A DNA stretch of 64,000 bases from Styela clava (Eukaryota). Shown in pieces: positions 1-64,000 of the stretch. The translations under genes were made by a program, and so were the position numbers. The stretch is taken from positions 19,902,001 to 19,966,000 of the forward strand of contig NC_135259.1 of NCBI RefSeq assembly GCF_964204865.1, given 5' to 3'. The notes under the pieces are model-generated. The model had not been told where the DNA came from, searched no databases, and was given only the letters and a program-made list of their open reading frames with translations. Within the stretch, counting starts at the first letter, position 1. Every line of letters starts with the position of its first letter.

Positions 1-1124
1 AATCGAAGTAAATTATCTGTTCAGCAGGGAAAGGTACGCTCGACTTTTATTTGTCCAGAGGCTTTGGAGGGTAAATAGGCACACGCCGCCATTTAGGATG
101 CTTGAATGAGAAAATTAAATTAGTAAATTACACTTTCCGACCCTCGACGCGTCTGAAGAGCCACAAAAGCCTAATGTGGCATAAATCAGTTAAATCAATT
201 GATTTGAGATGTAAATATTCCGTAATATACCTGGGTATCAATTTTGCTACGCACTTTGCCGATAGAAGGCCAATGATTTATTAGGTTAGCTTGACATTTA
301 TAGCCATATTTAAATCACAGTGTGTATGCGCAGAAATATATTCATTCGTTATGTAGTGAAAACTCAAGGTTGGTTTTACACGTCGTTTTGATAATACACA
401 CGCGTACGCCATGTAAAATATTCATTAGACTGTCAATGAATGAATGATTGTGAACTTCTGTCAGCGTGACGCAAAATCTGAATACAAATAATGATTCTCG
501 TTTTTTATGAATGATAGGTGTAATATAAATATTTGCCATTCGGCTTGCGATTAGCACAGGATTTTTTCATATTCATCGCGGGAGTCAGAAATTCCACGAT
601 AGAAGAAGTCATAACTGACCTGCTGCTACGTGTACTATCGCACATTTGTAATTTACGTCAGCAATAATCTTGACTCTTGTGCATGTATGGGGGAAAAATG
701 GGTGCCCGTTATTACCCCCGTATTATTATTATCATCATACATACGGTAGCGGAGTACACTGTACACCCCAATCTGATCTGAGTTTAATAAGCACATAATA
801 GATCGCAATGTCAAATGTTCTTATATTGAAAAGTTAAGAAAATCACATATTTTCATAGAATCCAACATGCTATTAATACAAAGGGGTTAAATAGCATTAA
901 AATCCATACGCAGATTCGCTACACATGCATTCGTCTTCAACATTATTGTCAGCCTACCTATATTTTCACCATTACGAGACGAATGAGCATACATACATTC
1001 AACAACTCACGAGGGCGATAGGCCCAACAATTAGGGGCGTGTCAAACTTTTCTGTTACCCCACGTTCGGAATAATGATGCCCCTTATATATACCTTCAAA
1101 AATATTTCGGTGAGTAAACAAATT

Positions 1125-1344
1125 GGCGCTTCGGAAGTATGTGTACCAATATGGAGGTAACTAATCTTGTTCTCCTACTTTACATCAAGTTGTGTAAAGG
1201 GACTGAAACCTATGGACAGGGGGGGGGGGGGGGTCCACTTGGCTAACACTGACAGTCCCCGAGCTCGTACGAGAACTGAAATAAGGAAAATCGGAATAAA
1301 ATCATGGCCTAACCCTAACCTGGTACACAGACTACGGGAGTAAT
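1125..1344 (+). mobile_element. Non-autonomous MITE family A (~210 bp, Mutator-like, carries TAACCCTAACC motif)
   Basis: Imperfect TIR (GGCGCTTCGGAAGTATGTGTACCA / TGGTACACAGACTACGGGAGTAAT) with 8-bp TSD AACAAATT. Further copies at about 17650-17848(-), 19734-19898(-), 21845-22040(-), 26455-26664(+, TSD AAGAAAAG), 31560-31720(+), 50626-50820(-), 54161-54617(+, TSD AATAGAAAT). Confidence 0.85.
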
Positions 1345-1607
1345 AACAAATTATAAATGTTGTTATGCATGATAATAAATAATTTGAAGGTCAAGTAAGA
1401 GTGAAATGTTTGTATTTTTATTATTTAAATTATCAAACCCACCCCTATAACGTGCTGCCCGGGGCGACTGCCCCTGTGGCTCCACCATAGACACGCTCCT
1501 ACCAACAATCCTCCCGCACATAATCATACCGATATTGGATTCGAACATAATAATTCACGCCGGTAAAATAAGCGATGTAGATGGTAAACGAGCAGTATGT
1601 TCCACAG

Positions 1608-1794
1608 GGTTCCATTACATTTGAACCCACGTACATTTGAACCCATGACAATTGCACCTGTATGCTATTGCACCTATGGAATTTTTTTTGTTTCACGGAT
1701 AGTTAAACTCATACTAACCCTAACCCATGGGTTTTAGCATCCGCATATAGATTGAACCCGTGGATATACGCATGGGTTCAAATGTACGGTCACC
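1608..1794 (+). mobile_element. Mutator-like MITE family C, copy 1
   Basis: Near-identical to 2487-2672 and 16397-16599. Inverted subterminal repeats TACATTTGAACCCA / TGGGTTCAAATGTA; 9-bp TSD GTTCCACAG. Confidence 0.9.
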
Positions 1795-2486
1795 GTTCCA
1801 CAGCTGTTTATTTCAGGGATGGTGTTTTCAAATTCAGGGGTGGTGGATATTTTGTTAGTAGCGATAAAACTATAACTTATAAAATGTGTTATGTATTTGT
1901 CTGAACATCTGCACCGACAGTAGAGCCAATTTTTGAATATTTGAATACAATTTTATTTACGTTAAGAATTAAAGTATGGAGTCGTATTCGAAATTTAGTG
2001 CGGTTTTTTGAAATTTTAGGAGGGAGGGGGTGTTCACCCTCTATGGGGTGTGGGGGGGGGGGGGTGGGGGGGGGGCTTGTAGGAAAATCACTGTGAGCAA
2101 GTACCGAACTCTTATCAATTCAGATTCGTTTTTCGCTTTCCCTACCTGCCCCCACGGTGGTACAATTCGCGGACTGGTTTGTTTGTATTTGCGCAACTAT
2201 TGGCAATGCTCGTATATGCTATGATTACAACATAGTCGACCGACGCCCGGAACAGGCAATAAGAAGCTCAATAGTGGCACCATGCGACATAAGTATATTA
2301 CAACGGAGGCAATATGTTTAGAAGATAAATAGATTGCAGCTTGCGAAATTGCAACAAGTAGTGTTACGTAACAAACGAGGCAGACAGAACGTAATGAAAG
2401 TAAACGACATAGAAACGTAAAATGAATTTATTGATTCGTATACATAGCATTTACAAAGAAAAAAAAATATTACATTTATATTAAAC

Positions 2487-2672
2487 GGTTCCATTACATT
2501 TGAACCCACGTACATTTGAACCCATGACAATTGCACCTGTATGCTATTGCACCTATGGATTTTTTTTGTTTCACGGATAGTTAAACCCATACTAACCCTA
2601 ACCCATGGGTTTTAGCACCCGCATATAGATTGAACCCGTGGATATACGCATGGGTTCAAATGTACGGTCACC
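2487..2672 (+). mobile_element. Mutator-like MITE family C, copy 2
   Basis: Near-identical to 1608-1794; 9-bp TSD ATATTAAAC. Confidence 0.9.
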
Positions 2673-3737
2673 ATATTAAACACACTAAGTAAAAACTTCA
2701 ATCATATATTACCGTGTTTCCACGAAAATATAACAGGGTCCGGGACTTATTTTGAGGGGATGTCTTTTATTTTTATTACAAAGTAGAAAATTACGAGATT
2801 TTGAAATACGGTATATAAATCGATAATTTAAAACGTGTAGGAGACATTCAGCTCTATTATTTTTATATGAACATGAGGCAAAAGTGCCAAATACCGATGT
2901 CCTCGTGTGTCTGCTGTCCTCATATTATCAGGCTAATGTTGACACTGGGGATTCCTAATGTAACTGTGGTAACATTTTGTGGTTATTATAATGGACAGTT
3001 TTCTTATAAACCAGGTCCTCCAAAAAAGTTTTCAGTACCCAAACTCGGTTGGCTGCGAGCTCTCGCCCGTCCACTGTCGGTTACCCGGACGATTTTAAGC
3101 CCAACCGTATTTTTCAGAACTACTATTGTGGAATTCCGTACCATAAATATTTATTCTCCCTTAACTCTCGGTACTTTACAGACGGCAGGTAACTTCATTC
3201 GGATATCAATCTACTATATTTCCATGTGAGTTTGACCTTGCTTTGAGCACATTTTCTTATAAAAATGTGGTATTTTGACAAATGCCGTGAATGCTAGCTG
3301 ACGATTACCCATTCACTTGTCAATTTCAAAAATATTTAACCAGTTAGTGTTGGTTAATCGCTGTGCATGGACTGATCGGAAATTATTACTGTAGGCTACT
3401 ACTGTGGACAGCGACCGCACAGCCACCCACACTTCACAAAGCAGGTATAGAAACCGGACTCGTCCAGCGAGCGCCGGGATTCAATTCTAAATTCTTGTTG
3501 AATCGTAACTACCAACTCATTCGAATTCTATAAACGTAATAATCAGTCATGATGAAAAATCAACCTATACAACAATTTGCGAGTGCACAATACAAATCGA
3601 CTGACGACATAAGTAAAATGACAACATGTAAACAAATATGGAGACTGATTGTGGTAATTGGTTCTGCAGTACGAACATAACATGCCATACCACGACGCAG
3701 TTCAAAATAAATTATTTAAAAGAACATCATTTATTTA

Positions 3738-4349
3738 CTACATTCTTTTCAGTTTATATAATTCCTCTTCCACATCGTCAATTTGGTCTTCAAGAGCTTT
3801 CTCCCCGTTAATCTTTTCGATCTGAGTATTTTCTAGCTTTTCTCCGTTTTGCAGTCTCTCCTTCAGCTTTGCAATTTGAGTTTGTTTCTTTTGCAGTTTT
3901 TTGAGTTGCTTCGAAAGATATTCAATTTTTACCGAAAGTGAAGCCGCGTTTGCGCGTTCTTGGTTGGCTTTCACCATTTTGTCATGCTCCTCTGAAGTAT
4001 CCTCTTCTTTGCTGTCAATTACTGGAAGCTTTTTAGTAGTAGGAGACAAGATATAATCGAGTTCTTCTTTAGATACAGCTGATTTAACACCGGCCGCAGC
4101 GTCTTGAGAAATCCAAATTTGTTGACGAAGTAAACGAGTTTTTGCAACATCTCCACTTGCTTTCGCTTCTTCAAATTCGGCCTTCAACTTTTGCAGAACT
4201 TCCAAAGCTGTGTTAGCGACGTTTCCAGTGCGATTCTGGTCGACTTCTCTAAGTGCATTTTCCCCATTTTGACGACGCTTTGCTGCCTTGCGCTGTTCCT
4301 TTCTTTTAGCACCCTTGCTCTTTGTACCTTCCTGGGTTGCACAGTCCAT
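3738..4349 (-). CDS. Uncharacterised 203-aa basic coiled-coil protein with eIF2A/PYM1-type C-terminal motif
   Basis: Single-exon ORF, likely start MDCATQ (ATG at 4349). The C-terminus KQLKKLQKKQTQIAKLKERLQNGEKLENTQIEKINGEKAL resembles the C-terminal helical hairpin of eIF2A/PYM1. No WD40 region. Confidence 0.7.
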   Translation of the reverse strand: MDCATQEGTKSKGAKRKEQRKAAKRRQNGENALREVDQNRTGNVANTALEVLQKLKAEFEEAKASGDVAKTRLLRQQIWISQDAAAGVKSAVSKEELDYILSPTTKKLPVIDSKEEDTSEEHDKMVKANQERANAASLSVKIEYLSKQLKKLQKKQTQIAKLKERLQNGEKLENTQIEKINGEKALEDQIDDVEEELYKLKRM

Positions 4350-4775
4350 AGCGAGCGGACAACAGCGATATGTCCACAGCGCAAAACAACACAAGTACTT
4401 CGTACACGTAAACAAAGCTGACGCATAGACGAAGAAATTTAAAAAATACTTCTCCGCGAGGAGACGCATGTGTGCAGACTATTGCGAAATAAAATTACTC
4501 TACCGTGACTTTTGATTGCCGGCTGCCTTCGCTGGCATTTTCTCAACAAGGGTATTATTTCCAGTCATCGACCTTTGGACGGTTGCGCCATGGAAATGTC
4601 GGGCGATTTTAACGCATACGGGAGGCGTTAACAAATTTCGCGAAGGTCAAAATCCACCGCACGAAAAATATTTCGCCATTCCGTCTTTAGGTTTTGTACG
4701 TGAAGGGTCTCCTGCTTTTAAGCTAAACCTCGTTTTCCTATTCACACGCGTTTTGTTTCCACGTGATTTGTGACC
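4350..4775. promoter_or_regulatory. Probable bidirectional promoter
   Basis: About 430 bp, relatively CpG-rich, between two divergent start codons (4349 on -, 4776 on +). Confidence 0.5.
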
Positions 4776-6026
4776 ATGGGCGACGAAAGCGCGAATTCCA
4801 AAATAATAGATTTATGTGAAGGTAGTGAAGATGATAAATCGTTAAAAGACAAGCAAGAGGAATTCTCAATGGCAGACAAAAAGACAGAGCGAATGTCAGA
4901 AACAGTACGAAAGACTATTATTGGTGTTGTAATTGTGGTGCTCTTGGCAGTATCGTGGGTTGGAGCTCAGCAAACAGCGCAAACGGCTGTTCAGTGGGGC
5001 AATTTTGAAGCTCCTTACTTTACCACATGGTATGGAACTTGTTGGATGGTGCTTTGCTTCCCTGGTTATGCAATTTTCGTTATCATCTCCGAACGTGATA
5101 AAGCAAAGATAATTCATGCTTTCAAGGAATCTACTCATATATTTGGCCCACAAAGTGTTACCATGGCACAATTTTTTAAAATTATATGGAGCCTAAATGC
5201 AATCTGGTTGGCCGTGAACTCACTTTATGTCTTCGGACTCAAATTTATCTATGCAACCGATGCATCTGCGATCATGGCTTCAAATGTTGCGTTCGTGTAC
5301 ATGCTATCACTATGCCTACTTAAAGAAAAATTATACGCGATACGGATCATCGCATCTTTCCTATGCATCTGCGGTGTTGTGCTTTTTGGTTACGCAAAAG
5401 GTTTTCAAGGAAGTGAACATCTTCTTCAAGGAGTTTTGATGATTATCGCATCCGCATTTGGTGCCGCAGTGTATAAAGTCGTTTTCAAAAAAGTAGTGGG
5501 GAATGCTTCATTAGGACAAGTATCACTATTTTTAACACTACTGGGACTGAGTAATACGCTTCTGATGTGGACTGTAAGTGTATGCTTATATGTTGCAGAA
5601 GTTGAAAAATTCGGTTGGTCTGATATTCCATGGCAAGCTGTAAACCTATCAGCTCTACTCAGCCTTATTTTCAACTTTTTGGTGAACTTTGGCATCGCGT
5701 ATACTTACCCACTGTTCATATCAATTGCAATGATGATTGGAATCCCGCTCAATGCTGGTGTAGATGTGATATTTCGACATGGAACATTCAGCGCTATACG
5801 ACTTGTTGCCGCAGTGTTAGTATTTTCTGGATTTGCTATCATGCTTTTCCCTGATTCATGGAACGACCCAATTCATTCTATTCTGCAATGTAAGACTGAA
5901 AACCCTGAAGGAAAGGAAGAAGAAATGATCAAACTGAAAACTAACCGTGATGAGGAAGAGAAAGCAACTCAAGGATCTTCATCACCAGAGAAATCACCTT
6001 TATTTGTAACTGAAGAAATAGCTTAA
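4776..6026 (+). CDS. SLC35F3: SLC35F3/F4-like (DMT/EamA fold) solute carrier, putative thiamine transporter
   Basis: Intronless 416-aa ORF (ACCATGG start) with about 10 TM segments and family motifs AVSWVGAQQ, APYFTTW, YKVVFKK, FNFLVNFGIAYTYPLFISI. The F3 versus F4 paralog cannot be resolved. Confidence 0.85.
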   Translation: MGDESANSKIIDLCEGSEDDKSLKDKQEEFSMADKKTERMSETVRKTIIGVVIVVLLAVSWVGAQQTAQTAVQWGNFEAPYFTTWYGTCWMVLCFPGYAIFVIISERDKAKIIHAFKESTHIFGPQSVTMAQFFKIIWSLNAIWLAVNSLYVFGLKFIYATDASAIMASNVAFVYMLSLCLLKEKLYAIRIIASFLCICGVVLFGYAKGFQGSEHLLQGVLMIIASAFGAAVYKVVFKKVVGNASLGQVSLFLTLLGLSNTLLMWTVSVCLYVAEVEKFGWSDIPWQAVNLSALLSLIFNFLVNFGIAYTYPLFISIAMMIGIPLNAGVDVIFRHGTFSAIRLVAAVLVFSGFAIMLFPDSWNDPIHSILQCKTENPEGKEEEMIKLKTNRDEEEKATQGSSSPEKSPLFVTEEIA

Positions 6027-8996
6027 ATTTATAATTTTTTGCACAGCGCTTATTTAAGCCTTTGGCTCCAAACAGGGCCCGCTACAAGCAGCTACTGGCA
6101 TGTAAGGGGCTACAAAAATTTGAAGTACCGTCAGTATTACCCATCCAAGTTATTGTACCCTGAGTAAGATGGTAGGATTGGCTTTCAAACCAAGATGTGT
6201 AAACTGTGATGCCCACATGGTTAACAATAGCCCCCATGATGTGCTGAATATTTTTTATTTGACTTTAATATCCAAACATCACTTGACACAAACAAAAGAA
6301 TTTTGATTTTATCTTGATACTTATATAATATTTAATATAATCAATGAACCCTAAATGAGCAGAATCAGATCATTATAGTTCATGTATTTCTAAACAATCT
6401 TTTACTAAAAGTCTGATATGGTAACTTGCGTATAATTTTTTCTTGTGGCTTCAAAATTTGGTCACTGATACGTAATTAAGCTCTTATTTATGGTGGATCT
6501 GAAACTTGGTAATTCATCATTGCAAACCCAATTTCTTACAGACTTTAGGAAGACTCACTGATATGTAAAGAGCGGATATTATTGCAGGAATGGAATCTTT
6601 GTGGCCCAATTTATTACACCCTTGGTGAATCGATAGGTGTAGGATCGAATCCACCTCATATGCCAACATAGTTTGTTCCAATGCTATAACCGCTAGCCAG
6701 TAGTGAGATTCAGCCGGTTCTATAGAACCATCTCAAAAAATTTTATCCGATCACTGAACCGATTAGCATTAAATGACCTTTTGTAACAGAACCGCCTGAA
6801 CAATATGACATTTGTGTGATAGAACCGGCTGACAAAAAAATTTGAATCCCACCAAGAGTCTTGCGGCTCTGAATAGCTAATCAAGCTGCAAACAATTGCC
6901 CGGCCTCGGCTACGCCCCTGCTAGGCCATCACACTTCGATGATCTTTGGTAGTATCGCTACCTCCCAGTCTATATCGGATTAAGTGCTGTTTAATTCAAT
7001 TTTTTATCATTTATATTTTGGTTGACAAAAATAATGAATTTTCTCTCTTCCTGGAGCATATATAGGTACACTACCCGACTACCCTACTGGGTGCCAGATA
7101 TGCTCATGTCTCATTGTTACTAAATTTTGCCAAAATCTTATGAAAACACATAACACTCTGCACACATTTACCAGTCTAAATTCTTATGTAGAATGCAATT
7201 TCATCTTGACTGTAGAAGCTAATGAACCTTGACTAGCCAGAATCTTACTATCATAACCAGCCTGTGCCAATGATGCTAGTCATGCTTCTTTGCCTCTACA
7301 GCCAGGAGGAACTCTATAAATAACTAGCCTCGCCCTTTTTATTTTGTCGTATTTATTTATTAAATTATTGCTTTTAAATTATAGTAGAATGGCGATTGTA
7401 TGCAACATTGAGTACAGCTTGCAACCAACACTTGATGCTGATAGTTTATATCTTCAAACTTTTTTCATCACGATCCACTTTGCACGGCCATATTTATATG
7501 CTTTGGGCTCCGAACTAGGCCCTGCAAAGGTAGCCAATGCTAGGTAAAGAGCTACGATAGTTTGTAAGCTCCGGGAATCTTTCAAGTTTAGCATTGCCTA
7601 CCGCTGGTCGGTTACGACTTCCATCACCAAATCCATGTATCCGAAAACAAGTAACTGGCTAACTAATCCCATCCCTGGTAAACGGACGAGAGGGCGAGGT
7701 TCGCCATATGATTAAGCCGTCTTATCGGTTTTCCTATCCCCTGGGATAAATATGTGAATCCTATCCTTATCAATGTACACTCAATTTATAACATAACACC
7801 ATCAATTAGTGAATATTTCTTTGACTTCCGAATACTTAATTCGTATACATTCACATTGTGAAGTTTTTGACGCTTAGGGAATGATTTTCTTGTGCGATGT
7901 TCAAACCAGTTTACGTCTTCGAAATCACCATGTTGTTCCAAAATAATTTAAAAGTGGCCAAACGACGTAGTTGTATTTTTTAAAATTCAAATACTCAAAT
8001 TATAACTTTTATAGTGGAATTGTTTTTCTGAATATATATCCAGATTCGTACTTTGAAAATCTTTTGAATACACTATTTTTTTTTGACCCTCAAAATATAT
8101 AAACTTTGTTTCAAAGTTGTAAAAATGAATTACACTATTGACATATTTCCTATTGCCTACAATCGACACAAATTTAAATTCTTCATCGGTGCGCTCTTTG
8201 ATAATACACTTTGTAACATACTATAGATCAGTGTTTCTCAAACAGTGGGGCGTAACCCACAAGGGGGCGTAAACAATTTTTTTTGAGGAGAGGTGAAGCT
8301 AATTGATACATTCGTAAGATTTGGTCTTGCCTGCCTCATTTTGGATATTTACATTTCTTTATTGTTCAACAATTGCGATTTCATCCACACATTTAAACAT
8401 GTTTTTTGAATAAAACATACTTTCGCCTTACTATCTATTATTTGTGGATTATTGTTAGTTTTTTATTTTTGATGTGAGCGCACACTAAAAAGGGGGCACG
8501 GCATAAAAAGTTTGAGAAGCACTGCTCCAAGATATTTCATGAAATTTTGCACGGTCATCTTTAAGTAATTATCTATTTTGTACTATTAGACAATAAGTTC
8601 TTTCATATTATTTATTGATGCTTTTTTACACAATGTTTTTTGATCATGATTTCAGTTTTATCAGCTTGTTCGGAGATTATTTTTATTGCGTTCGAAGGGG
8701 GAGGGGGGTATGCCCTTTTATTGATAGACGCAACAGGACTGAGGCACTTTTTGTTATTTTTGCCAAAACCCTTTTCAATAACATACCAGACTCAACAGCT
8801 GTAACATTTTGTTGTTTTTGCTAAAACTTCAATACTACTCTAGACTGAAAGCATAGGGACACCCAGTTTACAAAGTAATAAGTTACTGCCCCCCCCCCCC
8901 TCCTCCCCATCAAAATGAGGTTTGACCCCCACCTTTCTCTGTTTATTCTAGTGAGCATATATCAATGAGTTGAACAGAGAACGTGAGGCACTAACC

Positions 8997-9257
8997 CAGG
9001 GGGGCAAATTACAGCCAGCGGGCCGGATTCGGCCAACTTGTGCCTGCTGAAAATACCACTGTGGTTTTTACCAGTTGAAATTGAAGTTATAATGACCTTA
9101 ATTGTTACATAGTGCTTCTCATTATTATATAAACATTAGCCTAGCTCTTGTAAATAAACTGTTTTTTATTCATAGTTTTTCATATTGAGTTTTGAGCCCA
9201 GTAAGCAATTCTATTATCTGTAACTGGCCCACTCAGAAAAGTAATTGCCCACCCCTG
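8997..9257. mobile_element. Non-autonomous hAT-type MITE
   Basis: Termini CAGGGG...CCCCTG with 8-bp TSD CACTAACC. Confidence 0.8.
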
Positions 9258-9467
9258 CACTAACCTAACTCATCCTAATCGTGCCTAAGATGAACGGAAT
9301 TGAATAGATCTCAATAACAAGATAGCACCATATTTCTTCTAACTAAAAGTTCAGTTCCATGGTCAAGTTCCAATTCAATTGAATTTAATTTTTTTGTATT
9401 GCTATACTAATACTGTATTTGGAAATTTTTTCGTATAGAGTTTAAAGATAATTAGAATAAGAAAACC

Positions 9468-10904
9468 ATGGATAGGCGTATGGCTCGAAAGCTGGTAGTA
9501 GATGAAGCGCCAAACAGACTATTTTTAAAATATTTAGCTGAGTGGCGAGATGAAGACAAAGAAAAAGGCGATAAAAGTTCTTTTACTTACAATAAAGCAT
9601 ATAAAAGTCTAAAGAAATACCCGCTTCCATTACAATGCGGTGCTGAAGCCAAAATTCTAGAAAATTTCGGCGACAAAATTTGCAAAATGCTTGATGATCG
9701 ACTCGCAAAAGATGCAGAAAATGATGGTTCAACGCCGGTAGAATTTCTAGAAAAATCAAGAAAAGTTCCAGCATCATGGTGGGATAAGGTTAATAAAGAA
9801 GCACCAGTTGCGAAAAAAAAACCAGCTAAGAGAAGGAAAAAAGCAGAGGAGAGCACTCAAGAAAAAAAGAAGCCAAAGACCAAAACAATAACTGAGATGT
9901 TCGGAGTGCAGGTAAAAGAAAAAGAGCTGGGTGTTTCCCAAGAATCTAGTAAAATAAATAACTTGAACAATAATAATGAACCAGGCGGTCCAAAAATAGG
10001 GGTCACGACCTCACCTTATAAAAGTCAGGAAATCATGACTTCCTCTCCTGTGTTCACACTTTCACCTGGAGAATTTGATATTGTGTTATGTGTTGATACG
10101 AGGGAAACGATGGGGGAATCAAGACGAAACGAAATGGGGGTGGAGTTGAATAAACAAAATGTTTGTTACGAGCAACGTACACTTCATATCGGAGATTTTT
10201 TGTGGATTGCGCAAGAAAAACCTGCTCTTTGTGTCGGTAGGAAACCAAAAGAACTTGTTTTAGATTATATTATCGAACGAAAAATTTTATCTGATCTTTC
10301 AATGTCAATCAAAGATGGCCGATTTCGAGAACAGAAAATTCGTTTGAAACAATCCGGAATCGGGAATATCATCTATTTGATAGAAAATATGGGAAATATA
10401 GAAAATCAAAGCCTACCGGAGCAAACATTAAGACAAGCTATATATAACACCCAAATTGTTGATAACATATGTGTGAAATTTACAAAAAATGCGAAAGCGA
10501 CAGTACGTTATCTCGATTTAATGACAAAACATCTACAACGCTCATACTTGACTTTTACACTTGAGGCAGTAGAGATTTCTGATTCTCAAGGTGACTTTTC
10601 CCAACCTGAAACTAAGAAATTAACTCCTTTTAATGTATTCAATGAAATGGGTTCCAAGCGTAAAAAATTAACAATTAAAGAAATGTTTATACGTCAGTTG
10701 ATGCAAATTCACGGTATGTCGTACGATAAAGCATCAGCGGTTACAGCACTATATGAAACTCCGAATCAGTTGGTGGAAAAATATCGTAATTTACCTTCTG
10801 AAAAGGAGAAAGAAGAATTGATAAGTAAAGTTAAATTCGGATTGACTGAACGAAACCTCGGAATAGCCATGAGTCGGGTGGTGCACAAAGTTTATTCAAC
10901 ATAA
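9468..10904 (+). CDS. MUS81: Crossover junction endonuclease MUS81
   Basis: Intronless 478 aa. N-terminal HhH (KAYKSLKKYPLPL...FGDKIC), ERCC4 nuclease motifs VDTRE, GDFLW, ERK..DL..SIKDGRFREQK, and C-terminal HhH2 (QLMQIHGMSYDKA). Confidence 0.95.
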   Translation: MDRRMARKLVVDEAPNRLFLKYLAEWRDEDKEKGDKSSFTYNKAYKSLKKYPLPLQCGAEAKILENFGDKICKMLDDRLAKDAENDGSTPVEFLEKSRKVPASWWDKVNKEAPVAKKKPAKRRKKAEESTQEKKKPKTKTITEMFGVQVKEKELGVSQESSKINNLNNNNEPGGPKIGVTTSPYKSQEIMTSSPVFTLSPGEFDIVLCVDTRETMGESRRNEMGVELNKQNVCYEQRTLHIGDFLWIAQEKPALCVGRKPKELVLDYIIERKILSDLSMSIKDGRFREQKIRLKQSGIGNIIYLIENMGNIENQSLPEQTLRQAIYNTQIVDNICVKFTKNAKATVRYLDLMTKHLQRSYLTFTLEAVEISDSQGDFSQPETKKLTPFNVFNEMGSKRKKLTIKEMFIRQLMQIHGMSYDKASAVTALYETPNQLVEKYRNLPSEKEKEELISKVKFGLTERNLGIAMSRVVHKVYST

Positions 10905-12434
10905 AAGTTACCGTAATTACCTAATAATCAAATTTTGCTTTTTTATGACCAAAGTTGTTGAATAATGATGAATAATGTTAAAACATATTTTTTCTTTGTT
11001 GTTCATTTTGCATTTGGTATTAAATTGTTGCACGAAAGTACCGTAATTGAATATATGAGAAGTATCACAGCATCTATTTTGCTTTCGCCACAATTTCAAA
11101 TGTATTTTTTAAAATTGGGGTCACTCGAAAAGGTTGGAAATCGCTGCCAAGGTACACAGGGTGACCTGAAAAGTAAAATCAATTTTTTCAACTAGCATTG
11201 TGGCCTATTAGGGAGTCACGGTCCCCTGGTAGGGAGGGATTTTTCAACCCACATTTTCAAAACTTGAAAAAAAAGCCTGTTTCAGGAAAATAAGGGATAC
11301 ATATTTTTGATTGATGACTCCTGCAACTTTTTATTGAAATTTTTGGTGAAAGTCAATTGAAATTATGATTAGAAAACTAGTTCAGAAAGTATTTATTTCT
11401 TAGTAATTTTCAAAATTTCAACATTTGCTCTTTTGTTATGGAATGCATCGATTTATTTTCAGTATCATGTGACGTAGAGACTCTTGCACACAACTATCAA
11501 AGTAAACATGCAGGAAATGATATCACTCTGACTGATTGATTCCTTTGCTTATGCTTTGGTAATTTCAACACAACACAGATTTATATTGTGTTTTGTCTAA
11601 GCACATGTTTGCAATGGGGTTTGAAATTTATTCCAATCCTCTTCCCCAATAAACATGAAACAATTGTGTAGTGTCCATGTCTAATATGGTCTTAGTTAAA
11701 TAGTTATTCATTTCAGATACAAGAACTTGATGGCGGAGGAAGTTATAAGCGACCAGCGGTTACTGGTATCCCCTATGCTTTGCGGAGTAGTCCAGCAATC
11801 ACCTCGCACATGATTATCCCGCATGGTATTCGAACCTGCGAACCCATACAGGTCGACCAAAAATGTTCCCAACGCTTCCCTTTTTTTCACGCTTACTTAG
11901 TGTGTTTTACACAACTTGCCTTTCATTACACAATTTATTAATTCTGCCATTTTTTTTGTATTCATGTCAGTGCACGCTTTTCTTTCAAAATAAGCACACT
12001 CCTTTATTGAGAGTTCTTCAGCTCAGTTATCGCTGTCTCTTGAAATGTGCCTATCACAAACTACAAAAAACTGTATTATTGAATCCTATTTACCTCAAGA
12101 ATTATCGCTGCTATGTTTTGCTTTCTGCATGCCAATCTTCTTCTCGAAATGGCATATTTACTTTATTCATTCTGTTTATAAAGTGTATTTTTTGTATGAT
12201 GAAAAAACAAACTTTTCTTCTGGATTATCCATTTTTCTAATCTGGTTAAAGATCTGACTTTTATCGTGGTTATTATATCTTACCAAATACATTGCACATT
12301 TCCTTATCTCTATTCTCAGATTAGTTGACAAAAGTTTCATGAATTAAATATAAAATGTCCCTTTTTTCAGGAATATATTTATCACATTTGTTACTTCATT
12401 ATATGCATTTTCAGGTTTAGTTTCACAAAAAAGA

Positions 12435-25163: not shown

Positions 25164-25683
25164 TTTATTAAGTGATATACAATATGCTACATTTTGCTTA
25201 ATAATATAGATCTAAAAGCAAGCAAAAGAAAATACTTTATAAAGAGCTTTATCTAATCCTATTAGATAGCAATATAAATAGTGCAAGTTACAAAAAACCA
25301 TTGAAAAAAAAACTCAAAATACGGAACATTTTGATATAATTGTGTACTGGAAGAAGGGTGATCGGCAAGTGTCCAGAAAATTCGCCATAGGGGCATTAGT
25401 AAGAAAAACAGTTAGGTTTATAGGGTAAGGGTATGCTTTCAAATAACGAATCTTTTTTAAATAAGAAGGTATTTTAAAAACTTAACTGTTTACAGGTAAA
25501 CCTTTCCAGTTGCTTGCTACGACAATTGATAAATAGTGCAGACGAAAGCAAACTCATTCAACACAATAAAATCGTTCGTGTTATTGTGATGTAAATGAAA
25601 CATTATTTCTTCTCGTTGGTTAGGCACAAGAATTGTTTTGTCATAGAATGGGGGTTCGTCAAATATAATATTTTAGGATAGGG

Positions 25684-26227
25684 CAGGGGTCGGGAACCCA
25701 TGGCTCGTGAGCCATATATGGCTCTTTCGGTGACGGCATATGGCTCCCAGAAAAATCTAATATCCCAAGACTAAGCTTACTATTGTTACGAGATTACAAA
25801 CTCTTTTGTAGCCAATTTTGGCAGGAAATTCCCAATACGTTTGAGAACGCGCGTCCAGCACATGTCTATGTTATGTAAGATAATTACCAGACAGGCATTG
25901 TGACAAACAAGGGGATTCTGGAACATATATTGTGACATCACAGAGCGATAGAGTTTTAGAAACACTACGGAGGTGCCTAAACGAAAAAGGGTGATGAGTA
26001 TCGTAGATTTCAACTTGGGCTGCATGTGAGCAACCGTTCAAGGCCCGCAGCGACTACATGCAGCATCAGAAATCACATTAAATGTATATTGACATTGTAT
26101 GTGTTGACTTTTGAGTGAACATTTTAGGCCTGATTAAGTGAAAAAATGTTATATGGCTCGCACGGAAATGCAATTAAAAATATGTATATTTTATGGCTCT
26201 CTTGACCAAAAAGGTTCCCGATCCCTG
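25684..26227. mobile_element. Non-autonomous hAT-type element nested in an older MITE
   Basis: TIR CAGGGGTCGGGAACC / GGTTCCCGATCCCTG; 8-bp TSD GGATAGGG; ATGGCTC subterminal repeats. Confidence 0.85.
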
Positions 26228-26674
26228 GGATAGGGGGTCCGTGGCCCAAAAAGTTTGGGAAACAGCGAAATAGGTAAAAATAAATAGAAAAAATCAAAGG
26301 CATTATGCTGCAGTGTTTGGAGTCAAATGCATAAGATGTAAGTACAGTGGTCGGAACTTGTGCAATCATTAATAAATAAAATGAACTAACTGCTATCAGG
26401 CATATGATGAGCAAATTATGGTTTGCATAAGTATAACAGATTAAATAAGAAAAGGGCATTCCAGAAGTATGTGTGCTAACATGAAGGTAGCTGCCATAAT
26501 TTTGCTCGCCTACTTTACATCGAATTGTGTAAAGAGACTGAAACCTATGGGCAGGGGGTATATTCACTTGGCAAACATAGATGGGGAGAACTTGTAATGG
26601 AACTAAAAAAGGAAAATTGGAATAAAATTATGTCCTAACCTGGTACACATACTACAGGAGTACCAAGAAAAGTA

Positions 26675-27007
26675 CCATATTTTCTGGATAAAAAGCAGAT
26701 TTTCTGGACCCAAGATTTTTGATTTTCTAGTGTCAGTCTATACGCAACTCAACGTATTTTTGAACAAAACGAAAAACTAATTCATGGAAGAAAAGCCCTT
26801 CAGCAGGCGTATTATACCAAAAAAATGCCGTAAATGAGGAAAATAGAATCGAAAAAAAAAAGAGCGCACACATTGGTGCTTACCACACAGATAGAGAAAA
26901 AAGTACAATTTTTCTGCCCCGCTGTGATGTGGGAAAACCCTCATTTTTAATGCTGAAAACTGGCCTCAGCTTATTCACTAAATCAGCTTATTATCCAGAA
27001 AATATGG
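26675..27007. mobile_element. pogo/Tc1-type MITE
   Basis: TIR CCATATTTTCTGGATAA / TTATCCAGAAAATATGG flanked by TA. Confidence 0.75.
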
Positions 27008-29081
27008 TATGGATTCGTTTTTGGATAGAATGATATACTCTCATATACATGATAAATCAATACAAGACAAGATCAAGCAAATATGTAAAATCCTATGAAA
27101 ATAAAAAGTAGGCAGGTTTGACTTCTTGTGTTAGCAATTAACAAATAGGTATCAGGGGGATTGCTACTAAATCAGAGACCAATATGATACTATGATAAAT
27201 AGCAAAGAAGGCTGTCATTCAAACAAAAAGCCATTTTTTCGAATTCAATCTTCTTTAACGAATCCTTTTTGGCTTTCTCAAGCTGTAGTACTGAAAACAA
27301 AAGTAAAAATAAATATTGTCGCTCGCAGGCCAAAACTAAAGGTTGCAAGTCATTGGCGGGCCGCACATATTTCATGTCATTTGTCTAAATTATAATTAAA
27401 TTAACGAGTAATTGTGAATTGTATACTTGTTACGTTATAATATAATTTAGTCTACACATAAATTCTTTTGCGTAAAGAATATAATCGACAGAACAGCTAT
27501 AATTTGTTACTATAATTCAGTTAAGCGTCGCGGGCCGTAGGGTGCCGACCCCTGCTCTATGCAATAGCATCTGGTAATTTATATTCTACTTATTGCATAT
27601 TTTGGTTTTCTGAACTGTTTACTGGCAACAGTAATTTATTTGCTTAGTCATACTTGGCTTGGTTTTATTAGAGTCATGTTTTGTTGGTGGTTATCATTTC
27701 AGTGCGTACTGCTTTAAGGTGCTGGATTTGTTTGTGAAGTAATCCACTTAGTTTAATTTCCTTTTATTTTCCGAATTGTATAAACTATAAATATATTGCT
27801 AGAACCAAATCCAAAATTGGCAAAACAAAATAAAATTCAAAATAGCAGCAGGGAAATATATAGAAAATGGCCATAAACCATAAACTAACAGTCTACAGCT
27901 ACTGACCCATTTCCGAGCACCACTAAAACTGTGTACCAATGGCCGTCCTCTTTGGTCTCCTGTTCTTCAAGATTTTTGATGTTTGCGATAGCAATTTTGA
28001 ACTTTTCTGAATGATTCTCTGCTAGTTTGTTCAGAGCACCTTCGAGATCCCCCGCACTATATATGCCATGAAGCCATGGAGGAGTAGCTTGATTGTTTTA
28101 AGTACATATAAAATCTTCTCCACTGAAAATAAATAAATTTTGACTCCTGTTTCGCCAAAATTCACATTTTTGAAAAATATCTGAGTGAATTATGTTTCAC
28201 TAGTATGAGAAAGTGATGGTGAGAGTGGCAATAATCATCCGCAAGAAGCATAATAAAACGACAACGAACAATACTCTAACTCAGGGCTACTCAAATATTT
28301 TCATCAAAGGTCCGTACTCAAAATTTAAAAATTACCGGCGTCCTGTCATTCCAAGAATATTTTTTTTAGCTATGGAACAAAATTACAAATGCATCGTTTG
28401 ATAAAATACAGTAGCGAGGCTTAATATCACGCTTCAGTGTCTGTATCTTCAGTTGTGAAGCAGAGCGTGTGAAATATATACCGTATATGGAATATTTATA
28501 AGCTACAAAAACAAGCTAATGTTTACCACCTTGTCTAATAATCCGCGAAAAATATATCCAACCACTAAAACTTTAATTTTTATGTCGGAATTGACATCTT
28601 CTTGATCAGTCACAAAAGCTCTAGGAAACTTATATTACAATGACAATTTTTCCACAGTCGTTTAGCGAAAAATGCATTACATCACGATTGTGAAATAAAA
28701 AGAAACGATGCATTCGAAGTCAAGAAGCAGCTTCGGTCCTAATTTAGCACTCGGAAGGTGCGGAAAGGTTCGCCAGTTGGATAGCCCTGCTCAAACTTAC
28801 TCATCTCATCGATACTCTTCCATTGGGGTGTTTTGCAATCCAACATTCTTGTGATTTCATCGAAATATGATTTTAGTTCTTCGTTTTCCGGTCTGATTTT
28901 TCCTATAACTAAGAGAAGAGCACAAAATTTTAGAAATATTGAGATGATTGGATAAAATTAGTAGGCTTTGAAATATGGGTGAATGAATATTTTTTTTAAT
29001 AAAATTAATATACCCTGGCAATCCTATTATAACTGTAACACCATGGTGCAGTGATTGTACCCAATTAGTTGATGTCACGGC

Positions 29082-31326
29082 CAGTGGCGCAACCAGCGGG
29101 GTGGTTACGGGGGTCGTGTCCCCCCGTTTTAAAGTTTTTTTTTTCATTATTGTTCTACGTTCAAACAACGTCGTTCTACGGACATAACAATCCGGTGAAA
29201 ACTACTTTTTTCCAGTGCTTTATCACCTCGACGTAATTTAACACTGCCCGACTTCAATCATACCTTTTTGCTGTTAGTTACGTAATAATCGCTATCCCCA
29301 CGTATATGTTTGTATTCGAAAATGAGATATGTTACCTCAAAAAAGTAGAAATCGCGCGCTGTCGATGCGAATTGAAAGCGACAATAGCATAATGCTATCT
29401 TTCTCTCTCTTGTGACGAATAATCTCGTGCTTCATCATCTTGACGCAATGTAACGCCGCTCGTCTTCATGTTATAATAATGCAGTAGAAACTCTGAAAAT
29501 CTGGATACGGAAATTATTTTCGGAAAAATATTGTTTCGATTAACCTAAGATTTTCTACATATGAAAGGCCGAAAACCGAAAACGCCGAACACATCCTAAA
29601 GCCCCCGTCCACGTTCAGTTTTAAAAACATTTCACAATTATTTCATTTTTTATCGCAATCGAAAGCAGTATGTGTGGCACGGCAATAACTAACAGTCGTC
29701 GTGAAAGGTTTTCAATAAACTCCTACTTGAAGTGCTTATAAGACGTCGAGGACGTTTTTGGTTAAAAATTTTTTACATTTGTTATCGTATATTTCAATTT
29801 AGTCAAGATATGTTGTGCGCCTCAGCAATAAACTTAAAAGCAAATCCTGCCCTAATCAATTGTTTTCATCCTCAGTTTCGATAGTTATCGAACTTAACGG
29901 GAAATTTTTTAATTTCTTGCAATCTATAAAATAGCTTCTAAATATTATTTGGTTTGTATTGGAAATTTTATCGTTATCCCGACGTCGTTGATAACACTAT
30001 CTTCCATTTTAGGTTGGAGGTATTGGTTTATAATCAAAAAATTGTAACACATAACATGAAAAATTTAAATCAACGCCGACTCGTTTTTTCATCTTTATCC
30101 TCCATTATTGGCGGACGGAAATTTGGGAATCGGGTTTAACTAATTTGATTATGATGACGATGGTAAGCAAAAGTACACAAACATACCGTACCGTTCTTAG
30201 TTTTTAGTCGTTATTTCCCTGCCCTTTCTTCTTTCTATGTGCATATTAAGACCATAAAACCTGTTTTATTTTTGAACTCTGTGCTGATTTGGATACTTCA
30301 TGTCGGCTGTTATGTATTTTTGTTTGTAAATGAATACCGCTAACTTAAACTGAACGATGTTGTCATCAATGCCGGATGCCGACGAAATCCGCGATAGATA
30401 TTAAATATTATTTGAGAGCTATCTTATATGCGCTGAATTACAATAAATTTAAAAATTCCCTGTTATGTTCGGTCACTATCGAAACTGAGGATGAAAACAA
30501 CTAATTAGGACACAATTTGCCGAGGACGCCTAAACCATCTCGACTAAGTTAAAATACACGACAAGAAAATATTTTCAATCAAAAACGTCCTCGAAGTCTT
30601 ATAAGTTCTTCAAGTCGGCGTTTATCGAAATTCTTTCATGTCAGCTGTAATATATTGCCGAACCACACATGGACGATGACGCTAGGATATGTGCGCCATA
30701 TTCGGGATTGTTATAAACACGAAAAAACAGTATTCGAAGTTTGCGATATTTGAATTTAAATTCGATTTGAACATCCCTGCATTAAATTAGTCAGTTTTTA
30801 GTTGTGGTTCCAAAAAATTAGTTGTAAATTAATTATTTTAATTGTCATTATGCCTTCCGGTGAGCTTCAGTTTAGTTTAGAATTTTTCTGGGGTTAGGGT
30901 CGGGAAAAGGTCCATTCGCAAGAAGTGCATTTTGTTTTTAGTCTTGACGAATTCACCCAACGAGCATGGCGCGGCACGAGGGAAACACTGGAATTCATTC
31001 AAGCCGTGTTTCACTATCCACGAGGCGCAAAGCGAGGGAAACGTTGAAAATAGTTAACAGCTTTTCGTTAGCAATTCGCTGGAATGTAATGAATGGTGTT
31101 TTGCTACCCACGAGATGCAAGACATAGCGAAGCGCCGTTAATGAACGAGGGCAAGATAAGCGAAAGGCTGGGATTTAATCGATGGCGTTTCCCTTTTAAC
31201 CACGAGCAATTTATCGTGTTTCAGTGGGGCGACACCTAGTGGCGTTGCGACTTACGTCGTGGTTGCACTGTGTAAATTCCGGTCGGACCCCTCCCCCCCG
31301 TTGAAAACGGCCTGGTTGCGCCACTG
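29082..31326. mobile_element. 2.2-kb non-autonomous hAT-type element with internal foldback
   Basis: TIR CAGTGGCGCAACCAG / CTGGTTGCGCCACTG; 8-bp TSD GTCACGGC; no long ORF; internal inverted arms at about 29672-29950 and 30400-30669. Confidence 0.85.
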
Positions 31327-31815
31327 GTCACGGCACAAATATTTCGGGCTCAAACCCCACCACTTTATTTGGAGTATATTAAATTGGGTGATTATTGGGT
31401 AGTGCCGAGCGAGAAAGATACTGGTCCTCCATTAGCAGCTTATTTCTTAGTAAATAGTTGCTTGCAGTCAGTTTTGCTCAAAGTGAGAATGACTATTGGA
31501 GCCATAAGTTAGTAGGAGATTTCTTGAGTGGTTTAGAACTCTCAAAAAATGTTTTTTAGGGCTCTTCAGAAGTTTATGTACCAATATGGAGGTAACTAAT
31601 CTTGTTTGGCTATTTTACATCAAGTTGTGCAAAGGGACTGAAACCTATGGGAATGAGGGAATAGAACCGAAATAAGGAAAATCAGATTTAAATTATGGCA
31701 TAATCCTAACCTGGCACGCACAGCACAAGAATATCAGAATTAGCGTCAAAATTCGACTGAAACTAGAGATTCGATCGTGCCACAGCTCTGGTTTTTCCAT
31801 ATCATCAAAATTTAC

Positions 31816-32053
31816 GATACTCCCGAAGTAGGCTAAGTAGGCTATGTGATTTAGGATGGCGGACACCAGAACGTAGTATGTGTACCAGGTTAGGGTCCGG
31901 CCATAATTTCAGGTACAAATACTACAGGAGTCACTTGGCTAGTCCCAGAACTCGATATAGGAAAAATTGGAATGAAATTATGGCCTAACCTTTGCCTGGT
32001 ACTCATACTATGTTCCGGTGTCCGCCATCTTGGTTCACATACTTCGGAGTACC
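31816..32053. mobile_element. Palindromic MITE family B (~235 bp, long TIRs, TTAGGG-like motifs)
   Basis: Long TIRs TACTCCCGAAGTA..GATGGCGGACACC..GGTTAGGG. Other copies at about 18863-19057, 19158-19265, 20682-20877, 22320-22495, 53455-53654, 54323-54558, 56190-56344 (TSD TAAAAATG). Confidence 0.85.
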
Positions 32054-33659
32054 GAGGATTGTTATCCACTGATATTCAAATGATATCACAAGATTATCAT
32101 CCAAATAATATAAAATATCATACTTTTAAATAATAATTCGGCTAACTCCCTATTTTTAAGTTTCTCTGGAACCCATTCAGGAACCCTAAAATCCAATATT
32201 CCACTGTTTCTGAAATCATCACCTAAAATGACGAAAAATTAACTTAGATTAAATTAGAGTGTGCACGCATGTCTAAACCATTAAATTTAGCTATGATAAT
32301 GCAAAGATAAAAAAAAGATTGTTGTTTTCCCATGTAAACAGCTTGTAAGGCGAAATCTGACTTTTGTGAGACAGAACGTTACAGAATAGGATTTACAGAT
32401 TCATCTCGGGAGAGAGGAAAGTCAATAACACGGTTCAACCATATGACGAACCACGGCCTTTCATCCGGTTACCATTCCATGTCTTACAAGCGTGATACAT
32501 TCAATATAACTGTTTTGATCCTTGCCATAGGCTGTATCCTTGCAGTCAATGCATACAAATCCACTATCCATAGGGGAGCACTTCTATAATCAATCATATA
32601 TGCTTACCACTATTTTTATATATTTTTAATAAAAGTAGAATATTATATCTGACTATCATATGCTAATCCCTTGAAAAACATATTATCGATAAATTTGACC
32701 ACAGTAATTATTCTTAAAATTAAATTGATAATGTTTGAATCCCAAATCAGATATAACAGAATCAGACTTACCTTCAGGCACTGACTTATCTAATTGAGGC
32801 ACATGTGTATTCCAGTCAGTAGCAGCCCTCCCAAGTGTTGTCAATATACTGATCTGCTTCAAAGCATGATCTTGAAATTAAAAAAAATAAGATTAGGATG
32901 GGATTTGGTGACTCAGACATGGAAAAAATCAAAGATCATTTCTCGAGCAAAATTATTTACTTTCATTTACACAATGAAGTGATATAATCAATAAATTTAA
33001 ACTACAGAGCTACCGGTTGGTAGGATAGGTTTATCTTTAGGTCGGACGGGAGAGGAAAGCTGATCATATGGCTTGATCAGAGTCTCTCAAGTATCAGTCT
33101 TTCGTACGGTTAACAGTCTATGTGAGGTATGGGATTAGTTAGCCAGTTATTTGTTTCAGATGCATGAACTTGGCAGAGTAAGTCGCACCGTAAGCGACGG
33201 CATGATGGCAAGCATACTCCTAGCCCTTAGCATTTAATGTAAAGTGTACTCACAAAGCTCAGTCATTTCAACCATATTCCACAGATAGAAATTATTGTCC
33301 AGAGATTGACCAGATTGGAATATTTTCATGAGGTGATTTCCGGAAAGACATTGGGCTTGATCCTCTTGTTTTTCCTCAACAAAGTCGTTGAATAACTCAA
33401 TTATTTTGCCTCGAACTTTCTGAAACTCCATATCCCCATAATTGGGAAATTTTTCATTCACCAATTTGAAAGCCAATGCCCATGCAATAAACACAGCGAT
33501 GAACCTATGTAAGTAAGTACAATAATTAGACTAGTTCAATGGTTCTGTTGCAACCAGGGATGGGGAATTTGAATTGAGTATTCGAATATCGGAATTAACG
33601 TTTATTAGAATATGGGATTTTTGTGTGACATCATGTTCTTCAAATGAAAACTTTGTCGA

Positions 33660-34710
33660 TAAAAATTGTATCTCGTATTGTACAATTTTATGTCATACAT
33701 TGAAAATACTTATATAGAATACTAGTAAATCAAAATACAAATTCACGGCCTCGAAATCCACGCCGAACAGTCGCCGCGATTATGCCACTCGTTGAAAGAG
33801 CCGACTTTTTGAACGAAAAATGATTTTTCTCTTGTGCAAGGTAATCTATCAATGACCGATACGGGCATATTCAAAATGTCTTGCTTTATTAATTTTTTTG
33901 TCTTCAATTTAACCTGCGGTTGCGTCGACAAAACATGAGCCACTCTAAAACCCCACGGCAATCCGCGACTTGAAAATGTGTGGCAAACTGCCTGGATTAT
34001 ATATTGTTTTGATCTGTATTTTTGCTATCTTGTGAATTCGATAAATTTGAGATGTACTTGTAACACTGACTCCGCTCAATCGCAATGTTGCCACTCTGAT
34101 TATTTTTAAAGATAGAACCTTTCAAGAAATCAGTAAATCTGCTGTAATTATCTTATACATCATCACAAGTTGAGGAAAAGTCACGTTCTCCACCATATTT
34201 AATGTTAACACCAAAATTTTCGACATCAATTTTATAGTAATAGATAAAAAGGCAAATATCGATATAATTAACCGTGTTTCTATTTTAGTGACGATATGTT
34301 TCTAAACGCCAACCAAACAATTTTGCGATTTTTGATGCCTAGAAAAGCGTTTTTAGACTGTTGCCGGGCTTAACAAAACTTATATTGTTTACGGTTATTA
34401 ATTTTTAGTATTTTATATTGGCGCCTCTCAATCAAAAATATAGGTCTCGGATTTACTCCTTCATTTGTCTTTAGAATCTCACGGCGATGAACTTATAATA
34501 ACTGTCACTGGATTCATAATTCTATGTGAGTACAAAAATAAAATAATTATCATCGTTATGGTGGCACAAATTTTCTACAAATTTGTGATTTAGAGAGTAG
34601 AAAAGCCACTGTGAAAGCGTTTATGGCCTGAACACGTCATGAAGATGAAAACAATTAAACGATTTTAGCAAAAAGCAATTACACGCGTTATTGGCGACTT
34701 TTTCAGTTTA
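33660..34710. repeat. ~1-kb dispersed repeat, inverted copy at ~42545-43560
   Basis: For example GAGCCGACTTTTTGAACGAAAAATGATTTTT (33799) versus AAAAATCATTTTTCGTTGAAAAAGTCGGCTC (~43420). Colinear inverted similarity extends over about 1 kb; boundaries are approximate. Confidence 0.8.
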
Positions 34711-36787
34711 TTACATAAATTTTTAAAAGGGGGGTTTCGACCCGGAACCTATTCCCCTGCTATGGAACTTACCCACACTCGTTCCGTCCTTGTTCCCTGG
34801 AGTTTTCGTGGTAGTAAACGTCAAAAGGTGTTTTTTCCTTCAAACGTGTTATCATATCCAGTACCTCCGGGCTCGAAGGTGGAGAATCGCAAACCAGGAT
34901 CATTCTGCAGATGTTAATTAGTAAAAATTGATGAACGGAAAATAAAGTACAAGTGTTAACCTAACGGTTATAATCTTCAACCCGCTCGTGTTCACATTTC
35001 AAGTGAACGGTCTTGAGTTCGACCCCCATATCTCACAAGACAGGTGAGAGATATTAGGATGAAGACGTCTGATCCACTTTCTAATTGCCATTAAATGTAG
35101 TCCAGGAATTAGGAAATAAAATGAAGTAAAAATTGTCATTTGAATGGATTTCTTAATAGAAACTACTCAGACATATGGAAAAACTATAGAGGGCTATTAT
35201 GATACCATAATGAAAACAGGATAGAAAAAGAGATTAACGTGAGGTTGATATATGAGCAATGATTTACACTCAATCAACATCCGTTGCTCTTCTAGTAAGT
35301 AGTATTTCGGTGAATCTCCAGTCCTATCTTTTCCCACATACCCTTTCATTGCCTTTTGTCTTTGAACCAGTTTAAAGAACTCCTCCAGACTAATTATATT
35401 TTCTTGGTTTCTTGTTGATGAAGAAGGTTGAGGGCTGAAAAACAAAAGCGTTAAACAAAAGATAACGAAATAAATGTGTTATTCCTTATTATATTTTTCA
35501 TGACGTTTACTTGCTTTGAACAAGGCCCAGTACAAGCAGTCACTGATATCCTGCAGGGCATCGTGTCACCCATTGAATAGTTACAGAGTTCAACAAGCTT
35601 ATCCCGAGGCGTAATAAATTAGGTAATCAATGCAGAATCATATTTAAGGATTTTAAGTCAAAAATACTACAGAAAAGCGAAATGTTAGCATAAACTTACC
35701 CATCTCCCGCACTTTCCTCTCTAGTATCCCCTCTAGGCTATAAATTGAGAAATAGAATTTTATAAGTTGATTACAAAACAAATAGAGCACAGCAATTCAG
35801 GTTTGAAACACTGTAATTACTGGAAAATTAAGAAAGAGACAATCGCAATTGAAATCACACATACTAGTACACATCTAGCGTACTAATGAAAATGGTAGAT
35901 TTCAGATTTCATTGGATACCAAACAAATTGAAATAAAACTTCAAAACATAATATTCTAGACTAGTAAGGATTAGACCAGTTAGGTTTGGTCTTACTATAG
36001 TTCAGTAGATATTGTTTATTTGTGATACTCTGCTTATAACGAACAAATTGGAATAAAACAAACCCAACAGTTGAAAAAACTATCAAGACGTAAACTCGTA
36101 AAGTTTAAGAGGAAAATGTATCTGCTCATCTATTCAAACAAAGCATTTTATTTAGTAATAAAAATTGAAATTTTCAGAAAACTGAAAAAATTCTGGGATT
36201 TCAAAGTCTGAAGCTGCTCACATTCACAACGAAGGGATTTCCATAATGTGCAGGGTTCATTTTCAAATCCTTCAGATTCCAAGACTTCAAGACAACCAAA
36301 ACTGTAGATCTCCGGATCTTTGGATCTAGTGTACAGTTGATGAGATCTGGTTGAATCGTCCCAAACACAGTAACTTCATCATATTAGAGGTAATTTAGAT
36401 TAACATGAAAAACATTGTAAAAATAATTAAAAACAGAAAAATACCAATAGATATGATAATACAGTATGGTACACTATCTAAATTCCAAGAATTTCCCTCC
36501 ATTTGGTCCAATAAAACAAACACTTTCATTGAATTCTCCATTTTAAATTTAGGTTTGTTATGGAGTTTTCGAAATAAACTATCTATCTATCTATCTATCT
36601 AAATTCCATTTTTAACCACTGAAAATTTCAAAGCAACTGGTCCAGTAATCAAAGAGAGAAGCGATTTCTTAAAAACGTGTCGAAGAACAAGAGAGCAATG
36701 CTCAAATATATAGACACGCAGACAATTCCCCAAAAATCATATGCAGTGACTTACCAGTACCTGTATCGGGGTACGGTACAGGGACTG

Positions 36788-39619
36788 CAGTGTTGCCAAC
36801 TGTTCGGTGCTAAAATAATCTAGAATCTTCACAAAAAATATCTAGAATAATCTAAATTCAAAAAATAATAATCCAAATAATAATCCAAAAATACCAAAGT
36901 TACATTTTCAATGAAAAAACGAAGATTGTAATGTAAAGAAAAATGATTACTCATATCAATACAGCTTTTCGAACATAAGTAAGGTAACTTAAGTATTTAT
37001 CATGAGAAAAAATGAAAGCTTGTTGCACCACAATAATTATGGATTTACTTTTTAGTGTCTGCAATCACCGAATATCAAATACACTAATAAAAAAGAAACA
37101 ATATACAAATAACAATATTTATGAAGTAAATAGAACATTGAATTTTACTGTAATTTGGTTCCTTTGTCTCGAAATAGGGATACTACTAAGTTCACACAGC
37201 ATAATTATCCGTGTGATACAGGTCATTTAATATTTTAATTAATTATAAGCAAGTTATGCGACTACATGTACACTTTTGAAACTGTAACAGAAATTACAAG
37301 TACAAACTACAACTGTTGCAATTCTCTAAAGTTAATATCTTCTACATATGAAAGATCTATGGGATGAGATGCTGAAGTTGACTGGCTCTGATATTGGTAG
37401 ACAGCGCTTGTTCCTATCTCTGCAATGACTTTTGGTGGATACTTGTAAGTGGAGCAGCACTCTTCTTTTCTTATCAACCCAAATTTTACAGTTAAGATGG
37501 CATTCAGCAGCTGCAGTGACATTCTGTTTCTTGGTTTTGACTTGACATAATTCATTGCACTAAATACTCTCTCAATTTCAGCATTTGAATGAGGTAGAAT
37601 TAGGGCTGAAATTGCACACTGGAAAAGTTCTAAAAATGGATTGCATCCTGAAGCATCCCTATAGTCACCCACTTCACTCCAAAAGGCTTCTGTATCATCC
37701 TTATGCACCCAGTCCACAAGATTTATCTTGCTTAGTTGGTATTCTGCTTGAGAGATAGATTGATCAGAGGCCCCCAAAAATTTCATAACTTCACAGATGG
37801 CAGCTTTGTCTTTAAGTGGTTGAAGCATGTTAATAACAGAGAAGCAAGAAATGTTCTGCAGAACTTTAAGATTATCAGGTAGACGCTGCTTTAACTGTTT
37901 ATGCAGTGCCAGTAAAAAATCACAGCATCTTTTTCTTATACAAGTTTCATCAGTATTGGTAAGTTTATTTTGCTTCTTCAAATCTTGAATTTTCCACTCA
38001 AATCTGTAGCCTAAGTATGGTTTTGGGTCCAGATACTCTTCAATGTTAGAATTAAGTAGATCAATATTACAGGTTGGAGATACAAGCTTTTTTGCAATTG
38101 ATTTCATCAGCATTGTTAGATTATTTAATAGTTTCACTTTTTCAATGTTTTTGGATTCAAACAGTTTGTTTACTTGTTGTACTTCAGTCAAAATTGGACT
38201 TAGAAACAGAAGGAAGGCCAAATTTTTTTCATCTGAGTACATTTCATACAGAACTTCTGCAGTATAGCACTTTTCTGACAATCGTGAAACTTCAAAGTGA
38301 GTTTTTAGTTCCAGCCATTGTTCTAAGATTCTTTGAACAGCTGGTTGAATAGATAACCATCTTGTTTGACAATCTTTAGGAATTTTCAAAGGTGATGTGC
38401 CATCATTCAAAGTTTGATACAGAGTCTTATACCGATATTGCCTGGTAGATGAATGTGAGAACCATTTATGTGTCTCGGTAATCAAAAAATTAAGGTGTCT
38501 TGGCAGGCTATCTGCCGATGCTTGTGAGACTGCCAATTGAATAGAATGGCATACACATTTTATAAGAATAAGGGATGGTATCTCGGCCCTCAGTTGTGCA
38601 TGAACACCCTTATTTATGCCAATCATCACACTCGCATTATCTGTTCCAATTGCTACAAGATTCTTCAGACTCAATTTATGTGAACCGAGTACGTTCTTAA
38701 TAGCTATAACAATGTGCTGAGCATCACAAGCTGTAAGTTCAGTAAGTTCCAGATAGGTTGACACAATCTTTTTTTCAGACATGCTGTAATAAACTATAGA
38801 TATGCCTAGTAACTTATGTACTGTTATGTCTGTGGACTCATCTATCAGAATGCTAAATCTGCCATCACCAATATCTCGTCTTAGGTCTGTTTTAAAATGC
38901 TCACACAGAGTATTTCTTATGATATGGGTACATTTAGTTCGGTGCATTTTCATTTCAGACACTGTTTTGTTTGTAGGGAGATTTCTTTTACATAAATCAA
39001 CTAAATGGTCGCAATTAGAAATAGCTGAGTGGCAACATAAAAATGTGGAAATAGACACTTCCAGCTCTGCTGTTTCAGAGTTTTTAATAGTCATAAATGG
39101 ATCAAGAGTCCTGGTAGTGAATGGACAAGCTTTCAAATGTTTCTGAGTTTTAGTATGCTGCTTCAAATCTTGATATTTTGCTTTGACATCACATTTACAG
39201 AACTTGCAGAATGCCTTAGATGCATCAGCAGCCACGGGCGCTATCCACTCTTTCAGTGAGTCATCTTTTAGCCACTGTTTTCGTAATTTCTGGTCGTATC
39301 GTTTGCCACTGGTTTCTTTAGACATATCTCCCTTGTCTGCTTGTTGTTTTGAGCACTATCACTGCAGTACCTTTTCTGTATTTATTCTCTACATATGTTA
39401 TTCACTGCTATAGATACCGGTGAACTGCACTTCACTTCTTTGCCACTATACAGCTAGAGAACAATGCAAAATAATATTTGTCAAAATAATCTAAATATAT
39501 CTAAATGAATGCTAAAATAATCTATAAAATAATCTAGCATCTAAATGGGTATTTCTTACATCTAAATCATACGAAAATAATCTAAATCTAGATTTAAATA
39601 ATCCAAGTTGGCAACACTG
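36788..39619 (-). mobile_element. Autonomous-type hAT DNA transposon (2832 bp)
   Basis: Perfect 14-bp TIR CAGTGTTGCCAACT / AGTTGGCAACACTG; perfect 8-bp TSD AGGGACTG; AAATAATCTA subterminal repeats at both ends; intact transposase ORF. Confidence 0.96.
37307..39325 (-). CDS. hAT-family transposase (ZNF862-like), 672 aa
   Basis: N-terminal zinc finger (CKFC...H..TQKH), IDESTD, GTDNA, CVCH, TRWLS, and C-terminal dimerisation region SNAEIERVFSAMN..K...RNRM. Confidence 0.93.
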   Translation of the reverse strand: MSKETSGKRYDQKLRKQWLKDDSLKEWIAPVAADASKAFCKFCKCDVKAKYQDLKQHTKTQKHLKACPFTTRTLDPFMTIKNSETAELEVSISTFLCCHSAISNCDHLVDLCKRNLPTNKTVSEMKMHRTKCTHIIRNTLCEHFKTDLRRDIGDGRFSILIDESTDITVHKLLGISIVYYSMSEKKIVSTYLELTELTACDAQHIVIAIKNVLGSHKLSLKNLVAIGTDNASVMIGINKGVHAQLRAEIPSLILIKCVCHSIQLAVSQASADSLPRHLNFLITETHKWFSHSSTRQYRYKTLYQTLNDGTSPLKIPKDCQTRWLSIQPAVQRILEQWLELKTHFEVSRLSEKCYTAEVLYEMYSDEKNLAFLLFLSPILTEVQQVNKLFESKNIEKVKLLNNLTMLMKSIAKKLVSPTCNIDLLNSNIEEYLDPKPYLGYRFEWKIQDLKKQNKLTNTDETCIRKRCCDFLLALHKQLKQRLPDNLKVLQNISCFSVINMLQPLKDKAAICEVMKFLGASDQSISQAEYQLSKINLVDWVHKDDTEAFWSEVGDYRDASGCNPFLELFQCAISALILPHSNAEIERVFSAMNYVKSKPRNRMSLQLLNAILTVKFGLIRKEECCSTYKYPPKVIAEIGTSAVYQYQSQSTSASHPIDLSYVEDINFRELQQL

Positions 39620-42600
39620 AGGGACTGTCATAGATATTTTGGGTCCTGTGACAATGATTCATTCTTCTTGATTATATTGAAATATCTCGTGCTATGAGTC
39701 AATTTTGTACGTACCCGGTATCAGGTACCACAGTCAAACATTTCACATAAAAACGTTACTAAATAATAGGGATGGGACGAGTCCGGCATTACAGAGATTC
39801 AACGAATCCGAGTAATAGGTCAAGGACTCGAATCGAATTTTCCGAGTCCGTGACGTCACAATGGAAAACCAGAAAAACACGTTTTTGACCATGCTACAGC
39901 ATCGTGCGCTCACAGACATATGTCATAGCACATCTTTTCTGCCTAATGGTTCCGCAGAAAGCTGTTGAATCATTTTAAAAATATATTTTTCTCTTTTTTA
40001 GGCGGCCATAACACAAACGTAAACGTGGGTCAATGTGCACCTTGGCTGTGAACTGGATTTCCAGCCCGCCACCTTGCGTCAATTCTGGGCGGCTATTCAG
40101 AAATTCTTACATGTAAATATGAAAAATAAAAAGCTTTTGATTATAATGCATTCACATAATTCCAGATACCTCTAGCTGTAAATTTACTATGCCACGTGCA
40201 CAAATGGTAGAGAAATGCCACACATCGTCAAAAACTCAAAAATATTGCGCTAACACATATTTTATTGTGTACCACATGTATACCAAAAAGTATATATAGT
40301 TCAGTAGTTTGAAGGCGACTGGCGCAACATCATTGTTATAAGCAATCAATAGTTTTTAACTTGCGTTATATTATCTGGATATCTGTCGACGTTTTTATTA
40401 GGAGTGTTCATAATACACACGAGTGATATTGTTACATATCCAACCATGAATTACAACTAGGTAAGGTATGTAGTGAGATTTATAGTGGCAAAAGCACAAA
40501 TATAGGCGTAAATTAGTAAAAACAGAATTAAATATAGAGTCCCCTCCCCGATATGCGTTCACGCCACATTTACGATCACTACCTTTTGACACTCTATTTT
40601 GGCCAAACTAGAAACAGTGAAAGATTCCCGCTAGGTATACATATTCCATACCTACTCGCCTACCCACAGATCGCTTCTCGTCAAATTTTGTCCAAAAATG
40701 AGATTATTCTATTCGTCGCCGGAGTAATGAGTCTCTATCTTTATTGCATCGCAGATAATTCCACGTGTGAAAAAAGGCGCTCGCGATTTCCACTTTGGTC
40801 ACATTTGCGATCAAGTATAAATGTATGATCGAGACCCGAGTGAAAGCCCCTTTACTTCGAATGGTGTGCCTAGACAACGTATCAAGAAAACTCCAAAATA
40901 TAATAAAGCTCTTATTCTTCACATTATTCGTTTTCAAAATATTGCATGATATGTAGATTTCCGAAATTAGATCACATCTTTCCCCACAATCAATTTATAA
41001 ACAATCACTGAGCGGTCAATAACGTAATAAATCATATTTACCTGCCCTGTATTTGCCGTAGGTTACACCAACCATGAATGAACCTCTGAATGTTTCTTGT
41101 TGATTTAAACGTTTAAATGACCGATCTCATGATTCTTAATGTATCAGCGCCAATGTCAAATTTCATTCTTGTTAACAAAATTTTATACGAGCACCATTTG
41201 TAATTATTTAAATTAATCAGTTTAGGATTTGACATAATTGCAGAGCATATTGGGAGTCATCGAAAATATAGGTTTTGCCTCTCATTATATTGAATAGCAA
41301 TGCGTTTTGAGCGCAGAAATAAATTTGATAATATTGTTCTCTGCAATGTAAACATACCGGCCTTCTACCGAAAGATTAAGATTTTTGTACACATCGCCGT
41401 GATGGGGCGAAGAGATGTGCGTAATTTAATCATATGACAAGACAAGGCTGTTTTTCCAGTCACCCACGGGAATCTGTTCGCCATACTGCAATATATACAC
41501 ATGTTGATTGAATACAAACCAGCGTCCTATTGTATCTATTGTAATTACTAATGAAAAAGTAGGGGTATTACTATCGGTTTATTGAATGGACCAAGGTTGA
41601 GTCGCTATGCTATTCAATTTTATTTGTCCCGTGTAGAATCAAATACAGTAATCGGGTAGGGTTAGTGAGATTCGGTTAAAAAAAAAACGTTTGTAATAAG
41701 CTTGTTAGATGACAGTATTCGCGTCAGCACACCCAAAAGCTGCTTTCGCAAACATTTTCCATACCTATGTAGGGTCTAAAACAGAAACGTCGGCGCTCCG
41801 ATTGGCGAGATTTTTGCTGATCGCAAATATACGTTTTTGATCGTAATTGCCCCACTGACAAGGTAAAAGTAGAGGCAGTATAAACGGTTTTCCGGCCAGG
41901 GTACCGGCATGATTTTAAACAGGGGCGGACACAAACTCCCCCCTCCCCCCCCCCCCCCCCCTCCCAATAATGTCGCAACAATTTTAATACATATTGTTTC
42001 TGCCTTACAAAATTATCATTTCCGAAAAGTGCGATAGTCAAGCGCAATTAAACGGTTAATAGTTAACGATATTATAAGTATTTTCTTACAATAATGTGGA
42101 CCAGAGCTCCTTCGGAGGACTTCACATTTTCGTGAAACATGCGCGCCCGCACGGGTAATATTCCGTCTTCAAACGCACCATCGATCACGCGCCACGGTTT
42201 TGCACAACTAATTCATTTTTGTACAATTTCACATGGTTTTCTCATTGTCAAAATCTTTCAATAGTGTTATTGTTGGCACTTGCTAGAGAAGTGAAAGAGG
42301 CAAACTGTATTTCATTACAGCAATTAATTATTATCGCTAAAAAATTAACTAGATCTAAAGTTGTTATAAACAATTTTCACCGCTGGACGTATCTTTTCAC
42401 GTTATGGATTTCGTGCAAGGCCCAGCATAATTTGCGGGCAAAGATCAAATCATTTACTATGTCGAAACGCCTATTCGACTTTTCAGACGACAGAAACTAT
42501 CTAAAAAAGATACCCCCCACCCCTTCTGAATTTTTTTAAAAACTGAAAAAGTCGCCAATAACGCATGCAATTGCCTTTTTCTAAAATCGCCGATTGTTTT

Positions 42601-45600
42601 CATCATTGTGATCTATTATTTAGGTCGTAAACGCCTTTACGTTGGCGTTTATCCTCTCTAAATCACAAATTTTCCACAAATTTGTGACCAGATGACTATG
42701 ATAATTATTTTATTTTTGTACAAGCACGGACTTATGAACCCGACGAGAATTCTAATAAGTATCCATAAGTTGAAACGCGACAATATAAAATACTAAAAAT
42801 AAAACTATAAATAATATGAGTTTTGTTGAGGCCCGCGACAGTCCAAAAAAGATTTTCTAGGCATCGAAAATCGCAAAATTTCGCGTGCCTACGGCACAAA
42901 TTATGTTTGCTTGACCTGTAAAAACATTTCGTCACTGAAATCAAAACACGGTCAACTGTGAGCGGGATTTGCCTTTTTATCCATTACTTTTAAATTGACG
43001 TCGAAAATTTTAGTGTTAACATTAAACAAAGCTGAGAACACGACTTTTTCCCGGGCTGTGATGATATATAAGATAATTAAAGTATATTCGATAAATCTTT
43101 GTATTAATTTATGTATTTTTATTGTACTGAAGACAGAAAATAATCGGAGTGACAACATTGCGATTGAGCGGAGCCAGTGTTACAAGTAGGCTACATCTCA
43201 AATTTATCAAATTCGCAAAATAGCAAAAATACGGATCAAAACAATATATATACGGGCAGTTTACCACACATTTTTATGTCCGCGGATTGCCGTGGTGTTT
43301 TAGAGTGGCTCTTGTTTTGTCGACTCAACCGCAGTTTAAATTGAAGACAATTAAATTAATCAATCAAGACATTTTGAATATGCCCATATCGGTCTTTGAT
43401 TAATTACTTTGCACAAGCGAAAAATCATTTTTCGTTGAAAAAGTCGGCTCTATTAACAAGTGGCGTAATCGCGGCGGTGAATTTGTATTTTTGATTCACT
43501 AGTATACTTTATAATTATTTTCATTGTATGAAGTAAAATTGTACTATATGGGATTTTATATCAGATATAGAGATTTTTGTAACGAGTTCTGAAGATTGCA
43601 AAAATACGTATCAAAATTCAATACATCAGGCAGCTAATCCCATATTTTCATGTCAACATATCGCCGTGGTACTTTAGTTTAGTAATAATTTTATTTTGAC
43701 GTAAGAAGTCGCAACCGCGAGTTACGTTGCACACAATTAAATTAATATATAAGGACATTTTAGAATCTCGTGGCTGTCATAGATTGAATAGTTTACGCGA
43801 CAGAAAAATCATTATACGCTTAAATAGGCGGCTCTTTTAACGAGCGCGTAATCGCAGTGCTTGTTGCAGACGGCAATGGGAAGTTCAGACTTTGACCCTA
43901 CCCCCCCACCTTTTTTTTTTAATTTTGGCTGCGCGCCTGAATTTGTGCCTGTTTATTTTTGTATTAAATTATAAATGAAAACCCTGCAAAGTCATTGCGT
44001 GAATCCTGAATATTATTTCGAGTTCAAATGATAATTTAATAAATCGGCAATAATCGCAATTCTACTAGTCAAATGATAATTCCTTGGTAAAATTTAGGAA
44101 AAAAATTCGCACAATAGCTTGTTACCTTGTTTTGCATTTCTAATTTTACGAAACGGCGTTAGTGCGCTTTATGCAGAACTAGGAATTGAAACAATAACTT
44201 AATATGACTCCTCAAATTTGTTATTTTCTGTTGTTAGCAAAAGCCGTGGGCTAATTCTCGCGGAATTTAAGAAATTGGTTCAGTGACGCGCAAGTTCCGT
44301 GTCCAAGCAAAGCAGCCTCGGTACTCGATATATGAGTAGCAAAATGACATTCTAATACTTAGAGAATGACATCGACAGGTTATTGTTACGTGACGATACA
44401 CGGCGCGGTGTTTTTCGGTAGGCGATCCAAGTTCGCTTGAGTATATATTTTTTTTTAAATATATAGGTAGCTGACATACCCGGATGATATTTTCTTTAAA
44501 TGACTGCACACATTCTATCACTTCAAGCATGGTATTGGTGTTTGAGTTGACTTGTTGGCAAGGGTATATAGTAAAATTTTGTGTGTTTTTTGCATGGTGT
44601 GATAAATTTTTCTCTGTCCTCAGCAGAATGTCATCATAGATCATCTATCCATCGCTATATAATGACAATACATCCCATTTAATCAAACAATTATTTTTTG
44701 CCTGTAATAAATAGTTCAGCGCGTTCCCCTTCACGCAATCATTGAAACATCTACTCGCAGTTTTATTTTTTGTTTTTCAGGTTCTTTCAAAGTGATTAAA
44801 TGAAGTAAAACACATAAGGAAAAAATCAAAAAAAGACTCCGATATCCTGTGAAATAACAACCTTATTCCTGTATCCTTGTCTGAAATCAATACCCAAGAA
44901 TAGAAAACCTCACTTTCACCCTTTGTAACCGATTTATTTCCATATCATACTTTACTTAATTATAGTAATTTTACTGTTACCGGTAACTTTAATTACTTAT
45001 TACAATCTGGACTATAATTTGGCAATAATAGGCTCTAATTTGGGGAATGAAATGGTCTCGCCCACCTCTTCATGCACCCAATTCTGGCAACTTTGGTTGG
45101 GGAACTTGGCATTTGACTCCAACTATAATCAGCTTGGCAATATGTTTTCAATAGAATCTTCCTTTTATATTTTAATTCACGATTAGAAGATCGATCGATT
45201 TGGCAATGGCAACCATTACAAAAATATCAATATGGTGTGGCAAATAATTTTTTTTCTTTTCTAGTATCTATTTATTTATTTTTTTGTTTACTGTATAGTA
45301 TACCCTAAATTTATCGCGTTTTATTCTTACTTAAATAACTTCTCAGTGGTCGTGTGTGTGCGTGGCTGGTGGGTGCATGTGAGCGTGTGTGAAATAACCT
45401 AATAATTTTAGGTGAGTAAACACGTACCACTTCCTCTTGGCAAAACCTTCCATCTTATATTTTGTACGTTATAAACCTTATTTTAGGTTTCGTTTGCTCC
45501 CCTGATTTTATAATCAGTTTTTATTTATTTGTTTTTATCTGTCAAATGTATTGTTATGCTGATTATGGAGTCGAAATAAACTTATACTTTTGAAGGGCTC

Positions 45601-46139
45601 TATTACGTCACTGTGACGTCTAGTGACGTAATTTTTGGATGGTGTGGTCGGGTTGGGGTTAGGATTGACACGTGAAAAAATTGCCTTCTGGAGAAAAATT
45701 TTATCTGTAACCACTGAAAATTTTAGAGCAATTGGTCTAGTAATCAAAAAGAAAAGCGACTTTCTAGGTTCTTTCTAGGGCTAAGCGTTAGGACTTTCTA
45801 GGTTTTCCACTAAGTGTCCAAAATGTGCCAAGGAACAAGAACAACAACAACAAAATATTGAAACGGTCCACTACGTGTCCCACAAGAACAACATAACAAC
45901 AAAACGATCGTTATGTCCACTAAACATGTCCAAAAAGCTGAACCCCTGGATGTTGTATATGAGGCAGGAAATTGCTGTTGGGGACCATTTCTAGGATTGG
46001 TTCATAGCGACAACATACAAAATCAGATTTAGAAATTAGACTTCGGAATGAGTACTAGAAGCCTAGAAATATACGGTAAGTGATTTGAAATTTATATAAA
46101 TATAACATCTGATAATTACGAGATAAGCAAATACTCATC

Positions 46140-46477
46140 CCGGCGCGTCGGTGTGGCTCATCGTGCTAAGCGTTAGGAATACGGTCGTCACCGCACTTCT
46201 GATTACTCTGCGTGGGTTCGCAGGTTCGAATCTTATGCAGGGGCTGTTATGTGCGAGAGGATTGCTGGACTCCTCGCCGCTGTAGGGTGGTTCATGTAAC
46301 CGCTTGTCGGTTACGGCTTCCTCCACCATCAAGCCCATGCTTCCGAAAACAAATAACTGAACTAAACCATTACCCGGTATGTTACAACCGGACGAGAGGC
46401 CGTGGTTTGCCATATGGCTAAGCCGTCTTATCGGCTTTCTTCTCCTCGGGAATAAATATGTAAATCCAATCCTAATT
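46140..46477 (+). mobile_element. tRNA-derived SINE, apparently full-length copy
   Basis: Pol III A-box-like TGGCTCATCGTG and B-box GGTTCGAATC (46223), then a conserved body and tail. Partial copies at about 1498-1545(-), 7600-7770(+), 11710-11855(-), 15860-15960(-), 19670-19720(+), 32390-32480(-), 33020-33200(-), 50315-50470(+), 53715-53740(+). Confidence 0.85.
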
Positions 46478-46807
46478 AGACAGAATAAGTACGGTATGCG
46501 AGGAAGATTTGCATAGATTGAAGCATGATTAAGGCATTCAAGGGAGCTCATAAATAAAAATATAATATTTAGGCCAAATTGTTGTACTTTTCGCCGTCGG
46601 AGTGTGGTTCAAGTAACTGCTGGCTGGTCGTGTCTTCTTTCATCATAAATGAATAAATAAAAAATAAAAAATCCTCCTTTGTCCTGCTCAATATCTCCAT
46701 CTAGTGGGAATTGTGTAATTCGACAGGATTTCGCAATCCGTCCACATTTCGTTCACCACAACGCTGTCGTGAGTTCTTCATCGTTTATGCTGAAGATTTT
46801 CACCACG

Positions 46808-48967
46808 ATGGGTAGAAGGCGCAAAAAGGTTCACTTTGGAGGAGATCGACGTGACAAGGGGCATTATAGTAATATTGTAAAGGAAAATCAGAAGTATGTG
46901 GACTATTACAAAGCGCAAGAATGTTTCCCGGAGAGCGAATTTGACGACTTTTTGGCGTCCATGAGGCAGCCTTTGCCAGCGGTTTTCCGGATTACCGGGT
47001 ACAAAGAACATGCTAAACAACTCCTAAGAAAAATGAAAGAGAATCATTTCTCAGGTATCGCCGATATCAAATTAGAAAATAATGAAGTTATTAAAATACC
47101 AAGACCTTTGACATGGTATCCTGATGAATTAGCTTGGCAAACAAATCTCAGCCGAACACAAATTCGTAAAGTTCCTGAGTTGGAAAAATTCCATAATTTT
47201 TTGATCACTGAAACTGAGAGTGGGCATGTCACCAGGCAAGAATCTGTGAGCATGATTCCACCATTGCTTTTAGACGTAAAGCCCCATCATAAGATCTTGG
47301 ATTTATGCGCAGCTCCGGGTTCAAAAACTGCACAACTTATAGAAATGTTGCACACAGATGATGGCGATGACAGCCTAAGTAAAGGTCTATGTATCGCTAA
47401 TGATAAAGATAACAAACGATGTTATATGCTTGTCCATCAAATAAATCGATTAAACAGCCCTGTTTCGATGGTCGTTAATCATGATGGCTCTCAATTTCCG
47501 TCGTTGGAAATTAAAAATGAAGATGGTACAATGTCACCATTAAGATATGATCGTGTTTTAGCGGACGTACCGTGCTCCGGTGATGGTACAATGCGTAAAA
47601 ACACAGACGTTTGGAAAAAGTGGACTGTCAGTAATGGGTTATATTTACATGGTTTACAAGCTCGTTTATTACAGCGCGGACTAGAACTTCTTGCCACTGG
47701 AGGCAGGATAGTGTATTCTACATGCTCTTTGAACCCTATTGAGGATGAAGCGGTCGTCGCAAATATGCTAACAAAATGTAAAGGATCAGTAGAGCTAATT
47801 GACGTGATGGACGAACTCAAGGGTTTAAAATGGAGTCCGGGGATTTCAAAATGGCGGGTGTTGGAACGTGATGGTACTTGGTATAATAATCACACTGAAG
47901 TACCTGAGACAAAATCTCACATCCGACCGAGTATGTTTCCACCTGAAAACGCAGAAAACCTCAACTTGGAGCGATGTATGAGACTTCTACCTCATCACCA
48001 AGACACTGGTGGGTTTTTCGTAGCTGTTTTGAAAAAAGTGGAAAAACTACCATGGGAAAAAGACAGAGAAATCATTGCCAAAAAGCCATTAAAAGAGGAT
48101 GAAAACAAAGAACAGAATACCGAAGCCCCTCCGGCGAAGAAAAAAAAATGGGGCGCTGGTTTCAAAGAGGATCCGTTTATATTTTTCAATGATTCTGATA
48201 AAGAAATTACATCTCAGATTAAGTCATTTTACGCTTTGAAAGATGAATTTCCAGATACACAGTTGTTATCTCGCACAAGTGCAGAAAAAAAGCGGCATAT
48301 TTATATGGTATCTTCTCTTGTTAGGAATATCATTACTAATAACCCCGATCGTTTGAAACTTATTAATTCCGGAGTTCGAGTATTCAGTAGAAGCGACAAT
48401 AACCAACCAAATTTGAAATGTGCATTCCGAGTCGCGCAAGACGGCAGCGAAGTTATTGAACCGTTCATGCAGAAAAGAGTTGTTGATATAAAAATTGACG
48501 ACACGATACTTCTTTTGTGTGAAGAACAACCAGATTATGAAACTTTGTCGGAATATTTGATCAACCAACTCAAAGATTTGGATCCGGGTAGCATGGTGTT
48601 CAAGTATGTTCCTGAAAATGATTCTGTGGCCGTGAGATGCAAGCTATTAATGAGCGGATGGAGGGGGAAAAAATCTGCAAGATTGTACATGAATAAGTAT
48701 GAAAGAGCTCATTTTTTGAATCTGATTGGACATGAAATACCAGAAATGTATCTCCCAAATAAAAATAATCGAAGAAAGAGAGCAGAAAACTCTGACGAAA
48801 CTGGCAACAGTACCCCTAATGATGGCGCTACAGATGAGAATTCAGCTGTGGAAACAGAAGTAGCCGCAAGTACCGACCAAAATGTTGCTGACGGTTCTGA
48901 CAAGAATGGAAAAAATGGTGAAGGAAATGGAGAATTACTCAGTAAGGAAGAAGCTGCTACTGCATAA
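46808..48967 (+). CDS. NSUN2: RNA cytosine-C5 methyltransferase NSUN2 (Trm4)
   Basis: Intronless, likely start MGRRRKK (719 aa). Motifs RQESVSMIPP, DLCAAPGSKT, DVPCSGDG, YSTCSLNPIEDE, PHHQDTGGFFVA, GFKEDPF. Confidence 0.96.
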   Translation: MGRRRKKVHFGGDRRDKGHYSNIVKENQKYVDYYKAQECFPESEFDDFLASMRQPLPAVFRITGYKEHAKQLLRKMKENHFSGIADIKLENNEVIKIPRPLTWYPDELAWQTNLSRTQIRKVPELEKFHNFLITETESGHVTRQESVSMIPPLLLDVKPHHKILDLCAAPGSKTAQLIEMLHTDDGDDSLSKGLCIANDKDNKRCYMLVHQINRLNSPVSMVVNHDGSQFPSLEIKNEDGTMSPLRYDRVLADVPCSGDGTMRKNTDVWKKWTVSNGLYLHGLQARLLQRGLELLATGGRIVYSTCSLNPIEDEAVVANMLTKCKGSVELIDVMDELKGLKWSPGISKWRVLERDGTWYNNHTEVPETKSHIRPSMFPPENAENLNLERCMRLLPHHQDTGGFFVAVLKKVEKLPWEKDREIIAKKPLKEDENKEQNTEAPPAKKKKWGAGFKEDPFIFFNDSDKEITSQIKSFYALKDEFPDTQLLSRTSAEKKRHIYMVSSLVRNIITNNPDRLKLINSGVRVFSRSDNNQPNLKCAFRVAQDGSEVIEPFMQKRVVDIKIDDTILLLCEEQPDYETLSEYLINQLKDLDPGSMVFKYVPENDSVAVRCKLLMSGWRGKKSARLYMNKYERAHFLNLIGHEIPEMYLPNKNNRRKRAENSDETGNSTPNDGATDENSAVETEVAASTDQNVADGSDKNGKNGEGNGELLSKEEAATA

Positions 48968-50128
48968 AATTGTGGCATATTGAAGTTGCAATTCTCATTT
49001 TATGGAGTCCGCATGAGATATGTGCAATGTAATGACCAAAATGTCTCACTTTATTGACCATATTGAATTGTTGAAACAGAACCTATACAAGCTTTATTGA
49101 GCAACCGTCCGACTTTACTTGAGCAAAGTTGTCGAAAACAAAGATGGACGGATGAAGTTAGAAGAAACACTGAGTGTTCATTTACAGTAGTCAAGTTGAA
49201 TTGTCGAGATTAAATCAGAACGCTTTATTGGGTGCTTCTTTAAACTATCTGCCTTTACTTTGATCAAACTTGCGGAAAATGAAGAAAATGATGGACTAAG
49301 AAACACCGGGCATTCATTGACATTGGCTAGATTGCATCGTCAAGCTTTACTTATTTAAACTAAACAGGAAAACTTCCACAGTTTTAAATCTCCAAGTACC
49401 AAAACAGTTTTGTCAATGTTCTTGTTGGATCACCGAAAAAAGCAAAATTCTGATTTCGCTTTAATCGAAATTTTTTTAGTGTATAGTGTATTTCTAAACT
49501 AACTAGTTAGGTCGTATTAGGAAACAGGCGTCAATGTTTGAATATCTTTTGCCTATTGTTACTAAGAGTAACTTTCAGTCACTGAAGTATCTATTCATTT
49601 TCAGCTTTGCTTAGGTCTTTTTTATTTTGCTCTTCCAGTAATAACTGCCATAGCCTACAATCATTACTGCTTTTTCATGGCTGTTGCCAATTTCATATTG
49701 ATCTTCGTGTAACATGAACACAATCATCATACCAAGTTTTACAACATTACTGTTTGGAAAAATAGTAGATAGGGATCTCAGTAAAATTCATTTTGAAAAG
49801 GTATTGTTTTTATTATTTTTCCAATTTCCCCTCCAATAGTTTGACTTCATGATTTTGTTAAAACAAAATTTACAGAAAATGAAGTAGTAATGTGCCCCAA
49901 CGGAGACTTATTCGTATGGCTTCAAATTCTAATTTCATTGATACTGAATATTTTCGCAACCCCCCCCCCCAATTATGCCGGAAATATTTGATTTTCATAA
50001 CTATTTTGTTCAAGGGTGGGTGTACTTAATGCTATGTGTTTGTTTATCTTTTAGAAATATTTTACCAAAAGAAATCTAGTAATCGAAACATTTTTTGTGA
50101 ATTGACTTGGATAACTTTAAAGAACAAT

Positions 50129-53100
50129 ATGCCGAAAAATAAAGGTAAGATATTAGTTGAATTTTTCTTGACCTGGAGTCTGACCTAATTTTTTTTCAAC
50201 TCTGGGGTTTGGGGTAAAATAATTCCCAACCTGAAGTAAGTTATTAATTGAATTTAAAATGCATTCCTAATAACAAACAGTCTTTTATAGAAGGCATGCA
50301 TGCTGGTCAGTTACTGCTTCCTCCACCATGAAGTTGTGCATCTGAAAACAAATAACTGGCTAACTAATCCCGTACCTGACATGGACTGGTAACCGGACGA
50401 GAGGCCGTGGTTCACCATATAATTAAGTGTCTTATCAACTTTTCTCTCCCTGGGGGGGATAAATATGTAAAGCAGATCATATGCAAAAGTGTTTATCAAA
50501 ATCTGATTTCAGAGTCTCAGTTAAGTTTGTTTATGAATCTGAAAGTTTTTCCTAATCGGAGCCAGCTTTTTTTTCACCTCTCATGTGAACCCAAAATATT
50601 TTTCTGTGTTTATGGTAAATTTTTCAGTACTCCTGAAGTGTGTGTACCAGGTTAGGGTTAGGCCGAAATTTCATTTCCGATTCTCCTTTTATTAGTTTTA
50701 ATACGAGTTTGGGGAGTATTATACTCCCTGCCCATAGGCTTCCGTCCCTTCACACAACTTGATGTTAAATGATGCGAACATAATTAGTTACCTTCATATT
50801 GGTACACACTTCTAGAATGGCCAATAATACAGACCCACAGCCCTGGAAATTGCTGTACCTTCTCCACAGCAAATCTAAAAAAAAATTCATTATTTTTCAA
50901 GGAAAGGGAGGTAAAAATCGTAGAAGGGGTAAGAATGAAAATGACAGAGAGAAAAGAGAATTGATCTTCAAGGAAGATGGTCAGGAATATGCTCAGGTAT
51001 GTTGCTCAATATTTTATTATTATAACCGTTTTATTTCAAAAAATTTTGCCCAAAGCAAGGTTTGACACAGGAGTGTGCAACAAACCAAACCGCCTTGTCA
51101 AGCCATTTACATGTGGCACTTCTCAACACTCTTGATTTTTCCCTATCAAGCATAAAATTCTAATCCGATTGTTTATGTTATTGAAAGCTGCTCAGATGGT
51201 TAAAAACACATAATGATTTTTGCTCTTGACGTCGTGTTAAACTTTTGCCGTTTTGTGCCCTTTCCTGCTGCGTTCCTGTTGTGCTAATTTTTCACTTCGT
51301 TGTGGACATGAAAAAAAGTAGTTTTTTATTTGGAATATTTAAAATCGAAGATATCCGTGTAACATACCAACTACTCAGATATTAGCATCTCCGACTAACT
51401 TCATTTGTTTACAATCCCAGGTTATCAAGATGCTTGGGAACGGTCGTTTAGAAGCGATGTGTTTTGACGGTGTAAAACGACTCTGCCACATACGAGGGAA
51501 ATTAAGAAAAAAAGTAAGTTTATCTTTTTTTTTATTTATTCTGAGCAAGTCACCTTTTCTCACTTTGATATTTGTCTTTAACATCTGTCGCCGGCGTGTA
51601 GTACTGCCGGGAATATGGAAACCAAACTTCGATGTCCCATTCGGAATAGAAGTGGATTAAATTGGTTGTTATGATAGGTTTAAATGTGTGAAAAAAATAT
51701 CGCAAGTTATCATTTATTCTGAGCAAGTCACAGAGGCTTGCAAGTTGCCACAGATAGTAATGGAACTAGTTTTCCAGCCACTGATTGATGGGTAGCCATT
51801 ATTTTTGAAGGACCAAGATCTGTCTGGATTACAGATCTTTTCTCACCTCCTGTACCTTCTTGATTACTAAGTCGCATGACTTTGACTTCTGGTCGTCTCA
51901 AGATTTGTTCAGAAATCATATAATAATAATAAATACTCGAATATTTATACGTTTACTCATTGATATTTATTCATCACAGCAGCGACATATACCTTCGAAA
52001 TTGACAAAACACACATTTTACTGGGGAAGGGAAGTCATGGGGAACTAGGATTGGTTAACGAGCAACGTTTATTTCAGCGCTTTTTCAATCCTTTTCATTT
52101 AGGTTTGGATAAATCAGGCAGATATTATATTAATCGGTTTGCGAGATTACCAAGATGATAAAGCAGATGTCATCATGAAGTACAATGCTGAGGAAGCCAG
52201 AAACTTGAAACTGTATGGAGAGTTGCCAGATTCTGGTAAGCATTATTCATTCGTTGTTGGAGAGGGTGATAAGAAAGTACTGTATATGCTCGCAAATAGG
52301 CCGAGTTTAAAAAGTTGTCAAACTAAGGGACCGTCTTATTCGCGCATAACTCAGATTGCGCCAAAAAATCGGTCCATTCGCGCATCAGAATTTGATTATG
52401 CAACGCGATGATATTATGCTGACTTGCCGGTAATTCCAAAAGCTTCAAACCATAGCAAGTTCTCACGATGAAAAGCGTACACGCACACACACAATCGCTT
52501 GTGAAGGTGGATTGTCTTATCATACAGCTGATGGCTTGTACAGTCTGTGATTGGTTTGTTTCCGCTCGCTTGTGCAACAGTGTTGATTTACGGCCAGTTG
52601 TTTCTTGGTGAAAATGTTATTATTTGGTGCGCTATCGCCGTAGAGGCAATTAACGGCGCGCAACTTTTAATCACCTTTGCGATATGTTATCCGTCAATAA
52701 GGGGCGGTGATAAGGACTCGAAATTAACCGCGTTGTGGATGATCAAAGGAAATTGTTTTATGCTGACTCAGGGACTCTCTCAAACTCCCGACAACAATCC
52801 CTTCCATTAATACAAATCACGAGGCATGAAAAGCAATATAGACTTTATTAACATGAATTTACAAGTAAGGTTGAGTTACGAGTAAGAATCTACAGCCCTC
52901 GCTAACAAACAGAAATGATAAACGTGAGAAATATTTGTGTTACAGCAATTTTGTTTTCTTTCTGTGCTCTTCTTAAGGCGTCTGGCGTGTTAAGATTCGT
53001 AGCGATTTATAAGAATGTGTTAATACAGCGTTATATCTTTCCTTGAAACGGACAAGGAACGAAATTAATCGCTGTTGTGGCGATCAAAGGAAATTGTTTT

Positions 53101-55208
53101 ATGCTGATTCAGGAACTATATTTTAAACTCCCGACACAATCACGACGCACTGAAAAGCAATATAGACTTTATTTAACATAAATTAACAAGAAAGAGTTAC
53201 GGGTAAGTATCTACCTACGGCCCTCCCTAACATGCAGAAACGATAAAAGTGAGAAATGTTTGCGTTACAGTAATTTTGTTCTCTTTCTACGTTTTTCTTG
53301 AGGCGTCTGGCGTGTCACGATTCGTAGGACCGGCTTGTGTGCGATTTTTTATTAAATCGATGTTTTAAGGGAGACGGCCTATTCGCGATATAGGCGTAAT
53401 TTCGAGTAAATACGGTAATATGTACTTTAGGAATCGGCCGTTGCCGATGGAAAAGCGTTTCTAGTATGTATGTACCAGGTCAGGGTTAGGCCATAATTTC
53501 AGGTACAAATGCAATGGGAGTCACTTGGCTAGTCCTTGAACTTGTAACAGAACTAAAATAAGGAAAATTGGAATAAAATTATGGCCTAACCCAACCTGGT
53601 ACACATACTACATCCCGGTGTCTGCCATCTTGGTTCACATACTACGAGAGTACCGAATACGCTGCTATCACTCGGATTAGCCCTGCATTGTTTTGCAAGT
53701 TTGAATCCAGTGCGGTACGTGAGAAAGGATTGCTGGACCCGCTAGATTGTTACGGTTTGACTCGAATTATTCCAAGTTTTTTGTTAACACTCATTATGAA
53801 AACAATTCCTTTTCAGCCAAGATTAACGACATGGATATGTTCAGTTCAAACGCTGACGAGGGTGAAATTATGTTTGATGACGTCAGTGAAGCCGTCGCAC
53901 CTCAGCAAACAGCTCGTGATGATGTCATAACGTCTTCCGAGGAAGAATCTGAAACTGATGAAGAGGAAGAGATTGTTCCACAGAATTATGGTCGAGAAAC
54001 TAAACAGAAAGCCGGGATAAACGTTGATGCTGTAAGTATCTCATCTCCTAAAGAAGGCTTTGCAAAAAGAATTAATTTTTACAAATAGGAATACATCACA
54101 ATCTTTTTTATTCTTCTTAATGAGGCGATGTAAAAGCAATCGTTTCCCACAAATAGAAATGGCGCTCCAGAAGTGCGTGTACTGATATGGAGGTAACTAA
54201 TTTTGTTTGCCTATTTTACATCAAGTTGTATAAAGGGACGGAAGCCTAACGGCAGAGGGATGCTCACTTTGCTAACACAGACAGTCCCCGAACTCGTAAT
54301 AGTACTAAAATAAGGAGAATCGGGTGCTCCCGAAGTATGCAAACCAAGATGGCGGACATTGGAACGTAACATGGGTAACAGGTTAGGGTTAGGCGATAAT
54401 TTTTTTCCAATTTTCCTTATTTTAGTCCTATTATCAGTTCGAAGACTAGCCAAGAGCCTCCCGTAGTATTTATACCTAAAATTAGGGCCTAACCCTAACC
54501 TAGTACACATATTACATTCCGATGTCCGCCATCGTGGTTCGCATACTTCGGGAGCCCCGAAAATCGGAATAAAATTATCCCTTAACCCTAACCTGGTACG
54601 CACACTACAGGAGTACCAATAGAAATACGCCACGATATCTTTTTTATTTCACATGCGCGAATCGTTTACACCCTGAGTTTGAATATCTGGGACCCTAACT
54701 GAAGTCTTGAGGGTGTGAAATGCGTTTCAAACTACAAAAAATTGCTATGTATGTATGATACAGAAAAATGCTTTTTGTTTACATTTTAAAAGGGGGAAGA
54801 TGGGTCCGACCTTTAAACGCCCCCCTGAATTGTATCATTTGATGTTTTTAATTCTAAACATATTCATATAACCAATAACACTAATTATTTTTCATCCGTG
54901 TTTGAAGATTCCATTCCAACACTTGGTAAAGTGGTCTGCAAACTGTGGGCCGCTAATCACTCATCAGTGGGCCTCCGATAAATTTCAATTATGGGTGTGA
55001 TATGTGATGTTAGATGTTACAAATAAAAGTCCCTTTACAAGTTTATTACATGAATAAATTTAAAATTTCTTTGATATTTTTTCATTTTACTATTTGGGCT
55101 TCACTTAAAAAAAACTTTGCAGACCATCCACTGAGTAGCGCCCTAAATATCAGTAGGCCAAGTACCTGTGTATAACCTAACACCAAAATATCTCATTTTC
55201 AGATATAA
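50129..55208 (+). CDS. EIF1A: Eukaryotic translation initiation factor 1A, 6 exons, 185 aa
   Basis: Exons 50129-50144, 50902-50996, 51421-51513, 52103-52235, 53817-54031, 55203-55208. They give [17 protein letters not shown]...[16 protein letters not shown]...[12 protein letters not shown]...[12 protein letters not shown]...INVDAI*. Confidence 0.94.
52280..53415. mobile_element. Non-autonomous pogo/Tigger-like element in eIF1A intron 4, with internal ~280-bp duplication
   Basis: Imperfect TIR CTGTATATGCTCG / CGAGTAAATACGG flanked by TA; diverged direct repeats at about 52720-53001 and 53061-53326. Confidence 0.65.
54161..54617 (+). mobile_element. MITE family A with a family B copy nested inside (54323-54558)
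   Basis: Outer TSD AATAGAAAT (9 bp); inner TSD GAGAATCG/GAAAATCG (8 bp, 1 mismatch). Confidence 0.88.
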
Positions 55209-57908
55209 CATTGGCTTTCAACCCGGCCACTGAAGATACAACAAATATTTTGAAAACTGCTTTTTGTAAAAGAAATCTGTGCCTGCATGCGTTCACCAAC
55301 TTTTTACGAAGTGAAACTCTGTTTATACTTGTATTTTGAACGTTTTTTTGAGTCAGGAAGAGGAAAATGGGGTTTTATATTTATATCTTTGCTGTGTTTT
55401 GACGAGATCTTTTCTTTTTAAACAGATGGAATAGAATAATCCTATCTAGAGAAATTTTTTTTGTCTTCATATTTTTGTTCCGAAAAATACCAGTGTCAAT
55501 GAAGTATTTTAAGTTTGTTTATTTACCCCTTTTTCAGACCTAATTTTGTTCACATTAAACGAATCAAATAAAAAATATGCTTTTTCCTATTTCGTCATTG
55601 ACTCGTTCAGATGCTATCTTCTCAGTATGGTTTCTTGGAAAGCAAAAGAAAATGAAAGCACATACTGCAGAGGTACAAATCAGCCTGTGTCACATTCGAA
55701 GGTTTAGAAAAACAATTTGTGTAATAGTATGGTTCTAACAGCCAGACTTTACAATGGACATAAGGCACTATCTAAAATCAAAACTAAAAAAGCTTCAAAC
55801 GAATACGGCTCCTGGTCCATAATAATATGAGATCAAAAAAGTCCATTTCTGAATGTAATGTAAGCTCCTGCAATACAGCTTTATATATCTGACTGATATC
55901 TTGCAGCTCTACTGTCAATGATTTGTCTACATGCTGTTAATGTGAGCAATCTCCATTTTTTTTTCATCCCCCTCTTACTACAGATCCTACTTATTATGTA
56001 CCAGTTAAATCAAAAATAGTGCGTTTTGTTTTTATTGCCCCTTCATCTTTCTTTTGTCTTGTCCAAACCATAGAAGCATGTTTTCATAAAAGGTGTCGAA
56101 AATGCTTGTTTTAAAATCAACTTTAAAAAACAGGGCCTCATTTAACTATGCTTTACTGTTTTATTTCGATCAGAATATGTTTAAAAATGGGTACTCCAGA
56201 AGTATGTGAACCAAGATGGGGGACACCGGAACGTAGTATGTGTACCAGGATAGGGTTTGTCCATAATTTCAGGTACAAAAACTACAGGATTCACTTGGCT
56301 AGTTCCGGTGTCCGCCATCTTGGTTTACATACTTCGGGAGTACCTAAAAATGTAATTTCTGGAAACTCTCAAATGGATTGTGTCTATCTTTGTACATATC
56401 AATATTTGTTGCTGTCAATTACAAAGTGGCGGAATATTGCCTTTATGTTGTTCCGAGATGGTGATTGATTTTTCAGTGGCAGAATTCATCATGCATGGAT
56501 GACTATTTATACTTACCAAATAGTGCTGATGTATTTTAGATTGTTTCAAATGGTTCCGTTATGATTTATAATGCTAATGTTTTGAATTTGAAATTATTTT
56601 TCTGTCTAAGAAATGTATCTCCTTAATTAATGGGTGTACATGTACACTTTTTAATAATAGGAACATGAAATATTGGCAACTGAAAAAGTGCACATGGTAT
56701 AGTTTCAGAATTCACTCCACTTCTGTGCCTGCATTTGAAGAGTGCATCCTGTGTTCCTGTTGTTAAACTGTGACTCATCTTAGACTGTTTTATATATGCT
56801 CCCAAAATGGAGTACATGAAAGTGCACCTTTTCTTTTTGAGTCGGAATCGTGTATCTTATGTTCTATTCCATGTATTATAAGCTTGTTATTTGTTTTTGA
56901 AAATTTTCCATTTTTGTCATCTGAATGAAAGTCTTATTTTTATGATAAAATAAAAAAATGGCACAAAAATTGTTTTTGGTGACAATTGTAAAATAACCAA
57001 TTTTTGTCTTGTCTTTTTTGCTTTACAAAATTTGATTTCTTCTTGTAAATACTTTTGGTTTGTAAAGAATAAAATAGGGTAAAAAGATATTGTTGTCTAT
57101 TTATGAGGGAAAGTCTGGCAGGTTGCCTGTTCACTGCTTCTATGGAGTCTAAATAAACTTATACTTATGTTTTCCCGACCGTTAACCCAAGAAAATTTTC
57201 CCTACACTTTGCTATTGCAAAACTTTTGACGCTTTTTTACGAGACTTTTGAAGAAGAAACTGATTTACTTGCTCACAACCATTAGCCTAAACTATCGTAG
57301 CTTTTCCGGGACCAATTTTTGATTATTGCGACTAAACTAAAGCTCATCGGAATTCAGAAGACAGAATGACAAATCAAATACTTCGGTTACAACTAATTTT
57401 AGAAAACTAACAAATAATAGAAAAAACGGGGCAATGTTTACAAACATTTCTGAATCTGGATGAAAAAATCACAATTGTTACGTTCATCGTATTACTTGTG
57501 TAAATACAAAATGTCATGCACGACGGAAATAAAATATCTGAATCTTACGGAAATAAACAAGGAAATCCGATGCTTGGGTAAACATCCTGACGATGCGACG
57601 AGAGATTTGTTTTTCTATAGCACACCTCTTTCCGTTGCTTGCGTTGCGCACTTTTGTTGAGGAATACCTTGGTAGGAATTTGGCATTAGAGCCATTGTCA
57701 TAAAGTCATACATCCCATATATCAGATATATTGCCATACGGTTGCCAGTGGTTCTCAACCTTTTTTCTTTCGTAACCCATTTCGTTGCACAAAAATTCTG
57801 TGGCTCACTACCATTTTCATGCGGAGAAAAACTTCAAGAAAAACATAGAATTCTTTCTGCAAAAATAGACACTTTCAGTTTAATATTAATTAGGTGAAAT
57901 TTTGAGTG

Positions 57909-58245
57909 GGAGTGGTGACTCCTCTGCGGCCCATGGGCCGGGGCCACGGCCCATCGAACTGGGCCTCGGCCCATCAGGATATGGGCCGCGGCCCATCAAG
58001 TTGTGTAAAGAAACTATTCACTTGGCTAACACAGACAGTCCCCGAACTCATAATAGAACTATAATGTAAAAAATCTGAATATTTTTTGTCCTAACCCTAA
58101 CCTGGTACACATACTATAGGAGTATGTTTTTTTGGTTCGAATATTGACAATTTGGTAAAAATTGAAAATTTTGTTAAGATAATTGAATTTTTCCTGATGG
58201 GGTCGCGACCCATCAAGCCATGGGCCGTAGACGAGTCACCACTCC
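57909..58245. mobile_element. MITE with GGCCCAT subterminal repeats sharing the family A core
   Basis: TIR GGAGTGGTGACTC / GAGTCACCACTCC; internal 58020-58122 matches family A (CACTTGGCTAACACAGACAGTCCCCGAACTC...CCTAACCCTAACCTGGTACAC). Confidence 0.7.
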
Positions 58246-58640
58246 TGTACATTTTAACCCTGTAACACAAAAATGCATCATCCATTGCTATAACCATCAA
58301 ATTTTGTCCCGCTCGGTCAGCCAAAAGTCTTACTGAAGGTGAATGCGTGGTTTTGTTTGTTCGTTGTTTTCCGTTAACATCAATAGCGGGCAATTGCTTC
58401 GATTTGTAACATGTACGCCAAGGCGGCTCGTCGTTGACGTAAATTTCATTTCTATTTCTCGAGCTGAAACCGATATTTTGACAGATGACAGATAGTGCAT
58501 GAACTCTTGATGGCAATAAAGACAGTCGGGATGGTTTTGAATGTAGGCCCCTAATGTAAAATCGGTAAGTTTAAAGTGGCAAAAATTACAGCTATGGTTC
58601 GGAGGCGTCTTGCTTTGAGGTCATAAAAATATGTTAACCC

Positions 58641-59093
58641 GGGTCTGGTATAGTTTAGTACCACAAGTACTTCCGGTTAGCGTAGCATAACAAACTTTGT
58701 ATATGTTATTTCTAACCCACACCTGACTATGTCATCCAAAAATTACAGGACTATGACGTCACAATCACGTCATAGAGCTTGCCAAGTATAGCTACTATCG
58801 TCCGAAATGGCAACTGCGCCGACGATACCGAACTCACTAACGCCAGCGGTCTCTCTCATATCGGGATCGTTGCGAGGAGAAAACGAGAGAAATAGCTTGC
58901 TCGATTTCGGGTGATGGACTGCGCGTTTTGGACCATCCGTACACTTTGTAGGTATTTATTCACCACTGTGGCTTCGTAGTGACGTAATTTTTTGGTGACA
59001 TGGTCAGGTGGGGGTTAGAAATAACATATGCAAAGTTGTTGAGCCAAGCCAACTAGAAGTGCATGTGGTACCGTACTAAACTATACCAGACCC
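58641..59093. mobile_element. TIR element immediately upstream of SIVA1
   Basis: Perfect 21-bp TIR GGGTCTGGTATAGTTTAGTAC / GTACTAAACTATACCAGACCC; degenerate 8-bp TSD. Confidence 0.8.
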
Positions 59094-59314
59094 GGTAACC
59101 GCAACCCTAGGTATGCCGATACATTGTTTTTGAATAAACCACACGAAATACTGTGCATACTTTTATCATACCAGTTCTTCAGTTCAGAATCGATTTTCAC
59201 ATGAACAGAAAATTGTCGGAACTGCAGAATGCGGTACAGTACGATGATTGTAGAATTGTGATGTTTCTATCAGTTTTTCAGTTATTTTTTGTTATTTACA
59301 TAAAAGAAATAAAA

Positions 59315-61886
59315 ATGACAAAGCGAGCGAATCCTTTTACTGACGATCCGCATCAATTAAAAACACATATTGGGCAAATGGAAGTTGCCAAGGGTGTTGC
59401 TGGAAAAAGCATTCTGGAAAAAATTCATGAGAATACAATGAAAAGACTTGTTGATGGAGCTAAAAACTTTTACAATGGATATGTCTGTGGCAAAGATGAT
59501 GGGGCTGGAGATGCAACTGATATATCTGATGCCCAGGTGAGACCTAGGAAAACCAAAGTAGTTTTCAGAAATTAATTAATTTTATTTTCTCCCAATATCA
59601 GTACGTCACAGTTTTCCGATTCCAAGAATAGTCCCCACTTTGAAAGACATCAATTATGACAACGAGTGCAAATCCTTCATTTACGAGACAGTTTGGGCTT
59701 CTATATCACCAAACCAACTGTGCGAAATAAACTAATAGCAAGTGCAGTCTAAAAATGACACCATCAAATTAAAGACAAATAGAGTTTGTTTTATTGAAGA
59801 AAATGTCGTGACATTGTGAATACAGAGAACTGTGCCCTACTGAATAATTATGGGCATTGGCCGGACAATAAAAGCATTGTAATAAGCTGCAGAAATATAC
59901 GCATTCCACGCATAATCCTCTGATTACCCTGTTTGGGCTCCAGTGATGGATAAATATGTGCCAGAGGATTCCAGGACTACCTGACTACTCAGTCGCCTGT
60001 TTATAGTTTACCCCAGGGCCCCCCAAACTGAAGGTCGCGACTAGAGATGTACCGATGTATCGGTATCGGGTATCGGTAACGGCAATATCGGTCATTTTTC
60101 TGGTATCGGCCATGTATCGGTATCGGTTAAATCAAGGCCGATATTTCCGATATATTTATCTTTTTGATATGGTCCAGAATGTTTTAAAAGATAAGTTGGA
60201 ATACTACTTTTTAATTTATTTTTTGTCTGGAGAGATCGTGAGCTATGAGCCATACATGTCCCCACCCCCGCGAGAGAATAGGATTCACGTGTTTTTAGCT
60301 ATTCTTCAGCCAAACTAGCTCAACTAATTTGGCTATTTTCGCTGTCAAATTTTAATATTGACATTTTTAATATTACATACTAATTATGAAGAAATATATC
60401 AACACAGCATATAACAAAAAGCAACTAGGCGCCCAGTTTCAAATCATACAGTGGAATTGGGGTCCTTATCAACGGCACATGGACTTTTGGCACGGGTATA
60501 AGTTCTGACTGTTTGTCGTCAAGTACGAGTGTCACTATTCCGTCGACATCAATAAACTAAATTCCGAAATTCAAAATATATGATAGCAATTGTAAAATAT
60601 TTTATATTATAAAATAGTAAAGTGAAAAAACATCCTCGACGGTTATAGGTAGGCCTTCTTTTTGTCGGTGCTGATTGATATTCTTTCATTTTGTCTTTGA
60701 CTTATTGCGTCGACGATTACGATTAGCCACGAAATAAAATATTTGTAAAATGCTTTTAATTTGAACGTAGGACGGCGGCGCTAGAGTGTGTGGGTGATAT
60801 TCGATATTCTTTTAAACGCGAATAACGATATTCGAAGGTCGCGATATTCATATTAAGTTCAAATGGGACATCCGGGCTTAATGAGTTTTCTAATTGAACA
60901 CCGAGATTACTAGCGTTACTGTACAATGTATCTTAATCAGTTGAAGCAAACACCAAACATTAATTTCATATTATGTGATATATCTTTTTTTTCGATCTGA
61001 AATAATGTGTACTATGAACAACGCTCAAAGACCATTGTTTTAACCCGTCTGCCCTACACAGAACACCTAATTAAGTAATAATTACATAGTATCGGTATCG
61101 GAATATCGGTAATATCGGCCTTTTTGTAGTATCGGTATCGGTATCGGCGTTTTAGCTGGTATCGGATCGGTATCGGTATCGGCGACAAAAGTGGTATCGG
61201 TACATCTCTAGTCGCGACCCCGCAATGGGACGTATAACAAATTTTAGGGTTCACAATAAGTATACCAATTTCATGCAGAAATACTACGATATATCTAATG
61301 TTGTACTTTTTTAGACTTTTGGTTTGAAAAACTAGTGCATGACATGAATTTCACGATTTTGAGAGAATACATAGGATCAGGGAAGCGGTAAGACAGGGAT
61401 TGCAGAAATATTTCAATATATTCGAAGAGGTCGCGAGCTTAAAGTTTGTGGAACCTTGTTTAACCCAACTGCTGGCAAGTTGCAGCTTTCTCTGGCATCA
61501 ATAACGAATAATTGGTTAACTATTTCCATACCTCATTATCATAATTCAGGATTTCTTATTTATAAGACTTTATTTTTTATGAAATACAGGCAGCAGGAAA
61601 CAACAACATAAATCGTTCTCAAAAACAAAGAAGCATAGCGTCGTTTTTTGGTGGAACTTCAGAAAAAACAAATAAAATGGATACTTCTCAGATTACAACT
61701 TGTTGTCGAGTTTGCAAAGACACTCAAGTCGCAATTCATTGCTCGTTTTGTGAAGCTCCGTCCTGTGTTTCCTGCCTGCGAACTTGCTCTGATTGCGGAC
61801 AAGATTTTTGTTCTCTGTGTGCTGTTGTTAGTTATAAAAGTACAATAGAAAAAGCATATTGCCTCAACTGTGTTTCAGATGTGTAG
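59315..61886 (+). CDS. SIVA1: Apoptosis regulatory protein Siva, 2 exons, 172 aa
   Basis: Exons 59315-59536 (MTKRANPF...QLKTHIG...IHENTMKRL) and 61590-61886 with C-terminal Cys-rich fingers CCRVC...CSFCEAPSCVSCLRTCSDCGQDFCSLC...YCLNC. Confidence 0.88.
60042..61210. mobile_element. Non-autonomous hAT (Ac-like TAGAGATG ends) nested in a MITE within the SIVA1 intron
   Basis: TIR TAGAGATGTACCGAT / ATCGGTACATCTCTA; 8-bp TSD GTCGCGAC; (TATCGG)n subterminal arrays. The host MITE spans about 60014-61459. Confidence 0.9.
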
Positions 61887-62563
61887 GTGTGATGTGGATG
61901 GCATTGTTGCATAATAATAAATGACGTTTTTGAACAATTGCAATTATTGCGAAGGAAGTTTATAGTATGTGGACATGTTTAAAAACGGTTGCAAATTTGC
62001 AATGGCAGTGTTGTGGCATAAAAAAAATTTAATTGGACTCACAAGCATTCCAAAAGCTCTACTGATTAAAAACATCAATCCTGGTTAAGATATATTGAGA
62101 ACCGACAGAACTCGAAACAAAATTGAAATTGTAAAGGAACTTTAAGGACACCCTGTATTCTGCTATTTGCCTAGTTTTTTTTGTTTTTTGATCTCTTCAA
62201 GCACTGTGTTTTCACATTTTTCCAAGCACTACATCACTTTATTTTTATTTTTTGCACAAGTTGATTTTTTCCATTTCGTCCTCTGTTTATCATTCACAGG
62301 GTATTTGTAGTGTTATTTTGGTAGGTTCCAAATCCCATTAGTGATGGGACACATCGAGCATGGGAATGGCGGTTCCTCTAATTTATTTTTTTTTATAATT
62401 TTTTCATTGCTATGTTTTTTATAGCAAGGCCTGTTTGTCACCAACTAGGAGACGATTTTACAACCCAGAGTTGCCGGGTACGCCCCATATCTTCAAGGTG
62501 ACCAATTTAGTCGCAATTTCGATCCTTGTTCCTCGGAACCCACTGAGAAACGCTGTCTTAGAG

Positions 62564-62953
62564 CAGTGGTTGTCAAACTTTTTGAGACGCGACCCCATTT
62601 CAAAAATTATAAGGTATGATAAGCGTGTGACCCCAAGGTATACTAAGGAAAAAAATATTTTAAACCACTAAAAACTAATCACAGTAAAATCTTATTCCCA
62701 AAAATTTTATCACGCGCTCTAGATTTCGTGTTACAATTTAATTATTGCCGTCACTCAATAGCCTTATTATAAAAGATATCACTGTAATTCAGAATACCCA
62801 AACTTGCTATGTAGTGCTAGTCAGCTCAGTGTAGAATGCATGCAATAGAATATAGAAAAATAAAACAAGAATACAACGCCGGACACTCGGCAAACCTTAA
62901 AATATTCAAGGCGACCCAACTTGGGGTCGCGACCCACACTTTGGTGACCACTG
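62564..62953. mobile_element. Non-autonomous hAT-type MITE
   Basis: TIR CAGTGGTTGTCAAA / TTTGGTGACCACTG; 8-bp TSD TCTTAGAG. Confidence 0.85.
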
Positions 62954-63486
62954 TCTTAGAGAATGGAACTGTACATATGAAATTGGCTGTGTTCAACTAC
63001 TCATCTTCCTAGACGTAACACAAATCTAATACATTTTTTTTATTTGAAAACAGGCTCTATTCAGAAAAGGCTGTATTCTATATTGCGTATTCTTAAAATT
63101 TTGTGAATTTTCATCAGAAATGATGTTACCTCCCTTTTCTGCACATAAATCTCTTGATAACTGTAGAAAATCTATCTCAATTTTCTCAAACATATGCATC
63201 AGTTTTTGCAATCAATTATTCCTCGATCGATAAATGGTTCCCCTTATTGTATTTGATTAGTAAATTGGGTGATTCTGATCTACCATAGCGCTCTCCCACT
63301 CATGCTCTTAGTGTCAATTTTTTTTCTCGTCATTCAATCTTTTGCATGACTCCCTTTGAAAGTATACACAATCACATTTTTTTGTATTTTTCACAGCCAT
63401 TACTATCTTAGAGTAGGCAGAATTGCATATCATGCTTTCAGCTGGTGCTTTGTAACTTAGTTTTAAATTGCACTGTAAAAAAAATA

Positions 63487-64000
63487 ATGGGAACTGTCAA
63501 GTTTTCGGTATCTGCGACCACAGATTCGACAGAATTCGTTGGAATTGTTGGCAATGCTTCAGAATTAGGAAATTGGCGACTTGAGGGATCTAAAATTCTG
63601 CAATTTAATGAAGAATCTTCTAAATGGAGCCTTGAAGTGAAATTTGAAAACTGTCCAAATGTAAAATATAGATATTTTATCGGGGATTATTTGCATGACG
63701 AGAGTGATAATAATACCATGGTTTTGAGGAAATGGGAGATCGGTCACGGTGATAAAGTACGAACTACTGATATCATCCCAGGAAAGTCTCAGGATGTTGA
63801 TGATGGAAATTTCGGTGTCATTAACGGAATAAATATCGTTGATCAAGGTTGGTTAACTGAACAGACAGAAGTTCGTTTTAATATCAGTCATACAGGAGCC
63901 AAAACGGTTGTTTCGTGGCACAAAAGTTTTGAAAAAAACATCGATGAAAATCTCATGATTCTGTTTCATCCTGATATAGAAAATACCAGAGTTCAAACGC
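63487..64000 (+). CDS. GPCPD1: Glycerophosphocholine phosphodiesterase GPCPD1 (GDE5), 5' part with CBM20 domain; runs off the window
   Basis: Not in the ORF track because there is no stop. Open frame MGTVKFSV...VGNASELGNW...VKYRYFIG...RKWE...DDGNFGVING...DQGWLTEQTEVR matches the GPCPD1 N-terminus. Confidence 0.88.
   Translation, partial: MGTVKFSVSATTDSTEFVGIVGNASELGNWRLEGSKILQFNEESSKWSLEVKFENCPNVKYRYFIGDYLHDESDNNTMVLRKWEIGHGDKVRTTDIIPGKSQDVDDGNFGVINGINIVDQGWLTEQTEVRFNISHTGAKTVVSWHKSFEKNIDENLMILFHPDIENTRVQT

What the first reader, a model, noticed from the sequence alone, without database searches (positions are those of the whole stretch)
27885..34904. Candidate circularly permuted / exon-scrambled Ulp1-SENP (clan CE) protease
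Seen in sequence, in minus-strand transcription order: exon A (34904-34773) encodes MILVCDS...EQGRNECG, followed by FIAVFIAWALA. Five exons later, exon F (28122-27907) encodes ...EDGHWYTVLVVLGN and ends at a good donor (GG|GTCAGT, phase 2). Exon A begins in phase 2, so an F-to-A join reads GHWYTVLVVLGNG-MILVCDS, which places Asp exactly 17 residues after His. Established: in Ulp1 and SENP8/NEDP1 the order is His, Asp(+17), oxyanion Gln, Cys. Here the genomic order is Asp, Gln/Cys, His, cut at the beta-hairpin turn. Inference, three options: (i) a true circularly permuted protease from linear splicing, since an upstream donor at 35342 is also phase-compatible with A; (ii) back-splicing or trans-splicing of F to A, where the A-F circle would be 900 nt and stop-free if the 1-nt lesion in F is repaired; (iii) a displaced A-B block from rearrangement or mis-assembly.
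Basis: partly seen in the sequence, partly recalled or inferred. Interest (0 to 1): 0.8.

Follow-up and report, generated by a model that had tools for sequence, protein, structure and literature searches.

The report
Rearranged Ulp1-like gene in sea squirt
An expressed gene found only in the sea squirt Styela clava carries the catalytic pieces of a SUMO-type cysteine protease in swapped order, but the resemblance is weak and this copy is cut short by a one-base frameshift.

Summary
The window holds LOC120342872 of Styela clava, a ten-exon minus-strand gene with ordinary linear splicing.

- **Exon order.** Exons A-B (Asp strand CDS, Gln, NECG helix) lie upstream of exon F (EDGHWYTVLVVLGNG). 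An older RefSeq protein of the same gene (P0002, 362 aa) reads this order in one open frame. The window copy is one base short in F and stops before the His (P0001, 316 aa).
- **F donor.** That exon gives exactly P0002's C-terminus, so back-splicing is not needed.
- **Mis-assembly.** Two annotated proteins, RNA contigs and DNA contigs argue against it.
- **Clan CE kinship, against.** Pfam, NCBIfam, PHROGs, PDB sequence search and two AlphaFold runs gave nothing.
- **Clan CE kinship, for.** A language-model search put C48 and C57 clusters on top. The Cys half beats shuffles against this genome's own C48 profiles (0, 3 and 6 of 2000). The His half does not (142-257 of 2000).

Best reading: a rearranged, probably transposon-derived, permuted Ulp1-like relic, possibly decaying. 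The scan noted transposon-borne Ulp1 domains elsewhere in this genome, but not this gene.

The parts
36222..36260 (-). Coding exon 1 (MNPAHYGNPFVVN; ATG at 36260), donor GTGAGC.
   Evidence: tblastn of P0001 and P0002; exon boundaries.
35700..35737 (-). Coding exon 2 (PRGDTREESAGD-G).
35342..35434 (-). Coding exon 3 (PQPSS...KAMK-G). Its phase-2 donor is the annotated partner of exon A.
34773..34904 (-). Exon A: MILVCDS...EQGRNECG. It holds the Asp-strand candidate (Asp63 of P0002), Gln95 and Cys100.
   Evidence: The Cys region aligns to the Q..C helix of C48 profiles.
33254..33504 (-). Exon B: FIAVFIAWALAF...MTEL, i.e. the rest of the Cys helix and the following DM..R-like helix. Read-through of its donor stops at TAA 33236-33234.
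   Evidence: RNA contigs cover exactly 33254-33505 (X1 record 8).
32772..32870 (-). Exon C (phase 1 at both ends).
32124..32222 (-). Exon D (DDFRNSGILDFRVPEWVPEKL...). It is the most divergent exon between the two annotated proteins (67% identity). Its Trp aligns with the Trp of the WLND motif in MAFFT alignment A4.
   Evidence: weak hhalign second hit, E 0.81.
28801..28908 (-).
27907..28122 (-). Exon F. The frame coming from E reads MEKILYVLKTIKLLLHGFMAYIVRGISKVL and stops at 28033-28031. A second frame reads NNQATPPWLHG...EDGHWYTVLVVLGN, the His-strand candidate. Donor GG|GTCAGT.
28095..28099 (-). Frameshift zone: 5 nt here, where P0002 has two codons (QY).
   Evidence: DNA contig X10 record 9 is identical across it, with no gaps.
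27278..27290 (-). Terminal exon G, coding part (T ACT ACA GCT TGA). It follows a strong acceptor (...ttttgttttcag) and gives GNG-TTA*, the exact C-terminus of P0002. Its 3' end is not determined.
   Evidence: Only match to the pattern on the minus strand of the window; boundaries. X1 record 1 ends 30 nt inside F from the donor, as expected for a branch at the donor (inference).

Best explanation
The region is an ordinary, linearly spliced, transcribed ten-exon gene found only in Styela clava (LOC120342872).

Its product appears to descend from a Ulp1/C48-like (clan CE) protease domain, most like the transposon-borne type of this genome. A rearrangement of exon blocks, with breakpoints in introns, put the Asp-strand/Gln/Cys-helix half (exons A-B) in front of the half that ends in the His strand (exons D-F).

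The intact allele therefore encodes a circularly permuted order, Asp63-Gln95-Cys100...His348, cut at the hairpin between the His and Asp strands. The old F-to-A intron boundary survives as the F donor, which now joins a 13-nt terminal coding exon.

In the copy in this window a net 1-nt deletion in exon F ends the protein 30 codons into exon F, before the His. Here the gene can at best make a His-less protein, and it may be decaying.

**Shown:** the exon order, the splice sites, the two annotated proteins, the frameshift and transcription.

**Inferred:** descent from a C48 domain, the His strand being the displaced one, and the route of rearrangement.
For: **Gene and exon order**
- Exon B finds only P0001 among 1.84 billion representatives.
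- P0001 and P0002 are both named 'uncharacterized protein LOC120342872 [Styela clava]'.
- Both map to the window in the same exon order.
- All 10 exons have AG/GT borders, and their total length is 1088 nt, i.e. 1089 minus 1.

**Exon G**
- It is the only pattern match on the window's minus strand and reproduces P0002's C-terminal TTA*.

**RNA**
- X1 record 8 (955 nt) carries 33254-33505 at its positions 296-547.
- X2 record 24 and X4 record 32 (327 nt each) carry 154 nt upstream of exon B, which equals exon A (132 nt) plus 22 nt.

**Clan CE lead from the language-model search**
- Whole P0002: the first hit is an ElaD cluster that is 98% PF02902, score 0.93, 164 of 256 features. The listed rows also include a cluster 15% PF02902 (0.89) and a C57 cluster (0.88).
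- Residues 121-362 alone: Ulp1/C48 0.88, ElaD 0.87, C57 0.87.

**Cys half (residues 57-150) against profiles of this genome's own C48 domains**
- Transposon-type profile: 5.9 bits, reached by 0 of 2000 shuffles.
- Profile of 8 types: 4.6 bits, 3 of 2000.
- Profile of 5 other sequences: 3.9 bits, 6 of 2000.
- hhalign: residues 92-142 align to the Q..C helix plus the following helix, E 0.028.

**His half**
- MAFFT of P0002 with 11 N-terminal halves of C48 domains puts all 11 catalytic His on His348, and the WLND Trp of 10 of 11 on Trp234.
- The notional F/A boundary gives the family's His-Asp spacing of 17 and matching intron phase.

**Context**
- Earlier scan notes record transposon-borne Ulp1 domains in this genome.
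Against: **No curated or solved-structure match**
- No Pfam C48 match, exon by exon or for P0001 or P0002, even at E up to 10.
- PF02902 found 42 places in the genome, none in the window.
- NCBIfam, PHROGs and PDB sequence search gave nothing relevant.

**The His half is not significant**
- Residues 290-362: 142, 257, 196 and 241 of 2000 shuffles reach its score.
- HMMER prefers to align KFKIAIANIK, not HWYTVLVVL, to the His strand.
- The SENP1-heavy profile does not support the Cys half either (496 of 2000).

**No fold**
- Both AlphaFold runs are unusable: mean pLDDT 37 and 46.
- Foldseek on the second model found nothing at E up to 0.001.
- The Atlas's own model has only thioredoxin-like neighbours, at TM 0.21-0.25.

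**Limits of the supporting evidence**
- Language-model scores of 0.87-0.93 are leads. 4 to 10 in 100 shuffled proteins reach 0.9, and the method was not calibrated for parts of proteins.
- A MAFFT match of the single HW of P0002 to HW is nearly forced.
- No relative with the canonical exon order was found anywhere.
- No DNA remnant of a duplication was found.

**Signs of weak constraint**
- 14% protein divergence between the two annotated versions, and a frameshift in this one.
Confidence: 0.5

Rival explanations
1. Truncated remnant plus unrelated exons. Only exons A-B descend from a C48-like domain, as a 5'-truncated transposon fragment. Exons C-G are unrelated sequence recruited by splicing. 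The C-terminal HW strand, its spacing and its phase are coincidence, so no triad exists.
For: - The Cys half is significant, but the His half is not.
- The read-through stop just after the donor of exon B (33236-33234) fits B having once been a last exon.
- His-strand-like motifs are common by chance: 13 in the window against about 8 in shuffles.
- The truncated allele lacks the His.
Against: - The part without Asp, Gln and Cys (residues 121-362) still draws C48 and C57 clusters, at 0.87-0.88.
- P0002 has exactly one HW, placed so that the exon end plus the exon A start gives the family spacing of 17 with matching phase. My rough estimate of the chance of this is about 1 in 1000; it is post hoc and an inference.
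- The Trp234 alignment.
Confidence: 0.25
2. No kinship with clan CE at all. This is a young orphan gene, mostly helical, whose short motifs mimic a protease by chance.
For: - All curated-profile and solved-structure sequence searches are empty.
- No homologue outside the species.
- Poor models.
- Best hhalign probability about 2%.
Against:
- Three profiles built from this genome's own C48 domains beat 1994 to 2000 of 2000 shuffles for the Cys half, over a 45-residue alignment.
Confidence: 0.12
3. Canonical order restored at the RNA level. Exon F is back-spliced or trans-spliced to exon A, giving a circular or scrambled RNA that encodes His-Asp-Gln-Cys.
For: - Phases are compatible all round the A-F circle.
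- Tunicates use spliced-leader trans-splicing (my own knowledge, not tested here).
Against: - The F donor has an ordinary partner, exon G, that reproduces P0002's end.
- P0002 needs no such event.
- No F-A joint was seen, although exon A lay outside the laid stretch and the joint tables were swamped by repeats.
Confidence: 0.03
4. Mis-assembly or a private rearrangement: A-B really lies downstream of F.
For: The large, repeat-rich introns (28.9-32.1 kb) could mislead an assembler (depth table).
Against: - Two RefSeq proteins with different accession numbers and 14% divergence share the same order.
- The lengths flanking exon B in the RNA contigs fit A upstream and C-D-E downstream.
- DNA contigs are locally identical to the window (X10 records 9, 10, 13-16).
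Confidence: 0.02
5. The working His is His5 of exon 1 (AHYGN.FVVN), not His348. This would be a linear His...Asp...Gln...Cys protease with a long insert in the hairpin, and the truncated allele would keep all four residues.
For: Both alleles keep MNPAHYGN[SP]FVVN. The order would then be canonical.
Against: - His5 is 58 residues from Asp63, against 17-19 in all 8 types examined.
- No strand is predicted there.
- No profile alignment reaches it.
Confidence: 0.05

Closest known systems
Ulp1/SENP/NEDP1 proteases (MEROPS C48, Pfam PF02902, clan CE)
   Same: - The Q-x4-C-G motif opens a helix, followed by a helix resembling the family's C-terminal 'DM..R' helix.
- A hydrophobic strand ends in DS.
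- An HW strand is preceded by another strand.
- The His-Asp spacing is 17 across the notional F/A boundary.
- C48 and C57 clusters are nearest by language-model features.
   Different: - The order in the sequence is Asp, Gln, Cys, His instead of His, Asp, Gln, Cys.
- There is no PF02902 match.
- About 230 mostly helical residues lie between the Cys helix and the His strand.
- No relatives were found outside one species.
Transposon-borne Ulp1-like domains of this same genome (long open frames at many loci, e.g. L024-L035; earlier scan notes call them Zisupton/KDZ or Mutator-like cargo)
   Same: They give the best profile match to the Cys half: 5.9 bits, reached by 0 of 2000 shuffles. They also have a short distance from the WL motif to HW, about 52-55 residues, against 46 from Trp303 to His348 in P0002.
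   Different: They have the canonical order in one uninterrupted frame and exist in many copies. The gene here is single-copy, has nine introns in its coding region, and is permuted.
Naturally permuted papain-like deubiquitinases: EmcB/CoxDUB (permuted OTU fold), LupA, and the NlpC/P60-LRAT group
   Same: They are precedent that an internal gene rearrangement can move the Cys helix relative to the His strand and leave an active enzyme (PMC12501173, abstract and passages read; PMC10318531, passages read). The latter paper treats its cluster VI, which holds C48, C55, C57 and C79, as papain-like with a permuted helix.
   Different: These are other families, bacterial, and with measured activity. 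Here the cut would lie between the His and Asp strands of a CE domain. That would put Cys before His, as in papain, but leave the Asp strand first. No activity or structure is known.

Membership tests
Peptidase C48 (Ulp1/SENP), Pfam PF02902 | Match to the family profile above its gathering score. | tested here: not met
   No PF02902 row at E up to 10 for exons A, B, C, D, E, F, for P0001 or for P0002. None of the 42 genome matches lies in the window.
Peptidase C48 (Ulp1/SENP), Pfam PF02902 | Catalytic residues in the order His, Asp, Gln, Cys along the chain. | tested here: not met
   P0002 has Asp63, Gln95, Cys100 and His348. All 29 signature-bearing C48 open frames of this genome have His first.
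Peptidase C48 (Ulp1/SENP), Pfam PF02902 | Gln/Cys motif at the start of a helix, with family-like sequence around it. | tested here: met
   Weak but reproducible. hhalign E 0.023-0.05. HMM scores are reached by 0, 3 and 6 of 2000 shuffles with three own-genome profiles, but by 496 of 2000 with a SENP1-heavy profile.
Peptidase C48 (Ulp1/SENP), Pfam PF02902 | His strand (HW + hydrophobic strand) homologous to the family's. | tested here: inconclusive
   Not above shuffles: 142, 257, 196 and 241 of 2000. MAFFT places all 11 catalytic His on His348, but that match is nearly forced. The part-protein feature search gives C48 at 0.87-0.88.
Clan CE fold | Alpha/beta core with His, Asp and Cys brought together. 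| tested here: inconclusive
   AlphaFold2 mean pLDDT 37 (single sequence) and 46 (alignment A4). Foldseek found nothing at E up to 0.001. The Atlas model has pTM 0.51 and no CE neighbour.
Clan CE fold | Isopeptidase or protease activity dependent on the Cys. | not testable with these tools
   Needs recombinant protein and SUMO, NEDD8 or ubiquitin probes.
Circular RNA / exon-scrambled transcript | A junction read joining the F donor to the A acceptor. | not tested
The F donor has an ordinary partner, exon G.

The most novel reading that the evidence does not exclude
The intact allele (362 aa) folds into a working, naturally circularly permuted clan CE protease. The new ends sit at the hairpin between the His and Asp strands, and the catalytic order is Asp-Gln-Cys-His. 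As far as my searches show, this would be the first permuted member of the Ulp1/adenain clan, made by exon-block rearrangement in a chordate and still segregating with a null allele.
Probability: 0.15. Interest if true: 0.7.

Novelty: new variant of a known kind. Interest (0 to 1): 0.4.

Why it matters
If the permutation is real, it would show a clan CE (SUMO-protease type) domain surviving a cut between its His and Asp strands. It would also show how: a rearrangement of whole exons that leaves intron phases and a relic donor as footprints.

That would be a rare, datable example of circular permutation in an animal gene. It would also give protein engineers a natural template for split or permuted Ulp1, an enzyme widely used to remove tags.

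If it is only a decaying transposon-derived relic, it is an ordinary case of exonised transposon sequence in a fast-evolving orphan gene.

Tried and rejected
**Curated libraries**
- Pfam on each exon and on both annotated proteins gave only chance rows: DUF7832, ssDNA_DBD, PTR, NCH4 and EF-hand_8, with E from 0.02 to 0.28.
- NCBIfam gave nothing. PHROGs gave chance rows, with E 0.07-0.34.
- PDB sequence search gave only SLF2, E 0.3.

**Paralogues and relatives**
- tblastn of exons A, B and F against the window found only the exons themselves.
- Whole-genome searches found only the exons themselves, apart from two chance rows for exon B (E 0.09 and 2.3).
- phmmer of P0002 against SENP-like frames found nothing. 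blastp of its two parts against all 29 C48 frames gave E of 0.08 or worse.
- PF00770 and PF03290 in the genome gave nothing useful.
- A search with residues 287-362 of P0002 found only P0002.

**Alignments**
- MAFFT of P0002 with whole C48 domains (A2) gave a plainly spurious co-linear alignment. With both half-sets together (A3), only the N-terminal halves were misplaced: their His fell on P0002's 'TDW' and not on His348, while the Cys-side halves put their Gln and Cys on Gln95 and Cys100. Neither was used.

**Structure**
- AlphaFold2 was run twice and Foldseek once. The models were too poor to use. The VIA searches were not run for that reason.

**Duplication remnants**
- blastn of the region downstream of F against the region around A-B, and of the region upstream of A against C-F, gave only chance matches, E of 0.085 or worse.

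**Idea considered and dropped**
- A linear clan CA reading (UCH or USP-like Gln-Cys...His). No feature, profile or family hit points there.

**Reads**
- The read laying tables of joints and loose ends were filled by repeat families at about 31.45-32.05 kb, 32.45-32.65 kb and 33.05-33.25 kb. The exon joints themselves were not displayed.

**Papers**
- Search for 'circular permutation' + Ulp1: 7 papers, 6 listed, none by title on a natural permuted Ulp1 (listing).
- Search for 'circularly permuted' + 'clan CE': 0 papers.
- Search for 'circular permutation' + SENP + 'cysteine protease': 4 papers, 3 listed.
- The claim that no permuted CE protease is in print rests on these three searches only.
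- PMC10318531 and PMC12501173 were read as passages found by 'find'.
- The Styela genome papers were seen as a listing only.
- Supplements were not opened.

Full report
**What is there**

On the minus strand, exon A (34904-34773) reads MILVCDS...EQGRNEC-G and exon B continues FIAVFIAWALAF. Exon F (28122-27907) holds ...EDGHWYTVLVVLGN in one of its frames and ends at GG|GTCAGT. A notional F/A boundary would put Asp 17 residues after His. That is the spacing in 5 of 8 C48 types I pulled from this same genome; the other 3 have 18-19. The lesion in F is also real. The frame arriving from exon E runs into TGA at 28033-28031, and the His lies in another frame.

**Which gene it is**

- phmmer of exon B against 1.84 billion representatives found a single protein, P0001 (316 aa, 100% identical).
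- A word-indexed search with P0001 found only P0001 and P0002 at E up to 1, among 463 candidates.
- Both carry the source name 'uncharacterized protein LOC120342872 [Styela clava]'. P0001 is XP_077972955.1, on a contig of 22,500,630 bases, which is the length of the window's contig C13. P0002 is XP_039267875.1, with no contig on record.

**Gene model**

tblastn places both proteins on the window in the same linear order:

| Exon | Coordinates (minus strand) |
|---|---|
| e1 | 36260-36222 |
| e2 | 35737-35700 |
| e3 | 35434-35342 |
| A | 34904-34773 |
| B | 33504-33254 |
| C | 32870-32772 |
| D | 32222-32124 |
| E | 28908-28801 |
| F | 28122-27907 |

- All borders are AG/GT.
- P0002 runs through F in one frame and ends ...EDGHWYTVLVVLGNGTTA.
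- Its last three residues are not encoded after the F donor in the window, where read-through gives GNGSVAVDC*.
- A pattern for 'AG + N ACN ACN GCN stop' has exactly one match on the window's minus strand. It sits at 27292, behind a strong pyrimidine tract...ttttgttttcag|TACTACAGCTTGA.
- So the 'good donor' of F joins an ordinary terminal exon G (27290-27278).
- The ten coding exons sum to 1088 nt, one short of the 1089 nt of a 362-codon frame plus stop.
- The missing base lies in 28099-28095, where P0002 has two codons.

**Reads (one call, 5991 letters, 27650-33640)**

- In three runs guessed to be RNA, from three studies, contigs stop exactly at the borders of exon B and continue with sequence that is not adjacent in the genome.
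- X1 record 8 (955 nt, depth 60) has 33254-33505 at its positions 296-547.
- X2 record 24 and X4 record 32 (327 nt each) have 154 nt beyond the acceptor of B, which equals exon A (132 nt) plus 22 nt.
- I could not see those flanking letters, so 'A upstream, C-D-E downstream' rests on lengths and on the annotated models.
- X1 record 1 runs from beyond 27650 up to 27936 and ends there, 30 nt inside F from the donor. That is what a 31-mer graph gives at a branch at the donor. I read this as use of the donor in RNA; a SNP at 27906 would look the same.
- The DNA-like run X10 has a contig (record 9) identical to 27650-28390 with no gap. The frameshifted state is therefore in reads, possibly of the same individual as the assembly.
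- Exon joints and any F-A back joint were not visible. Exon A lay outside the stretch, and the tables were filled by intronic repeats.

**Is it a clan CE protease? Evidence against**

- No PF02902 row, exon by exon or for either protein, even at E up to 10.
- None of the 42 PF02902 matches in the genome lies in the window.
- NCBIfam, PHROGs and PDB sequence searches were empty.
- AlphaFold2 gave mean pLDDT 37 (single sequence) and 46 (alignment A4), and Foldseek found nothing.

**Is it a clan CE protease? Evidence for**

- The ESM Atlas feature search of P0002 put an ElaD cluster (98% PF02902) first, at 0.93 with 164 of 256 features. Three of the 30 hits were in that family set. The listed rows also included a cluster 15% PF02902 (0.89) and a poxvirus C57 cluster (0.88).
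- Residues 121-362, which lack Asp63, Gln95 and Cys100, again drew Ulp1/C48 (0.88), ElaD (0.87) and C57 (0.87). These scores are leads, not proof, and parts of proteins were not calibrated.
- I built profiles from C48 domains of this genome (29 frames with the His...Asp...Gln...Cys signature). The table gives the number of 2000 shuffles that reach the real score:

| Profile | Cys half (57-150): score | Cys half: shuffles reaching it | His half (290-362): shuffles reaching it |
|---|---|---|---|
| Transposon type | 5.9 bits | 0 | 196 |
| 8 types | 4.6 bits | 3 | 257 |
| 5 other sequences | 3.9 bits | 6 | 241 |
| SENP1-heavy | -2.3 bits | 496 | 142 |

- The Cys-half alignment covers the Q..C helix and the next helix, 45 residues.
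- hhalign gave the same region at E 0.023-0.05.
- The His half was never above shuffles.
- MAFFT of P0002 with 11 N-terminal halves put all 11 catalytic His on His348, and 10 of 11 WLND Trp on Trp234. With only one HW in P0002, that match is nearly forced.

- **(i) fits as to order.** The gene makes, by plain linear splicing, a frame with Asp, Gln and Cys before His.
- **(ii) is unnecessary,** because the F donor has a normal partner.
- **(iii) is unlikely,** given two annotated proteins with the same order and the read evidence.
- **What stays open** is whether the C-terminal HW strand is the displaced His strand of an ancestral C48 domain (my best reading, about one in two) or a coincidence on unrelated exons (about one in four).
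- **For the second reading** speak the non-significant His half and the read-through stop right after B's donor (33236-33234). That stop would suit B as a former last exon, although it also suits a duplication-and-loss route.

**Origin and function**

- The best profile match is to the transposon-borne type. Earlier notes of this scan describe Ulp1 domains on Zisupton/KDZ-like and Mutator-like elements in this genome. I saw such long frames myself but did not check the transposons.
- I found no remnant of duplicated exon blocks and no relative with the canonical order. The route of rearrangement is therefore inferred.
- A cut at the turn of the His/Asp hairpin, far from the active site, is a plausible place for viable new ends. 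This rests on general knowledge of the Ulp1 fold and was not tested here.
- The copy in the window ends before the His, its stop lies about 125 nt before the last exon junction, and the two annotated proteins differ at 14% of sites (exon D at 33%). All this hints at weak constraint.

**Known comparisons**

- PMC10318531 (passages read) groups C48, C55, C57, C63 and C79 as papain-like enzymes with a permuted Cys helix, and lists other natural permutations.
- PMC12501173 (abstract and passages read) shows an active, naturally permuted OTU deubiquitinase and cites the duplication-deletion model.
- I found no paper on a permuted clan CE enzyme in three searches.

- I did not build or search a joined model or the re-ordered F-A-B sequence.
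- Supplements of papers were not opened.

Noticed in passing
window 36755-39631 (minus strand): A hAT-type transposon with a 672-aa open frame (37307-39325; Pfam hAT dimerisation domain, E 3e-5) and inverted ends (CAGTCCCT...GTTGCCAAC). It lies upstream of the annotated start codon of the gene (36260), so not 'a few bases after the start codon' by the RefSeq models.
   Followed up: partly
window 23940-25163 (minus strand): An intronless 407-aa aminomethyltransferase (glycine cleavage T protein; GCV_T E 1.8e-82, GCV_T_C E 1.8e-23), about 2.1 kb downstream of exon G on the same strand.
   Followed up: partly
window 46679-48967 (plus strand): An uninterrupted 762-aa frame with RsmB/F methyltransferase plus NSUN2 pre-PUA and PUA domains, i.e. 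an intronless NSUN2-like gene.
   Followed up: partly
window 31450-32050, 32450-32650, 33050-33250: Very high-copy repeats inside the introns. Summed depth reaches 10^4 to 10^6 in the DNA-like run, against about 65 for single-copy parts. Many 'opposite strands' joints occur around 31909-31954, suggesting foldback or MITE-like elements that are also present in the RNA contigs.
   Followed up: no
window 32124-32222 (exon D): Exon D is only 67% identical between the two annotated proteins, while the other exons are 83-95% identical. It holds the Trp that aligns with the WLND motif.
   Followed up: no
P0004 (Panagrolaimus protein, seen in alignment A2): This C48 protein shows an internal tandem repeat, about 75 residues long, of the segment running from before the His strand to just after the Asp strand. 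It is either an assembly artefact or an example of the partial duplications from which permutations can arise.
   Followed up: no
window 36222-36260 (exon 1): The first coding exon reads MNPAHYGN[P/S]FVVN in both alleles. This is a His-aromatic followed by a short hydrophobic run, 58 residues before the Asp strand.
   Followed up: partly
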